From contig NW_020846421.1 in NCBI RefSeq assembly GCF_003704095.1, positions 186,001 through 250,000 on the forward strand: DNA of 64,000 nucleotides, given 5' to 3'. The translations under genes and the position numbers were made by a program. The notes below the pieces were generated by a model. That model had not been told where the DNA came from. It made no database searches and saw only the letters and a list, made by a program, of their open reading frames with translations. This DNA is from Pocillopora damicornis (taxonomy: Eukaryota). Positions 1 to 64,000 of the stretch are shown here, one piece after another (positions within the stretch are counted from its first letter, which is position 1; each line of letters begins with the position of its first letter).

Positions 1-1509
1 GCTGCAACGTGGTAAATATCCTGTGAACTTTCTTACATATCGGATTAGCTTAACTTAAGTAACGAGTTTGAAAGGACGCTTGTTTCTGGGTTATCATCCT
101 GATTCACTGTTGTTGAAATTACCTCAATCTATCTCGCAGAGAAACCTTATTCAGAGGCCGAACCACTTCGCCAAAAGAATATGACTCAACTGGGACAGCA
201 TGTGAGAACCAAAAGGTACCAAGTAGTCTGTACAAGGCGAAGAAAAGTTCACGGGGACTTTAAACTGAGATATCCTGAGAAAGTAGTGAAGAGAAAGAGG
301 ACGTCCAAACGAAGCAAAGACACTAAAGACGGTACGACTTGCGAGAAGATTGATCGAACCTTGAGGTTCTCTTATCAACAGAAAATCACACAAAAGGTGA
401 GTCACTTAGAAAATTGTTCATTGTTACAAAACGAAGATAAATTTTCATCAACAGATATGACTAATAAATCCTTGTAAGCTCAACAGATTTGCACAACCTC
501 TTAGCAATGAGAATATGATGAAACAGTCCCACAATTTCTTTTCAGTACAGCCATCAGAATACCATTTGAACAAACAACAATAAAGTTTTGAAATAACGAG
601 AGCACTATATAGTTGTAAGAACGAGCTTTAACAGAGACTTTAATCGTGACGAAAATGGTGGAAAAGTTTCAAATATTTTGACTGGCATTTTGACAAGTGT
701 GGCAACCTTTTTGGCTCAGGAAAATGCGGAGAAATAGGTTATAAACCTTAGATAAACATGGAGTTTTTTCCGGAGGCCACTGTTACCATAAGCGATTAAT
801 AAGAGAAGTTGAAGAGTCAAAATTAAGTAATTTGAGAAGCGTCCTTCCTCTACTGGGGAACAACTACTTTCTAATAAACATATGAAAGTTTCTGTGACCT
901 AAACATTTCATTCAACCCTGCTTCTCCTCCAATAGAGGCGGAAAAAACGAACTTTTTCACTGATTCAACTGTATTATATTGTTCACGAAGGATTATTTGC
1001 TTTGTAAATGTATTGACCAATCAAATCATGTGATGTAGTCTAACAAATGTTGTGATTGGTTGAAAATGACATCTTTCATAAGACTTGTAAAGCATGCTGC
1101 GTGGCGTTACCTTCGACTCGTTCTGGAAACACATATAATTTGTTAACAACTTAAAACGAATAGGTGGCCCTCTATAACCTGTCCTAAGTACCAGAGGAAT
1201 AAACACAAGCACTCGACCTACTAAAGAATTGTCTACCAGAAGTTCTGCGTATACTCTCTGAACCGCAGCAACCAACTCCTGAGGGAGTTTGTCACTTTAG
1301 TAAGCAATAGATTGTTGCAAATCAATTCAGAATCTTCGTGTGCAGCAATTATATATTTCCATAGTGAACTTGTGCAGTAATCAAGCAAAAAATTGCATGT
1401 GAGGCTTTCTAAATTACAGTGGCTTCTTTCAAGGGAAAGCAAAATCCCTCCCGATTCTGATAGATCAGTTATCGCTTCTCTTCAGCTCATTACTTACAGC
1501 CTCCAAAAA

Positions 1510-3870
1510 GAAAAAAGAGATAAGAATTTGTCTACAAAAAGTATAGCAATTATACGTGTTCACAAAACAAACAGGCAAGTCAAGTATGTTTACAGAAAGT
1601 ACAGCAAAGAAACTGTTTCAAAATAGCCAGGAACCAAACTGTTTCATAAAAGGAGTGTAACAAATTTGATTACATAGGTACATTGTAAAGCAATCAAATC
1701 AATCAATCTTTCTAAAAATGTACAGCAGCCCAATTTGGTCACAAAATGTTTAGTAGCCAAACGCCTTTACATAAAGTATGACAAACAACCTAGTTTGACA
1801 AGAACAACAACCACAGTTGACAAAAAAACGTGAAGCAACCAGACTTGTTCAACGAAGGTAAAGCAACCTAAATTGTTTACAGAATGTGCAGAAACTAAGC
1901 TTGTTCAAATAAAGCACACTAACTAAACTTATTTTCAAAAAAATGCAACGACCAAACATGTTAACATAAATCATAGCAAACAAATCTATTCACTGCCCTG
2001 AAAAGTGCAACAAACCTGTTCAAAATAGCAACCAAACTTGTTTAAAATAGTAGTGCTCAAACTTTTCTACTGATAAGGCAATCAACAAAATCCTCTAAAA
2101 AAAATACAGCAGCCAAAGTCATCCACCAAAATAATGGCAGAAAAAGAATATAAATTTGCTCATAGAGAGCACAGATACAAGCACTCTTCCGCGTGTAAAA
2201 AGAACAATATCCAACTTAAAACGCGTTTGCAAAAAGTATATGCCTGTAAGAGAACGGCAATTACACTAGTAAGCGAAAATTGCAGTTTTCAAGCATATTT
2301 ATAAAATGAATAGCAATCAGAATTGCTTCTTAGAGAGAAAGCAATCAAACTCATCTGCCAAAAAGGGTAGCAACCAAATGTGCTTACTAGCAAGACAGCA
2401 TGACATTGTTTACAAAAAACATAGTAAGCAGCGTTACTTATAAAAATCACAGCAGAAAAACCTCTTCTTTTGAGACAACAAACCAACTTGTCTCCAAAAG
2501 AAATAAAGCAACTAAACTTGTGTTCACAAAGTACTTGCAGTATCCAAAGCACCCTTCATAGGACACTCCATCCAACCCATCAACATAAATTACAGGGACT
2601 AAAGATTTTATGAATTCGACCACAAAAAGAGGAGTAACCATAAGCCCAAACAAAAATACAAAAGACAAACTGCTTTCCAAAAATGCAAGAACAAAACTTC
2701 TTCACGAAATAGAGCACAACTACACTAGTTACAAAATCTACAGCAAGTGACTTTACGTACCAAAATACAACAACCAAACCCTTAAGCGACAGCAACCGCT
2801 CTTGAACCCTTCACTGGTGGAACAACTTGTCCTTGAGTTACGACGAGTCATCGAAAATAATCTTTAAAGTAAAATTTTGTTGTCGTAAATGGGAATGAAG
2901 TACTTGTTGTAAGAAAGATCGAGATAGATATCGGCTGTTTACAAACTGGAATTGTTTGTGTGTGTCGCCATGTTGAATCATATGAAGCGTTACGGAACAA
3001 AAGAGCTATTGTATGATGATGATGGTGGAAACCTTATAAAGTCATACGAGCCAACAGTTGGCGCCCCCAAGAAATTCGAGCACTAATTTTGCTTTTCTTT
3101 GACTAAACTTTTCATACATTTCGGTTCTTATTTCCAAATTTTGTCACGCATCTTCATAGTACAAGACGTTTTTATCATTTTAACGACAAATTGTTCTACC
3201 TTTGCGATGGACGAGCATCCCATCCAGGGGGGAGTAGTGATACTACTAGTCGCTTCATGGTAAAGAAACCGGGATAAGCTTCGGCTGAGTGGGCCACTTG
3301 GCCCGAGTAAAGCTACTTTCCTTTTATTCTACCATTGGAGGTTTCCTTTAACAAAATGAAGAGCAATTAACTCGTCTTCATAAAAAAGTGCCACCAGACA
3401 TACTTCTACAAATTACACCAAAAAGCTTTGCTCACAAAAAGTACAGCTACTGAATAAATCTGCGGAAAGTACGGATGAAAACAGTGAACCAACATTTTTC
3501 AACAAGAGTTTTACAACTAAACTATCAAACCCTCAGAAAAAGAGAGGACAGGAGCCATAAGTTAAGAAGGAACCAAAGCTTTTTACAGTACGTAGAGTTA
3601 TACTGTGAAGCTGTCTATAAAATGTACAGAGACCAAAATTTTGCACCAAATCTACGGCAACCAACGTAGCCAACAGCAATGTAAGGTCCCACCAAAAGTA
3701 TAACAACCAAACATGTTGATATACAGTGAGTATATCAACAAAAGTTTCCAAAACTTTAACTACCAAACTAGCTCAAAATTATAACGTATAGCCTCAGTTT
3801 GAAGTTGTCTACAAATGCATGGCAACCAAAGCTTGTTTTAGAATGTAGAAACCAAAAAGTGCATATAAAG
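1510..3870 (+). repeat. Degenerate A-rich minisatellite, about 29-bp unit (approx. GCAACCAAACTTGTTYACAAAAAGTACA), interrupted at about 2790-3340
   Basis: Recurrent (a)gcaacc/aaac(t)tgtt motifs at roughly 29-30 nt spacing, strong A skew on the + strand, units heavily diverged. Confidence 0.65.
3204..3325 (+). mobile_element. 3' fragment of a tRNA-derived SINE
   Basis: GATGGAC.AGCATCCCATCCAGGGGG.AGTAGT...GCTTCATG...GAAACC...ATAAGCT, homologous to the 3' half of the element at 54508-54803. Confidence 0.7.
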
Positions 3871-5243
3871 AGTTTGGGTCTGAGTCTTGAAGCGTCATAT
3901 CACCCCGGATCAAATGGAACCCCAAGTTATACAATGTTATAGAAAGACCATTTTATTTTTTATCTTAGAAGTGAAATAGTGTGATTATACTTTTTACGAT
4001 GCTTTCAAGAGGTAAAAATAATCCGTAAATTCGAAAAGCAGGGGACGTTTGCGCTATTTAACTTAACCAACTTTGTTTACAAAGACAGAAAACAACAGCA
4101 AAACGTTAATACTGTAAGCGATATTACGAGATACTCCGAGACGAAAGAGACCATCATAATCTATGAGGTGACGATGGTAAATCCAGAACTCGTTGAAATT
4201 GAAGTGAAATAATGTTCTCTCTGCAAATATCGTCTGAACAACAGCAAGCGTTTTTTCTGAGCTTATTTGATTTGGTTGCCGGTTGTTTGTCTGACTGAAT
4301 GGCCGGTTAATTGATCGAGTGGCTTACTGACTAACTGATAGACTGACCCAATGGCTGACTGGCCAACTGTTCGCCTGACTGTAGTTGGTCTGCAGATAGA
4401 TGTTCATTAAAGCTGCTGTTGGCTCCTTGGAGTGAGAATTTAATTACGGCAGTGACTGATATATACACAATATACAATACAATTTGTTCGCCATTCAAAG
4501 AGTGACATTATCACAAATATCATAATATAATTATAAATTTAAGGTGGAGTACATTACCAGATAAACAAGTTGACAATACCTTTTAAATAACGATATTATA
4601 ATGGATGCAAGACAGCCTTCAGAAACCAGGGGCTTATATTTATCGTTGAATGCGTAATGCAATTCACTTAGCGATCTTTCAAATATTTATTGCAGGTTCC
4701 CCGCCAAAGGTTTGTTTACAAGCTGAGTAGACACTCAAGCAACATTGAACCAGAAATGAGCGCTTCTCGCCGATCTAAATCATCACCATTTGACAGCCAC
4801 GCTGGATTCTCTTCCGTAAATTCGTTAAGCTCCACTATTTCGCCTGTGGGGAAGTCGTCGCACCAGTCAGTCATGCCTCTGTCTCACTGTCCTCACTGCC
4901 TATGTCCAAGGTTTCTATCTGCAACTAAATCGAGTGGAGGTAACGGAAGGATAATGGTTAGTGGGCGCCCATCACAGAAGGAAGCGGATTTACCTCTTCT
5001 TCCAGCTTCGGCGCGTTCAATCCCCGTATCCGTCATTCAGAGGATCAGTTTTTTATGAAAGACTCAATTCTTACAATAACCAACGTATGACTAATGTTCT
5101 TTAGCCGAAACTTTAACCCTCTTGATGAAATTTTGCAGTAAACAATCGTAATGACTAAAAAATTTTTTTAAAATAATAAATAATAAATTTAATTTCTTCA
5201 CGTATCTCGTTACTTTCTCATCGACATCCTGAGCAATATTACT

Positions 5244-5433
5244 TTAATCCTTAAACTCCAGCGTCATATTGCAAATTCTTCATACTGTTACCTATAAATT
5301 TCCTGAGAATTTGTCCGACAATCAAGGGCTTCTTGAGTTTACAATCATTTCCTTTATTCTCACTCCGCATTGCTTGATTCAGGTTTGATGTTGTTGGGAG
5401 AAGTTGGATGCTTATCGTTCTTAGGGGTTACAA
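5244..5433 (-). mobile_element. Degenerate TTAA-MITE, related subfamily
   Basis: TTAATCCTTAAACTCC start; internal ATCATTTCCTTTATTCTC shared with 57774-57991. Confidence 0.5.
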
Positions 5434-5929
5434 GCTTTCGTTAACCTTATATGAAGAGGGCCACCTCCGCTGATCATGAACGTAGATGTTCCTAGATTTT
5501 TGGAGCAAACTATTTTCACCCTATCAAGTTACTAGTTAGATGAGCAATGTATTTATTTTTTAAACACCCCCGCCCGTGTTTTTCCTGGTACAATAAGCCA
5601 TGAAAGTGGGTGCACTAAGTAAGAAGTCTTTCGAATTAGTGTTCCTCAGTTTAGTGTCGTATACGTCACACGGTGTGTCTCAAGTTCATTTTCAGTCATT
5701 AAAAATATTAATTGCTTCTCTTAATGTTGTTGATTCACATTTTGATCTTAATGTGATTTTTGAATCATGCATTTGCGCCCTTGAGGAAAGATCTCGAGAA
5801 AAGCTACGCTTTTTCACCTTTTTATCAAATGGTTATTTCAATGACTACCATAATTTTAATGATTACCAGAAGAAACGTTGGAGACACACGTCACGGTGGA
5901 GCCAGAGTCACGCTGTCTCGTACCACTGT

Positions 5930-6238
5930 CTAGTTGAGCCGGCTTCTTAGCTCACCGACCTTAAAACTTTTGTTGGATCAGTTAGCACTCTCATCAGGAT
6001 CCGTATAATCACGAAAGTGTCGGCCGAATATTTCGATTGAGGTGAGTTGATAAATACAAATTTAAAAGTAAGGAATGAGGTTTTTTACGTAATAAGTTTG
6101 AATGAAGCTAGTTGAGCCGGCTAGGTAACTCACCGGTCTCAAAATTTTTGTGGGATCATTTAGGACTCTTATTAGGATCTGTATAGTCACGAAAGTGTCG
6201 GCCAAATACTTCGATTGAGGTGAGTTGATAAATACAAA
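5930..6238 (+). repeat. Two diverged direct copies of a 131-bp unit (5930-6060, 6108-6238)
   Basis: Both start CTAGTTGAGCCGGCT and end TTCGATTGAGGTGAGTTGATAAATACAAA; offset 178 bp. Confidence 0.9.
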
Positions 6239-6249
6239 AGTGAAAATAC

Positions 6250-6425
6250 GGGGACGTAGGGATGTAGAAAACGTTCGAGTTCGGCAGGAGGATTCAAACG
6301 CCAAATTTTCCGATTTCCGCGTTCTGATACTCAACCTTTTTATACATACAAACTTGTTTGATTAGTGTCCTGCATACGGCTAGGCAAGGATCGGGGTTGT
6401 CGAAAGCGTGGTTCTCGATGAAAAA
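6250..6425 (-). mobile_element. Degenerate tRNA-related interspersed repeat
   Basis: B-box-like GTTTGAATCC on the minus strand (ggattcaaac, about 6290), followed by TCCGCGTTCTGAT...GTCCTGCATACGGCTAGG; resembles from memory a common coral repeat. Confidence 0.35.
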
Positions 6426-6492
6426 GTTATGTAAATTAGTTCTACCGTCTACCCATCTCTGTTGAGTCTCTGAGAGGTTTTTCTCTATCCAT

Positions 6493-6657
6493 GATTGGCC
6501 GAGTGTAAATTATATGAACTAAGAGACTTTAGTTTAGCTGTCAGTAAAATATTTTCAAGAGAATCATACCTATAAAATTGGAGGAAACACGTTTCTAAAC
6601 AGGAGAGGTTACAGTGGAACCTTTTTGTTATTCTAAAACAAAGCCGCAGTCCCTAAG
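6493..6657 (+). promoter_or_regulatory. Probable core promoter and non-coding first exon of the EEP gene
   Basis: Reverse CCAAT (GATTGG 6493-6498), TATAAAA 6571-6577, donor AAG|GTAATC after 6657, matching acceptor ctctag| before 7660 (16 nt upstream of the ATG). In-frame TAA at 6596 with no ATG after it, so the exon is untranslated. Confidence 0.5.
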
Positions 6658-7323
6658 GTAATCTTTTGTTTCCGCAATCGTTTTATTTGTCCGTAAATTG
6701 AATGCTCGATGAACGACAGTTCCTGAGAAAACTTCCGTCAAGACGTCAAAATCTTAGCATAACAATTCTAAAGTGGTCGCTCCTGTATTTCTGAATGATT
6801 CAGGTCAAATATTGATATTATTACCATAAAACTAATTTGTTAAGTCTGCTCAAAATTCGAAAGTTAACAAGACCAGCTTGTGTTTACATATATACATACA
6901 TGTACACCCGGTTTAAGAAACATTGCAGATTGGAAAAACATATCTTAAATTTACATTCTATTTCTTTTCATGAAATAGTTGATGGACCATGCATGTATAT
7001 TCCACATCTAAGGAGTAATACCTTATCTGTTATTGTTTAAGCTCACTGTGAATATCAATGTTCTTTTACACTACTGAATTTTACATCGTAGATAAAACGA
7101 CAAAAGAACAAATTAGAATGAAAAAAGCTGCAGCTTTTCTCTTTTACCCATCAATTCCTGCTCTTCTCAATGTTTGCTGCATTATAATAGCTCTGATATT
7201 CGCTGCTGTATCATACAGCTATACTTATCCCTATGATTTATTCTGTCAGCACCTTTTTAATTGAAAAAGGAAAGGAATATTTATTTTATCTATATTTTCA
7301 AATTGAAAAACTTTTAAAAACAG

Positions 7324-7326
<3 letters not shown>

Positions 7327-7369
<43 letters not shown>

Positions 7370-7382
7370 TTGTATATATATA
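7327..7382. repeat. (TA)n microsatellite
   Basis: Visible TA run, imperfect after 7360. Confidence 0.95.
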
Positions 7383-7675
7383 CATTCAGATGTATAGGTT
7401 TCAAAGGAATATATTTCAAATACACCTTGCCTAGACTTAAACTCAGAGACTATTGGATAATTTTTTGCAGTTCTTTGGGCGAACAATTTCTGATTTCTAA
7501 ATGTAAGTCCAACTGAGGTACAGAACCTAAATGTTACGTTTATTGTGGCACCAGAGAGATGGGCAACTATTAGACAGCTAATCATATAACCAATATATCA
7601 ATGGAACCTTACTCATAGGTTACATAATCCAAATATTTTTCTATTTCTCAATACTCTAGGAAAAACATTATCGTA

Positions 7676-10600
7676 ATGAATCAACAAAAAGAAGTTCCTT
7701 TCACCAGAAGAGCTCTGAAGAGAGTTAGTGAAGCTAACTCAAAGGAATATGAATTTTCTATTGTCACCTACAACATCCTTGCTGATTATTGGATACAACA
7801 GAGTTCAGGGAAAGAAGACTCTTACAACTATTGCCCAAAGGAATACATGATCAGAACAAATGGAAGAGCCTCACATCGTCATGTACTGCTTATGGCTGAG
7901 GTACAAAAAGCAGTTTCAATTTTTAATATTTCTTGACCCACAGAGAGCTAGTTATCTTGGGCAGACTACTATTAATTCCTTATGAAGTAAATACTTAGTA
8001 AAACCTCGCAGAATACCAACAAAATAATACTACAAATGTTAGAACATAATTTTTTATGCTGTAGTAGAAAGTTACTCATGTTACCTCATGATTTTAAGTG
8101 TGAAAATTTTGAGCACTTTGTTATAGCTCTTGATGTCTTTCAAAGGTGTGTGCATGTATAGAATGTGTCTTCATGTACATGTATTTCAAAGATTGTGATA
8201 GCAGGGTGACTTGGGTTGCTAGTCTTAATTAGAAAGGAATGAAAAGGGACTGCATGATACAGGATCCTGGTTTTTTCAAATATTTGAAGGTTTTCTGATG
8301 AAACCCACCTTACAACCATAAAACACAGTTTACACAACTTCTTTTAAATTTATGTGCAGTTATTTTGTTTCTTTACAACTTTGTTTATCTAACACCCCAT
8401 CTTTGGTACCATATTTCTATGTTAGTTTCACTTTGTTTACAAATTATATAAATTTCCATCTATTGAGGTACTTATTGGTTTTGTGTGTTTCTGTGTGCTG
8501 CTCCTCATTGTGATGCATGCATTTAATGTTTTTCATATTTTACATTTAACACTTTAACTCCTATGTGTGACCAAAATAGAATTTCTCCTTACAATATTAT
8601 CACAATATCAAGCAGACAAGTGATGAGAATAAAGAAAAATATCAGTTAGGGGATTGTAAATTGATCTAATACCAAATTCTCCAAACTAACATCACAAAAA
8701 CTGTATGGCAGACAGTAAGGAGAATTACTAATGAGATCTTGGGGGTTTAAGGGTCAATATTTTGTTTATTGGATAAGGCATATATTGCACTAAATGCCTG
8801 TTTTGAAAAACAAATTCTAATCATTTATGTACTAGTGAGTCAACATTTTCACCAGTCCTACCTGGTCCTGCGTGTGTCTAAACAATTTTTTCTTTATTAT
8901 TTAGTTAAGATGGCTTGACAGTGATATCATCTGCTTGCAAGAGGTTGATACATCTTACTTCAATGAGATTCTGAAAGAGGAATTATCTGAGCTGGGTTAT
9001 GAAGGTCTTTTTGCAAAGAAGTGTATGGGGATCCCAGAAGGGGAGGCATTGTTTTTTAAGAAGAACAAGTTTTACCTCCAAGAAACAAAGACAGTTTATT
9101 TGAATGACATGGCAGAGTGCACCTTTCAGCATACTGAGATACCTCTGTTTTGGGAGGTTGCATTACTTGCTACATTGAGGCACAAACTTAGTGATTCTCT
9201 TCTAGTATTGTGTAAGTTATTTATTTGAATTCACGAAAATATGATATCAGCATAAATCATATGAGAATAATTACATTTAAATATATAATAATAACAAGAA
9301 TAGCCTTTTAATGGTGACTGATATTTTAACTGATACAGATAGGAGTTGTTGCATGTATGCATTTCTCGGTAATTGTGAAGAACAGCTCCCCTCAGGACAG
9401 ATTGCTGACAGCTGGCCAACAGATTACCAACATTCGGCCAACAGATTACCAACAGTCAGCGGATAGATAACCAACAGTCAGCCGACTGTCAGTGAGGGGA
9501 GCTGTTCTTCACAATTACCCATTTCTCTTTTCAGTTCCATTCAATCTAAAGTCATAGAACTTTTTGAGAGCATTGGAAAAACTGGACTGTGGGAATAGAA
9601 TTTCATTTGTTTAAAAGTTGTTGGTTGAATACATTTTTTAACCTTCATCTCTAATGTTTCTTTCCTGTCAGGGCGTATTGCTTTTAAAAATTGTAATAAA
9701 ATTATCATGTTGATAACTTGAAACTGTTAGATGTGCAGTAACATAAATACAAGGTGCTAAGAATGAGTAAATGATCATGAACATAGATTGAATAATCATT
9801 ATGGTAAAGGTTTCTTTAACCTCATAAGTTTCACTTAACAATTTTGCACAATTAAACTATAAATATAGAATCGAGGTATTCAATAGTAAATTTACATCTT
9901 CTAGATAAAGCACTGTACATATATGTGGCTTTTCACTTGTAGCATAAAAAATTTCCTACCTTTTGATCTTAAAGAGGGAGTAATAATGATGAAAATTATG
10001 ATAAAAATGATGACTGTCACAATTAGGTAATTAGATCTTTGGGGAACAGCCTCTCTATGGTGGATCAGTCTTTTCCGGCAAAATGTTAAGAAACATGTGT
10101 ATGTACATTAATTTTATTTGGTTGTAAACTCTAGTTGAATGGAAATGTTATACTATTTTGTTATACTGAAATCTGTGCCAGGTGTACATCTACATGTAAT
10201 ATACAAGTTGTACCAAGTACTGACAACATCCTTTCCTTTTGCCTTCCCCAGTGATAGCCTAATTAATCCCCTCTTTTGCTTTAACCTTGAAGGTGTAACA
10301 CATATACGATGGGGAGATTTGAAAGAAACTGTTTCCCAAGTTTGTCAAATAGCAATGGTCACCAAAGCCCTTTATGATATGGTTTCATCACTGCAGGAGT
10401 CTGACGGTAATAGAGTGGCGCACATTCTTTGTGGAGACTTCAATATTGAGCCTCAATTTCCTGCCTACAAGCTTCTGGCAGAGGGAAAACTGACAGATAA
10501 AGAGATCAACACTCTGAAGGGTTATGATTACATAAGATGGGGTCGCAACACATACATGGAGAAAACATTGCAGGTATGGGGTAGTACATGAATCTAAATT

Positions 10601-11552
10601 GCACAAACCATGAAAATGTCTCACTGAATTCACTAATTACTGCATAAAGTAGAGGAATTGTAAATTCAGTTGGTAGATATCAGATTTTGTTTGTAAATGT
10701 CTTACTTGGGCTCTCAATTCAAAGAAACTCTGTCTTAGGCACCAAACCTAACAAGCAGAAAAAACATAAGCAGCCACATTAGTGACCTATGGTGATTTTG
10801 GGCATTAAATGACCTCCCTAGAAATTCGTCTCATTAGCAGCCTTTAAGAGAAAAATTGAGTCTTCAAAAAGTGTAAAGTTGTGTTATTCATTCTATTGCA
10901 AGAAACCTTTAATACCACGATAAGTATTATGATACTATCACACATGTGTTTTACAATACAGCTGTTACCGGATCAAGTGTCACTTTTACACAAGACTGAG
11001 GCACAACTCAAAAATCCACTTGTCAACTTGCAAAGTGCCTACAAGAGCATAATGGTAAGTCTGTAAAAGTAATGGATAAATAATAGTTATTAAATGAATG
11101 TCAACAATTACTTTACACAACTCAGTTGATTTTTGGTTATTGAAATAAAACTTACTTGTGAAATACCCTGCCACATATCCCAGAGGATCTTCTTGTACAT
11201 CAGGTTTGCTCACTCCTTAACAAGTTAGCATGTAAACATTCAACTATGACATAAACCATCAACTTCATTATTGGGACACATTTATTTTACAACATTACTT
11301 ACTTAAATAAATGACAAACTCTAGGGTGCAGAACCTCAGTGTACTAACCATGAAGGACCTGAATGTGTGTGGACTCTGGACTTTATATGGTTTGACTCTA
11401 GGACTCTAGAGGTCACTGCGGCTTTAGAGACAGTTCCACCTTCTGATATTGAGCCATATACTGGCCTGCCTAATAAGTATTTTCCCTCAGATCATTTGTC
11501 ACTTAAAGCATACTTCAAGTTTGCCTCTATGAAAAACAAGAATGAGTTTTAA
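7676..11552 (+). CDS. EEP-superfamily (CCR4/nocturnin/Angel/PDE12-like) deadenylase/phosphodiesterase, about 377 aa, 5 coding exons
   Basis: Exons 7676-7900, 8905-9211, 10293-10573, 10962-11054, 11325-11552(TAA). All introns GT-AG with consistent phases (0,1,0,0). Family motifs in order: TYNILAD, DIICLQEV, VTHI, ILCGDFN, EPxCTN, TLDFIW, LPNKYFPSDH. Closest by eye to PDE12/Angel; subfamily unresolved. Confidence 0.9.
8546..8757 (+). mobile_element. ~212-bp TTAA-flanked MITE (piggyBac-type termini), EEP intron
   Basis: Homologous end to end with 44217-44428. Confidence 0.8.
9368..9519. mobile_element. 152-bp MITE with 27-bp perfect TIRs and 8-bp TSD (Merlin-like termini)
   Basis: TIR GGTAATTGTGAAGAACAGCTCCCCTCA 9368-9394 and its reverse complement 9493-9519. 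TSD CATTTCTC at 9360-9367 and 9520-9527. Internal ~23-bp CCAACAGATTA repeats. Confidence 0.88.
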
Positions 11553-12737
11553 CATAGATCTTGCATGAAGTAGAATATTGTGTCGAAATATAGAGGGATT
11601 GTGCATCTGAATTTTCTCACATTTTATAATGAAGAGGCAGATATTTTAAATTTTAACAGGATCAGGCTAATTTTGTGTTAGCTTTGGTTTTACTTGATAT
11701 ACACTGTGTTGAAAATCAGTTTGTTTCTTGCACGATTGTCGTTAAGTGAGAAAATATTAAGCACAATTTGATTAGATCTTAACTGATGATACTTTTAGAT
11801 ATTATAATTCAACAATAATTACTAAATGAACCTGATGTAAATAAGATGATAAAAGTCAACTCAAGAGGATTGCAGCCAAATTGAATGTATCTATTTTTTA
11901 GCTAGTGCTTTTGATTCGCTGTCCATGTTTCCCAACATCCCTTCTTTGTCTATTCCATATATTCAGTGTTTCCTAAGCATTCTCAGCATTTGCATAAATT
12001 TGGTTTTATTGGACTTTTTACTTTCAATCCGCGTCGGGAAATGACGTATTCATCGTGAACTAAGGCCAACCTCACTAAATCTATCCACGGAATAGACTTG
12101 ACCTGAATTTGGTAGCTGGCACTTAATTTCTCTATTACTGGCGAGTGTTAGGGAGCGGCACCACTTCTCATTACAACCCAAAGAAAATTCAGGTTTTCTC
12201 GCAAGATAGCAAGCATACGCAGTTGGTCGGTTTTCATTGTCTGGGATATTCATGCTTTCGATGACGTCATGTAGAATTGCACGTGGATTCGGCTTTGTTC
12301 TAGTTTCTCAAAATTTTGTCACGAGACAAGTACAAGCACAAAACGCCTTAAGCAGATAAAGAGTAAAATTAGTCAGGATTTACGATTTGGTTGAACATTT
12401 TAGAGTGTCAAAAGTTTACTTAATCAATAGTTAATTATTTACCTAGTTTAAAAATCAGTACTACTGAAATACTAATTAAGAAAAAAAGAAAGTTCTTGAT
12501 TCATAATAACAATAACGAAAAAATTAGCATAGACCTTGTCAAAAAAATAAGTAAACAATTTCTTGCGAAACACTGATAAGGTGTTAGACTCCCTAATGTT
12601 AGGAGTTAGTAAGTTCATTCCATGAGCAACAAACCCGAATGAAAAATGAATTCTTAAAGATTATGTTGGAATAAAAGGGACATTACGTGTAAGGTAAGCA
12701 ACCGCATTTCTTAAAGGCTTGTTGCAAAATCGAAAAT

Positions 12738-12739
<2 letters not shown>

Positions 12740-12768
<29 letters not shown>
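12740..12768. repeat. (TA)n microsatellite
   Basis: Visible TA run. Confidence 0.95.
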
Positions 12769-12771
<3 letters not shown>

Positions 12772-14091
12772 CAAAACATTTAGAAAAGAATACTACTATG
12801 ATGTAGTAAAGGTTAAGAAATATAAGTTGCTAAGGCGCTCGTGCTCAGAATACTCCTTGCCGAGAATTCATGGCCATGCGCTGAATTTGTACTAAGCTGG
12901 TAATATTTTTATTAGTGTATGGCGACCATACCACACTGGCATATTCTAGACGTGACCGCACCCAATTGATGTAAACAAAATTTTTTAGTTCTAATTTTAG
13001 TTATATCTTGCATGCATCCTTTGAGCTCAGGAGGAGGTAATATCAACGTGATGATAAATCGTGGCTGATCAAAATACCCAGATCCTTTTTAGTTTCTCCA
13101 TGAAAATAATCCCTCTCAGAAATACATTTCTTACGTACTACCCTTAGAACCTTACGTTTTTTGACACTGAACTCCATTCTCCAAATGCGTGACCACTCCA
13201 TTAGCTTATTCAAGTCTGCCTGTAATTTATTGCTATCATCTTGGCCGATAATTAGGCTAAAGTAACCTCAAAATAGCTAGGGAACCAGAACAAATTTTAT
13301 CTTTCTGTGTCGATGAGCTGCTGACAGCGTCTAAGGCACCATATTTTATGAACACATGCCTTGCTTATTGTCTTGCTCATCCTTGACTTTCGCGGCAAGC
13401 TCTCTTTTTTGACAAAATTACAATCGACAAGCTTCTATTTCGTTTCGTGCCGCCGTCACCTTGTCTACATTGTACCACGTGACAGGCACTTAACTAGATA
13501 AACACAGCGGTCAAACGTCGGCCATGCCCAAGGGAATAAATTCTGGCCAGAAGTTTTTAAAGGAAAATATGATAAAACAAACGCCGTTCCGCAAAATAAG
13601 CAAATCTGTAAAAGGAAACTTAAGGAGGTAAACGGAAACGCGAGTGTGTTGTTAATTGACCTTTCTGTTGGGAGTTTTGCCATAAAAGTTATAAGCTTTA
13701 AAAACACCGCAACTTGCTGACTTGTGTGGTTTTTCTAACTCGTGTGAAACTTGGTTCTAACAGTCTGAAAGCACTCCACCGAGCCAATTCAACATTCACA
13801 CATAGGTGGAGACGTTTGATTGGCGTTAAAATTTAAGAAATCTGGGCCAATGATGGTCTCCGTCGAGAACCAAGGAACTTTTCGTGTGGATTGTTTTGTT
13901 TTATTTACATTCACTTTGCTCATATATTTCGGCTAATTTTGATGCGCGTCAGAATAAAATGTCTGCAATAGCGTTTATTATTTATTTTATGTTTTGTTTG
14001 TTTTTATATTTTCCGGGTTATCCTAACCAAAAATTATCTTAGGACTTTTCCGGTTAAATTCCTTACCGAACTGAGAACAGATTTTTCAGAT

Positions 14092-14317
14092 CATAAGTCA
14101 GGTTTAAAGTCTCATTTTTCTTCTTGACGCAGAAGTTTCCTTCTTTAATACATTTCAAGTTATTAAAAGAAGGAAACTTCTGCGTAAAGACGCAGAAGTT
14201 TCCTTCCCTTCCCTCCCTTTCCCTTAACGCAGAAGTTTCCTTATTTAATACATTTCAAGGTATTAAAAGAAGGAAACTTCTGCGTAAAGAAGAAATGAGA
14301 TTTTAAACTGACCTATG
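14092..14317. repeat. Fold-back element: long imperfect palindrome holding two ~59-nt hairpins
   Basis: ACGCAGAAGTTTCCTT / AAGGAAACTTCTGCGT arms at 14127-14185 and 14227-14285, a third forward arm between them, outer arms CATAAGTCAGGTTTAAAGTCTCATTT / AAATGAGATTTTAAACTGACCTATG. Confidence 0.85.
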
Positions 14318-17300
14318 CTCTCTAATTAGAACCTCATATGGGCCACTCACTTCCCATATTATTTTCCTTCGTCTCGAGGTTATGATAGGATCTATGCAAG
14401 TCGGGACGTTATTTTTTATTTCCACCGCAAATGACAAGCTATAAGAAGTTATTCTCAACGAACACCTGTCCGCAAATGGCTCTATCAGGAAACTTAAATT
14501 TGAGTTCATTCCATTCTTTATATGTTAAAATGTATGTGCCTTCACCACTTGGGATAGTTTGAGTGTTATAAAATTATAGCTCATTAAAAGGAAAAGAAAT
14601 TCCATGACATTTTATCATCCTTAGTAGAACCATTTTGCATGTGATACAGAATGTTTTGGCGAACGATATTTTACCAATTTTTTGAATTTTAAATCGTATG
14701 GGAATCAAAACTTAAAAGTTTTCTCCTTTCCTATACGATTTGCAAAGGCTGGACATAAGATTACATTGAAATTTAAACTGATTACGGATGAACTCGTTGG
14801 ATTTTGAAATGTAGAATAAGGAGGAAGATTAGAGTTTCTGCTCACACGCAAAAATAAGATGGTGGTATCAAAGCTAACGAAGAAAGATAATTTTCATGCG
14901 GTGATTATGAATGCAGTAAACAAAAGGACTTCGAGCCCCTTTTAAAATCTTTATGTTACTTCCTTTCAAGAGATCACGTACTACGGGATGACTGCTGTGT
15001 AAATTCCATGTGGTAGTAGGGGAAAACTCGATAAGATCCCTACATGATAAGTTGTGACATTAAGGGAAGATATAGTAAAAATGTAAAGTGGTCCATGCAT
15101 GCACGCACCGATTTCAACGATTCAGAGTAGAGGAAGAGGTTGCACGTTAGAGTCATCGTTTAGAAGAGTAAATGATACTACGAGTTCGTCAAGTAGATGA
15201 GGGGCACGGAATAGAATGGAGTTAATATTAAATTCAATGTTTAGTCGACAAACGTTGACTTCAGGACTGCATACCGCTGGCTAGTATGTATCGAATCAAC
15301 TCAGTTAACATAGGAAAAGGTTAATCTTTATTCCGAAAAGAAAGAAGCACCCAGACTTGTCAATCTTATTCCAGTCTTATTAGAGACAAAATTTGGAAAG
15401 TTTTTCTAGATCTAAGAGCATAACTTTCATGTGCTAAATTCTCATGGATGTTTTTTTTAAAGCTTGTACTTTTGGTTTTTTGATATGAACAACTGACATC
15501 GCGCACGTAAATCACGCATATGATTACGATGACTCATGCAATGATAATACACATGAGAGAGAAATGGTACTTATCGGTATTCTCTTGGATGTTTGAGGGA
15601 TAATAAGTCAATGAACGTTTCAGCCCAAAAGCTTCAGAGGGTCTCGTGACTATGACGTCTGTTTATGACTCAGCCATTGTAAGACGTCATAAACACGCAG
15701 GTTCTAAAATGTTTTGATTAGCAAAACGCAAAAGATGTAAAGCATCACTAAACTAGAGATAAATAAATTGATGTGACTTTACCAACCTTTTTGAAATTTA
15801 ACTTAAATTTTTATCTTTTCTTTCCTTAAGTTCCATCTCGTATTTCATTTGAAAATGTCTCTGTACTCTCAGCAAAGTTGTGTCTCTCTATCTAGGTGTT
15901 TGATTATGCGGGAAGTTATTTAAAGAAACTGAATTGTCTTTTTTATTGGATGACGTGAAGGATGACTCCAATGTTTGGGAGTTTCTTTGTGTCATTATAT
16001 TAAAACATAGACGTTCTGATCTTAAAAACCAATTTCGCACGGTTCGATCTATTTTAAAGAGATATTGCAGTCGGAAAGAGACAAACAGTTTTTAATAATT
16101 TCTCAGCATTTAAGGAGCTATATGCGTTACAATATGGTGTCGTTTCTGCAAAGAAGAGGAAGAATTTTTGATTTTGTTACACTGACACGACTTGAAAAAG
16201 GGTTAGAATTTACTAGTGCATGATTGCCTCCTTAGATGGACATACCCGATTCGTCTCTCCCATGCAAATTGGGCTAACCTCTAGACAAGTCATAGAACAT
16301 CGCGTTCGAAGTTCCTCTGTCAAAGAATCAAATTTCATGTTAGCGGGACTTCAAATGTGGTGTTTAACAATTTAGCCGAGCGATGTCACCAGAGGTTATT
16401 ACAATTCTTTCTTAAGCAGGAGGTCAGGGTCAGCTCCTATGGAAGTAACGCAGGTTAACATCTAAGAGCATAGGAGTCAACATAGGTCTAGCTGTGAAAA
16501 AAACTGATTATTTCATCACAATTTAACTGATTGTAAGCAAATTATATGTCGAAAACAGAAGGGTAAGGCCTCTTCATTAGTTTGGATGCCTTACTAAGCC
16601 TTATACGAAACATTAAGTCTTTTTTTTGCAACGAAGAAGGTAAGATTCCTAATTTCGTTATATACCAATAAGAACTTTGAAAAAGCGTAAAATAAATTCA
16701 TTACATAATTATTTTGCATACTTATGTTTCGTCAACGACACCAATTGCAAGCGACTCAGGCTGACCGACAGACGAATCACATTCAAGTCCCACTGGCAAA
16801 CGGGAAACGTCACATTTTTATGCTATGGGATTTCGAAAACGATGCTTTACTCTCTTCATTAGAGATGACGTCTTTGACAACGCATGCTAAATGAAAAACT
16901 ACTGAAATACTCTGGTTGATAAACAGTTTGGAAAACATTCAGCTGTAAACCCTCCCTAAATGAAGAGGGTAAATTACATTATATGCAGATTTACGTATAC
17001 ATTGACAGCTAACCCTGAGCTGTTCTACTTCAAACAGAACTCTTGAAAACCACTTTTGGCTGATGGCGACTTTCTGTCGAAAATATGCATATTCAACTTT
17101 TCATCATTATTCTTCCAAGAGTTTTTCTCGCACTTGATGTTAATAGGATAACTTGAGACACCAATTTGTATCGTATTTCCGACTTTTCAAGCAAAACCCT
17201 GAAAACGTATGAAAACTAACCGCTATTGAGTGCAAATAAGTGATGTTGATGATGAAAAATTGTGAGTAAGTATTATGACGCATCAAAACAAAAAGTCTGT

Positions 17301-20300
17301 CGATTACAACGGATGTGCGTCAGAAAATTATGACGTTTTTTCATTTCGCGATCACTGGTCTATTTGATAACGTCATTGAAAACGTTCAGCGGAAATATAA
17401 ATTGATTCAATATATAATTTCTCAGTCTGTTGACCCCAAAATGAGTGTATTAACACGAGGTTTAATATCACACGTAAGGTATGGTAAATGAGTATTTGTC
17501 GTTGTGGTTCACCAAAGTTTTTCAAGGCCGTGGTGAGCAAATTTCGATGTTTATAAACCTTCACTTGCAAAGAATGACGAAGAAATGTATTTTATTTGAA
17601 GACACACGCACTGACCATGCGTGACGTCAAGGTATCAATTCTAATTACTAATTATCATAGCCTAATGTTAATTTCACTTTTCTTTATTATTGTGGGACAG
17701 TGATGTACACGTGCTTAAGGTCTGTTGAATAAGCTAAAAACCTGTAGATTCTTATTGGACTGATATAATGTTCGTTCCTCAATCTTTTCTTTGTTTTCTT
17801 GGAGAGGCACAATTAAAGCGACCTTGATCTTGGCAGTTCTGTTCAAAACAATCTTCCGACCATCAAAATCTTTTCATTAATGAAGGGTGATACAGCCTAT
17901 GAATTCTTCTACTTTGCTTCTTCACGGTTGTCGAAATTTATTTATTGTTATCATACTTAGGTTTATGTCGTGATCTTTCATTATCTCCTTCTATTGCTCC
18001 GTGACTGTTTGTGTCCTTTGGCATATTGTGGTTTTTTTGTCATACAAATAAGGCTTGTGTATTTTGTTTTGCTAGTATTTTTTTTGTCATAATCATGCAA
18101 ACTCAAAATTGGCGGAGGAGCAAAAAAAAAAGATAATCATGATAATAATAAAAAACAAAAAAATCACTCTCAAGTTAACAAAATGCAGAGTGATTTTCAA
18201 TTGTTTCAAATTAACTTCCTCACTCGCTAGATCTGAATATCGACTCCCCTTACTGTTTACCATACCTTTCGTAAAGTTTTGATTCTAACACCTTGGTATT
18301 ACTTGAAAAAATATCTTCCATCTATTTCATCAACTTTCTGCTTGACAACGTTTGGCTATCACAGAGACAAATTTCACGTCGGTCACTCGGTCGTCAAGCC
18401 GTTGAGTTTGAAAGCATGGTTACTTTGTGACCCTGAAGTTGCCTATGCGTCGAAGGCATATAAGGAAACCTTATGGTAAAACTTTGCTTGAGCAGATTAA
18501 CACTGGAGAAAAGACCCACAGGTACTGCAAATAACCATCTTGAAAAATTTAGGCTTAAGTTTTCATAATGCAGAATTCGTTTAAAGTTGCTTCATTAAGC
18601 ATCCCTAAGGGTATCGCTGTCGGTAAATAGTTTTCCATATTCATATCCTTCTTTTGGCTTCTCCATACCTATTCAATTCTGCGATAATTTGAAACTGTTT
18701 TATTTTTTTATAAAAATTGTGGCTCCATGATTATTTGCTCTCTGCTTCAATTTGCTTTCCGAGATCTAATTTGGCGTCCTTTTTGTGTCTCACATTTCTT
18801 GTCTTTTGCTTATTGTGCGTGCGGGGGAGGCAGGATTATATAATTAATGTTTGTCTGTTAGTAAATGTTTTCGTCTGTTCGCCTACGCATCTACAATTAG
18901 TCTTAAACACGAAGGAACTACTTTGGGAGTGCTTTTTGTGCGGTTTTTCAAGTCGGTGAACCACACAGGATGCGATAGGAACGCCCTAGAGAGTCTGGAA
19001 TTGGTCTGAGCAACAAGAGTTCAGTATTGAAACCACGATTTGTTAGCATTCACGGTATGTTGTTTTTATTTAAAACATAGTAGTAAAGGATATGTAAAGC
19101 TCAGTGAGCATCAACGATCTTTAAAGCTGTTAATAGAGTAAAATTTCCGCTTAAGTTCCCGTTAAGTAGTGATAATTTAAGTGGATGTCGAAGGGTTTCA
19201 TGGAGGATACCGAAAAACTGTTTTTTTCCAAGGTTTTTGATGGCTAAACAGAAAATAGTATGAGTCATTTTAAGTACCAACACTAAATATGGTTTTAGTG
19301 GTTTAAGAGAGTTATACCTAAGTAGCTTTCAACCAATCCCTGCCCGTGTTCAGTTTTTTTAACCTCGCCTGTGATTGGTCCAAACATGGCGACACACGAG
19401 TGTTTTCAAGCGAAGAATTGAGAATTTGACGAACCTTTCCTTCGTCGGGTCATTCAAATTGTTTTGTTCAGTTATGAGAGCGACAGTTTATAGGATTTGA
19501 CGCTGACAACGCTCTTTCAGGGACGTTTCACTTTCTGGGTGAGTACGTGTCTACCAATTTTTGTGAAAATTGTTTTTGTCTAAAACTGTCGATTCGTGAT
19601 TTTTGTAAAACATTTTCAGCGTCCTTTTTTAGAACACTTTGGTTGTGAAAAGGCCAAGTTACGATAAATCATGTAAAAACAGTCTAGACAAAAAGGCTAA
19701 ACGCCTATTTTTTTAGAATTGCAGTGCAAATTAATTCTTGATGACAAAAAATTAATCTCTTATTCATACCCATTTTTAATGCTAGAAAATACGCGCGAAA
19801 AAAACACAAAAAAATTTCCTAAGACGTCAGAATGGAAATATTGATTGTCTGAAGGTAGTTCGTAATTATCACTACAAATTTCAGTACAAGGATAAAAGAA
19901 GGTGGTTAGTCTACTAAAATAGTCTTAGTGGTTTTGGCGCCTCAAATATTCCGCCCGTAAGCGCGAAGCGTTCGTTTTCCGACGACCCGCCTGACTGAGT
20001 TGGCGGTTTTAAGTTCCTTTTACCCATTCCACTTACAGGTTCGCCGCTCATCTTTTGCGGCTCTGCTGCTCAAATCTCCTACCAAACAGCTTGGTATGCA
20101 AACAAATTGTCAAATTGAATCAGTAAAACTGTATCAAAATCAAGTTAAATGTAGCGCCTGGCGCAGAGAAAATATCAGCGAGGGTGATATTTTTCTTGCG
20201 CGTTGGTGTTTTCGACGCAGCTTCAAGGATGAGTGGGCACACCTAATGTAATAACGCAGATACTTCCTTTCTTACGTATCTGTTTTGATTACATTCATTC

Positions 20301-23300
20301 TGCATTAGTTTTGTTTGGTTGTTTTTGGTAGTATTTTCCAATTGTAACTGATTTGAAACCTGTGAAGTAACACTTCCGCTTTAAATAATTCAATCATTTT
20401 CAAATATCCTCTAAACCTTCCAGTCACTTCTCCCCTCGCAAAAATTTTGCACTTAGTTGAAAATTTCATCTAAATAAAAAAACCTTAAAGTTCCTCGATT
20501 CATGTAATGCGGAATAAATGGCGATTTCAGAGGTAATTGTGCATTTTGAAATATGTATCATTTTTATTTCCTTAATTACTCCAAATCTTTTCCTTAATTT
20601 ACGTTGTTTTTCTATTAATTGGATAACTGAACAGTGCGGCAGTTAGAGGTGGAAGGCTCTCAACTGAATAAATAAATATTTTTTTAGAAAAGCGTCAGAG
20701 AAGTAAGTTTCTTATCAGTGCCTATGGCTGATGTAGTCATAACATCTCCAATGTTTTGCTATTGTGAGGAGAATTAAGGGTTACTTTAATCTTTAGCGGA
20801 TTTCGCGCGATATAGGTAAGTCTGCGGACTCGGAATGATTAATATCAATAGAGCAGACATGTAATATTTAATGTTCCAGTATCCTGTCACAGGAATTATA
20901 TTATTGAAATAATGCCTCGTTAATGAGTCACAGTTAAAAGCACGATTTATAATTAATGAAGTGATTCAGCAATTGTTCCCATGTTAAGAAAGCCGACGGT
21001 CCTTTTACGTGCTAGAAGTCCGCGGCGTGAAAGGAACAAATAATGAGGCGGTCTACAGTTTAAAACTTCGGCACTTTTCTCGGATGAGCTCAGTCTGGGA
21101 ATAAAGGTATGGGAAAGAAGTGAGTTTTCACTCACAACCACACACACACGTGGGCTACAACTGTTTATATTAATTCAGCCTGATCGTATTTCTGTGGTGT
21201 TGTACAGTTCAGATCAAAGTGATTTGTTCATGCCAAGTTATCAAACCAATATGTCTCGAAAAGGTGTATGTCTTTTGCGGGTTACTTTCTATCTTGTATC
21301 GCCTGAAGCGTTCCTGGCGATTTCAGAGGCACCTGTTTCATAAAAAGTGCTTCTCAAATTTTTTCGAAGGCTCTAGAGCTATTCATTAGGTAATTTGACG
21401 AAAACAATGCTCCTAATTATATGTTAAGTAAGGTTTATGAGTATCCACAAAGAACAATTTCTCGTGAAGGCAAACAACACATTATCAAGTCGGAAAAGGG
21501 GACTCTTTTATACTGAGATAAGCAGCTTTGACCCCTTAATCTCGATCGATTATTTTCGCCGAAGAAACCTTTACGAGAAATGAGCAAAAGTAAAAGAGTA
21601 TTACAGTGACATACAGCCTTATTTGGGTAGTAGAAGCTGATTTAATTTATCTGAATTTATCGGATGTCTGTCAAAACTTAGGATAAAAGGTGAGGTACTT
21701 AGGGTCCAAATTTTTCCCTTTTTAATAGCTGCCGCGGCTCGTATGTTTAAAAGGTACCGCCGGTGTGTATGTTTAACCTCAAATGTTTTGACATCTTAAG
21801 CATGAGCAAAGGACAGCGCATTAGGGTTATGATCACAACTGTCGTAGTACTCACGACCTGGTTCTGTGACTGGACTGATAAAAACGAACACTTCTCCGGC
21901 CGTTTCAAAAACTAAGAAAACCGTACCTCAAAGTAAGGAAGTCGTTTTAAGGTGAGCAAATCAAACGCTTAATGTTCCGCTAAACAGCGCCGTTAAAGGC
22001 TAGCCGTGATCTATCGAGGGAATTTGTGCACGCGCAAACAGAATTTCGTGGTTTGTCGCATCTAGCCACCGAAAAATTTGAGAGTATCTCTGGTTAGGTT
22101 GTTTTTCTTTGGAGCCTTTATCCGAAGCCGGTGAAAGCTGCAAGTATGATTGTTTAATATAACTTAGAACACCCTTAATTGTTTGAGCTTAGTTATGTGA
22201 GCTATCTCCAAATGGCCCAGTTCCGAGTTAGATTTGGTGCGTAACTAAAAGGTACGTGTCGCCTGTGCAACCACAGAACTAATCGTCAAGCTCTAAACTT
22301 TTGAGAAAGGAAGACTATTTTACTGGATCAATCACGCAATAAAACCGTGGCTTTGAGTTCAGAGAACATAATTTCCGGATAAAGATTAAACTGACTGGCT
22401 ATCACAAAGAAGATCTTGACTCATAAAAGGCTGGTATTTTTGCAAATTGCACTTACCAAATAAAATTATCCTGAAGTTTCTTGTTGCCTACCTATATTCA
22501 ACTGAGTAAAACCACCCTCTTAAATCATCCACAGGGTTGGGTAACATTTTGACGAAAATTGTTTCCTTCCAAGATGACTTTTTTAAAGGGTTATGTCGAA
22601 ACAAGAAAATTTCTTGTGCTATTTGCTTGTTAATAGCCTTAGAAAATTTGCGTAAAGCAAAGATAAACCTTTAAGTGGCCGGACATGTATCATGTGAACA
22701 AAATTCGTTCTTATCAAAGGAAAAGATAACTTAGTGTTCTTTTCTTCCTTAACTGTGTTATATAACTGTGTTATATTTACGGATGTCGACCTGAAAAAAA
22801 TTTTCTGGAACGCTTTCTCTAAAGGACTTTAGGCTCGGAATTTGGAAAGGTTTCTTTTTCAGTCGAGAAATTGGTTGGATTTTGGTCTTTAAACGCCAGT
22901 TTTAAATCCAAATATTTGTCCTAACAGAAAGTGTAATGTGAATGTCTAGAATTCCTAATCAACTCTAAATGACACCTACTCGTCGGCTGAGAATCCCCTA
23001 TTGTCAAAATTTATTTAAACGCACCTTGGGTTGAAGTTCAGAGGAAGCAAGTTGAATACCGGCTTTTTTCGGTTGTGATATCTGGGTTTACAGAATTTTT
23101 TAAGTGAATGTATACGTCCGTCTCTCATGAGTTCAAAGGAGATACGCCAAACTCCCTGCCAGAACATCTCCGTATTGAATGTGGCGTATCTGGCGCGAAA
23201 GCGGGTTTTACGGCTCTTTTTCCTAAAAGCTGAGGAAATGTTTTAACTTCGTAAATAGGATTAAATTTACTGCAATTAACTTCTACTGGAAACCTGACTA

Positions 23301-26300
23301 CTCTCACGCAAGCTTCAAAAATAACAGCTTTAGGATTCGTTATTTTTAAAAGCGTTTAAAAGTGTTAATTGTAGCCACGCGTCTAAAGCGGAAAGAGCTT
23401 TCAATAATTTTTTTCTAACCCAATTTTGTTTTGTGAAGAGTTTCTGACCGAAACCTCGTGCGCCAGTGGCTCCGATTGGAAAGAGACCAAGAGTGGGCAT
23501 AGGGCACGTCCACGTTCAGTTTTGTTGTTGCTTTTGGATTTTTTTACCTAACCTTAGTAAAACAATCTCATCATTTTTGTGTTGTGAGATGACATTGGGT
23601 TTACCGCCAAAGCCTGAATTTTTTTTTGACTCTGCGAGACGAGGCAGAATTTTGCAAGCGCTCAGCTGAACCCTGCACTTGTGATAAAACAGTTCTGATT
23701 GAATTAGTCAAGTTATCGCGCTCTTAACTCATTGACCATCGTGAGAAGTTAACCTGAGCATTAAGCAGCAGATAGCACTCGGTTGTGACTTGAACCAAAT
23801 TGACTGATCTTCGGGCTGACAAAGGACTTAATGAGGTGCTATAATTTTGTTATGCAGTAATACACATAGACACAAATATTTTTTCAGCTCAAGGAGTCGC
23901 TCGCTTGAAATTTTCGACAGCCGTTTGGAATAATAACCGCTAAGATGAATCTCCCCTTATCTGTAAGCAAATCACCACATCATACAGTTTCGCGAACTGA
24001 CTCCGTAGTTTTGGTGTTTTCTGACTTTTCGTGTTCAAAGATAGCACCGTGTATGTGACTAGTATGTTATTGTTCGCTCTATAGTATTGTTGTAGTAGAC
24101 GCCTAAAGCTTTTGGCCGTGGTATGGTTCCTTACTGATATGTTTATTACAGACTGAATTGTTCGTAAAATCGGAAATTCTTCACCATATGCAGGGTTAGA
24201 TAAACCAATGCGCGCTATCATACGATTGTTATCGCACTGACCTCACCACGGCTAGGCATTTGAACATTGATATCAGACCCAAGCTTTCTTAAATTCAATT
24301 TATAGACCGACATATTTTATCTTCGAGTTCGTTTCACCTATGTCGTTATGAAGACTGATGTAGATTATCAGTTCCGCTTCACCGACAAAGTTATCGTAGA
24401 GAAGACCCGATGCATTCTAAAGTTGGTCCAGTGGAATAGTACTGTCGTGATGGCCAATGGTTGTCCAATGGGCACTGCGTTTTGCCTTTGCCAAATTCTG
24501 AAGGAATGTGCTTTTGCAATTTGAACCGAGCTGTGTAGGTGAAAATAGCTGCATTGTAATCGGAAATGTCCACTTAAACTTGATTTACGGTTGACACTAG
24601 AATCTCGATTAAATTTTTTAGAAGCAAAACGTCGAGACTCTGCAAGAAACAATCTTTGGCGCGTTGCACGCAACAGTTTCTATCGAGTTTCATTTAAAGT
24701 TCATGTTGGAAGTTCGTATTGGCCTGTTTAGGCTTGCATACGATTTTAGTTAAGATTTTACAAGTTACTACAGCCAGTTGATGTGTAATCATATCTTTGT
24801 TTGATTTGAACGGCTGTTGGCTTCTTACAAACCTGAAGACCAAAAGGAAACTGTTTTACATTTCTAAACTCGCCCTTTGGAGCTCACTCTCTTCGTACTT
24901 TCCAAAAAGTGTTTTGATAACCGAATCGATGAAACACCGTGAGGGAAAAATTGTCGCTTTATAACTATAACTTACTACGTTTGAAGCTCTTCTTTAACCA
25001 CAATAATTTGTGATGTCTACCTTCGTCTGATGTAAGGCCTGTTATCGTACTCAATGTTAGATAGCCTTCGCGTGCATTTTGTCCTATTCTCGTCATGGTA
25101 TACCTTTAAAAAATGCCCTTTCTCTGAAAAAAAAAAAAAACGCGACATAGTTTTCTCAACTTCTAACTTCATGGAGAACTTAAATTCACTGACTGGCTTA
25201 GAGTAACTCCCTGATCGTGTGAGAGAATGGGTTCTTATTTTACAGTCATTTCCAGACGAGACTCTTCGATAAAGAAATATTTATCTTTTCGATGAATAAA
25301 CAGGCAAAGCGTTATTTCAAAACTATCTATCGGTCTCAGCCAAATTCCACTTAGTAAACACATTCCGACCGTTTCTTTCAGATTTGGATTCGAGGAAATG
25401 TCATCAGTTGGATGAAAAATTTTAAAGACTTTTTATCGAGATATTCTTTTATGCTCCTGGCACAACACGACTAATCGTCAAGCGGTACCTCTACTCAGAG
25501 AGATCACTTAACTTTGTGCACTTCTCTATAAGAGCAGTATTTTCAATACTGCCGCCCTTTCAAAAGAGCTGTTTGTATTAATTATAAATCGTCTGTCGTT
25601 AATGTGTTTTCACATAACCAATACTCAGTCGCTAGCGTGCTAGGTGTCACGTCTGGCCTTTTTTTTCTTCTTCTGTGGCTGTGAATGAAGGCTTCCTGTG
25701 AGAAAGTGCTATCTCAATACAATAACAAAATAACAAAATATAAAGCTGGTCGAAAAATCAAGCTGGGTTAAGCACAAATGTACTACAGTCACCCTTGTCA
25801 CCTGACATTTATCGCCAGGTTCCCCTCAGCAAGCCAAACGTACTACGTTTCCTCTGATTGGTATTTGAAATCTTTGAGGAATGGGCAGGAAATAGTCACG
25901 CGCTGTCAACTGAGAACCGTTTATGTCGAGAAACTTTTGTTTCTGGAGAATGAAGATATTAAATGCGTAGCTCAAACTTTGCTTTTGCGCAGCAGAAAGT
26001 GTCGGATCCGAGCTGTTCAACATTTCTTTCAAGAGCTGAGTTTTTATCCCTATTATGAATAAAAGAATTATAATATAACAACAAATGAAAACAATGTAAT
26101 TGGTTATTCGAGTTTTTAACTAAATCTTAAAAGTATTTTTTTTTCTGACTGATTATTTTTAGTCTTGTAGCTTTTTTTTTTATAGCCATTTAGCGGTTTT
26201 GAGATCAACTTTCATTGACGTATAATTACTTAAGTATTTTGTTCGAGAGAATTTGCGGAAAAAGGTTAATTGTGATAAATTGCTCATCAAATCCTCCCTT

Positions 26301-29300
26301 CTGAATATATAGTGCTCAGTATGGATCACTTGTTTTTCGAGCGTCGCTAGGAAGCGTCTGCTTGCGCGCGAAGTGTATGTTGAGATAAGATCCCGTAGTT
26401 TTTTTGTATATAAAATATCAAAAGTTGGTAATCACCTGATATCATGTTTATCCCACGTGAACACCAAAGTCCTTTTGAAAATGTTTTGCCTTAGTGTATG
26501 ACTTAATAACCCGTTTCGTTTTCTAAACCGATTAACTAAGGAATCCTAAAATCGCGTCTGTCAGTTTTTGTACCTTAATATGCGAGTAACATTAATAATG
26601 AATGTGCTCGCAGTGCTAAGTCCAAATTGATTCGACGACGAATATCAAAAAAAATTACTCTTATGATCTCGCAATTATAACGTTGTCCAATCAGGAAGCT
26701 TATTACATCAACCATGGTTTAAGAAACTCGCCGAGATTACATAGGAGAACGTGATGGAGCGGTATAAAGTAACGTTATAAAAACCTTCAAACCTTTTTAC
26801 TTATAGGATTGGACTGAATAATTACGTTTGAGGAGTGAAAGCTAAAAATTCCACGGCTTAAAATTGTTGTCGTCGATATTTACCAAACATTACTACATAG
26901 ACGCAATTCAGAACAATTACACTTTACAAACACGAAAGAAACACTTAGGAAAAAAGTCAGGTCTGTATGCAGCCATTATGAACTTAGGGTACTATAAGTA
27001 GGGGGAATATTAGGTGCCCGTTCTTAGACATCATGCTAAATAATATGCAAAAAAATGACAAAAAGAAGATCCGTTGTCTAACTAATTGGATGAGAAAAAT
27101 TCCTTAAACATCGAAATTGGACGAGGTATGTGATAACGAAGAGAATAATTACGAGGGTCGAAGTTCAGGCCTGTTTCATGTCCTTTCCAGCCGAGCGTGC
27201 AAAACACTTCGGTTTTGTAGACCTTATCTTTCTTCCCAGGCGAATAAGTACTGATGAATTGTTGAAGTGATTTGCACTCCAAGACGCATCAGTCGCAACA
27301 GATGCCTCTTTCCAGAACATGTCAATGCCGGCCGAGTGTTTTCAAGGGCTGATCACGAAACAGAATTGGCGCCACCGTTGATCAGCATTAAGGTGGGAAA
27401 AAGCCAAGAGGGCGGGGAACGAGCTAGTGATCCAAGTGAGTGTCTACAACTGAAGGTACAAGGCAAAGAGACGGACATTAATCCGTTGTTGCTTGCTGAT
27501 TGTATTCAGGCAGAGGTTCAAATCGGGGTATGGAAGCCATTATTTTCATGTAAATTTGACCATAGCTCTCATTTTACCTTGTTAGATCTACAAACAGCCT
27601 ATCGGACTGTAATACTGCTGCGCATCGGAGAAAGTCCCAACTCCCTAGCAGTATATTCACTACTTATCTTTCGAAGTGATATCACAGTAACTTTAATTTC
27701 CCACCTCTCTCTCTTAAAACAAAGACGGGGCTTTCAAGCTCACTCTGACTTTTGTATTTAAGCTGAACGCTTGTTTCAAATCTTAGCGCGAAGGGTTTTC
27801 TATAGTATGGTCAGGTGTTCTAAATGTGTCATTTGACTGGGATATTTAAACTGTTTAGAAACGATATGCTGTTGCTACTTTTAGCCATTTATTCAACCGG
27901 CTAAAATTCACTTCCAAAAATAATCACAACTCATCGTGTAGTACAACTTATCAACCTTTGTGATCCGACTTTTACATCTGCAATTGCAAAAGGCATATTG
28001 TTTTTTCCAAACCGAACTGCTGGTTATACGATAAGGAACTCCCAGAAGTTTGTCCATTCCGCAACAGAATGCATATATATCCAAGTATAGCGTACATATG
28101 TACGCTCTTCACTACAAAGGCTTTCATGATTTGAAGGTTAATGATCGATTTTTGGCCTCACTTGAAAGAATTTAAGAAAGCCTTCATGAGCTGAAAGTGA
28201 GAGTTAGTCCGGTACCCGAAAAAAATTTTTGGCAAGTCATTAATTATTAATTGATCGTGATTATTTTGTTTCGTGAAACACTGGAAACCTATCAGGTTAT
28301 AAATAAGTACGTAAGAAATCGAACAACCTCTTCTTGCAATATTTCATGCTGACTGTCGCGAAACTTCGTTTAATCGTTGTGGTACACAGTAAAACTCCGA
28401 TCGTGCCACACTCATCGTAACCGCGAACCAAATCTTGATACTTGTGAAGCCGTTCTCCAAACATCGTCAAGCATGATTTTAAAAATTGTGGCAGAAACAA
28501 AGGCCATTTGGTAACACAATGGTGAGCAGTTCCTTAGGATTTTTCGAATTGAATAACTGTGTTAGTTATGCTCGAACTAATTAACTTTTTGTTGTGCATT
28601 TGTTTTTTCACAATAAAAGACTTGAGCTCTTAGCTGCGGCGATATATGCTAATGTCTGAGATAGCTACCATATGCGTTCTTCATTTACTTGGACGTTCTC
28701 TACGTTCCAAAAGTCTTTGCTTTCCGTTTGAATTCCGTTGGCGTAATTATTTTCATCACATTTAATCATTCACTTTCCATGATTAATGAACGATAAAGAA
28801 CTTAATGTCCTTATCATCAGTCGGGAGTGACTGGAAGAACACTGGACGGAAAAAAATGAATAGGTCTCTTTTCGAAAGGTTTTCTAATTCTTTGCACAAA
28901 TTCCACGAAAACAGTGGATACAATGTGAGGGGAAAAAGGCTTTAGCTTGATCTCATAAACCTTATCACACATGGCCAGGCAGTCATTTCAGTTCAGTTGT
29001 AAATTATTACTGTTTTGCGAATGACCGAAATATCGCATTATGAAATAGAAAGTTTATTTGGATGGGTACATATTGGTAGGGCTTCGCTGATCTTCCGATT
29101 TGAATCTTTAGCAATAAAAAATTCTACAACATAGACATTCCATCGCAAAGAAACTGGTGCTCAGTCGCGTGCAAGTGAAAAGACTTCTTTAAAAGCACTC
29201 TATTGGCAGTGATAAATTAAGAAATACAATATAATAGTTTTCGTTCAGGCAATTGCCAAGGGCTACATGCTAGACCGAGAAAATCCTAGTCGCGGTTATA

Positions 29301-32117
29301 AACGTCTTTTCTCTCTGGAAAATTAGTTTTTCAAAATATCGACAGAGAGCGTCAAAATTAATGTTACCTCAAAGCTGTAGATTGACCATTAATCAATTTA
29401 ATTTCTGACAATTTCGATTTGATAAAATCAGAACCGTTCAACCAGGGGGTCTGTAAATCAGTTTCACTCCCTGTGAATACTCTTGTGAATTAACGATCTT
29501 AAAATTGTTCAATTATTCTTTATATTTCAACTAAGTGTGTCAGTGCTTTGAGGGTGGGGCAGTAATCCAAACTTGTTTTTAGTAAATTACTGCTTTTGAA
29601 GTTTCCTTATTTTTAGCAGTACAGTTTATTTAGAGCAGTCTCAAGAATTATTTGAAAATCGCACACAGTGAATCCATATCGTTTTATGTAAGATGTAACA
29701 GTTTATGTTCTTTAGTTGATGACAACAATTAAAAGAGATAGAAGAACGGAGCTAAAATTTCAGTTACTTGGAAGAGACAAGTTCTGAGAGTCTTGCGAAA
29801 TCTATCGTCATGGTTAATGTTCAGACTTTACGAGATTCCTCACAGACTTGCAAGTAATTTCCTTTACTCTTGCGGGACTAAAATAAGCCTTCCTGTTGCA
29901 CCTTAAATGGTGTTCTGGTGGTTTTTAGATTTCTACTAATATCTTCCCTTCAGGACTTCAGGGAAGGTGACCACTGCATAATATATTGGCAGGATTTTTA
30001 CTCTTTTGAAAAAATTTTCCCCTATCAGCAATAATCTGTCTTTAACAAAAACATCCAAAAGCCGTGATTTGTGCGCAGTAAGAAAAAGATTATAAGGTTG
30101 TAAGGTGATTATGTCTTGATGTAACAACACTTCACGTTGCTAGGTGAGGTAGATGTCTGAGGGGCCCAGTAAAGTAGAGTACTGGTTGATATTTTTGGAT
30201 TAGACATAATATTGAGACAATACGAGCCTTTAAAGCGTAAGTGTCTGTCTCCTAACCGTAAGGGTCGGATATTGGTGGCGTTTACCTTTCACTCAAAGGA
30301 ACTCAGTCGTTAGGCACATTATTTCATCGATATTTATTCTTCTCCGAAACCATCAACCTTAAAAAAAATCTTTCCTTTGCTCACATTTTATCTAACATGG
30401 CGAGCTTATGAGTAAACACCTGTTGAGACAGAGGCGTGTGAGCACTTGGGTTTATCAAAATGGTTTTTATCGAAACACTTGATTGGTTTGTTTATACCAA
30501 GCATATTTCCCATAGCGATTAGAAGTAATTTAAGAAACATAACCTCGATAAAGGAGTTGCAATGTTCCATCTCTATAATTGTCATGTGTCGACTTAAAAG
30601 CATTTTTAGAGAGTGTGTTTTTCCGTGGGAGTCATAGCAGATTGAACACTCGAGTTGTTACGAACAAAGTTTGTGGTGCGTTGCAACGTTTAAAGGTTAC
30701 ATTATTTAAAGGTTATGGGACTTTAAGGTTGGAAATTTCAGTTCCAGCAACAGCACTGTCGAACAACATTTAAGGAAATAATTCTTTTGAGTAAGTCAAC
30801 TTTTATCTAGTCAAGGTCGCCACTGGGAACCTCAGATTATGATTAGTTATTGTTACGCTCTGATTTTAACAAAACACAGGATATGGATCCCAAAGGTAAA
30901 GGTAAAGGTAAAGAAAGAAAGAAGTAAATGTTATTTGTACCAATTTGCCTGTGACACACACATAAATTGATCAATTACAAATCTTTTAGTAGGAAATGCA
31001 ATTAACAGTCGTTGCAATGTGACTCCGATTTCTTTCTCGTAGAAAAGTTTCAGTCCGTCAGGTCTCTGTTGACTAGTGCCCAAAATTTGCGATTCGAAAA
31101 CAAAACGAAATCCGCTGTCTGATGATTTGAAAGTACTTCAACGACTTATATTTGAGTAAAAACACCGCAGTATCATTTAGTTCATGGTCGACATCTGCTG
31201 AGGCAGATGATTGTTGAAAATATTCGCTCTGTGGCTTCCTCTTTTTCATTAAAAATTACGATAGAGTTAAAATGTATGGCCAGTGCATACTTGTCTTCAA
31301 ATAAAATACACATACACGCGTAGTAACGGAAACGTTCCGGCTCTTTAATAGCTTTAATAGCGACTTTCGTAGCTTTTAGTCGACTTGATGGTCCTTTTTC
31401 CCAAGCTGCAATCACGGGGAAACAAATGGAAATGTTCAATTGCTCGAGGTGATATGTTCAGACTTACATCTACCATTATGTTACTAACTAATAACCATCA
31501 TTATTAGCTTTAGTTTCAAAAATTATCTTCCTTTTTCGTTTGGTATATATATATATTTTTTCAAGTATCAACGGAGAGGTCATATTTGAAGGTGTTTACT
31601 TTCTTTTTTACTGTGGATGTTAATCTCCCGTGCAAGCTTAACGTCTTTAGTTTGAATGTTAATGCCTGCTACATTGATGCGCCCCAGCAGACATATTCAA
31701 GTCCATACCTAGAAAAAAAGGAAGTAAGTTGAAAAGTTATCAGAACAAAGCTCTATGTCACCTAAAAAAAGAATTCATATTACTTTTCGAATCCGGAAGT
31801 ATATATTGTTTCAATATCCACTAGAAAAAACGTTTTCAAATACCGTTATACAACATCGTCTAAGAACCAAATTGCTTTGTTGAAATCGAACGTTCAGAGT
31901 TAAATTCCAGTCATTTTTCTAGTTCTCTGAAGTGCACTGTTAATCCCCGCAAACTTACAGTTGTCTATGCGTCAGTGTCATTTAGCTTTTACGTTGACAC
32001 TAAACCAGTCAAATTACAAGTTTAAATTGTTGATGTTTTCCGTTCAGGACATATGCAGAGCTGGCTAGAGCCAATTGAAATAAACAAGACACTGTTGATT
32101 CCGGAAATCATCATTGC

Positions 32118-33035
32118 CGAAGTAACTATTCCATGAATTAATACCGAAATCCTAAAGTTATTTGTAATCTTTTCAACTTATTACTTCCGGTCCTTCACCT
32201 CGTGAATGTATTTAGAAAAATTTAATGGATTTACATCTGAAGGACGGGCGGAGTTACAAGATAACCGTGGATTTGATGAAGATTCGGAATTTCGGGAATT
32301 AAACCGAACTATTTCAGTTCAGGTTGGGTCTGCCCCTTGCCTCTACAGAAAGTTAAGCTGCCAGAAAAAATGTATGTCAAAAAACACATTCACACATGGA
32401 ATGCTAATGCTAGCGAAATGCTGTTGTTGTTTTTCAATTTTTTTTTAAAAAAGTTACCGACTGGCTATATGGTCAAAGTAGATTTTCTCTAGCTCTATAT
32501 CCGATATAAGGAGTTTTCATCTATATTTTAGAAAAATTTGAAACGGAAAACATCAACTGCGAAGTAACTTTTCGTGAACTTGATACCGAGATCTAAAAAT
32601 TATTTGCAATACTTTCGTTTATTTCTTCCGGTCCTTCAACCCCTAAATGTATTTAAACAAATTGGGTGGATTTACAACTGAATGACGGGCGGACTTACGA
32701 GATATTTGCGGATTTGACCACGACTTGGAATTTCAGGTATTAGGACTGAATATTTCAGTTCGGATTGGCCCTTGCCAGTTCCCCTCTTTGGCAAAAATGG
32801 CAGACGAAGATCGTTTTGACAGAAAGTTAAGTTTGGCTGGGAAAAATGAAAATATTTATTTCGAAAAAACACTTTAATATTTACGTAAAGGGATTCTAAT
32901 ACAACCGAAGTATTGCTTCTGTTTTTAAAATTGTAAAGAAAGTTATCCGCTAATCATATAATCAAGGTGAATTTTATCAAGCTCCATATTTGATACAGGG
33001 AGTTTTCGTCCGTAGTTTACATGAAATTAGACCTA
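32118..33035 (+). repeat. Diverged tandem duplication, unit about 440-470 bp (32118-32545; 32560-33035)
   Basis: Collinear shared blocks CGAAGTAACT, CTTCCGGTCCTTCA, AATGTATTTA, GGATTTACA, GACGGGCGGA, TATTTCAGTTC, CAGAAAGTTAAG, GGAGTTTTC. Confidence 0.8.
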
Positions 33036-34152
33036 AAAATTGAAAACTTTCTCCGAAAAGCAAAACAGTCCAGCGTTTTACTGAAAAGAGAGAGACAAAG
33101 AGGGGGTAGACTGTGATTTTAATCAAGCCGCTGTTTTCGAACTAAATGCTATTTTTATCGGTCGTAGTTTTTATAACCCAGGTAATTAAAAGCAATAGGA
33201 AGCATAGATGACTAGACACTGCGCCAGCACAAATGATAACAAGGGAAAGGAATCTAGGGTCGTTTAAAAATAGCTTTTGATATATTGACTTTAAGTGATT
33301 TGAGCTAGCTAGAAACCCAAACCAAGCTGTCCTCTGTCGTGGTTCATCAAAGCGATTCGTTCTCCCAAAGTTCATTGTTTTGTGTTTTACTTTTATCTTT
33401 TTCTATTCTCTTCAATCGCTTTTGTTTGTTTTAGGGTTTTTTTAATTTTAATTCTGTTAATACTATTATGTTTAAACTGGCTTTTTGACAAAATCCAAGT
33501 GAAATATTCAACTTACGCAAGAAAGCTGAAGATTTAGTGCGCTTACAGCAGTTTAAGTTTTAAGCTTTTTGATATAAAGTATTTAAGACTTTTTTATTTA
33601 AGTTTCAAAACATACATACCTGTGAGTTATCAGATCGGTCGAAAAATTTATCTAAGATCTCCAAGCGGATAAACCTTATCATATGTGGTCGTTCCCGTTC
33701 GGCGGATTAGAGCTGAAATGTTGAAATTAGTCTCTAGTAAAATCTTTGTTGTCGCCCAAATCTCAAGTACAAGGACAGTTATGACTGGATTTTCTAATTG
33801 CTGTTAATTTGATTATATTCATCCAAAGCACGAGAAAACTAATACTTGAGTCACTCTTATCCAGCCGAAGCGAGCCGAGGTGTGTTAGAAGTGTCGAAGG
33901 TTCACGACCGTTTCACTTCGAAGTTCGATGAGATTAATAGGGCAAGTGATTGACCATCGAGAGTTCTGTAATTGTCTTTTCTCAAGTCACGAATGTTCGT
34001 TGCCACTAATTAAACATGAAAACCTTTTAGTAAAACTACTACTCGTTGACATTCGCCGACAAATTAGCAAGACTGGTGGTTATAAAGCAGTACAGCTTTG
34101 TTCCTGCTCATAGTTGCTATTGTTTTCTAATGACGCCCCAGAGTGCAACATT

Positions 34153-34353
34153 GATTGGTCACAAATCGCTGAGTTTTGTGTGTTTTATTCCCTTCATAAG
34201 GTGCACTTGTGGTTGCCGATTTTATCCAGCAAAAACCTTACCACCAGGGGTCCAAAAATGCCAGAGACAAGCCTGAGGGTTTCGATATTCGATCAAGTTA
34301 CGAAGACGACCTGATATTTGCTACGATGCAGAGAAGTTTGTTCAGATCTTTTG
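34153..34353 (+). promoter_or_regulatory. Candidate proximal promoter and 5'UTR exon of hedgehog
   Basis: GATTGG at 34153-34158, consensus donor TTG|GTGAGT after 34353, strong polypyrimidine acceptor (tttctttattttcttaattag|) before 34666, 67 nt upstream of the ATG. Confidence 0.5.
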
Positions 34354-34732
34354 GTGAGTCTGATGTGAGTCAAATGCTTTGTCCCTCATCAATGAGGAAC
34401 TATTGACGCTGATCTTACCTTACGAATCCAGGCTTGTCGCCAACAGATCGGCAGCTTTTGAAATAGCTTGGAGTTCTCGCTCCGTCTAAGTAGTTGTTTT
34501 ATTGTTTTGTATTGTCTTCTTTAACGCTTATAACGCAAAGTCAATTGATGTTGTCATACAGCGCTACGTGGTTTTCGTTGCTTACATAGCATTCCCTCTT
34601 TCCTTCTAGTACATTGATGAATCCAAGGTTATGAAAACTGCATATTTCTTTATTTTCTTAATTAGAGTGATCAGCGACACCGTTCCTCCTGAGAACATTC
34701 TCGTGCCTTAGTTAAAGCTTCTCGAAAGAGAG

Positions 34733-37346
34733 ATGAGATCCCACTTGTATCCGCGTGTTTGTCTCTGGCCGAAAGTGCCTACTGTCCCACAAGTATATTT
34801 TACTCTGGCGATTATTTCGTTTCTTTGTGGAAACCTTCTGGCCTGTGGTCCTGGGCCAACCGGAAGAAATACTCGTTCCAGGACTCCGATGAAGTTTCGA
34901 CAAAGAATCCCTGATGTGGAGGAGACCTCAATACAAGCCAGTGGAGAATATGTTGGTCGAGTAAAGAGAAGTGAATTGGAGGAAAATTTTAACCCAGATA
35001 TCGTTTTCAAAAACGACGAAAAAAATGAAGATGATAGAAGAATGACCAAGGTAACCGCTATTGCAATTTTGGATTATTTGAAAATTATGGACTAAATCCT
35101 TAAGTGAAATCAATCAAACGTTATGGTTTCAGTACCCATACATGGATTACTTGCTTCATTTACGGCCATACATGGACAAATTCGCCATATTCAGGATGCT
35201 ATTCTCATGCAATTCTAACTGTCAAATGCTAAATGCTAACGATAATTAGCATTAACCGGTCGAAAGTAATCATCTTTATTGCGTCGATCCGAGAGTGTCG
35301 ATGATGTGTTATTGGTCGCAAATTTTGCACGGGTTAGAAGTCCAAAATTTAAGGGTTACGTCACAAGGTATCTGGAACAATTCTGCTCGCCATCTTATGA
35401 AATCCGAGTTAATCGTAATGTATTTGTCCATCCAAGGTTCATCAAGGTTTTATTCGATTTTAAAGGGAAATTGTACCAGAAAAATTATCATTTCTCAAAG
35501 CTTTTCAAATAAAATTTTACTAAACTCCCAGACATAAGACTACCGATGATGCGTGGATTGAGTTCACGAATCAAGTTTCCTAACCGAGAGTTCTGAAGTG
35601 CTGATGTTAAGCTTTGTTTTGTTAAGTAGTGGTTATTGCTTTGCTATTCATGTGTTTTTTCAAAGAACGGTATTTCCTGTCCTATTAGAGCTTACCTGCT
35701 TAGTGGAGCATTTCAGATAAGCAAAGCTTTTTCTGGGCAGTGCATGTCGATAGAATTACAGCTTATTTTTAATAAAGAGCATAATAAACAATTGCAAGCG
35801 ATAATTCGATTATCAACCAAGGACACTGCAATAAGAACATAATTGACTCATCAAAATAATGGTTGGGGACTGCAAGAAAGCGCACGGGCTGGCTTCAGTG
35901 CTGTTATCTTAGAATCTAAAGAGCGCCTGGGGGAAATATTTGCGGTGTCCTTGTATAGCGTCGACGACATGCATGTTCATCGATAGCACCGTAGGCTTGC
36001 TATAAGTCATGCATAGATGTCAATTTAACTATGATAGCTTATACCCTTAACACGCTTTGCTTGTTGTTTACTGTTACTTAGAATTGCCAAGATAAACTCG
36101 CCATTTTAGCATCTGCCGTGAAAACAAAATGGGGAGTAAGACTCCGAGTTATCGATGCTTACGATGTAGATAGCGGCAGAAAAAGGCACCATGGTAAGCA
36201 CTCTCTACACCATGAAGGACGAGCTGTCGACATAGCTACGGAGGACCTTGATAAGAATAAATACCCACAGTTAGGAAGGATGGCCAATGAGGCTGGATTT
36301 GATTGGGTTTATTATGCAACTAGAGGCTACATTCACGCATCTGTTAAAACTGGTAGGTAAAGTATACATACGATACTGACTCGCATAGCTGTATGAGCTT
36401 TTTTCGGTTTAACTCAGATCCTGTAGGCCTATTGCTTCCCTTCCCAGATAGGTTAGTTGCTGGTCTTAGTTTTTTATGGACGTGGCATTTATTCATTTGA
36501 GGCCAAATACCTGTCATATTCGTTATGGTATACAAGAAGTAAGTTAAGTGCCAAAATACAAATATCAATAAAGTATGGTTAGGCTTTGAAACTTGAAAAG
36601 TGTTATTCAAAGGCAAGCGGTTATTTGTTTCAAAGTTATTTGAAAGAGAATTTGAAAAATGAATTACGTCATTCTGATTGACTGATTTAATGCTCTCTTT
36701 TTTAAAAGAAGATGCTGAACAAGAAAGGCTGAGTTACAACTGCTTTCCTGAAACAGCTTCTGTTCACCTCGAAGGAGGACGTACAAAGACTATGAAGGAG
36801 CTTAGAATTGGAGACAAAGTTGCGGCCATGGATACAAGTGGTCGCATAGTTTATAGCAAAGTGGTGACATTTCTAGACATCAAACCCAACACTTCTGGTG
36901 AATATATATCCATCCAGACGAGAAACCCTGCGGCTGAAGTGACAATTACGGAATCGCATTTGATCTATCAGCTAAACAAACATTCGCCGCTGGAGTCGGT
37001 GCGTTTTGCACGGGACTTAAGAGTCGGAGACTTTGTTTATATTCGAAACGGTGCTGGTTTGGAGAAATTCACAGCTGGACGCGTGAATGGAGTCAAACGG
37101 AGCACAGCGAAGGGGGCATACGCACCACTCACGGAAACTGGAAACATCGTAGTTGATAACGTCCTCTGCTCGTGTTATGCCGTGATTTCCAGTCATGAAT
37201 TAGCTCATTGGAGTTTCGCCCCATTGAGGTTTGCAGATTGGCTGTTCCCGGGCATCACTGCTCACAGTAGCTCAGGTATGCATTGGTATGCAAGAATCCT
37301 TCATAAAATTTACACAAGTTGGTATGACATTACCTCGGGAATCTAG
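34733..37346 (+). CDS. hh: Hedgehog precursor (signal peptide, Hedge signalling domain, Hint + sterol-recognition region), about 408 aa
   Basis: Exons 34733-35050, 36082-36352, 36709-37346(TAG). Intron positions/phases (after RMTK, phase 0; after SVKT, phase 1) match bilaterian hedgehogs. LLA|CGPG palmitoylation start at 34844; [34 protein letters not shown]. Hint domain: CF at 36741, FLD, TITESH (TxxH), [21 protein letters not shown]; SRR motif MHWYA. Confidence 0.97.
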
Positions 37347-40300
37347 GTAAAACTTCCAAAAGCTAATCCTTTCATTATGGCACCTGTGATCTTGACCAAG
37401 GCGAAGTCAGTGGATATCGTGTGTAGAGGCTAGAAACGACTCTACGTGCCGCTTCAGTTCACAGCAATGTGGTTTATTCTATGTCGACTTCAAGTGTAAT
37501 TACATACTTGGCAGTATCAAAATATCAGAATCAGCAAAGACTGCAAGGTTTCCAAGAGGTGAAACCTCGTAAAACTGCATAATTCTCAGAATTCCCAACG
37601 GGACTTCTTGAGAGTGCTGTGATCAATTTCTCGGCATCAGACTTTTGTATTCTAAATTATTTGATTTTTATTGAATATGACTGTTAGATACAATGTTAAT
37701 TAGGCTAATTATGGCCTGTCATTGGCACCCCGCTGACAGCACTTACCAGTTCGCTTATCAACTCTTTACTTTGGCGATCTTAAGCTTAAGCCCGCAGCTC
37801 AGCAGAGGAAGCTTGTATGATGTATATAAAGAGCGTTTAGTTTTATGTAATATTCTGCATGTTATGGGTAACTTAGCAAAAATTTACCCAAGCAGTACAA
37901 TTAACAAAAATATCAGAGAGGTTTGATTCATTGAGAAAATTTATTATATGCAAAATAACCCTGATGTAAATAGATATTGTATTAAGGTGCTTCGAATTGG
38001 AGCCCTGGCCACTGTTCGTAAGAAGCTCTTTTATTACGGTTTACTTTTGTGGACAATCGATCAGGAAAACCTTTTTGTGCTCTCTGCCTGGTAGTTTGCT
38101 CGATAGCGTAAAGTTCATCTACTCAACACACGAAATTCCTAAATGAGTAATTCCTCTTAAGGTTAGGAGAAATGATTATATAATTTTATTTTTTTCCTCT
38201 GAGGAACGAATTGCAGTTAATTGGTTTATACAAGTACCTTTTTTATTGTATTTATTACAATTCCAGTAAAACAAAACCGTAGAGTTTTAGATGAATTTAA
38301 ACAATTTAAATAAGAAAAAAAATCAATATTGCAAAAATTGAATTATATGCTAGAAATGTGATTTGCGTCATGTTAGTTTCGTCTCACCATAATCTGTCTT
38401 GATCGTATCTAATGAATTAATGGTTTGACTAAGCTTTACAGAAAATACTTTGTTACGATACCGTTTGATATTGATCTAAGCACGGTTTTGTTATAAACCA
38501 TTTGCAGATCCCTCAAATTGGACATTCCATCACGGTTGAATTTTTATCGAAGACTCTGATTCATCAAAACAAATTCTTGAATTTGTTAACTATCCCCACC
38601 TCTGCAATAATTGTGACCCACTATATATGTAAACGTAAACTGAGAGTTGTATGCTGATCAAAAACGTAGTCGCATCATATATATGGACTTGGGTTTAGAA
38701 GGTGTTGCATTGGTTTAAAACCGGGAAATGGGGTGGTAAACAGATAGATTTCCATTCCATTGTAAAGCACATGACAACCAAACAATATTGCTGGCAATAA
38801 ACGCGAGAGAGCATGTAACCTGCTTCCAACGGTGGAAAATCTACTTAGTTCTTAGTTCATTCGTGATTGGCTGAAAAAGCATTCCTCTTCGATTTACAGA
38901 ATAACTAAGAGACTATTATGTACGTTTTTTTAACGCCAGTTTGTAGCCTTTACAATTTGCTTCCAACTTCAAAGAAAAATATTTGTCAGCAAAACTAAGA
39001 CCGGAGTTTTTTAAAAAAATTCACAACTCAAATGTGAAATCTTAAAAGCATTGTAATTATATAGCTGTACATTAATAAGATTTTGAACGCCCTAAATAAA
39101 CAACTGGCCTTGAAAGATGGTTATGGATATCTTTGTTTAATTGGTATCCATCGTAAATAATTGTCGGTTATTTGAACCGATTTCGTGTACATCTTTTATC
39201 AAGAGAGTCCTCTCTTGCTTCTATTTATTCATCAATCGTATGTCAAACAAGCTTATATTGGTTTTCTGTTTAGTGATTAACAGCTTGTGCTATCATTTAT
39301 CGTGTTAAAAACCTGGAGTTTTGGTTAAATTCCTATTTGCTTAGACGTTTTAGACCCTTAATACCTTTATAACTGCCATTGAAACCTAAGTATAGTGCCA
39401 ATGAGTGTTCAAGAATTAGGAAACTTCAGAAGAGGTTACTCTCACTAATTATTTCTTGCGCCATAGGCTAATTTTTTATGAAGGGTAGGTAATCTTTCCA
39501 CACATTAGACCAAACAAAACTTACGTAACTGAGACGATGATCTATGTCAGGCAGATTGAACAGTTTTTAAATCCGTTTTAGGTTGTAGTTTGTCACACGA
39601 ACTGGGCCGGTTTCTTTAGTGTAGAGAAGAGCCGAACAAGATTGATTTTAATCTCTAAGGTGGGGTAGGCTAATCTATCAAAAACGATTATGCGGCAGGG
39701 AAACAAATCGTAGTATTATGAAAGTTGCGTAACTGTGAAGTTCGTTGTAACTGTGAAGGTTATGAAATAACTGTCGCTAAAAATTACTGATGCTGTTGGA
39801 TATTGCCGACAGAATTGCTTGTATCTAAATTTGTTTATTCTTCAGTCCAGGGTGGTCCAGGTTATGTCATTTTAACCAACAATTTTATCATTTGTGGTCT
39901 TAGTCTGTTGGTGGACCAAAAGTTCTTAGAAGTTAAAATGTTGTCAGAAAATTTAACATATATTTGAATCTCATATTCAATAATAAGCCTGAAGAAACGA
40001 ATATCATTTACGCTCAAAAGCGTGACTCTGTCTTGGAATTAGTCTTATTTTTCCCGAAACGCGAGATGTGAAAGAAGCTCAGGCTTAAACGTGTAAGATT
40101 ACAGCATATATGATTTAAGCTTTTAAGTTTAAGGTTATTTGTAGCCGATATGTTTTCCTAGCCATCTGTAAAGATGAACGACGCCCCAGTCTTAAAGAAA
40201 TAGATTAATTTATACTGATACACTGAACATTATGGAAAAGAAAAATTGGGAAACATGTTTAGTTTGACTATATTATGACACAACTGGAGGAAAGTACGGT

Positions 40301-42298
40301 GAAGTAGATACCTCTAGGTGTTTAAATCTCATTTCTCTTACATATAAAAGACAAAACGTATGCCCGCCAAAGCCCATCTGAACCGCACTGCTTCTGGCAA
40401 ATTAGTGGGTATTTACTGAAAAGAAAAGTACCAACAACAAAAACAACTCTGGAATGTAGTCATTTCAAAGGTTTTTTAAGATCGACACCTCTACAATAAT
40501 CTAACACAGCTTCATTGTTTCCGAATTTTTTGGGGCTGGCGTCATTTCATTGAAAGAATTTTCGAGAGAACAATTCCCTCCTTCTCACATCACCTTATCA
40601 AACATGCCAGATGGCTTTACTTTTCACAGCAAAAAATGTCACTTTTATCTACCCGATGACATTAAACACTGACGTCGTATATCATAAAAGTTAGAGATGA
40701 CAGTATTTTAGAAATATCCAGATTTTCGTCTCATTATAATCTGAATATTTAGGGTTATTATTAAAATTCTTAAAAAAGATTTCATGAAGCGATCTGTTGG
40801 CTCTCATTAGATTGAAATTCGGAAATCTTGTTAACATCCGCGCTTACTCAGTACTTTCTAAGATTTGTAATAAAAACCGAAGTATTTCGCTGTTAAATTT
40901 TGTAGGAGAATTAAAGCTATCATTGATTTCTCATAGTTCCCTGATTCAACCGCGTTTTGGCGAGACTTGGATAAGTCGTAAATTTCAGAACAAACTTCAC
41001 TGTTGATTTGAAAATACTACCAGGTAGCCAAGCAGTTTGCCGCAGGCTTATTGCGAGATATTATATATACTTTAAGCAATTCGATGCATTAAAGGGAAAA
41101 CCGCAAAATAAGCTCTTACTTCTGTTACTTTTCTGCTAATCTTTAAATAAATCTAACAGAAAAATAGGACGTGTCTAATCACAAAGAGAGGAAACTGTCG
41201 AGAAAAAGGCCAGGGCCTCCTCACGCTGCCTGCCGTTTGCGTAAGCATGCAAGGCCCGTGAACTCCAAGCTTAACTCTTGAGAAAGACAACTTACAATTG
41301 GTACTGGCCTTTTTCACTCCTGTGAGCGCCATAGTTGTACAGCTACTCTGGCTGCGCGTAGAGTTATGCCTTTCCTCGTTAATTTTCGCCTTGGTTTCGC
41401 CGTAAGTGGCCTACTCCCGCGAAGCTTACTCATAACGCGGCTGCCACCTCTTTTCCCGCCATTGGTTGTTTGCGCGGGAAATGAGAACGAGGCCGACTTA
41501 ACTGGAAAGGACTAAGAAACTGAACACCGACACAGGCGCGAAACTGCCACTCGCACGCTGGAGTGGAAAAACTCTCAGTGAACGACTGAATGGGTATAAA
41601 ACGCTAGTTCATCACCTCGTTTTCCTACTCAGCATGTTACCAGTTCTCTGATCGAGTCCGATTCAGCAACATTGAATATCTGTTGGATTTAGAAAACTCA
41701 AAATAATTCGACAGTGTTCCGGATTTTTTATCCCAGTAGACGTAAGGAAAAGAGAAACCAAACGAATAAGTTATCAGCTCTTCACAGTGTTTTCGCATTC
41801 AGGGTGTTACTAATTCTCTGATTGCGTTTGAAATGACAATACTGGGTTTCTGAAACATCTTCGGTAGTTTTCGACAGTCGTCTGAACATTCTAAAGCATA
41901 GTGTCTTTAACAAGTGCAATTTTCTTTAATGTAGATTCCACACAACAATTCAATTCAAGCTACAAATTTTAAATTTATTAGCACAAACGGACTCTCTATT
42001 TCTCTCTCTAATCTTTATAAATCAATGGATATTTCAAGACTGGGCTTTCATGGAAAATGCATATGGTTTATATGAACCAGTCTCAAAATGTTTAGGGCTG
42101 AAGAAAAATCATTTAACAAAGTTATATTTTACGGGAGCTGGATAGTTCCATGACTTTCTTAACCTCCTGAACCGTTTTCTAAAACATGAAAAGCCAAGCG
42201 AGTTCTACACTGTCTAAGCACCTCCTACCCTGATACAAATTCTATTTCATGTTCTTCATATATTTCTTAACAGCTCATGCATACATTGAAAGAATTTG

Positions 42299-42513
42299 TT
42301 AACCCTTTAAATCCCAGAAGTGATTGACATGAAACTTCTCCCTATAATATCAATATATTATTCAGCTGACAGGTAATGAGAATATTCAAACTTATCAGGT
42401 AGAAGCTGTAGTTATCTCGATCTAGCTCCAAGTTCTCATAACTAATTTACAAGGATGTGTCTAGCAGCTAGAAAGACGAATTGACAATCAGATTTTGGGA
42501 GTTAAAGGGTCAA
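42299..42513 (+). mobile_element. TTAA-MITE, related subfamily, downstream of or within the GDI 3'UTR
   Basis: TTAACCCTTTAAATCCC ... GGGAGTTAAAGGGTCAA termini. Confidence 0.75.
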
Positions 42514-43511
42514 CAGCAAATATCTATAATGTCAAAACTCAGGTTCATCTTGTTTTGAGCATTCTAAAAAGTGTACTATTCAGCCATAGTGTCACTGAGA
42601 CAGACAAAACTAGCACATACTGAAAGGCACAGGCTGATCTTGATCTCCTATCTATCTATCACACATTTCTAAAGGCCCCAAAGCATCAGCCTTAACCATA
42701 GACATTGCTTTTGGGAGGGAGGGGGGAAATCTAAGAAAATCCCACGTGTTCCTCCAGTTGATCCTCACAAGATGGATCATATAAAACCCATTTATTTGCA
42801 CAAAAGTCTCACAGATTAGCAAAAAAATTAATGAAAATGATCAGAGAACAATTCAGGAGTGAGAGGAAATCCTAAACGTACTGTTCCATTCCCATGCGTT
42901 CCTTCTCTAAACAATGGCAAAACAGAAACTGGAAGGTCAATGAAGGAAGACTGGTCTTTTTAACTTTCATTCCTTCCAGATATACACTGATTGCAAAGAA
43001 CAGTGCTAAAAGTGTATACCCATGGCAATCTACAGGGTGAAAGTTGTTACAAAAATGAGTTTTGACTAAGAAGTTGCCAGCAAAGCTTAAGGGTAAAAAA
43101 TCACATGAATCATATAAACAAGGAATGTCAATTTTAAGAACTTCATCAGTTGTAAACCTTTCCACTCACAGAAGCAATCAGTATACAAATTCTCCTTACA
43201 GTGTCACAATACTGTTAAGTAACTGACTGATGGGAGTTAAACAAGACCATCAGTTAGACGATGATGACTTGCTCTGGCGCCAACTTCTCAAACCAACAAG
43301 AAAGAAAGTATATGGCAGCCAGTAAGGAGAATGTGGGAATGTTTAGGGTGAAAAGGTCTACCAAGCTTGGCTTTCACTAGCAAGCTATGAAGGGTATTTT
43401 TACAATGAATACAAACTACAATGAGATATCATAGGTTGATATTTTGATTGGGTTTCATCAGGTCCAAATATTTCATAATTCTATTTACTTCACAGCAAGC
43501 TTCCAAATACT

Positions 43512-46500
43512 CTATTCTCTTTGAGCAGCTTCCAGATCTTCCCGCACACTTGAAAGGTCAAGATCTTCCCCTGTGCAGCGTTTGAAGATATCCACAATCT
43601 CCTTGCAAGTTGTTTGAAAGTGTGTTGTGGCATCATAGGTGGTTGTGATAAAAACCTTAAAGTAACCAGGACAAAATTCATTTAACAGAAGGTCAATCAT
43701 TTCAGGGAAACCTCTATTACAAGAACAAGCTGAGAGACATAGACACATAATTAGTTAACAATCATGCTGAATCTAAGCAAGTTATATATTCATCTTGAAT
43801 TTCTACCATCCTGTTTTTTTGTTAACATGCTTACTAGCTAAAAAAGACCTTAACCATGTTTTTCTTCAGCAAATTCTTACATGAATTGGGGAAAAACACT
43901 CTTGCCAGGTAACATTCCCTTACCCCCTTCAACTCCCATGAGTGATCAAAAAAAAGATTCTTTCTTACAAAATCAGTACGATGTCAACCAGATAAGTAAT
44001 GAGAATAAAGAATAGGGGATAATTAGTTGATCCAATACTAATTTCTCGGAACTAAAATTAAAAGAATTGTATGGTTGATAGTAAGGAGAATTACAAATTT
44101 GATCTGAGAGTTGAAGGGTTAAAGTGTATGCTGAGTAAGAAACAAATGAAATGATACTAATCATTTGTGGGGAGCATGGCCCAGTCTTAACAGAAAACCT
44201 TATTCAGAGAAATAACTTAACCCTTTCACTCCCACAAGTGACCAAGAAAGAATTTCTCTTTACAATATCAATACAATATCAAGCAGGCAGGTGATGAGAA
44301 TAGAGAAGAATATCGATCATGGGATTATTAGTTGATCCAATGCCAAATTCTCTGAACTAACATCATAAGAATTGTATGGCAGATAGTAAGGAGAATTACT
44401 AAATAGATCTTGGGAGTGAAAGGGTTAATATAAGAAGGGATTAGGTTGGAAAATAATTTGGCTTTATCAACTGAGTTAACCTATTAACTCCCATGAGTGA
44501 TTAAGACAGAATTGCTCCTTACAATATCCATACAATATCAACCAGATAAGTGATGAGAATAAAGAAAAATATCAATTAGGGGATAATTAGTTGATCCAAT
44601 ACTAAATTCTCTGAACCAACATTAAAAGAATTGTATGGTTGATGGTAAGGAGAATTACACATTTGATCTAGGAGTTAAAGAGTTAATAATGTAAATTGGC
44701 TCCTGTAAAGAGTTTCAAAGCTGACATTTTGAGTGTTTGCCCTTCGTCAGAGCGCTACATTGAGCTGGGTCCACCTTGCGCAATGTTATCAGGAAAGCAA
44801 GGTTGCTATCAAGAAAGATACATTTAGAAAGGTTAACATACCCCAGATTCACTGCCATCATCAGTGGGAACTAAAATATCACTGACTTTCACAAATCTGT
44901 AGGATAAGAGAAGACATGCTGGTTGTCATCAAAATCATGGCGCAAAGAACACACCAGAATTGTAGAGTCTTTCCAAACATGTAAGTATATTTAACCACAA
45001 ATCAAATTTTAAACTTTTTTAAGTCACTGGAAATATTTTATACTGAAATTGATCAAAATCTACTTTGTGTTTGGAATTAACAGCAGAGAAGACTTGATTA
45101 CTCTACAACATACAGAAATCCTTTCACACTGACATTAGCACATGCAAATAATGTGTACATGGCTGTAAAATACTCAGTTGAATTGTATATCAAAGTAAGA
45201 AACCAGTGGTACTCAAAAGTTCATTTCTTAATAGGAGAGACGGACTGTAATAATTAATTTGATACAAATTTTGTCCTCCTTATGTTCCTTAGGGATTATG
45301 CAAGCATGGCTTAAAAAAAGAGGTTTTTCCATACCAGACAGCTTTTCTAGCTGAGCAATTTACATACTGCACTTTCAGGTAAGTGGCCACATATCAATCT
45401 AAAGTTGTAGTCCCATAAGGTAAGCTGGATTTCAATCATTTTTTTAAAATTTTAGTCCCAGTGTAGGTAAACTTAACATTACACAGCAGTCAAATCTCTA
45501 TGCACGTGCAAACTTTGTAGATGCTACAGGCCTGTTTCAGGGTGTCTTTTAATAAAACAAACTGCCCTATAATCAACCTCACGAGCAAGTAAGTGGTGGT
45601 GTCTGAAAACCATACAGCATTTTTAGTAAAGCTTAAAACAAAATGATAAATCCACAGGAAACTAGCAATTAAATTAAATTTGCACATGAAGGACTCCAGT
45701 TTTCCTTTTCCCTACTTTTGCTTCCTTTTAAATATTAACATGAACATATAAATGTCTTTTTCCTTTTTTTGTTTTTGTTTTTTTGTTTTGCATATTTGGC
45801 ATCACAGCAGTTGTTCCTTAAGTATTCTTTTGAATTTTTGCACAAAAATTGGTGCTTGGCTGGCCAAAATTGATCTCCATGACCAACATTTGACCACTGT
45901 GCTACTCAACCTACTTCTCTATAACATGACCCAGCAGATCAAGAGCAGGTTTCAGCTCTGCCTCTGGATCGGCTGTTTCCACTGTTGTGCTGACAATAGC
46001 TATGTAGTAATTTTTGGCTGCCACGTTGTGTGCATACGATACAACACAAATATAGATATCTAAAGGAAGAAAAAAATTAACAATGAAAAAATAGTAATAG
46101 ATAATAATAAGTAATGGTAATGGGACTGAGTGGAGTCCAATTTGGTCTGTAATCATACAAGCAATTTAGAAAACTGCACAACTGGGAAGGGGAAGTCCAA
46201 TTTGTTAATCATGAGTATAAATTACAGACAGTTTGACAAGAAGAAGTCCTGTTGTGACAAGAACATGTACACAATATGTACCATCCAATTACACAGGCAT
46301 GATGTTTACACTGTCCCATTACACTGTCCAATTACAATCATGACACCTACAATGTCCTATATGCGCTCAACTTGGGCTGGTGATAACCAATCACTTTCTT
46401 GAATTTTGTTTTAGTTTTGATTCATTTATAATCATAATTTATTTTGTCCTAGCTGGTTTTGCATCATGTTTGTCTAATGAAACATAAGTCAAACACCAAA

Positions 46501-49500
46501 AATCCAGGCAGTCTTTAAGCTCAATTCCTGCTGCTGTTTGGGAAATGAGCCTGCACTCACCCCTACAAGTCCCTTTCAGGAAGATCGAAAACCAAACTTG
46601 AGAAAACTGTGGAATGTAAGCCTTTTAACCCTTGAAAAAATTATCACAAATTCAAGGGGAACCTTCTCATTAGCTATTAGCCTTTCAATTTATGGCAGTC
46701 TTGAAATTTTGGTTTTTAAACCAAACCTTGTCATACATGATTGCATTTCTCCATACCTGATTTCCTGCTCACTTGATTTTGAGGAATGATGATTTGGCAA
46801 GAGGCAGAATCTTTGATCTTAGGAACAGCATGATCCATGAAGCATATGCAACGAACAACCTGTGTACAATGTCATATGAAAGAAAAAACAAAGCTACATG
46901 TTTTGCTAGATTTCAAAGGTTGCTGATCAAACTTTTGGTCTGTTTGGGAGTTAACCCTTTAAATCCCAAGATTTGATTGTTAAACCCATAACTGCCAACC
47001 CTGGTCTGGTGCCAGTGCTATTTGACTTATTATTTTTCAGAATTTAAATTGTTTGGAGTTTAAGAGGCCAGGTTTCCTTACATCTTGAGTGCCAGAGATT
47101 TGACAACTTCTACCTGATAAGTTTGAGAATTCTTTACCTGTTTGCTGTACACTATATAGATAGTTTAGGGAGAAGTGACATGTTAATCACATCTGGGAGC
47201 TAAGGGTTAACAACTATTTGGCTTTTGAGGAGATTGTTGCTTTCCTCTGTTGCTATGGCTATACTTGATAGGTAACCACTACAAAGCATTTAGACTGGAG
47301 TTGCAACAAAAAGGTTCTCAAAGAGGTCGCAACTGACTCACCTGGCCATCTTTTTTCACTTTGTCAGGGAAATAAGAGGGGTCACCGATCACCATCTTTG
47401 TCTTGGCAGTTTCTCCCTGTGAAGTGACACCACAAACTCTACCATTCTCATCGTACTTGATGTCCTCTATAGGCTTATCCAGCATGTATGTTCCACCGTA
47501 TATTGCACTCAGGCGGGCAAAACCCTGTGGAAGTTCTCCCAAGCCATATAAGGGATAGAGATATGGTGACTTTCCATACTGTGCTAATGAGTAACTGAAA
47601 TTTGAAAGAGAAGGGAAAAATTGATCTTAATGTAAGGGAAAGATGCTCTACCAATTTTTTCTATTTTTTATTTTTATATTTTAGTGAGGTAAGTACAAGG
47701 AAAGTTCAACACCTAAATTAATTCACAACAGCTACACAGCCTGTATTTCAAAGTGGAACAGCTCAGCCATTCTCCTTGCATGGCTTGCAAGAAAATTTTG
47801 ACTTTGTGATGGCTGGCCAGCTATCATTTCTTCTGTAAGGCAGACTTGAAGATTGAAAATTATATCTCAGTGAACATAACCATTAAGAAACAAATGCACG
47901 TATACTAACCTGTACAACTTGATCTTCATTAAAGTCTCCTTGCAAGGTTCTTCCAAATAACTGGAAGGAAAAACTAGGTTAGTGACATTTGTTGCCATAA
48001 TAATCCCTTGAAAATCAGGGGAACTGAACGCATGACAAAAGATAATTTCATTGAAAATTCTCATTCTGATACCAGACAGAGCTTGCAGAAGGNNNNNNNN
48101 NNNNNNNNNNNNNNNNNNNNNNNNNNNNNNNNNNNNNNNNNNNNNNNNNNNNNNNNNNNNNNNNNNNNNNNNNNNNNNNNNNNNNNNNNNNNTAAACACG
48201 GAAACCATTTTACATTTCTTCAATGTAGGGCTTGGTGGAGCAGGTAACAATTAAATAAAATTAAAAAAGGAAAAACATTTACCATACCTTGCCATGTTTT
48301 ACTATCATCTGGTTCAAAGTTGTTGGCAAACACAAGAAATTTGTGAAATCTTCTTTTCTCAAACATTCCCATGAGACTGGTTGCGAGAGCCTCTTTTTCA
48401 TCTGCTGGTACTTTGAAAAGCTTTTTATCCTTATACACGTAGCTTCCTTCTACTTGTTTGAATTCAAGGTATCGGGTAACTCCACTTTCAATCAAATATT
48501 TAACCAGGTCACCTAAGAACAGAATTGAACCTAACATGTTAGTGAACAGGTCATTAGCAAAAAGACTTGTGGGTGAGAAGACTGCTATACCTACCAACGT
48601 GACTTGTTAACACTAAATGTTGCAGTACTTCATTGTGACCGTTTTGAAAGGCCTTGTGACAGGAAAAGCATAGTGACAAAAAAACTTGAAGCCACTTCAC
48701 TTGACTGGTGAGCTGTGTTTGGCAAACACAAGCTAAGACTTCATGAGTAAACCATTGTATGGGCTTACAATGTAATTTCTTACTGCACACGTGTAAGAAC
48801 ACCCACTGGAAGCTTGCATAATTTCCATGAAGTACAAGCACTTATGACTATGTTGCAGTACACCCAAGTGGTACAGTACCAAGTGTTTGTAAGTCTAAAA
48901 TATTGACCATGCCCTGCTTCTTAAAAATTTACCTCCTTTACCTTGGTTGTTAGAGCATGGAGCCTTGAGATGTCCTGTTCACATCTAAGTATGATTTGAT
49001 TAGTTGTGCAACCACTTTGCTCAATTCAAAGACATGAGGTGTGGTCAACAGTTTATTTCTCTCCTATTTCTCTCCTGGTAAATTCGTTCATTTACTCATC
49101 TACATATTTTTTTTCATCAATTTCACTATTTATTTTTTCATGACACACAACCAAAAATGTTACAATTGACAACCATTGTATAATTATTTACTTGGCAACC
49201 ATTGTATAATTTACTTGGATCAATGTCAGTATCTGGGCAACTGTGAACCTTTCCCTCCCCTTACCCAACAGTAACCCTTAACTTGTTATCAGTTGACTGT
49301 TTTTGGGTAAGGGAAGGGGTAGGTGGGTTGTTGCTTAGACAATGACATTGATCTATTTACAGTGTACTTGTCCAAAGGCCAGAATGGGACATACCATATT
49401 TAGTTGATTAATGCCTTCCTCAAATAAATGCTGCATTTTAGAGCAGAAATATTAATAACTGCTGCCTTTGAATAAACACCACATCATCATGTGGTGTTTA

Positions 49501-52178
49501 TTCCCATAATAGACTCAAAAAGCACACAACAATCATTGCCTTGATTGCAGTTAAAATTTTGAGTGAACCAGACACAAATCCTTTTGAATGTACCAGTTCT
49601 AATGTTGATAAAACATATCCAACACAAGATCTTTCTATTCAGTATGAATTGCAGTAGTATTAACATGCAAATTCTGAAATTTAGAACAATATAAAAAAAT
49701 TACTTTTAAGACAAACACTAAAACATGTTTCTGGTTTTTAAAATGAAAGTGGTCAGTTACCATACTATTGTTCGCAAGGAATAAATTGGATTTCAAATAA
49801 ACACCACCCTTGTATAAATACCACCCTAACATAAATGCTGCACTTGAATCCCAAAAAATTTAATGAACACTGTGGCATTTAATCAAATAAATATGGTAAG
49901 GAAAATTCTTGCTTTGAGCACTGCATGAGAAATACTCATTTAGTCCATCTTATCATCTTCACATAGGCTACACATGTACATACCTTGCGCCATCAAGAAC
50001 TTGGGAATGAGGTCAATATTCCAATCTTTTGATGATCCTAGTTGTTTAGGAGTTTTTCCAAACAGTTCATAGAACTAAAAAGAACAAGAGACTGTTATTT
50101 AACCCTTTCACTCCTTGGAGTGACTAGCATTAAATTTTTTTTTTACTTGTAATATTACCCCTGAATCATGCAGTAAGGTTATGAGAAAAAAAGGAAATGA
50201 TCAGCAGCTAGAGAAGCTGTCGATCGTTGCAGAAATTCTCTTTGTCAGCACCTTAAGAAATGTGTAGAGAACAGTATGGAGAATATCTATACTGATGTTA
50301 GGGTGCAAAGAGATAATACAGTTGAACAGTCATAAATGGATACAGGGGTCCCTTTTAACCCTTTCACTCCCAAGATCTAATTAGTAATTCCCCTTACTAT
50401 CTGCCATACAATTCTTATGATGTTAGTTCAGAGAATTTGGCATTGGATCAACTAATAATCCCATAATAAATATTCTTCTCTATTCTCATCACCTGCCTGC
50501 TTGATATTGTATTGATATTGTAAGGAGAAACTCTGTCTTGGTCACTTGTGGGAGTGAAAGGGTTAAGAGACATCCAAGTGTAATTTTTCTTTGTATCCTA
50601 AATTTACCTCAAACCTGTATTGTAAATTACCATTCTAACAACAAAGGAAACTTGAACCAAGGAAAGACACTAAACACAATGAATATAGGTAGAACCAAGT
50701 TTAAGGGTTAAAAGCATTATACCTTTTCCAGTGGTGTGATTGAAGCACTTTCCCCACCATAATATTGATTCCTGTCCATGTGAAGAATCTTTTTTTTATT
50801 CACTGACAAAAATCCACTTAATATGCACTCCTATTAAATACAAATTAAATTTCATTAGTACATAATGTTATCAAAGGGGTTTGTAAAATTTCAAGTATTC
50901 AAAATTTAACACTATTCCAAGAAATAATAATAATTAAAACAACAATAATAATAATGATGATGATGTTGGCAATTTGAATTACAGAAAATACAATCAAGAA
51001 TATTGCAATTGGTAACTTGAATTTGTTAACCTTACACTCCCAAGATCTTCTCAGTAATTCTCCCTACTACCTGTCAAACAATTCTTATGGTGTTTCATCA
51101 GAGAACTTGGTATTGGATCAATTAAAAATCCACTAGTTGATATTTTTAGTAATTCTCATCACTTGTCTTCTTTATATAATATTGATAATGTCTGCTGAAA
51201 TTTTGTTAAGGTCACTCATTATGGGAGTTCAAGGGTTGATAGTGAGTGTCTGAAATGATCAGTGATCAGACCAACCATAATAACACTTAATACTGGGAGG
51301 AGGCAGCAAGTGGGGGTACTCTGGAGAACATCTTTCTTAGAAAAAAAATGGTCACTAAAGTATCATCAAGATGTTTAAAAGGAAATTGCTTAAGATAAGA
51401 TAATCTCATTTTTTTAAGGAAGGGTTAAAGACATCACCAGAGATAACTGATTTGAGTGTAACAAATTACCATCTTGAATTAAACTACTGAATCACTTCAG
51501 TCCTCTGCAAATTGGGTTATCACAGTTCTTTCATGACCTCCACAAAGTTTCAGAGGTGATCAAAGGTAAACAAGTCCAAAATTATTGTTTAATGGTTCAG
51601 TTTTTAAGAGACATAGATGTACTGCAGATAATGTTTACATAACAATGGCTGAAAAGAAAAGAGGAAATGCAAAAGCAGCTGTGCTATAGCGTTAGTGTTG
51701 ACGCTATACTGATTTTCGAAAATGATAATATACAGGAAAAATCTGAAAACGTAGTAATAAGGTTATTATGTAATTAAAACTGCAAAAAAATTATTGCAAA
51801 ACTGAGATCAGGGTAAAGAAACATCCACACTTTTGCTTCATCGTTTCAAAGGTGTAGGGCTTGAATTTCATGTCCAATCGAGGATTTGTTGAATTCAATG
51901 TGTCCCCAACGACGTTTAGGATATACAATACTGGATGGAAAGTCCTAATTTGCCTTAGTACCGACAATTTTAAGGTAACTTCTCCTAATAAATCCTTACC
52001 GGCCCAATCTCATTCTTACAGCGAATATCATAGAGATTGCTGGGAAAGGAAATGGGTGTGAAACTGGATCCATGGCTTAAAGGGCCACATCAAGAAGTAA
52101 ATTTCCTCACTTTCGAGATGTTTAAGCACTAACCTTGAGTCCTGTACCAAGAACGATACAGTCATATTCTTCATCCAT
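43512..52178 (-). CDS. GDI: Rab GDP-dissociation inhibitor (GDI1/GDI2 family); one internal exon missing in an assembly gap
   Basis: Minus-strand exons 52178-52134 ([15 protein letters not shown]), 50830-50723 ([19 protein letters not shown]), 50074-49984 ([13 protein letters not shown]), 48512-48288 (VTRYLEFK), [gap], 47960-47910, 47594-47342 ([30 protein letters not shown]), 46859-46757 ([11 protein letters not shown]), 46059-45915, 44896-44842, 43655-43512 (YDATTHF..stop). All visible junctions GT-AG and in phase. Confidence 0.97.
43920..44122 (+). mobile_element. TTAA-MITE copy, GDI last intron
   Basis: Homologous to 44476-44686; ends GAGAGTTGAAGGGTTAA. Confidence 0.75.
44217..44428 (+). 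mobile_element. Intact 212-bp TTAA-MITE (piggyBac-type), GDI last intron
   Basis: TTAA-CCCTTTCACTCCCA ... TGGGAGTGAAAGGG-TTAA, perfect TIRs. Confidence 0.9.
44476..44686 (+). mobile_element. TTAA-MITE inserted into an older repeat
   Basis: TTAA at both ends; removing the element rejoins TATCAACTGAG-TTAA-TAATGTAAATTGG. Confidence 0.85.
44720..44754 (-). ncRNA. Decayed minimal hammerhead-ribozyme motif in a Penelope-like repeat fragment
   Basis: Minus strand reads cgct CTGACGA agggcaaacactc AAAA t GTC agc: CUGANGA box, short stem II, GAAA changed to AAAA, GUC triplet, gct/agc stem I. Confidence 0.5.
46951..47210 (-). mobile_element. TTAA-MITE (subfamily of 42299-42513) with rearranged interior
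   Basis: TTAACCCTTTAAATCCC ... GGGAGCTAAGGGTTAA termini. Confidence 0.65.
48093..48192. other. Scaffold gap (100 N) hiding a Rab GDI exon
   Basis: Exactly 100 Ns; about 36 conserved GDI residues are absent between the flanking exons. Confidence 0.95.
49216..49355. mobile_element. ~140-bp palindromic MITE, GDI intron 3
   Basis: GATCAATGTCA / TGACATTGATC ends; inner arms CCCCTTACCCAA / TTGGGTAAGGG. Confidence 0.7.
49392..49898. mobile_element. ~500-bp TA-flanked non-autonomous DNA element (Tc1/mariner-pogo-like)
   Basis: TACCATATTTAGTTGATTAATGCC ... GGCATTTAATCAAATAAATATGGTA imperfect TIRs; internal ATAAAYRCYRC repeats. Confidence 0.6.
50099..50316 (+). mobile_element. TTAA-MITE, related subfamily, GDI intron 2
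   Basis: TTAACCCTTTCACTCC start; homologous to 53430-53641. Confidence 0.7.
50355..50566 (-). mobile_element. Intact 212-bp TTAA-MITE, inverted relative to 44217-44428
   Basis: Reverse complement differs from 44217-44428 at about 8 of 212 positions (manual count). Confidence 0.9.
51026..51239 (-). mobile_element. TTAA-MITE copy, GDI intron 1
   Basis: Same orientation and interior as 50355-50566, more diverged. Confidence 0.75.
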
Positions 52179-52838
52179 GCTTGAAAATCCCTAATCTGAA
52201 GAAAGACTGAGGTTGGAGAGGTAACCGAGCGCGAAAACTTCACGAGGTACGGGAAGGTGCAGCACCGAAGATCACGAGCCAGCTTACTGCGCCTGCTCAA
52301 AAGATCATTCCGCAACAGTCCCCTCGTTTTAAGATTGGCGCAAATTTTGTAAGAGCTGAAGTAAGTATCGTAATTCGGATCCTAGGTATTAAGTAGGTTT
52401 CTTTATGACAGTCTCATCGCCAATTTTACGCGTGTTTTAGTTTAAAAACTAGGTATTTTTATTTCCAGACTTAACCTAAATATTTCTAGTTTTTCGGGTG
52501 TGTTTTGAAAGTATGAGATTATATCGATGAGGATCAAGTAGTGAAAAGGCTCGTTTTTTGAGATGTGCCATGATGCTACCTAATAACGGTCCTAACTGTT
52601 GCAGAGTGTTGCAACGTGGTTTCTTACATGTGATAGCGATTTGTGTTTTGATGTAGAATATCTCCGAAATGTGAAGTGTTGATGCCGAAACCGTTCAAAT
52701 CTTTAACCTTTAAGGATTTCAATAAAATCGCGACAAATTTCTCCTTCCGCCAAACTAATCAGTGAGCGAATTAACGATGTGAACTGCTTCCCATGAGGAA
52801 TACTGCGGATTTCTACTGCCGTGAGTTTTGTATGCGTT
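52179..52838. promoter_or_regulatory. Bidirectional promoter region shared by Rab GDI and XPOT
   Basis: Divergent ATGs 660 bp apart; CpG-retaining; NRF1-like TGCGCCTGCTCA 52288-52299, ATTGG 52334-52338. Confidence 0.75.
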
Positions 52839-55800
52839 ATGGCTGAAAATTTGCTACAGGGTCTGCAATCGGCCGCAAATTCCACATCACAAGCTGAGGT
52901 AAGTATTTTGACTCTCCATGCTAAATCTTTGGTGGCAATTTTCCAAAAAGCCGTCAAAATTACATTTTTTTAACACAAAGATATCATTCGGTGCAATAAA
53001 CGTTTATTCTAGAGAAATTATTTCAATCTAGTTTGTTCAAAACTTTGCTCCCAATTTTTTTCTAGGCCCTGCAATATTTTGAACAGCTGAAAAATTCTGA
53101 AGATGGATGGAAACTTTGCGGTGATGCTTTGGTTCGAAATCTTTATAGGTATGCGGTCTTTTAATTACAATTTGTAATGAACTTGCCAGTCGTTTCTAAT
53201 CTCCATGTTAAACAGTTCACTTGTTGAAATATCAACACTTTCGGTTCATTTACCCATAACAAAGAAAGAAATTTTTGGCGGCTTTAATTAATCGTATTGT
53301 AATACCTCATTTCAGAAAATAATATTGTGAAAAAAAAATGAGTCTTTCGTTGAAGCTGGAGTTCGTACTTGTACATTGGTAGTAGGGGAAGGGGCGGGGA
53401 AGGTCAGTTGGGGCTTTGCAACTTCTGGATTATCCCTTTAACCCCTAAGAGTGATTTAAATGTAATTTCTCCTAACAACATCACCTGTGAATCAAACATA
53501 AAGGGCATGAGAATAAAGGAGATTTTCACCAACTAAAGAAGCTCTTGATTTTTTAACAAATTCTCCTTATCAGAACCTTAGGAAATGTCTAGGGAGTAGA
53601 ATGGAGAATATGCATATTGATGCTAGGGAGTAACAGATTAATCAAAGCTATAACAAAATTTAAAATGTGATCGGTTATCACCAGCCTGATTTGAGGGTTG
53701 ATTGGACACTGTGCATGTAATGCTTGTGATTGGACAGTGTGCGCATCATGCCTGTGTAATTTATAATGGTAAGAGGACCCAGTGGAGTTCAATTTGGTCT
53801 GTAATATGATTAATAGAATTGGACAGTCCTGTTCCCAATTAATCATAACTATTTCAATTTCTGAAAAAACAAATACACCTAAAACAAATATCTCCAGAGG
53901 AGACAATGTCTTTTGTTATAAATTCCTTCATTATGGAAATTCCCCAGTTTTTCATTGGGTAAGTGGTTGTTACTATGGTTATTTTGATCATTTCTGTGAT
54001 TGGTGGATTAGCCAAGTAGACTAAGTATGATTGGTTACTTGAACTGTTTGATTACAGCCAACTGTCCAATCACAACTATTCAGTATGATTTAGTGAAAAA
54101 TGAAGCTGCAATTGCACCAATAATGTTTGAGGAATTTGTAAAGGTTGTGACTAGACTAGATACATATTATGCATGTACTTTTGTCATGCAATTTACTGAG
54201 TTAATTGGTTTTTTTTTTCCTTTTCTCATGAAAAAATAGAAGCAATGGCTAGGTTTTTTTCTTGAATTTTATCATACATGTAGTTTTGGTCAACCCTATA
54301 ATTCCCAAGATCTGATTGTCAATTCACCCCTCTGGCTGCTATACATTTCCTTGTCAATTAGTTAAAAGAATTTGGTGTTAAATCAAGATAACAATCTCTA
54401 CCTGATAAGTTTAAGTATTCTCATTACCTGTTTGTGGGATAATGTAGGGATATCATTGGGAGAAGTTACATGTTAATCACTTCTGGGAGTTACAGGGGTG
54501 AATTACCAGGAGACAAAGTGGCCTTATAGTCAGTGCACTGGACTCTGGGTCAAGAGGTCTGGGTCAAGACCTGGGGGGCTTAATGTGTTGTGTTCTCTCA
54601 CAATACCCCTCTCCATCCAGGAGTATAAAAAGGTATCGGAAAATTGTCAGGGAAGCCTGATGAAATGCTGGGAAGGTAACCTTGGGATGGACTAGCATCC
54701 CATCCAGGGGGAAGTAGTAGTACTCCGGCTTCATGCTATGTGGAAACCAGAATAAGCTCTGACTGGGTGGACCAATAGGCTTGAGTACAAACTTTACCTT
54801 TATTGATTTACTGGTATTGCCTTGTTATATTCTCTCAATAATGCAGCACCACAGTTTCTTTAGAAACTTGCCCCCTTGTATGACCAGTATAAATGCCATG
54901 CGTTTTGTTATCAGTTATCTACCCGATAGTGATTTATCTGTTGGATAGTGTTATCCGACCTCTATAGGCTGGACCCTGATATTTGTTTGCCTCTTACTTG
55001 TGATCATGAGTACTGAAATGATGTTGAAGATGAAAATTTTTTTTTCAGCGATGAAACTGTGAAGTTCTTCTGCTTCCAAGTTTTGGAGCATTATATTAAA
55101 ACAAGGTATGAGTTAGCACTGGTGATCTGGTTTGATCCAATACCAAATTCTCAGAACAAAATTTATAATGAGTGTGTGGTAGACACTAAAGAGAATTTTC
55201 ATTAAGATATTATGAGTGAAAGGGTTGAATGAATGGCAACATGCAGCTCTCATAATCTGGGAGAATTTGCTCCTAGTCCATCAGTTTTTAACTTCAAATT
55301 ATTGACTGATGTAGTGCTGAAGTTAAAAAAAAACTTTTTGCTTACAATCCTGTCACCTTCTCTTCAAAGACATGCAACAGCCTCACCACTAAATCAGTGT
55401 ACAGCAAGAAATATTCTTTTAACATGGCTTAAAAATCAGGTATTTGTTTTTTCTTGCAATATCTAAGTAATCACAGTAAGGATTTGATTTAGTGCCTGGG
55501 GCACTTTTTACTCATTTTAATTCTGGGATCGAGAAAGCTGACTTGAAGCACTTATCTGGGACAGGGTGTTTATTTCTTGTTTGAGAAACAGCAGACATGC
55601 TAAACAAAGCTTTGATATTTATCTAAGAGGGATCAATAGCAAAAACTGTAAAAGGAACTAACATACCCTGAATATTTGCATAATAATAGTAGGGAATGTA
55701 CTCTAGCAGTGCCGTCACTGAAACAGAATAAAGATACCTATCAGAATGTGGGAGCTTCAGCAACGGGGGGGGGCCCCTATTAGAATAGGGGTGCTTATCT

Positions 55801-58800
55801 AAAGGAGGGGCTTCTTAGAGAGGGGGCACTTATTGGATCTAGGGTGTTAAGTCAAATCTTTAAAGTAATCAGTAATGCAGCTTTATAAAGGGAGATAGGG
55901 TGGCCAAGAGGCTTTTACAGTGAACTTCAAATTGTGTTGTGTTCATGCTAATTGTGATAGGACTTACAATGTAGTAGTTCGATCACAGACAGAATTAGAC
56001 ACCAAAAATTCTCTTACCATGAATATGTACATCCTAACATCAGTATCCATAGTCTCTATGCTCCACTCTATACATTTGCTTTGTTATTACCAAGGAGAAC
56101 TTGTCCAAGACAATCAAAGCTTGTTAGCTTTGTGATCATTTCTTCCATTCTCTTGATCTTGAATGATGTAGCAGTTTTACTGTAAGGAGAAATAAGAAGC
56201 TGGTCACTCTTAGGGTTTAAAGGGTTAAGAACTGAGCTTATACTTGTGTTTTTACATATCAGTGTTGTAGTAAAACAGATGATCAAAACTTTTTGAAGAA
56301 CAAGGCTGCTCAAGTGTTCAGTTTAATTTTTGTCTGTGACTATCCTGAAGGGGTAAGTAATTGAGTAATAATTATATGTGCTTACTGACTGAGTGGAAAA
56401 GCCAGAAAGGAGAATATCTGGCTCAATATCAGGATGTATAGACCGCATGCAGCAAGGTACATGTGTCATGAACAAGAGCCAAGTATTTTCCCATCCGGCC
56501 CTGACCCAACTCGGTCAATAAGCATTGTATCATATAACCACTAGCCTATCAGCTTTTGCTATTGTTTCCTATGGGATTGCATGCATGGGGCTGTATGGGT
56601 CATGTGATAATTGACATTTACCAATGTCTGGTATTGTTAATTTGGATTTCTGAAATGCAACTTTGTGTCAAGCATGGCTAAAGTGTGATTCTTGCACACC
56701 AGCTTTGCCAGGATGGCAGTTATGTTGACAAAACTCTATATACATAGGGCTCTCAAGTTGATTTGCTGCCAAAGAGATTTTCAACTGCATAGCCTTCAAG
56801 TGTGTGGCCGAGGGTGCTACCTTTTCCTGGGTGAAGGAGGATATGGAAGCATACTCCTCCAAAAAATTGTAAAAAAAATCACATAGCTAAGACATGTATT
56901 CCTTTATTCTGAGTGTTATTCTTTATTCATGCAGTCAACATGTCAGCATGATAGCATAAGACTGCATTCATTTGCGAGAACCTGGCACTTACTGCATGAG
57001 GCTTGATAGCTCTCCACAATTACTCCATGCACAATTGAAAATTACTCAATTGGCAAGTTTTGCCTTTTACAGGTTCCTGGTATATTGCTGCATCAAAGTC
57101 CTTCCTAATCTAATCTTCATGCTCGCAATTTTTAATTTCTTTCAGTGGCCAACATTTTTCTCAGATCTTCTTCAGTGCTTGCAGTTTGGTGCCAAAGCAG
57201 TAGACATGTATCTGAGGATTTTGAAAGCCATTGACGAGGAAGTAGTTGACAGAGATGTAACAAGAAATCAGCAGGTGTGTGTGTGTCTAAATTGAACGAT
57301 AATCAGCTCAAATTCAAATATAAATGCTTTTTTTCTCTTTTTTCATTTTTGTTCTTTTTAATAGGAGGCTGACAGAAACATGAAGATCAAAGATGCTATC
57401 AGAGAGACTTGCATCACAAATCTTGTGGACTCTTGGTATCAAATCTTGGTATGTTTTCTGTTTTGTATAACATGACATGACATCTCAACAGAACAGTGGA
57501 AGAAAAGTAGTTAATAATTTATTCAAAAACGGTTCTACAGCTAGCACAGTGTAACCTTAACATTCAGCCAAAACTAATCTGATCTTACTATTCTTTAGCA
57601 GAATACCTACGAGAACAGTTTATCATCAGTTATGTGCCTATGCCTGGATGTTATTGGAGCTTACATTGAATGGATTGATATTGGCCTGATAGCAAATGAT
57701 AGATTTATAAGGTGAGAACAGTCATTTGGGTCTGCTTGATCACAAAGTGTAATCAGTCCCCTCTCCTTTTCCATTAACCTTTTATATCCTAACATCAGTA
57801 TTCATATTCTCGATACTCTTCTCGATACATTTCCTAAGATGTTGACAAGGAGAATTTGTCAACATCTTAAAATTAAGAGCTTCCTCAGTTGGTGATCATT
57901 TCCTTTATTCTTGTGACATAAATGTTTGATTTTGGGCTGATGATGTAAGGAGAAATTAGATGCTAGTCACTATTGGTGGTCAAAGAGTTAACACCAACTG
58001 ATGCGGTGGTTATGTACATCTAGTATTAGTAACAAGGGAGGTGTTCATAGGAAAGTTAGATCAATCCTCCTATTGTTTGCAACGACTGTGGTGACTAGCA
58101 TGCTGGATTTTTTACAAGGAGCTCTTTGTGTGACTCTTGGCCAGCAAGTAGTTTGCTCTGTTCTTGGATGAGTCACTTAACTTCCTCCTCTCCCCCCTCT
58201 CCACCAGGAGGTAGCCCTCCTAGCTGTGACAGTTTAAGTCATGAGGTGTGGCAAGTTGCCAATATGACATCCAGTGTTCAAGTTCATGTAGCAAGCTGTA
58301 TGGTTTTATTACTTAGTCTCGTTTTTCTTTTTTTGTGGATATTTTAAGTGAAGTAATCATTTATTTCATGTACAAGTTGTATAGTATTAACAATGGGTTG
58401 TCAATGGGTTGTCATTTTCTCTGATACAAAAGATTGTGACCAATGCAAATCAAATCAAATCATGCTTTTATTATAATTTATAAAGGAAACATGAGAGGTT
58501 ATCTCTAAGGAGGACCTTCCCACATAAAATACAATGTAAATTATAAGACAGTGTTAAAATGTAAGAATTATTAAGATTGACTAAAAATTTTACAAAATTT
58601 TTTCAAAAATTTTGACCTTTACACCAAATGATACTTAAATCCTGCACAATTTGTGGTGACTATGTTGTATTGTAAGGTCATGAAATGGTTATGAGTGTGA
58701 AGCCTTGAGAGCTATGAAATGGGTATTAGCATTTTTTAGGGTAACTTGATATAGACAATGAACCACTATTTGATTGAAAGAGATGTCCATCCCGTGTGTC

Positions 58801-61800
58801 TCTTCTTAAATGATATAATTATTGAATTTTGTTTCTACTGTATTGTTATTTCCTAGTGCCCTTCTTAGATACATGTCAGTGGAAGTCCTCCGTGAGAGTG
58901 CTTGTGATTGTATCCACGAGATCATCATGAAGGGAATGGAGCCAGTTGCCAAGCGAGAACTCATAGAGTCTCTTGTCAGTGTTTTAGAAAAAAGCGGAGT
59001 CCTTCAGCTGCAAGAGGTAATCTGCTAATATTTTATGGTATTATTTATCAGTAATTCACTGAAGATTTAAGTCTTCCAAGTCTTTTATCAAATGACCCTT
59101 GGGGAAAATTGTGTATTGTTGCCAGAGAATTCTTAGACATCTGTTGCCTCATGTATACCCTAAGAATTCCTAACATCCTTTATAAAGAGTGTTCTGTTTA
59201 TGTTTCAGGATGAAGATGCTGATTTTTTAGCTAAAGTGTCAAAATTGATGAATGCTGTTGGAACACAACTTCTCAACAGCTACAGCAAGTAAGAAACAAC
59301 TGTCTAAAAGCAGAGCTGGACAACATCATTAGGTGTTCTTCTTTCCTTTCTTCTTTCTCCTGATGTTATTCTATTTTCTCCTTTCTCTTCACTCTCTTCT
59401 TTCTGATCTATGAACCATTAACTTTTACTAATCACTTGTAAAAGTTTTTTGGTTCTCCCACCCATTTTTCAGTTTTCTGCCTAGTGTTTGGCTTTTTCTC
59501 TCTCATGTGTCTCACTTTTCAGCTGTAGTTCACATTTATACTACCATGCTTCTACAGAGCTTAGTGCCACAAGTTACCAACTTTTTTTTTTTTGTAAACT
59601 GGTGTGACTTTGCTTTTAAGAGCCCCTTAAAAAGTTGGGCCCCCCAGATTTACAAGACAAGAGCCTTCAAGCATTTCCCTCTTCATGATCTCTGTTCTGT
59701 AGTTTACGTTCAGGTAATTTTTTTGTAATTATGGAGGATTTACTTCTTGTTCAGGCTTACAAAGTCTGGTGATACAGAATCTGCAGCCAAGTGCCTCTAT
59801 GCTGCTGAGAAAAAGATGCAATACCTGTTTAGGTAAGTGACTGTTGCAGTGCTGCTTGTCATTCCTTTAGGAATGTCATTAAATTTGGCAAATTAATGTA
59901 TTGTATAATGTGTTTTATTACTCCACCATTACACCATCTGATTTCAACATATTTGGGCATGGGAATGCTCAAAATATACCACAGTATTACACTGTAGAAC
60001 AGGGCAAAAATCTGGACAGGAAGTGAAAAAACAAAGAGGCCTTGCTAAACCATGCCAACTTCAGTTCTACTCCAGTAGCTCCGAATAAAAAGACTACACT
60101 ACTCACAAAACAAATGTGCATATTATAACATTTATGAAAGAGCAGCAAAAACCTCAGTTTATGTGTTGCCTTCATTTCGCCTCAGGATTTTGTCAGCCAT
60201 CTCTGATGGTTCACAAATACTGTTTCGTACTCCATGGCATCAAGGTTCTCTGAAAAATTCAAGTCTTCATTTAATTTCTTAAATGAAACAGATGTGGTAT
60301 TATTGTCAGTCTTCAGTCTTTCCATTTCTTTTTCTGTATAATATCAGTTGTTTCTTTGCAGATTTCTTAGTCATGATGATGATGATGTGTCCCAGAATGT
60401 GTCTGGTTTTGGATATACTTACTTGACTGTGTTGAAACAGGTAATTTAACTGGAAACACTGGGGGATAAGCAGGCACTTCAACAAGTGGGGGGAGGTTCT
60501 ACTTCAGTGTCCAATAAGTGTTTGAAAACATGCAAGCTTGGCTCAGTATTGTAAATTACTGCCTTTCCCCTAGCCTGCATTTAGCATGACCATACTTTGG
60601 CACAAGTCGTTCAGATACCATGAGGACTTTGAGCAATGTGAGCTTGTAAGAGGTCAACAAGGGATCTTGCACTGATAATTATTGACAGTCCTCCAGCAAA
60701 CCTCTCCTGACTTGTCTAAAATCTTACCATGGGCAGAGAAACAAGCATTCTGCTGCATTAATTAAAAGGGCCTGTTTGCAGGCTAGCCTTTCCTTAATGG
60801 AGTGGAGTCACAACCACCCAAGTAACTTACACACACCTTTGACGCTTGTTTCCTCATCAGAACATGCAGCATGCACTTTGCAGTGTGACATTTTTAATGT
60901 AAATCAGCAGGATCAGTTTCAGCATGCAGATATGAATTAAATAAACTTCAAAGATTGAAAATAAAGAGATCAGGCACCATCAGTTGTAAGTTGGTGAATA
61001 CTGCTTGATTTTGGTCAATCAACGACCATTTGAGAAAGTTAATGACAATGATCATTATTCCAAAGCTGTTCATAATGACTTAAAATTTCTTTCAGATTGC
61101 AAATCCAAGTGAACAACAGAAAGAAAACCTAAGGGTAAGATTGAAGCTCTTCAAATTTGATTTTCAAGATTTTTAAAGGGTGGAATGCAGATACCTGTTG
61201 GTTGAGAATGATTTTAATTGTGAACAATGAATGAACTTGATTTAACTTAGAGCATTATAGTGGAACCGTGCTAATTCAAACCCCTGGGTAACAAGCAGAG
61301 GGTCAGATTTCCATTGATCCATTATTTCTGTCATTTACCATCAGCTAACTCAAACCCCTGCTGACTCAAACCATTTTTTGTTTCCCCTGGGAGTTTGAGT
61401 TGGCAGCTTCTACCATATATTGAGAGTGGGAAGGCAAATGCAAGAAAATGCATGTACAGTTTCAATTGATTGTTTCCTCCAAGCCTTACTTTCAAGGAAA
61501 CTTTTTGCAAGTAATACTGTAAGTCTGATTGGTTTTTTTTTGTGGAATATTTTTAGGGAATTTTGCATGTCATTATCAACAAGATGAAGTATGATGAATC
61601 ATACAACTTTGATCATGAGGTAAAGGTCTTCATACAATTTTATTAAATGTGTAAATGTGAGGCTCAAATGTACATCACCAGATATTTTTCCAAAATTCTT
61701 TCATTATGAAGACGACGACTATTGCATCTTTCAGGGTGAAGATGAAGTGATGTTCATGGAATATAGAAAGGAAATGAAGATCTTATTTGACAATATTGCT

Positions 61801-63365
61801 CAGCTGGTATGTTAGTGCAACAGTATTATTTGAAGTAGTTCTCACAGAATTTAAACTTGGAGGATTAATTTTTAAATATTTATTTGTTTGTATGTCTTTT
61901 AGGACCCTAATCTCGTGCTGGTCTCGGTTCACAATATTTTGAATTCAACGTTTGGGTAAGATTAACCCATTAATCTCTTAGAGTGGCTCACGCAATTATT
62001 TCTCCTGACAGTTCTACACCCAAGAGCAACAAATTTGTGGTCATAAGAAGAGTGGAAAACAACTACCAACTTAAGTTGCTCTTGATTGGTAAACAAATTC
62101 GGCTCTCAAGAACCACAGGAAATGTGCTGTATAGGAAACATTATGGAGAATAAAACACACTATTGTTGGGGTGCAAAGTCCAGATCAAATTTGTAATTCT
62201 CCTTACCCTCAACCATACAATTCTTGTAATGTTAGTTCAGAGAATTTAGTATTGGATCAATTAATTATTCCTAAATTGGTATTTTTCTTTATTCTCATCC
62301 CTTATCTGGTTGATATTGTATTGATATTGTTAGGATAAATTTTGTCTTGGTCACTATGGGAGTTAAAGGGTTAAGGAAGTTCAATTCTAGGTACAGCGGT
62401 GGCTGAAATAAGACTGGCTATCTTAAACTTACAATTTTTTTTTTCAGCAGGCAATTAGATGCAGCCAAGTTTATGGATGTGGAGATAGCTGTGCGGGTTC
62501 TTTACATGGTTGGAGAAGCAATGTCGGTAAGGGGGCTCTTTTAGTTTGATCTGAAATACTTTCTGCTTTGTTATTGTTAATATTTTTGCTACAGATAGTA
62601 AAATGCTAGAGAGGGTGAGGTACAGATGTTACAAAATGTTTGTAGACCACATTTTGGGTAATTATTCTTTTATCAACAGACCCAACAATTGTACTCTGAT
62701 GCCTCAAAGTTTTCAGCGCTTCAGCAAATGATGAGTTTGGTAGGTTATTTTTTTCTTGCGGCAGTGCATGGACTGGACAGTTAGGTGGACAGACAGATGG
62801 ATGACAGGGTAATTTAGACAGAGTGATTGACTGACTGACTGACTGACTGACTGACTGATTGACTTGCATCGAGTTTCTGACCACCTGAGTGACTGAATAG
62901 TGAGTAAGTGGATTAATAAACAGACTGACAGACACACTTACTGACTCACTCACTTCTTGAGGAACTGACTGTTCGACTAAGAACCAGACTTACAGACAGC
63001 CAGACTGAGTGAATGACAAGTGATTGACTGCCTGGTTGGCTGGCTGAAAAACAGAAGCAAGAGGATAAAATACGTGTTATTACAGCCTTAAATGTTTGAT
63101 TAAGTCTGCCTCACTGATCAATTGATCATTTCTTCTAACAGTTGGTGACCAGTAATGTGTCTTACTACAACCACTCCTCGGTGGCTCAAATGGTAACATT
63201 TTTTTTAAAATTTTTGTACGTTTTCAATCTTGATAGGCATGAATATAATCTTTTTAATTTAACAAATTGTTCGATATGTTTTCCATTCCCTTTCAGTTCT
63301 TTGAGACAGTTGTCAGGTATGACAGATTTTTCAGCATCCAAAGTCAACACATTCCAGCAGTACTG
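52839..63365 (+). CDS. XPOT: Exportin-T (tRNA nuclear export receptor), first 20 exons; gene continues beyond the window
   Basis: Exons 52839-52898, 53066-53148, 55049-55105, 55370-55439, 56263-56352, 57146-57274, 57365-57448, 57599/57602-57711, 58857-59016, 59209-59288, 59755-59832, 60362-60440, 61096-61134, 61557-61619, 61735-61806, 61903-61955, 62448/62451-62526, 62680-62739, 63142-63192, 63297-63365. All GT-AG and frame-consistent. Peptides ALQYFEQLK, VKFFCFQVLEH, NKAAQVF, MYLRILKAIDEEVVDR, WIDIGLIANDRF, LRESACDC, GEDEVMFMEYRK, FFETVVRY match XPOT. Confidence 0.95.
53430..53641 (+). mobile_element. TTAA-MITE, related subfamily, XPOT intron 2
   Basis: CCCTTTAACCCCTAAGAGTGA ... ATGAGAATAAAGG ... 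TAGGGAGTAACAGATTAA. Confidence 0.65.
53640..54150. repeat. Interspersed repeat, with a related copy at about 46100-46430
   Basis: Shared AGTGGAGT.CAATTTGGTCTGTAAT (same strand) and ACACAGGCATGATG..CACTGTCC (opposite strand) blocks. Confidence 0.6.
54290..54502 (-). mobile_element. TTAA-MITE (subfamily of 42299-42513), XPOT intron 2
   Basis: Homologous to the reverse complement of 42299-42513. Confidence 0.7.
54508..54803 (+). mobile_element. tRNA-derived SINE, near full length, in XPOT intron 2
   Basis: tRNA-like head (GTGGCCTTATAGTCAGTGCACTGGACTC, degenerate B box GGGTCAAGAC), central CTCCATCCAGGAGTATAAA block, 3' half shared with 3204-3325, CTTTAC-type tail. Confidence 0.7.
56028..56228 (-). 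mobile_element. TTAA-MITE, XPOT intron 4
   Basis: Ends GGTCACTCTTAGGGTTTAAAGGGTTAA; homologous to 57774-57991. Confidence 0.65.
57774..57991 (-). mobile_element. TTAA-MITE, XPOT intron 8
   Basis: TTAACCTTTTATATCC ... AAAGAGTTAA termini. Confidence 0.7.
61256..61419. mobile_element. Short TA-flanked MITE (Tc1/mariner-like)
   Basis: TATAGTGGAA..GCTAATTCAAAC / GTTTGAGTTGGC..TTCTACCATATA imperfect TIRs with internal CTCAAAC repeats. Confidence 0.5.
61962..62374. mobile_element. Two abutting TTAA-MITE copies, XPOT intron 16
   Basis: First starts TTAACCCATTAATC 6 nt after the donor. Second (about 62180-62374) matches 50355-50566 and ends GGGAGTTAAAGGGTTAA. Confidence 0.7.
62770..63047. repeat. 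(GACT)n microsatellite with degenerate flanks; similar degenerate tract at about 4290-4385
   Basis: Perfect GACT run at about 62828-62857 within GACW/GAGT-type 4-mers. Confidence 0.85.
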
Positions 63366-63397
63366 GTGAGAGTTTTGGATTGAACTTGATTTTACAA

Positions 63398-63545
63398 TGA
63401 AGAAATGTAAAATGGTTTCCGTGTTTACATAGCCTGATGTAAAACACGCGGGAGGTTGGGAGAACACGAGATAAACGTAGGAAACCACGACGCGAAGCAG
63501 AGTGGTTTCCAGCTTATCTACTATTTTAATTATTTTATAAAGCCA
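63398..63545 (+). mobile_element. Young interspersed repeat; its 30-bp start is also present (minus strand) at the edge of the first gap
   Basis: TGAAGAAATGTAAAATGGTTTCCGTGTTTA at 63398-63427 equals the reverse complement of 48193-48222; CpGs intact inside a CpG-poor intron. Confidence 0.65.
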
Positions 63546-63668
63546 TCTTTTAAAGTTTTCTTTGACAATCCTTCAGAGTCATTTTCAATTTAGTGTCAAA
63601 ACTGTTCAAGGATTTGGATGTACACAACCTTCTAGACCAGTCAGATTCAAACAAAAATAGATATTGAC

Positions 63669-63768
63669 NNNNNNNNNNNNNNNNNNNNNNNNNNNNNNNN
63701 NNNNNNNNNNNNNNNNNNNNNNNNNNNNNNNNNNNNNNNNNNNNNNNNNNNNNNNNNNNNNNNNNNNN
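63669..63768. other. Scaffold gap (100 N) within XPOT
   Basis: Exactly 100 Ns. Confidence 0.95.
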
Positions 63769-64000
63769 CAAGTCTTAAATCTAACCCTGTTCTATCTGTA
63801 TCGGGCGGATTACTAGGACCAAATAGATCTTCATGTTTTGGGTAAAGGCAAAGGAAAGTGCTCTGAACTCTACCAACCATAGGTTTGAGGCATTCCCAGC
63901 TACTATTTATTTATTCCCAAATTTCTTACCTCTGGTACTGCTCCACTAGCAACAATGAGAATACCTGCGCTCTCATAAAGGAACAACTACAAAAAAAATT

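Follow-up and report, generated by a model that had tools for sequence, protein, structure and literature searches.

An asparagine in place of the glycine before the autoprocessing cysteine of a hedgehog precursor in pocilloporid corals

Results

The window analysed here, a stretch of 64,000 nucleotides of Pocillopora damicornis DNA, contains a hedgehog gene on the + strand with three coding exons, which are open in frame, spliced and expressed according to RNA contigs and reading of the sequence. The first coding exon (34665..35050, + strand) is supported by RNA contigs of four runs and by a match to Pfam HH_signal (8.3e-16). It begins at an acceptor at 34665, and the contigs of four runs, which have a common loose 5' end, point to an untranslated exon farther upstream. 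Its coding part (34733-35050, ATG at 34733) codes for a signal peptide and then for CGPG, in which the Cys38 codon at 34844 is the start of HhN; as read from the sequence, a hydrophobic stretch is followed by CGPG at residue 38, that is, by a putative signal peptide and palmitoylation Cys. The exon ends after 35050 with the donor AAG/GTAACC. The second coding exon (36082..36352, + strand) encodes the remaining, C-terminal half of Hedge (HhN) (Pfam HH_signal, 9.2e-32, with RNA joints on both sides), carries the zinc-site motifs, among them IHASVK, and ends in phase 1 (ACT G/GTAGGT). Jointly, exons 1 and 2 cover positions 1-161 of the HH_signal profile. The exons were searched separately, and in place of the joined protein we used full-length orthologs from public data, such as P0001.

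Intron 2 (36353..36711, + strand) is delimited by RNA contigs and has a tandem NAGNAG acceptor (AAAAG/AAG/AT). Its main acceptor lies after 36711 and is used in all four RNA runs (359-nt skip), and a minor acceptor after 36708, which adds one Glu, is seen as a 356-nt skip in run X15 only. The splice joints 35050/36082 and 36352/36712 are present in Logan contigs from four RNA-seq runs, each of a different study, the minor joint 36352/36709 in one RNA run. The third coding exon (36712..37346, + strand) encodes an acidic linker and the whole HhC (Hint plus SRR, 201 aa), as supported by Pfam Hint (1.7e-60), RNA joints and structure alignments. Its frame lies in a long open stretch (36678-37346) that closes with the stop codon TAG at 37344-37346, and the 3' UTR extends beyond 37700.

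The junction between the two halves of the precursor is found at 36732..36749 (+ strand), where the codons AGT TAC AAC TGC TTT CCT give S-Y-N/C-F-P (the slash stands before the Hint Cys) within the context ERLSYN/CFPETASV. The codon of Asn(-1), residue 207 of the longer isoform, is AAC at 36738-36740, and that of Cys1 is TGC at 36741-36743. These codons had been pointed out in an initial annotation, which also held that they are not an error; the genome letters, the translation and the spliced RNA bear out the reading of the codons, and the RNA contigs of four studies, together with the orthologs described below, agree that no error is involved. No variant letters within 36732-36749 were found in the RNA contigs of four runs and studies, which are assembled contigs and as such reveal that a transcript is present and how it is spliced, but no rare variants, and a transcript with Gly at -1 was seen in none of the four runs. 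The sole difference in exon 3 among these contigs is 36859 A>G (Lys>Arg). In addition, 14 DNA runs, several of which possibly represent the source sample, contain 100% of the sampled words. A splice variant that would put Gly before the Cys was considered and rejected: use of the stronger-looking donor 36356/36357 would disrupt the reading frame, as would use of the AG at 36732-36733, so that no splice form has Gly before the TGC.

Exon 3 was aligned to human SHH (7e2i), Drosophila Hh (6td6) and the Hh-C17 crystal structure (1at0), and Cys1, the Asp of FLD/FMD, the His of TxxH, the Cys of SCY and HWY of the SRR are in register with all three. FLD, which contains Asp46 of HhC and is also conserved in corals, lies at 36870..36878, TESH, the TxxH motif, at 36948..36959 and CSCYA at 37167..37181 (all + strand). 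The Cys of SCY is residue 145 of HhC and corresponds in the alignment to the second conserved cysteine, which is C143 in Drosophila and is named in PMC12054796 as forming a branched intermediate. The core of the sterol-recognition region, SFAPLRF ... HWYA (37212..37292, + strand, HWYA at 37281-37292), aligns with the human and fly SRR helices. The Hint/SRR machinery (Cys1, FLD Asp, TESH, LCSCYA Cys, HWYA), previously said to look intact from its letters, is intact also by Pfam and structural alignment, and the predicted product of the gene is a true hedgehog (Hedge plus Hog) precursor.

To collect orthologs, 1.84 billion representatives were scanned in full with exon 3 by HMMER, and the full-length hit P0001 then served as the query of a word search; cluster look-ups supplied the names. 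The HhC encoded here does not differ from the one in Pocillopora damicornis XP_027051206, and those of P. meandrina and P. verrucosa are near-identical. The junction LSYN/CFPE is found in three species of Pocillopora and in Stylophora, with the codon AAC in both genera, and it is present in 14/14 members of the Pocillopora cluster and 11/11 members of the Stylophora cluster that cover the site. With 25/25 cluster members, Asn(-1) is fixed in Pocilloporidae, which answers the question, raised with the initial annotation, of whether the residue is conserved in a clade. The other cnidarian orthologs (that of Nematostella and those of Acropora, Montipora, Porites, Orbicella and Oculina, which are annotated as 'sonic hedgehog protein-like') resemble the two pocilloporid genera in the style of the linker and in the CFPE start of HhC. 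Asn, however, occurs in Pocilloporidae only, and -1 is Gly, Ser or Tyr elsewhere. Ser is found in Orbicella (GMS/CF, codon AGC), Oculina (SMS/CF) and four species of Porites (EGS/CF, codon AGT), and Gly in four species of Acropora (KAG/CF, codon GGA), two species of Montipora (KLG/CF), Actinostola (RSG/CF) and Nematostella XP_001636412 (NTG/CF). Tyr is present in P0006, a coral-like metagenome gene with 13 members (GNY/CF, codon TAC), and further coral sequences are divided between Gly and Ser.

The nearest relative outside the family, P0182 (80% identity), has Ser at -1. In a tree of HhC, Pocilloporidae form a supported clade, and P0185, a lineage with Gly, clusters with moderate support (91/83) with Orbicella and P0175, both of which have Ser. 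The deep branches of this tree are unresolved, some branches are long and the bootstraps unsettled; changes were therefore not counted on the tree, and named taxa were used instead. Identity of HhC in the orthogroup is 67-92% among stony corals, and judging from the residues in these taxa, stony corals have replaced the residue at -1 several times, and the position is labile in the orthogroup (Gly, Ser, Asn, Tyr). Close orthologs thus vary freely at -1, which had been named beforehand as an observation that would refute the idea of a different mode of lipidation, though Asn is fixed within one family. The earlier argument that AAC is at least two substitutions away from any Gly codon loses its force with the Ser codons AGC and AGT of Orbicella and Porites, as these are a one-step intermediate. 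The simplest route would be a stepwise one from GGN to AGY to AAC, in which every step is a single transition.

We next compared the constraint on HhC between lineages. Cys1, FLD, TxSH, LCSCYA, SFAPLRF and HWYA are unchanged in Pocillopora, Stylophora, Orbicella, Porites and Acropora, all of which have an unbroken HhC, and with SFAPLRF and HWYA kept in all five genera the predicted SRR is present. Pairwise dN/dS of HhC among these genera is 0.09-0.24, and comparisons with and without the Asn lineage do not visibly differ. Purifying selection therefore acts on HhC alike in the Gly, Ser and Asn lineages. For the SRR of Pocillopora and Stylophora taken separately, dN/dS is 0.56, a value based on 51 codons and few changes only, which we count against the reading of ordinary processing set out below.

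The same coral genome contains a second hedgehog paralog on contig C2038 (G000:C2038), which has the canonical junction WGG/CFSS. It also contains a Hint-only gene with Leu before the Cys (RRL/CFPA), and further loci are a Hint gene, on C3536, and one with Hedge only, on C3799. The C2038 paralog and Nematostella ABX89897/A7RY14 have the same architecture of Hedge plus Hint as the Asn-bearing gene, but differ at the junction, which is GG/CF in the paralog, GS/CF in its Nematostella counterpart ABX89897/A7RY14 and AE/CF in the related P0018, as opposed to Asn/CF. By its sequence relationships, the Asn-bearing gene represents in Pocillopora one of the two hedgehog genes of cnidarians, and its ortholog in Nematostella is XP_001636412.

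The precursors of bilaterians (Drosophila Hh, vertebrate Shh, Ihh and Dhh) share with the coral gene the signal peptide and CGPG, the His/Asp/His of the zinc site, the Hint residues Cys1, Asp46, TxxH and second Cys, and HWYA of the SRR, as well as three coding exons and a phase 1 intron in the linker. They have Gly at both -1 and -2, whereas the coral protein has Asn(-1) and Tyr(-2), and their linker is conserved and of the ENSVAAKSGG type, whereas that of the coral gene is acidic. The coral protein has Ala at the place of the glutamate in the YYES motif of Shh. Gly was found at -1 in 96/96 bilaterian Hh clusters sampled in the word search with P0001, in line with the initial statement that Gly precedes the Hint Cys in bilaterians. 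However, among the best 150 representatives, six of the 23 that bear a Hedge domain and cover the junction have no Gly at this position; these include Nematostella ABX89897/A7RY14 (Ser), Trichuris suis (His) and Romanomermis culicivorax (Arg). The latter two are early-branching, enoplean nematodes with true Hedge plus Hog proteins, which share a non-Gly -1 residue with the coral gene but belong to an unrelated lineage and have His and Arg instead, so that the rule is broken inside Bilateria too.

In Hog proteins and inteins, as in the coral gene, the Hint fold starts with Cys1, and almost any residue is found before it: 40 of 127 Hint/Hog representatives that cover the junction have a residue other than Gly at -1, three of them with Asn/Cys. 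Unlike the Hog proteins, which are Hint-only or have another N-terminus, the coral gene has a true Hedge ligand domain. The cyclising Asn of inteins is the last residue of the intein and not the residue before Cys1, and it follows a His and is aided in succinimide formation by residues of blocks F and G. The setting for such an intein-type cyclisation is absent from the coral protein, in which the Asn precedes Cys1, lies outside the Hint fold and follows a Tyr, and in which HhC ends in SGI and not in HN. The analogy to inteins drawn in the initial annotation is therefore loose, as the Asn is on the N-extein side, although the succinimide route that it was meant to illustrate is chemically possible.

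Discussion

GCF has been described as highly conserved (PMC9695228) and Gly(-1)-Cys(1) as a conserved motif (PMC13738340). The coral gene lacks the Gly-Cys-Phe autoprocessing motif and has Asn-Cys-Phe instead. As GCF is also missing in several cnidarian and two nematode hedgehog proteins, it is typical of the family but not strictly defining. On the sequences sampled here, the rule of an invariant GCF is looser than stated in reviews, which is a modest point. The Asn junction is a real and clean exception to the textbook motif, for which the comparison between lineages suggests tolerance rather than new chemistry.

We propose that the precursor is probably processed in the ordinary way, by thioester formation and sterol transfer, and that this reaction tolerates Asn(-1). 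The Asn would go back to the pocilloporid ancestor, and it is the last residue of an acidic linker which evolves fast in cnidarians. Cys1 would form an Asn-Cys thioester by an N-S acyl shift, Asp46 and the SRR would present the sterol, and the sterol would displace the thioester, to give as product an HhN with a C-terminal Asn sterol ester. The Asn would then be a tolerated substitution, similar to the varied -1 residues of Hog proteins other than hedgehogs, which may alter the rates or the share of hydrolysis but would not amount to a new mode of processing. We infer this chemistry and product from the combination of a labile -1 residue with a conserved and constrained HhC, which makes the ordinary mechanism the most likely one. 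In Drosophila and vertebrate HhC, Asp46 is the general base for the attack of the sterol (PMC13738340), and Asp46 and the SRR are required for sterol transfer but not for thioester formation (PMC4695875, PMC13738340). Since both are kept in the Asn lineage and HhC is constrained, we argue that sterol transfer is retained. The proposal that the Asn marks a distinct mode of lipidation, with which the junction was originally put forward, is not supported by these data, as -1 varies in close orthologs and HhC remains under constraint.

In favour of tolerance, HhN in Drosophila and vertebrates is a bystander, in whose place unrelated polypeptides can stand (PMC13738340; bioRxiv 2023.12.19.572427). 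Three points count against a simple tolerance. A Gly spacer is retained in all engineered HhC fusions, the presence of Gly in all 96 bilaterian clusters implies that its replacement is costly at least in those HhC backgrounds, and in the example of MccB discussed below the cyclisation of an activated C-terminal Asn can outrun the attack of outside nucleophiles, so that Asn is possibly not neutral. In the literature searched, we found no biochemistry on any hedgehog protein with a residue other than Gly at -1, and nothing direct on -1 mutagenesis of HhC or on the effect of Asn(-1) on thioester formation in inteins.

An alternative that we regard as unlikely is that after the N-S shift the side-chain amide of the Asn attacks the carbonyl of its own thioester, which would leave a C-terminal aminosuccinimide. 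This route would compete with sterol transfer and release a sterol-free HhN, later ending in Asn or isoAsn, so that the pocilloporid ligand would be wholly or partly lipid-free beside a canonically cholesteroylated paralog. Such a reaction has a precedent in MccB, where a C-terminal Asn acyl-AMP is turned into a succinimide in cis by its carboxamide and outside nucleophiles cannot compete (PMC11118369), and sterol-free forms of Hh have been reported from flies and mammals (PMC3595218). The fixation of Asn across two genera would fit with it, and the GG/CF paralog in the same genome would permit a division of labour. However, sister lineages have Ser, Gly or Tyr, so that there is no selection for Asn itself; Asp46 and the SRR, which are needed only for sterol transfer, are conserved and constrained in the Asn lineage; and the Asn is located outside the Hint fold, where it lacks the catalytic setting of inteins. 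The strong form of this idea, in which the Asn(-1) thioester mostly goes to succinimide and sterol-free release while the GG/CF paralog is cholesteroylated, we consider quite improbable. It is also rather doubtful that Asn(-1) slows or weakens thioester formation or the attack of the sterol, with a precursor that is largely left uncleaved or is hydrolysed, in which case the output and not the chemistry would be tuned. An altered C-terminal peptide of Shh in which the Gly was retained cuts autoprocessing to about half (PMC7835520), and Gly is invariant among the sampled bilaterians, both of which would agree with such a slowing. Yet the coral gene is well expressed and constrained, and many natural Hog proteins presumably function from non-Gly junctions.

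Corals are sterol auxotrophs. One might speculate that the -1 residue suits the reaction to another sterol, for example one from the dinoflagellate symbiont, and sterol auxotrophy has been suggested to broaden the substrate tolerance of Drosophila HhC (PMC13738340, 2026, Callahan lab). We consider this very unlikely, because sterol recognition resides in the SRR and the Hint-SRR interface and not at -1 (PMC7906309), and because the residue does not follow symbiosis, with Gly in Acropora, Ser in Porites and Orbicella, and Asn in the pocilloporids, all of them symbiotic corals. An artefact, be it an assembly or sequencing error, a pseudogene or a wrong exon model, is excluded by the identical letters and splice joints in four RNA studies and many DNA runs, the same junction in the orthologs of four named species, the open frames and the low dN/dS.

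In nature, the -1 position of true hedgehog precursors can be taken by Asn, Ser, Tyr, Glu, His or Arg while the enzyme domain stays constrained. This natural series would be useful to ask how the side chain at -1 affects thioester formation, attack of the sterol and hydrolysis. If processing is normal, as we favour, the GCF rule would be a habit of bilaterians and not a chemical need. If, on the other hand, the succinimide were formed, one residue would separate a long-range ligand without lipid from a short-range ligand anchored by lipid, and the residues found at -1 in cnidarians (Gly, Ser, Asn, Tyr, Glu) would act as a natural dial on hedgehog lipidation. A remark on the non-Gly junction of cnidarian or enoplean nematode hedgehogs was not found in the searchable literature, which did not include Matus et al. 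2008 on Nematostella. The gene itself is already public and automatically annotated in RefSeq, where the entries for Pocillopora and Stylophora are called 'sonic hedgehog protein-like', and we match their isoforms X1 (408 aa) and X2 (407 aa) to the two NAGNAG forms of intron 2.

The gene with the Asn-Cys junction is accompanied in the same coral genome (G000) by a second complete hedgehog paralog, encoded on the minus strand of contig C2038 at positions 86179-87890 (matched loci L002, L006 and L008), which has the canonical junction WGG|CFSS. This paralog joins a group with the Nematostella protein ABX89897 (GS|CF) and the cluster representative P0018 (AE|CF). Hint/Hog genes are also present at C1462:933251-933862 (L003) and C3536:275155-276006 (L004 and L005), and no Hedge domain was detected with either of them; the C1462 gene reads RRL|CFPA, that is, with Leu directly ahead of Cys1. 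Hedge-domain matches were found at C3799:255698-257449 (L009 and L011) with no Hint domain nearby. Among early-branching (enoplean) nematodes, the residue before Cys1 (-1) is His in the hedgehog of Trichuris suis (P0143) and Arg in that of Romanomermis culicivorax (P0074), and the Gly rule is therefore broken within Bilateria too.

With regard to the structure of the Asn-junction gene, RNA contigs from all four runs have in common an unaligned sequence ending at window position 34665, which indicates that there is at least one untranslated 5' exon further upstream. Intron 2 ends in a NAGNAG tandem acceptor, AAAAG|AAG|AT (window 36705-36713). Position 36712 is the first base of exon 3 in the major splice form, and in the minor form exon 3 starts at 36709, which lengthens the linker by a single Glu located nine residues ahead of the cleavage site. 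The RefSeq X1 and X2 isoforms of Pocillopora and Stylophora agree with these two forms.

At the protein level, an A>G variant at window position 36859, seen in RNA contigs from two studies (runs X17 and X18), changes Lys40 of the C-terminal Hint and SRR portion (HhC) to Arg, a residue also found at this position in Stylophora and Orbicella. The His/Asp/His zinc ligand motifs of the signalling domain are retained. The coral hedgehog has YYAT, encoded in exon 2 (window 36320-36325), with Ala in the place of the Glu of the Shh motif YYES; those coral orthologs for which the end of exon 2 is visible carry either Ala or Ser at this position.
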